In this document: in pieces, positions 1-64,000 of the stretch
Layout of the letters: each line of letters starts with the position of its first letter
Position numbering within the stretch: the stretch's first letter is position 1
Assembly (NCBI GenBank): GCA_964016885.1
Contig: OZ024748.1
Span: forward strand, 23,870,001-23,934,000
Direction: 5' to 3'
Origin: Eledone cirrhosa
Taxonomy: Eukaryota
Length of the DNA: 64,000 nt
Notes under the pieces: generated by a model
Databases searched by the model: none
What the model was told of the DNA's origin: nothing
The model's input: the letters and a program-made list of their open reading frames with translations, nothing else
Position numbers and translations under genes: made by a program

Positions 1-27926: not shown

Positions 27927-27930
<4 letters not shown>
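27247..27930 (-). mobile_element. Internally deleted Helitron with RepHel N-/C-terminal fusion ORF (27543-27818)
   Basis: ORF carries Pif1 helicase C-terminal motifs TINKAQGQT..FSHGQLYVGCSRV; 3' hairpin ccggc/gccgg + CTAG|T at 27247-27250. Confidence 0.85.
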
Positions 27931-28012
<82 letters not shown>

Positions 28013-28056
28013 AAGTTAAATAAAAGTCAAATGATTAAAATTTAGCTTCGTTTATT

Positions 28057-28111
28057 ACTGCTATATATATTTCAGTGACAGCCATCTTTGGCTATGACCT
28101 CTTCAGGCAGT
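28057..28111 (-). ncRNA. Type I hammerhead ribozyme in PLE 3' pLTR (family A)
   Basis: Minus strand: actgc-CTGAAGA-ggtcatagcca aaga tggctgtcact-GAAA-tatata-TA-gcagt-AATAAA. Confidence 0.85.
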
Positions 28112-29309
28112 TTGAATTAGTATGGTATAGACAAGTACATATATTGTTTAGGTGTATAATATTGTCAATACTCTGATATGCCCAGTTCCTTGTTGGGTTG
28201 TTAATTCACTGAGGAACTGGAGTCATATGAATTCAAACAAACGAATTTTAGTGTCAAAGGTCCCCTTCTCCTCTCATTGGTCAGTTATTAGAACATTCCT
28301 CATTCTAAGTGTTGTTATTGTTGGAGTTAGCTTAAAAATTGATAAAATAGTAGAAGGGACAAGGTGTTAAAGGAACAAAATAACAGAAAAAGTGTCAAAC
28401 TTCCCATTGGTCAGTTCTGAAAGCATTCCTCAGTCAGAAGTCTATAGAATTCTTTCTGGGGTGAGGCTCCCTGTAGTGTTTTTGCCTGCTATTGTTCAGT
28501 ACATTTGACCTCCACCATTATTTTGGTACTGTTGTTGGTGTAGTGGTCAGCTTATATCTTGCTGCTGCTAACAATTTAGAAGTATCCAGTTTGTGTTTTC
28601 TTTTCCCTTCATCCCTCCCCCCACCATCGTAGTGGTGTGGGGGGGGGGGGGTGTTCTTCCATGTATATGAAGAAATATAAGGCAATAAATGAAGAGAACA
28701 GAAAATAAATAAATAATATAATAAAATAATTAATATAATTTGTGTAATTTGAAAATAAATAAATAAATAGAGAATAAAGGATAAATGAGAGATTGGTGAA
28801 AAAGTAATGAAAATGAATATGGAGAAGTGAGAAATAATGTAGGATAAAGTGTGTGTGTGTGCTATAACCAATCTCAAGGTCAGAATATGTTGGATAGATT
28901 GGTATGAGACAAGATGTTAAGATGAGATATTCAAACTCAATGTGTTTGTGTTATAATCTATCTCAACTTAAAATAAATATAAGGTGATACAGTGAAGAGG
29001 GCAGAAAACAAATAACAAATTAATAAAGAGAAATCAAGATTTAAGATTGGAACTTGAAAGTCAGAAATCTGGTAAATTAAAAGTGTTTGTGTTATAGATG
29101 TTGGCCAAATTATTATGGCTGTGTCCGATTCTATCTCTATGCTATCATGGTGTCTGCTCCGCCTGGGTTGTTCCCTGTGGCTTGAGGGGAGTTCACAACC
29201 TAGGGTGTTTTTATTGCCCATATAGCTTGAGGGAGGTCTGGCCGAGAGGTGTTTTCATGTTCTGTAGAAGTCCCTATAGCTTGAGGGGAGTTCACATCTT
29301 CTTGTGTTG

Positions 29310-30874
29310 CTACTGTCCATATATCTTGAGAAAGGTCCCGGCTCTAAGGTGTCTGCATGTCCCGAAGAAGTCGGTTCTGAGGTTTATCAGGCCGCTTCCA
29401 CCTCTTAGTATCTCGAGGGTCTCGTTCAGGCATAGTTTGCATATGCAAGATCCCCCTTTATCGGGTGGTACTTTCCTGATTATGTACCAGGCCAGAGAGT
29501 ATGGGGTCCTGTCCAGCTTAAGCTTCCAGATCAGGTCGGAGAGAGCTGTGCTTTTCCTTTTGGCCTCCTTCTTGAATGAATGGCGATGGTTGTACCAGCG
29601 GTCCTTAAAGTTCCTTGATGTGGCTCCTATGTAGAGGTGTTCGGAGTTGGGGGGTTTTAACCCTACAACCGTACACTAGGTTCTTCTTGAGACATTCATT
29701 ACCAAGGGGGCATGATTCGGGGTTTCTGCAGTTGCAGAGGGTGGTCGGCCTCTGCATGCCTAGATTAGGGTTTTCATTATGTGTTACATGTTGGTCCTCC
29801 CCCATGCTCGGTGGGGGGTCCTTGGGTCTGTTTGTGTTTCTTGGGTGGGCTCTGGGTCCCCCCTTCCCTCCTTTCACATGGTTCTGCTGAGTGTTTGTAT
29901 TGCCATCTTCTGGTTGTGTGTGGTTTTTAAGCCTACTTCTGTTGATGCTAGCTATGTGTTGGGCCAAATTTCTCGTGGTGGAATACGAAAGCTTCACAGT
30001 GTGTCTGTTGAAGATCCTGTGGTATCTGTGGTCCCTCGGGAAGCATTTGTCAAGTGCTCCAAAGAATAATCGGGCCAAGCTTTTCTTTAGGGCCGCTGAG
30101 TAGGGTGGGTTGTACCACGTGATTTGTCGGTGTCTCCTCTTATATGTGTGGGTCGGGGGCTTCGTGATTTGTTGGAGATTTGTTGGGTTGCTGGTGTTTC
30201 CGCACTGTTGCTTCCCTTTTAGGCTCTATACTTTTTGTTATCTTCGCGGCCCGGATTTGTGGGGTGGTTGTTGTCCGCCCCGGGAGATCCATCGTGGGGT
30301 GGTCGCCCGTTCCCCCCCCCCACGTGTCCTGCGGTTGGGGTCGTCCGTCCTGGGGTAGTTAACGTCACGCCTGAGACTGCTACTCATATTGTGCTCCATC
30401 TCGTGGTCAAGCGCACTAGTCAACACCGCCCGTGTGGTGGTGTCTGGTACATGGTGCCTATTTGATTCTACTCTGCCTGTATTGTTAGGGTTCGCCCTCC
30501 CCCCTCTGGCAACGCGGTTGTGGGTGTCTGTTGGGCTATCCACCTCCCGGCTTTTCGGACTATATGTTATATTTTGTCCATGTGCCGCCTTCTTTAGAGC
30601 TGCGTTGTAATATTCCGCGTGGTTGTTGAATATTTCCTTACTTGCGGACAGGCTGGAGATCCTGTCCGAGACACTCTTCACCACTGCCTTGGTTATGGAT
30701 CTAGGGTGGTTTGATTTGGCGTTAACATATACGAGTTTCTCGTTTGGCTTGTGGTAGGGGTAGTATTGCTCGGTGTTCAGGTTTAGAGTGGTGTCTAGGA
30801 AGTTAACTACCTTCCTATTTGGGTCTATTTCTATGCTGAGCCCCTGGTTCTTAAAGAAATGGCGAATACGCCTT
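29310..30874 (-). pseudogene. Disrupted PLE RT-thumb/GIY-YIG ORF
   Basis: +1 frameshift in the G6 run at 29649-29654; two in-frame stops in the linker at ~30226-30240. Confidence 0.85.
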
Positions 30875-30999
30875 TATTTTACACTACTCCGGAGTAACCA
30901 AACCAACCTGCGCACTTCGTCGAGTGCTCCAGCCTGCATACTGAGGTGTTGGTATACAACCAACATAAACTCAAAATCTATATATATATATATATATAT

Positions 31000-31304
<305 letters not shown>

Positions 31305-31458
31305 CGAATGACAGAGAATCTAAAGGTGAATACAGAAAAAAAAGGAGAGAATGAGTGAGAAAATGTGTTAGTTTCTGTATTTACTTTTTCAAAGACTATT
31401 AAAATGTCGTTGCTGTAGTAACAAAACTAACGCTTAGCAACTATTATACGTTTCTTAT

Positions 31459-34230
31459 CAAAGCTAGCCACACTAATAGTACATACACACATACATACAC
31501 ACATAGAGACACAAAGCTAGCCACACTAATACTACATACACACATACATACACACATAGAGACATAAAGCTAGCCACACTAATAGTACATACACACATAC
31601 ATACACACATAGAGACACAGAGCTAGCCACACTAATAGTACATACACACATACATACACACATAGAGACACAAAGCTAGCCACACTAATAGTACATACAC
31701 ACATACATACACACATAGAGACACAAAGCTAGCCAGACTAATATTACATACACACATACACACATAGAGACACAAAGCTAGCCACACTAATACTACATAC
31801 ACACATACATACACACATAGAGACACAGAGCTAGCCACACTAATACTACATACACACATACACACATAGAGACACAAAGCTAGCCACACTAATAGTACAT
31901 ACACACATACATACACACATAGAGACACAAAGCTAGCCACACTAATAGTACATACACACATACATACACACATAGAGACACAAAACTAGCCACACTAATA
32001 GTACATACACACATACATACACACATAGAGACACAAAGCTAGCCAGACTAATATTACATACACACATACACACATAGAGACACAAAGCTAGCCACACTAA
32101 TACTACATACACACATACATACACACATAGAGACACAGAGCTAGCCACACTAATACTACATACACACATACACACATAGAGACACAAAGCTAGCCACACT
32201 AATAGTACATACACACATACATACACACATAGAGACACAAAACTAGCCACACTAATACTACATACACAAATACATACACACATAGAGACACAGAGCTAGC
32301 CACACTAATAGTACATACACACATACATACACACATAGAGACACAAAGCTAGCCACACTAATAGTACATACACACATACAAACACACATAGAGACACAAA
32401 GATAACCACACTTATACTACATACACACATACATACACACATAGAGACACAAAGCTAGCCACACTAATAGTACATACACACATACATACACACATAGAGA
32501 CACAAAGCTAGCCACACTAATACTACATACACACATACATACACACATAGAGACACAGAGCTAGCCACACTAATACTACATACACAAATACATACACACA
32601 TAGAGACACAAAGCTAGCCACACTAATACTACATACACACATACATACACACATAGAGACACAAAGCTAGCCACACTAATACTACATACACAAATACATA
32701 CACACATAGAGACACAAAGCTAGCCACACTAATACTACATACACACATACATACACACATAGAGACACAAAGCTAGCTACACTAATAGTACATACATACA
32801 TACATACACACATAGAGACACAAAGCTAGCCACACTAATAGTACATACACACATACATACACACATAGAGACACAAAGCTAGCCACACTAATACTACATA
32901 CACACATAGAGACACAAAGCTAGCCACACTAATAGTACATACACACATACATACACACATAGAGACACAAAGCTAGCCACACTAATAGTACATACACACA
33001 TACATACACACATAGAGACACAGAGCTAGCCACCCTAATACTACATACACACATACACACATAGAGATACAAAGATAACCACACTTATACTACATACACA
33101 CATACATACACACATAGAGACACAAAGCTAGCCACATTAATAGTACATACACACATACATACACACATAGAGACACAAAGCTAGCCACACTAATAGTACA
33201 TACACACATACATACACACATAGAGACACAAAGCTAGCCACACTAATAGTACATACACACATACATACACACATAGAGACACAGAGCTAGCCACACTAAT
33301 AGTACATACACACATACATACACACATAGAGACACAAAGCTAGCCACACTAATACTACATACACACATACATACACACATAGAGACACAAAGCTAGCCAC
33401 ACGAATAGTACATACACATATACATACACACATAGAGACACAGAGCTAGCCACACTAATAGTACATACACACATACATACACACATAGAGACACAAAGCT
33501 AGCCACACTAATACTACATACACACATACATACACACATAGAGACACAAAGCTAGCCACACTAATCCTACATACACACATACATACACACATAGAGAAAC
33601 AGAGCTATCCACACTAATAGTACATACACACATACATACACACATAGAGACACAAAGCTAGCCACACTAATACTACATACACACATACATACACACATAC
33701 AGACACAAAGCTAGCCACACTAATACTACATACACACATACATACACACATAGAGACACAAAGCTAGCCACACTAATACTACATACACACATACATACAC
33801 ACATAGAGACACAAAGCTAGCCACACTAATACTACATACACACATACATACACACATAGAGACACAGAGCTAGCCACACTTATAGTACATACACACATAC
33901 ATACACACATAGAGACACAAAGCTAGCCACACTAATAGTACATACACACATACATACACAGATAGAGACACAAAGCTAGCCACACTAATAGTACATACAC
34001 ACATACATACACACATAGAGACACAAAGATAACCACACTTATACTACATACACACATACATACACACATAGAGACACAAAGATAACCACACTTATACTAC
34101 ATACACACACTGGTACACACATAGAGACACAAAGATAACCACACTTATACTACATACACACATACATACACACATAGAGACACAAAGATAACCACACTTA
34201 TACTACATACACACATAGAGACACACACAA
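31459..34230. repeat. 53-bp minisatellite (~52 units, with 49-bp variants)
   Basis: agagacacaaagctagccacactaata(g/c)tacatacacacatacatacacacat repeated; a 310-bp block is duplicated (31632 vs 31942). Confidence 0.95.
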
Positions 34231-34936
34231 GAGTACACTCTACAATACAAACCTAGTGTTTCTCCAAACAGAACGTAATCTAGTGGATCATGTACAAACA
34301 CAGACAAATTACACGGCATACTCTCCCGTATTAACATATTAGTATTGATTCCGTACTTTACTGTTATTTTTTACTGGGATTCCATATCTAATGGTGCTGC
34401 TTGCTTCAACATTTACATGTTGATAGAGGAATTATATTTTGTTAAATAATGTGTAAACCCCCCCCCCCCCTCACACACACACACACACCTCAGCGCCCTG
34501 TGTGTAGGTGAATAGTTAGACTGGGGTGGAAGAGAGGTGGTGATGTGACATATCAAATTCAATGTTATATTGAAGACAGCTTTATTGAAGAAACACTCAC
34601 ATGTGATTTTCGAAGAATGAACATGTTGATCCCAGGAATGATTTGAGTTTCGTATGTTGGTCAATTGAACCTTCATCAGTTATCGATTAAGACCACGACT
34701 TTGGATACACAATTGAATTTTATATGTTCAATGGCTACATATAGAGCACACATGTAGGATACTGTATGACACATGTAGAATTCTTATCGTATGTGGCTTC
34801 GTTGGAGATGTCAGCTGACCAGGCTTTATGAAACACATATTTGTTATGAGCTGCCTAAATATATGATCCCGGAAGAAACTGACTGGATCATAGCATCAGC
34901 CCAGACATCCACACAACATTGACTAACAGACTATTG

Positions 34937-35555
34937 ACTGTTGAGGACCAGAGGTGTCTTTTTACTGCTCAGTTAAGGTGACACTAACAGACTGTTGAGG
35001 GTCAGAGGTGTGTTTTTACTGCTCGGGTAAGGTGACACTAACTAAACAGACTGTTGAAGACAAGAGGTGTGTTTTTACTGCTCAGCTAAGGTTGTGTTGC
35101 CTAACAGACTGTTGAGGGCCAGAGGTGTGTTTTTACTGCTCGGGTAAGGTGACACTAACAGACTGTTGGGGGTCAGAGGTGTGTTTTTACTGCTCGGGTA
35201 AGGTGACACTAACTAAACAGACTGTTGAAGACAAGAGGTGTGTTTTTACTGCTCAGCTAAGGTGACACTGACTTTTGAGGACAAGAGGTGTGTTTTTACT
35301 GCTCAGCTAAGGTGACACTGACTAAAGACTGTTGAGGACAAGAGGTGTGTTTTTACTGCTCAACTAAGGTGACAATGAATAAACTGACTGTTGCGGGCCA
35401 GAGGTGTGTTTTCACTGCTCAGGTAAGGCGACACTAACTAAACAGAGTGGTGAGGATCAGAGGTGTGTTTTCACTGCTCGGGTAAGGTGACACTAACTAA
35501 ACTGACTGTAGAGGACCAGAGGTGTATTTTCACTGCTCAGGTAAGGCGACATTGA
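34937..35555. repeat. 54-59-bp minisatellite (~11 units)
   Basis: actgttgagg..agaggtgtgtttt(t/c)actgctc..taaggtgacactaac(taaac)ag. Confidence 0.9.
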
Positions 35556-36396
35556 CGAAAACGATATTGTTTGGGGTTTTTTTCTCACAAGCCATAATTA
35601 CTTATACTTCCTGCATTAAATATGTTAAGACTAATTTAACTCTTGTTTTTTTATGTAGTAGGCGTTTCTTAGTTACGTATGTATTTATATCTGTGTGTGT
35701 TTGTGTATGTGTGCGTGCATATGTATGTATGTGTTTATGCGTATCCGTGTATGTGTATGTTGGCTGTGTATGAGGGTGATGACGTCAAATATATAGAGTT
35801 TGTCTTAGCAGTATTTCGTTACGTCTTCTGTGTGCTCAGTGGAAATCTCGCCGGGGGTAACAACCTATAGTCATACTGTCAATAAAATAAGTAGCAGTCA
35901 TTTTAATGTGTCGTTACAAGGTTTTCCTGTGATTTTCTTCTTCTGAGAAGAAATATAATCATCGAGAAGAGAAATAATATTTTATGAAAAGGAGAAGTTT
36001 GTGTTGCCTTTTTCTATCTTTCGTTATATTTCGTCTTGGAAGGAGGCGAATTGTATGAATCTTTCGGTTTGGATTAAAATCTCCAGTTACCGCACATAAA
36101 CATATTACCAGACACAGTGGAGCCGCCAATGGACTCATTATGTGGTTGTTATACCTGTTAGAAATAGCAGCCAAATCTCTCACAAATCACAGCTTACTCT
36201 ATGAAATAAATGAAGGAAACATTGGATAATGTATTCTTAGATATAATATATCTGGAAAATACACATGGGTAAGTCGTAGATAGAACAGGATCAGGGTTGA
36301 CTAGAGGGCTACACAATGACAACAGCTACAACAGCTACAACAACAATAAGAAGGCCCATTCTTAATAACTGCACACATACATACATATATACATAC

Positions 36397-36765
36397 GATC
36401 AGCTGCCCACTTGATGTAAACGTTGTCAGAAAAATACAGGAGAAGGAGGACATCTACGGACCATTGATGAGGAGTTTACAAATCCAGTATCCAAGATACA
36501 CCTTTAGCTTCATACCCATCATTATTGGTGCTACGGGTTATATACCAACCCGCTTGGACCAAAGTATGGCTGAACTTGGATTTGCGGACAAAAAGCGCAG
36601 CTCCCTAATTCATAGTCTACAAATGGCTGCGATAGCTGGCACCTTCAAAATTTGCAAAACATTCTTGCGATTCAAGGGATGACCATTTCTTTTCTTTTAC
36701 AACCTTGCCACCAGGAAGGTGGCCGGTCAAAAAAATATACTCGAAATTAAGAGAAAGAGATAACA
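36397..36765 (+). mobile_element. 3' end of R4/Dong-like non-LTR element (restriction-like endonuclease C-terminus)
   Basis: ISCPLDVNVVRKIQEKEDIYGPL..FIPIIIGATG..ICKTFL*; short 3' UTR runs into (TACA)n; second 3' copy at 37819-37965. Confidence 0.75.
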
Positions 36766-37818
36766 TAAATACATACATATATACATACATATATACATAC
36801 ATACGTACGTACGTATTTATGTATGTGTAATATATGTGTATATGCGTGTGTGTATGTGTGTGCCATACATACATACATACATACACACACACATACATAC
36901 ATACAGACATGCATACATATCTACCTAGTTGATGTTGTGTAAATTCCAATGAGAGAGTCTAGTGTCTATGTTAGAAACCGACTCTCTCTCTCTATTGGCA
37001 AAATTTTGTGAAATTATAAAACCAGAAGAACATACATACATATATACATACTGTGTCATCATACACACACACAGTGTCGTCTGCCAAGTGGAGATTAATA
37101 TAGTTTCAGTGGTACCTACTATGATTAATACATTAGGCTATATAACATTGATTTGAATAAAGCTTTGACATACTGGGTTTTTTTCAAGAAAGAACAAAGC
37201 CATCTGAATTGTATCTTCAAGAGCAATCGACTAGCTTCCATATATAAATTTGAGCGACTTCCGTCCGTCCTTCCGTCACACAATGTGTGTGTGTTTGTGT
37301 GAATGTATGCGTGTGTAAAAGGAAGGAAAGGGATGGTGAAAAAACTATAACAAAACAGTGGCTGGCGTTCCATTTATTATGCTGTGTATCAGTATATGTG
37401 TATGTGTGCGTGTTTGTGTAAATGTGTATGTGTTTAGGTGGATGTATGTGTGTGTTTGTGTGAATGTATGTGTATTTGTGTGAATGTATGTCTGTGAGTG
37501 TGTATTTTTGCGTGTCTGCGCGTTTATATTTATTTATTTACTCATACGTAAACCGTATGCATATGAACATAGAGACATACACATACATATGCACATACAC
37601 GCATACACATACATATGCATATACGTGCCACCATGTTGAAAACAAAGATTTGTAAGATATTCCCAAAATACTCCAGCATACATACATATATATATATACA
37701 TACATATATATGCTTAAAAATATATACATACATACATACATACATACATACATACATACATACATACATACACACATACATACATACATACATACATACA
37801 TACGTACATATATACATA

Positions 37819-37965
37819 CACAAATGGCTGCGATAGCTGGCACCTTCAAAATTTGCAAAACATTCTTGCGATTCAAGGGATGACAATTTCTTTTCTTTTA
37901 CAACCTTGCCACCAGGAAGGTGGCCGGTCAAAAAAATATACTCAAAATTAAGAGAAAGAGAAAAC
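37819..37965 (+). mobile_element. Short 3' stub of the same R4/Dong-like family
   Basis: Near-identical to 36619-36765; flanked by (TACA)n. Confidence 0.8.
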
Positions 37966-38140
37966 ATATATATACATAAATACATACATACATACATACA
38001 TACATCAATACACACATTACATACATACACACATTCATACATACATATATCTATATAGACACACAAGCAAACATACACACACACACATACACATACATAC
38101 ATACATACATACATACATACATACATACATACATACATAC

Positions 38141-38552
38141 ATGGTGGCTGCCAACTCGTTTTAGAGTACGGCCACTACTTTATATCCATGTAGGAGAACC
38201 CCTACAGATGCGCTAAACAAGTGTGACTTCTTAGTCCAGCCAGCGACTTGAAAACTCTGGTACAAACACTACACTTGTGACAATTATTGACACAGTGCTG
38301 GGCCCATGGTACCATGTGGCGACAAGTGCAGAGAGATCTCCAGATATAAAGCAATGCCTGTGCCGTGAAGCTTTTATAGTGAGCAAAGGCACTGCACAAA
38401 GCCAGTCCCACTCTCTTAACCGAGATGATATTTACCAAAAAGAAGAACAAGTCAACATCATTGGATACCATCAGGGTTGCAGGTGTTATATAGGAGTTTT
38501 CCTTCTCCTAGAATTCTGCCTTGACAAAGGCTAAGGGGTCATCTCTCCCGGA
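38141..38552 (-). mobile_element. 3' end of RTE-like LINE in (TACA)n
   Basis: C2H2-like HKCSVCTRVFKSLAGLRSH; 3' end ggcagccaccatgtatgta resembles ggcagccatcatgtatgta of the 19025 element. Confidence 0.6.
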
Positions 38553-40646
38553 TACATACATACATATATACATACATACATACATACATACATACATACA
38601 TACATACATACATACATACATACATGCATACACACATACAAACATACATACATACAAACATGCATACACACATACAAACACACATATATACATACATACA
38701 AACATACATACATACAAACATGCATACACACATACAAACACACATATATACATACATACATACATACACACACACATACAAACATGCAAACATACATACA
38801 TACACACCTACATGCATGCATACACTCGCACAAGCACACACGCATACATACATACATACATACATAAACACATACAAACACACACACATACACACATACA
38901 AACACACACACACATACATGCATCCATACATATTTAACAATTCGACGTAAACAGACATTAACAGACGTGAAGAGACACATTGTTGGCGTGAGAAACTATT
39001 CAATGAATTTCCATTGAATACTATCTGCAACATTAATGTCATAGTTATAAGCCTCGTTAAATAACTGCTTATTCTTCTGATAACATTCATTGAAGAATCC
39101 TTTTATTTAATATCGCAGAGGTGTTTGTCTCAAACCTGAATTCACCGTGCAGAGAATCACCATAAACAACATGGCTGGACACGGAAATAACAACAACATG
39201 GGAGAAGAACCAAAGAAAAACACAGCCAGAAATAGAGAAAAAAAAAAACAAAAAAACAAAAAAGAAAAAAATCATCTTGCTGGTTGGAGTTATAGAATTT
39301 GAAATTATAAATTCCCTTTTTCTTGGAATTATGAACTCAATAATGCCTTATGAAACTATAAAATAGCGGGAAAACCCAGAAATATTTGTCTGTATGCTCT
39401 GTGAATATTAATTATTCTGTGGTGAACTAGACTGAGAGTGGGATTATATCACGGCATAACAATTACTCTAGTGAGAAATATTTGGTGAACCAAAGAGGAA
39501 AGTTGACAATTTTAATTCTATTAACAAACGTGAGAACAATGCTGAAATATGAGTACATGCTGAAATATGAGTACATGCACATATTTCTAGGACACATATG
39601 CCTGAATCACGTGTAACATCAGACCAGACTCCAACTGTTATAATGTTAGCTGGCAGTAAGTCTGACCGTCCATATTGAGATGCCAACAGCCACATTTATA
39701 AATGTATTATGAGCTGGGGTGATGGGAAGAATATAAACAATTGGTATGTAGTTTTAATTAAATGTTTCGGGAAAAGATTCTTTCGTATATAAAATTCCCG
39801 TTATAAGAGTGGCCATATTTGACTAGTGTTAATACAAAGCCCACTGATTTCATACTAATGGCGGTTATTATGATCCAGGGTAAATATTTGAAATAAACTA
39901 ATGAACCACCATTTTGACAAATAAAGCTTGTTTATATTTCCTTTTCTTTAACTGTAAAACTCTATCTTGAAGATAATACAGTAGGAAACAAAGGTAAAAC
40001 AATAAAAAATGTTACAGTGGATTTAGAGAAAGGTAAAAGAATGATAATTGATGAAGGAAACTATCAATTATCTGACGACATTTATCAAATATAAACAACA
40101 AAAACTGAAAATAAAATAGCAAATAAAATAAAATGTTAGGAAATAGTAAATAAAAAATGATTATTCTCCAATATTAGTTTAAAACTGTCAGTAAGAAATT
40201 CCGCTATCAGATAAGAATAATTTAAAAAAAAATAATTAACAAGAAATTTAGTCGACATCAATCAACAATCTATAGAGAGATGAAGGGACAGTCAATAGAA
40301 ATGGTACAAGTTCTTTGTGAAGAATTCTAGGGATTCATTCTGAAGAAACAACTGAAGAGAGAAAAATTAGTTTAACCAGGATAAAGTGTGGTGAGAAAAA
40401 ATCCGAATGAAGTATTGTCATTACATTACACCAAAATCATTCTGTATCAATAGGAATATCCTGAAGAGCGCAAAAGAAAAACTTCAGAATAGGAAAGCAT
40501 ATGAAAAATATTTTTTTTCTTTTGTATTATTGGCTCCTGGTACGAAAATTGATCTCTTAAGGGATGTATCTTATTGACTTTTATCAGATGTGATATAAAT
40601 ATACAGAGCTGGCTGTAGCTGACAGAAACACGTCTGATACACCCCA

Positions 40647-40764
<118 letters not shown>

Positions 40765-40899
40765 AGTACCAGTGACATGGCGAAGAACTACCGGCCATAT
40801 GCACGCCATAATCTAATGTCTGAAATGTCTATAACATAGCTGAACCTATACTTCCAGCATTACTGTGATAGTAGCAATATTATTAGAACCAAGAAGACG

Positions 40900-41720
40900 T
40901 ATGGGAAGGAAGGATTTTGTGGTGTGTTGAGCAATGTTTAACTGACAATATTGTGATGTCAAAGATGTGACGGTATAAGAAGAATATCATAGCAGTCTGG
41001 CTGGTTTACAAGAAAATATTCGATTCTGCTTGTCATTCGCGGATGCTAAAACACCATTCGATTTATTAACAATAAACGTACTGTAGCACATAAAATTTAA
41101 TTAGCAAGATAATTCTTGAAAAGTATAAAACAGCACTATGACTACATCACATTAAAACATGACGTTCACAACAATCTGTTCACCAGTAAACACACTATAA
41201 GCATTTGAATAAACGAACCCACTTTTAGATACTAGATATTACACGATGTTAAGAATTAAAATTTAAGACACCATAATGAAAGTCTTAAACAGCTTGGTTT
41301 ACACCTGGCACACCATCCAGAAATAAAAAGATAAAGTGATTAGAGATATAAGCTTTACACCTCTTTAGGATAAAATATCACACGTTTATATTTCAAGGAT
41401 ATATGATAGAGGTATATTTCAATATATTGCAGGGATATAGTTTAATATCTCACTGAGGGTATATTTCAGAATCTCTGTGATGTTAATACTTCCAGTGAAC
41501 CACTTAAGCCACTTTTATTTTATTGATGAAACCTGAAGAGAATGGGAATGGCTTACAAGAAGACAGGAACACCAACTCAACATATAGCTTTTTTGTTCGC
41601 CATGCAAATATGCCAAAAATATGAATAGCATTAAGAGCTTTGACCTGGTTGTGATTGTCTCAAAGAATATAGGGATGGGCTTTAGCCAGGATAAATGTTC
41701 CTTCGTCATTGTAAAACAAG
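40900..41720 (+). pseudogene. Highly decayed R4/Dong-like RT remnant
   Basis: Eroded motifs: WLVYKKIFDSACHS (cf. W.DYKKAFDSV.H), RGIFQ and IGMGFSQDKC; many stops. Confidence 0.4.
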
Positions 41721-41961
41721 AAATAACGATAGTCTTGCAACATTTCTTTTAATAGACCTACCATTTTCCTTATATCCGACGAGGAATGCTGCAGAGGTAT
41801 CTGTATCAAATGATGACACATGCACCAAGGTACCCATGTCTAGGGAGTATAACTCTTGCATAAAATAAATCAGCGACTCGCAATGTGTTGGCGGTACCAA
41901 TACACAAACCAATATTTGAATTGTTCGATTACGAGGTGAAATGCAGGCGATACATTTCCAT

Positions 41962-42160
41962 ATTAATAATTGTTTCTACTTTTGGCACAAGGCCAGCAAT
42001 TATTCCAGTGTATTACTGGTACTTTATTTTATCGACCCCCGTAAGGATGAAAGGCAAAGTTAACCTCGGCAGGATTTGAACTCAGGTTATAAAGGGCCGT
42101 AACTGTTTGCTGCAAAGCATGGCGTCCGACCCTCTACCGATACTGCCAATCTACCGTCCT
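41962..42160 (-). mobile_element. SINE S1 copy
   Basis: Reverse complement of 1938-2148. Confidence 0.85.
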
Positions 42161-42337
42161 TTTTCCATATTAGTAATGATAATTGCCTGACTCTACCTAA
42201 AACGAAAACGAGGAGACCTATGTGCCATATAAGGTATAACCATAGAACTGAGAAGACTGTTGGACCCTCATACGCCGAAATACGACGGGAGAGTCCATCA
42301 TATATAGATATGGCGGTGATGTATGCATATTTATAAT

Positions 42338-42381
<44 letters not shown>

Positions 42382-42422
42382 TTACTATTATTACTACTAC
42401 TACCACCACCACAATCACCACC

Positions 42423-42457
<35 letters not shown>

Positions 42458-42489
42458 CACCACCACCATCACAATACTACTACTAGCAA

Positions 42490-62489: not shown

Positions 62490-62692
62490 ACTCCCTCACC
62501 CCTACCCTTGACAGGATACTAGTCCATCGCAGGGTTTATCCTCATCTACTGCTGGTACTCATTTTCAGCTGAGTGTACTGGAGCAACGTGAAATATTTTA
62601 CTCAAGAAAACACACACAACTCGGTCCAAGAATCGAACACACAACATTATAATCGCAAGTTCAACACCTTAACCCCTAGGCCATGCGACTTT
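62490..62692 (-). mobile_element. tRNA-SINE (family S2) copy
   Basis: gctggtactcattttcagctgagtgtactggagcaacgtgaaa..aatcgaac..cttaacccctaggccatgcg. Confidence 0.6.
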
Positions 62693-63744
62693 ACCCGGTT
62701 AGTAACAGCTAGTAAATTGTTTCAGAAAAGCTGCTATATCGAGGCAACATGATTTTTGTATGGATCAATCAGTAAAGAGCCTCTTAAGAAAATCGTTACA
62801 ATTTGTGCGGTCAGTTGGTCTTGGTTAACACTCTCATGGAAAAATGTTCCAATTTGTGTGCTCAATTGATCTTGATCTAGTGCAATCTGTGCGCTCAGTT
62901 GATCTTGATCAACACTCTCATCTCAGTAGCTTAAGTAATCACTTAAACTGTAATAATTCAGATGGCCACATTCTTGAGATCAACAACATTAACAGAATCA
63001 ACTCTTTGCTTGTTTGATTTTCAGCATTATACTTTGCAAGACTTTGAAAATAAAAGCACAAGCTCATCATCGGTGTCTTATATAATGATTTCGAAAACAC
63101 TCGGCGACTTTTCAATCAATGTTGTAGATAATAGGAGGCTCCCTGTCTACAGTAAGACATTTTCGCTTGGACGAGTTCTAGCAACAATAATACTATGACT
63201 AAGATGGTTATGCTTCAGAGAGCGACAGGGCAACAGAAGAAAGTAAATTTACTTGTCACTGTTTTTCAGAATTAAGACAGTTTTAACAGCCCAAGCGTGT
63301 CTTGTAACACACAAAGACTGCCGTTGGTCATAATTTGATGATGAATGATAATGATGAAGGTGGCGGTGGCGGCGGCGGTGGTGGTGGTGGTTGTGAATGC
63401 TGATAGCGATGATGATAAGGAGGAGGAGAATGGTGATGGTGAGGATGATGATGATGATGATGATGATGATGGTGATTATGAGGAGGGGTGGTGATGATAA
63501 GGATGATGATGATAAGGAGGGGAGGAAGAGAAGGATGATGGTGACGATGATGATGATAAGGAGGAAGAGGAGGAGGATAGTGATGATGATGATTCATTGA
63601 TAACCAATTGACAGCTTTGTTACAACTAACTACAGACATTCCATATCTGACATCAGTAGAAAGCTCTGCTGTTGAAATCTCAGTTGTAATCTTCACAAAA
63701 TCGTTTTATCGTCTTAATCTGACTTTATTGAAATAAAAAATCTC

Positions 63745-64000
63745 TCAATTTGATCCTCATATTGTCTTCGATGTAAATAAGACATATATGACTTAGCTAT
63801 AACTAACGCTCAATACTATAACTAACGTCTTGTCTAAGGTGTAGATAAGACACATATGATCCGGCTATAACTAACGCTCAGTTTGATCCGCATCTTGTCT
63901 AAGTTGTAGATAAGACACATGTGACTCAGCTATAACTAACATTCAATTTGATCATCGTTTTGTCTAAGGTGTAGATAAGACACACATGACTCAGCTATGA
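63745..64000. repeat. ~65-bp tandem repeat running off the window end
   Basis: tca(a/g)tttgatc..ttgtctaaggtgtagataagacacatatgactcagctataactaacgc, about 4 copies. Confidence 0.85.

Follow-up and report, generated by a model that had tools for sequence, protein, structure and literature searches.

An inverted Penelope-like tail at the 5' truncation point of a probable Hydra-clade element in Eledone cirrhosa is consistent with priming from both target ends

Results

Organisation of the locus

The DNA analysed here (the window) is a 64,000-nt stretch of the Eledone cirrhosa assembly GCA_964016885.1 (contig OZ024748.1, positions 23,870,001 to 23,934,000); all positions below are numbered from its first letter. 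It is microsatellite-rich, animal-like DNA with 40,481 nt of non-microsatellite sequence. Two pieces lie head to head between a left and a right (TA)n run (Table 1). Their inner join is without TA, and direct reading of the sequence places an element 3' end against (TA)n on both outer sides. As a first-pass annotation had it, a Penelope-like element (PLE) on the minus strand (28008 to about 30873) ends tail-less, in tttatttt followed by atata and then (TA)n to 28007, and a plus-strand piece (30873-30978, 106 nt) starts with the terminal tttattt of family A, reads GAGTGCT at 30922-30928 and passes into (TA)n. The letters A-K used for families are labels of this analysis, except for "family A", which was taken over. 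The geometry of twin priming is thus present, with two inverted fragments head to head, each having its 3' end at the target. Because the (TA)n flanks on both sides mask any target-site duplication, the single insertion event is one that we infer.

Table 1 Features of the two-armed insertion and its flanks (positions within the window)
Feature	Position	Strand	Basis
Left (TA)n target microsatellite	27931..28007	none	sequence reading
Family A 3' pLTR; tail-less end at 28008 (putative RT start site 1)	28008..28172	-	
Minimal hammerhead ribozyme motif: CUGAAGA core, stem II, GAAA, stem I	28057..28111	-	descriptor match and fold
Remainder of the long 3' UTR, with short internal duplications	28173..29309	-	
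GIY-YIG endonuclease frame; YIG 29625-29633, CxxC 29430-29441, CxH 29349-29357	29310..29675	-	
RT thumb and linker frame, CxCx5C at 29710-29736; frameshifted relative to the EN frame	29605..30225	-	
RT C-terminal part: motif 7, thumb, low-complexity insert; 5'-truncated at 30873-30876	30238..30873	-	
9-nt overlap with the family A pLTR end; first 0-3 nt possible RT-arm microhomology	30873..30881	+	
Conserved bulged stem-loop: ACUC/GAGU base stem, 6-bp upper stem, UC bulge, then GCU	30886..30928	+	
Tail 3' hairpin, just before the tail end at 30978 (putative RT start site 2)	30942..30973	+	
Right (TA)n target microsatellite	30979..31000	none	sequence reading

By its sequence, the long arm (28008-30873, minus strand) is a 5'-truncated PLE. 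The end of its reverse transcriptase (RT) and its endonuclease (EN) are collinear and both match P0002, a full RT-EN protein (RT part: 38% identity over 99 aa, E=5e-20), with one stop and one frameshift interrupting the coding part. The EN frame scored E=1.9e-4 and 22.1 bits against Pfam PF01541, just below the cut-off of 22.6, and had 524 representatives with E<=1e-10; Pfam recognised no other frame of the element, and a word-indexed protein search using the RT piece gave no match. Overall, the RT followed by a C-terminal GIY-YIG EN characteristic of EN+ PLEs was found, though in a broken ORF, as was the pLTR (in three copies) together with an inverted copy, here of the tail, at the 5' break. 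The features surviving truncation match the Hydra clade as described by Craig et al. (2021, PMC8557442): the C-terminal GIY-YIG EN, a CxCx5C linker before it, CxxC and CxH at its C-terminus, a pLTR hammerhead near the 3' end (by descriptor and fold) and a preference for (TA)n targets. In a check for the CCHH arrangement, no cysteine pair was seen within the GIY-YIG core, a stretch in which a frameshift falls. With truncation upstream of RT motif 7, the copy has lost the N-terminal RWK, DKT and divergent RT4 region. An Rfam search over 8000-32000 returned no hammerhead and nothing on the piece, only sub-threshold microRNA-type hairpins. Low-complexity inserts in the ORF (30238-30560 and 29740-29910, about 100 and 55 aa) were absent from the four homologues displayed.

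The 3' UTR is about 1.3 kb long, and its last 165 nt are common to the copies at 31001 and 9514, which make up family A (86-93% identity; 139/161 and 126/146 positions, respectively, against 28008-28172). None of the three family A copies within the window (28008, 31001, 9514) carries a tail. At the inner end, the RT frame stays open as far as 30873, with TAA following at 30874-30876, which places the join within 30873-30876. Up to three T's shared at the join may be RT-derived microhomology, and since the TAA codon corresponds to K or R in all four alignable homologues, some microhomology is likely.

Elsewhere in the window, remnant non-LTR reverse transcriptase frames lie at 19344-20147 and 25040-26322; from their motifs, we take them to be RTE-like. 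Satellites occupy 31459-34227 (53-bp units), 34936-35551 (about 59-bp units) and 48263-58967 (30-bp units, more than 10 kb), and a dispersed SINE-like repeat of about 200 bp occurs at 1937-2137, 3868-4058, 24538-24688, 41960-42172 and 61391-61600.

A conserved stem-loop identifies the plus-strand piece as a tail

Structure, position and length support the identification of 30873-30978 (plus strand) as a PLE tail. The "shared hairpin" previously claimed for it is present, in a form that we refined to a bulged stem-loop whose base stem is 4 bp and upper stem 6 bp, with a 2-nt bulge on the 3' side; constraining the fold to this structure costs 0.1 kcal/mol (-22.0 compared to -22.1 kcal/mol for the minimum free energy fold). 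The corresponding motif, RCUC-stem-loop-stem-UN-GAGY and usually then RCU, was found in 11 other tails of the window. In these other short PLE insertions, the tail is recognised as the part of one arm that extends beyond the (TA)n stop of its partner, and it opens with the stem-loop. From stem-loop start to tail end the piece measures 93 nt, while 10 of the 11 other tails measure 62-94 nt and one 154 nt. Hairpins resembling the one at 30942-30973 were seen in most other tails of the window.

The string TACT[CA]..GAGT[GA]CT occurred 8 times in the non-microsatellite sequence (200 shuffles: mean 0.89, maximum 4), and 14 of 67 (TA)n boundaries had its covarying form at most 110 nt upstream, two of these being double counts and one being without assignment, compared to 1 of 332 background windows. 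Across the 12 tails (piece included), upper stems summed to 40 bp at a 2-nt bulge and to 2, 2, 4 and 11 bp at bulges of 0, 1, 3 and 4 nt; in 5,000 shuffles the mean was 6.4 and the highest value 21. The base stem covaried, as ACTC/GAGT in nine tails and GCTC/GAGC in three, and no mixed form was present at the 67 boundaries. The upper stem of the piece (6 bp) is the longest of the 12 and was equalled in 7 of 20,000 shuffles. The descriptor was drawn from these same tails, partly from the piece itself, and the published consensi therefore serve as the independent check. By eye, three of six published Hydra consensi carry the stem-loop: in Hydra-2_Amil and Hydra-2_Ajap it lies at the 3' end, in Hydra-1_Ajap right at the 5' start; Hydra-1_Crog has a variant, and it was not recognised by eye in Hydra-1_Amil or Hydra-1_Obim.

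At the nucleotide level, the piece had no homologue elsewhere in the window, with no local alignment above shuffles. A held-out, sequence-only profile of nine other tails scored it at only E=1.9; this profile was without the base pairs because MAFFT left the RCTC column unaligned. Three short motifs of the piece were not found in the supplement of Craig et al. (octopus Naiad and Hydra consensi), in which line breaks could mask a match. Two further descriptor matches, at 14664 and 45363, were set aside as chance hits, having neither the RCT ending nor PLE context. A second orphan tail at 10741-10866 was likewise unsupported (48 of 1,000 shuffles scored equally); this segment is the partner arm of a tailed B-like arm (10867-11011) and shows weak tail likeness.

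Other two-armed insertions in the window

By eye, 16 two-armed insertions flanked by (TA)n were classified in the window, 11 of which combine a tailed and a tail-less arm and one a tailed arm with a partner of unknown kind; two are tail-less on both arms, and in another two an arm starts from an internal site that is non-standard. The count excludes the single-armed fragment 12931-13201, so that 16 of the 17 PLE-like fragments listed are two-armed. No locus has two tails (0/16, P=0.02-0.05), which hints at coupling of both fragments to one RNA. At the 10 tail plus tail-less loci other than the present one, the arms are of the same family.

The first-pass annotation proposed that twin priming would unify all palindromes of the window, and this generalisation survived in part. 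Two same-family palindromes cannot be products of simple fold-back. At 21827-22102, the centre holds a sense hammerhead core continuous with the tail-less arm. At 12534-12727, it is a natural sense-strand stem of the tail-less arm, with G-U pairs (-19.6 compared to -9.8 kcal/mol), and sister copies also place it on that arm. In both, the centre belongs to the tail-less arm, and hence the longer arm is without the tail that its partner has. The insertion at 9462-9700 also excludes simple fold-back, as a family E arm (minus strand) lies directly head to head with a family A arm (plus strand), both tail-less. Its 9462-9513 segment belongs to E and not to A (0/300 shuffles scored as well against E copies, 256/300 and 176/300 against A). 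With arms of two families, this locus needs two RNAs in one event, that is, dual rather than twin priming. At 8525-9065, the centre lies on the tailed arm and is compatible with either model.

The part of the generalisation that did not hold concerns palindromes that fit fold-back. Among the 13 palindromes measured, six have near-perfect hairpin centres with loops of 1-7 nt, which fit either fold-back or a pair of cDNAs, whether linked at a natural hairpin or both run off one and the same RNA end. The best fold-back candidate, which fits that process well, is 31001-31192, where a family A pLTR lacking a tail bears an inverted arm of 25 nt and a 4-nt loop that ends at an internal site about 140 nt upstream. 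Its inner end lies within about 10 nt of that of the copy at 9514.

Further details were noted at individual loci. The centres at 12654-12688, about 21105-21125, about 21390-21405 and about 9190-9200 lie just upstream of a GAAAC/TGAAC hammerhead segment, i.e. at stem II. This suggests that natural hairpins supply the joining microhomology at palindrome centres, the stem II position being shown for 12654-12688 only. At 9668-9702, the family A end is stuttered: a 10-15-nt unit is present about 2.5 times, as though priming had restarted several times at one start site. A family C palindrome (9701-10690) is broken at its TA-containing centre by a family B palindrome (9834-10241), an instance of nested targeting. 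Arm mismatches amount to 9/191 at 11866-12340 and 7/57 at 12611-12731; those at 11866-12340 lie, by eye, near the outer ends, a clustering that could reflect two template pLTRs.

Family of the inverted tail

The piece starts with tttatttta, a 9-nt match to the family A end with the first target base included, and diverges from that end 4 nt before the ACTC at 30886. Compared with 14 tail-less ends, this match was the best: the two family A ends gave 9 nt and the other 12 ends 0-4 nt. One of 139 cross-family pairs reached 9 nt. Among 14 same-family pair tests, 8 showed a match of 7-11 nt; the misses were family H, for which the script used a second run of TA, and pairs from family E with arms of differing ends. 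Tail-less ends part from their tailed same-family partners 2-6 nt before RCTC, so that the family A overlap (9 nt, offset 4) falls in the usual register, in a window picked post hoc once the data had been seen. A composition null produced such a match in 784 of 100,000 trials (0.8%), or 1,665 of 100,000 (1.7%) if the TTT is RT-derived. Because no tailed family A copy lies in the window, the family identity rests on these 9 low-complexity nt, on the basis of which the tail is probably family A's own. Its source may have been the same RNA's 3' end (twin priming as defined for L1), the 5' pLTR-tail junction of an RNA in partial tandem, or a further family A RNA.

Alternatively, both target ends could have been primed on two unrelated RNAs, the tail being that of another Hydra family and the 9-nt match accidental. 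The two-family insertion at 9462-9700 shows that such events occur, sequence upstream of tails is T/A-rich (116 of 143 nt), and one cross-family pair matched over 10 nt. We nevertheless regard this as unlikely, given a chance match of about 1-2%, agreement over at most 4 nt between the piece and any non-A end tested, and the same-family arms at the 10 comparable loci.

Discussion

The 2.87-kb arm is without a tail and the tail arm is without RT sequence, so a sense RNA would need two cDNAs to yield both. We consider two cDNAs primed from both target ends and joined head to head to be the best explanation of the locus, with a probability of roughly two in three. In the proposed sequence of events, the RT-endonuclease would cut both strands of a (TA)n run, as suggested by the flanks and by in vitro data on a related PLE. 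The left 3'-OH would then prime at the pLTR end, 4 nt 5' of the stem-loop, and about 2.87 kb would be copied into the RT gene. The right 3'-OH would prime where the tail ends, 93 nt 3' of the start of the stem-loop; about 105 nt would be copied, this cDNA ending at most 9 nt past start site 1. In the observed head-to-head join, the 3' ends of the two cDNAs would finally have been linked over 0-3 nt of A/T microhomology and then filled in. The stem-loop is proposed as a protein-recognition element that would set start site 1, and palindromes would be products of the same event when the pLTR is covered by both cDNAs.

The initial annotation had argued that such asymmetry cannot come from simple fold-back of a cDNA, and we agree, as the 2.87-kb arm holds no tail to fold back on. 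It also had the short cDNA copy only the tail; that a stop at the pLTR/tail boundary is special was not supported: the sequence kept upstream of the stem-loop is 10-13 nt in the piece and 46-242 nt in the other 11 tailed arms, and under uniform truncation the chance that at least one of 12 arms would be this short is 0.41-0.55. That the tail arm was stopped by collision with the second cDNA is attractive but unproven.

A more elaborate fold-back route is that a tailed cDNA folded back into a long palindrome, from which nearly all of the plus-strand arm was later lost by a one-sided deletion. Palindromes can undergo central deletion, and a later one-sided deletion at the centre could mimic all the same-family asymmetries described above; the near-perfect centres at 6 of the 13 measured palindromes also accord with fold-back. 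At the present locus, however, this route would need a 2.9-kb fold-back and a 2.86-kb deletion that spared the other arm and stopped 9 nt from the arm end, and it cannot yield the two-family insertion at 9462-9700, which makes it improbable to about the same degree as priming on unrelated RNAs. An inversion already present in the template, through read-through or antisense transcription of a palindromic copy or through antisense self-priming as proposed for rotifer Penelopes, is a slimmer possibility again. Arkhipova et al. (2013, PMC3846280) derive head-to-head palindromes from antisense-template self-priming; this would only shift the origin of the join one step back, and the family B copies at 9834 and 21827 have different centres, which indicates that joins are made anew at each insertion. 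Least probable is the independent landing of a short 5'-truncated tailed copy in (TA)n at the element's 5' end, as the inner join is without TA, whereas neighbours sharing a run keep TA (22 nt at 30979-31000), and nearly all listed PLE-like fragments are two-armed, even though (TA)n runs are hit repeatedly (the family A copy at 31001 is in the same run, and the family B copy at 9834 in the centre of a C copy).

One-ended tails and inverted 5' copies are standard in PLEs (PMC8557442, PMC3846280). In the Hydra clade in particular, inverted 5' copies occur and the tail is often at one end only, the tail being attributed to EN-mediated resolution (PMC8557442). Here, the inverted arm is the tail alone, the 3' UTR is about 1.3 kb long and the tails measure 62-154 nt from the stem-loop, compared to 30-40 bp in that description. 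The words "stem-loop", "hairpin" and "bulge" are absent from its main text. In Adineta vaga, Penelopes similarly show head-to-head inverted pLTRs, a tail on one arm and palindromes at the joins, and these were explained by self-priming (PMC3846280); the orphan tail and the two-family chimera reported here are not simple self-priming products.

Biochemical support for two starts comes from the Poseidon PAc protein (Frangieh et al. 2024, PMC11167929), which in vitro cut and extended both target strands. Two internal RT starts bracket the tail, with starts at a stem-loop, and a dimer model was put forward. Poseidon belongs to another clade than Hydra, and its stem-loop is AC-rich. The accessible text of that paper does not tie the two starts to inverted insertions or twin priming, "inverted" and "twin" occurring once each in unrelated senses. 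The closest mechanistic parallel is found in L1 copies whose 5' end bears an inverted poly(A) tail, for which Meyer et al. (2010, PMC2837659) propose twin priming (one RNA) and dual priming (two RNAs). The geometry is the same: a truncated copy has, inverted at its 5' break, the 3'-most stretch of the RNA. In L1, this variant is in the minority and its internal site varies, being set by annealing, whereas here it is seemingly the rule, with a fixed site adjoining a structured RNA motif. In addition, the unique tail and the two-family chimera permit a distinction between one and two RNAs that was impossible for those authors. In the PLE literature searched, a scope outside which most subscription papers fell, we found no description of the stem-loop or of a two-ended priming model for PLEs, and a search joining Penelope with twin priming returned, by title and abstract, nothing on PLE mechanism.

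How the inverted and tailed insertions of PLEs arise is an open question according to Craig et al. (PMC8557442). The window contributes genomic products that separate the models, namely an orphan tail, palindromes whose longer arm is tail-less and a two-family chimera. As a tentative generalisation, to which we give rather less than even odds, Hydra-clade PLEs would insert routinely from two ends. A dimeric RT-endonuclease would use two fixed starts flanking a clade-wide stem-loop, and the cDNAs would be joined at natural RNA hairpins, in many cases hammerhead stem II, with RNAs of different families sometimes as their templates. If true, routine two-ended insertion would account for tail, inverted pLTRs and palindromes through a single mechanism and would define a cis RNA signal. 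The covarying stem-loop is a concrete and mutable candidate for an RNA signal that positions reverse transcription, and it provides a marker for short non-coding Hydra fragments, which are dense in the window. The locus adds no new class of element; its relevance lies in retroelement mechanism and in the annotation of microsatellite-rich animal genomes.
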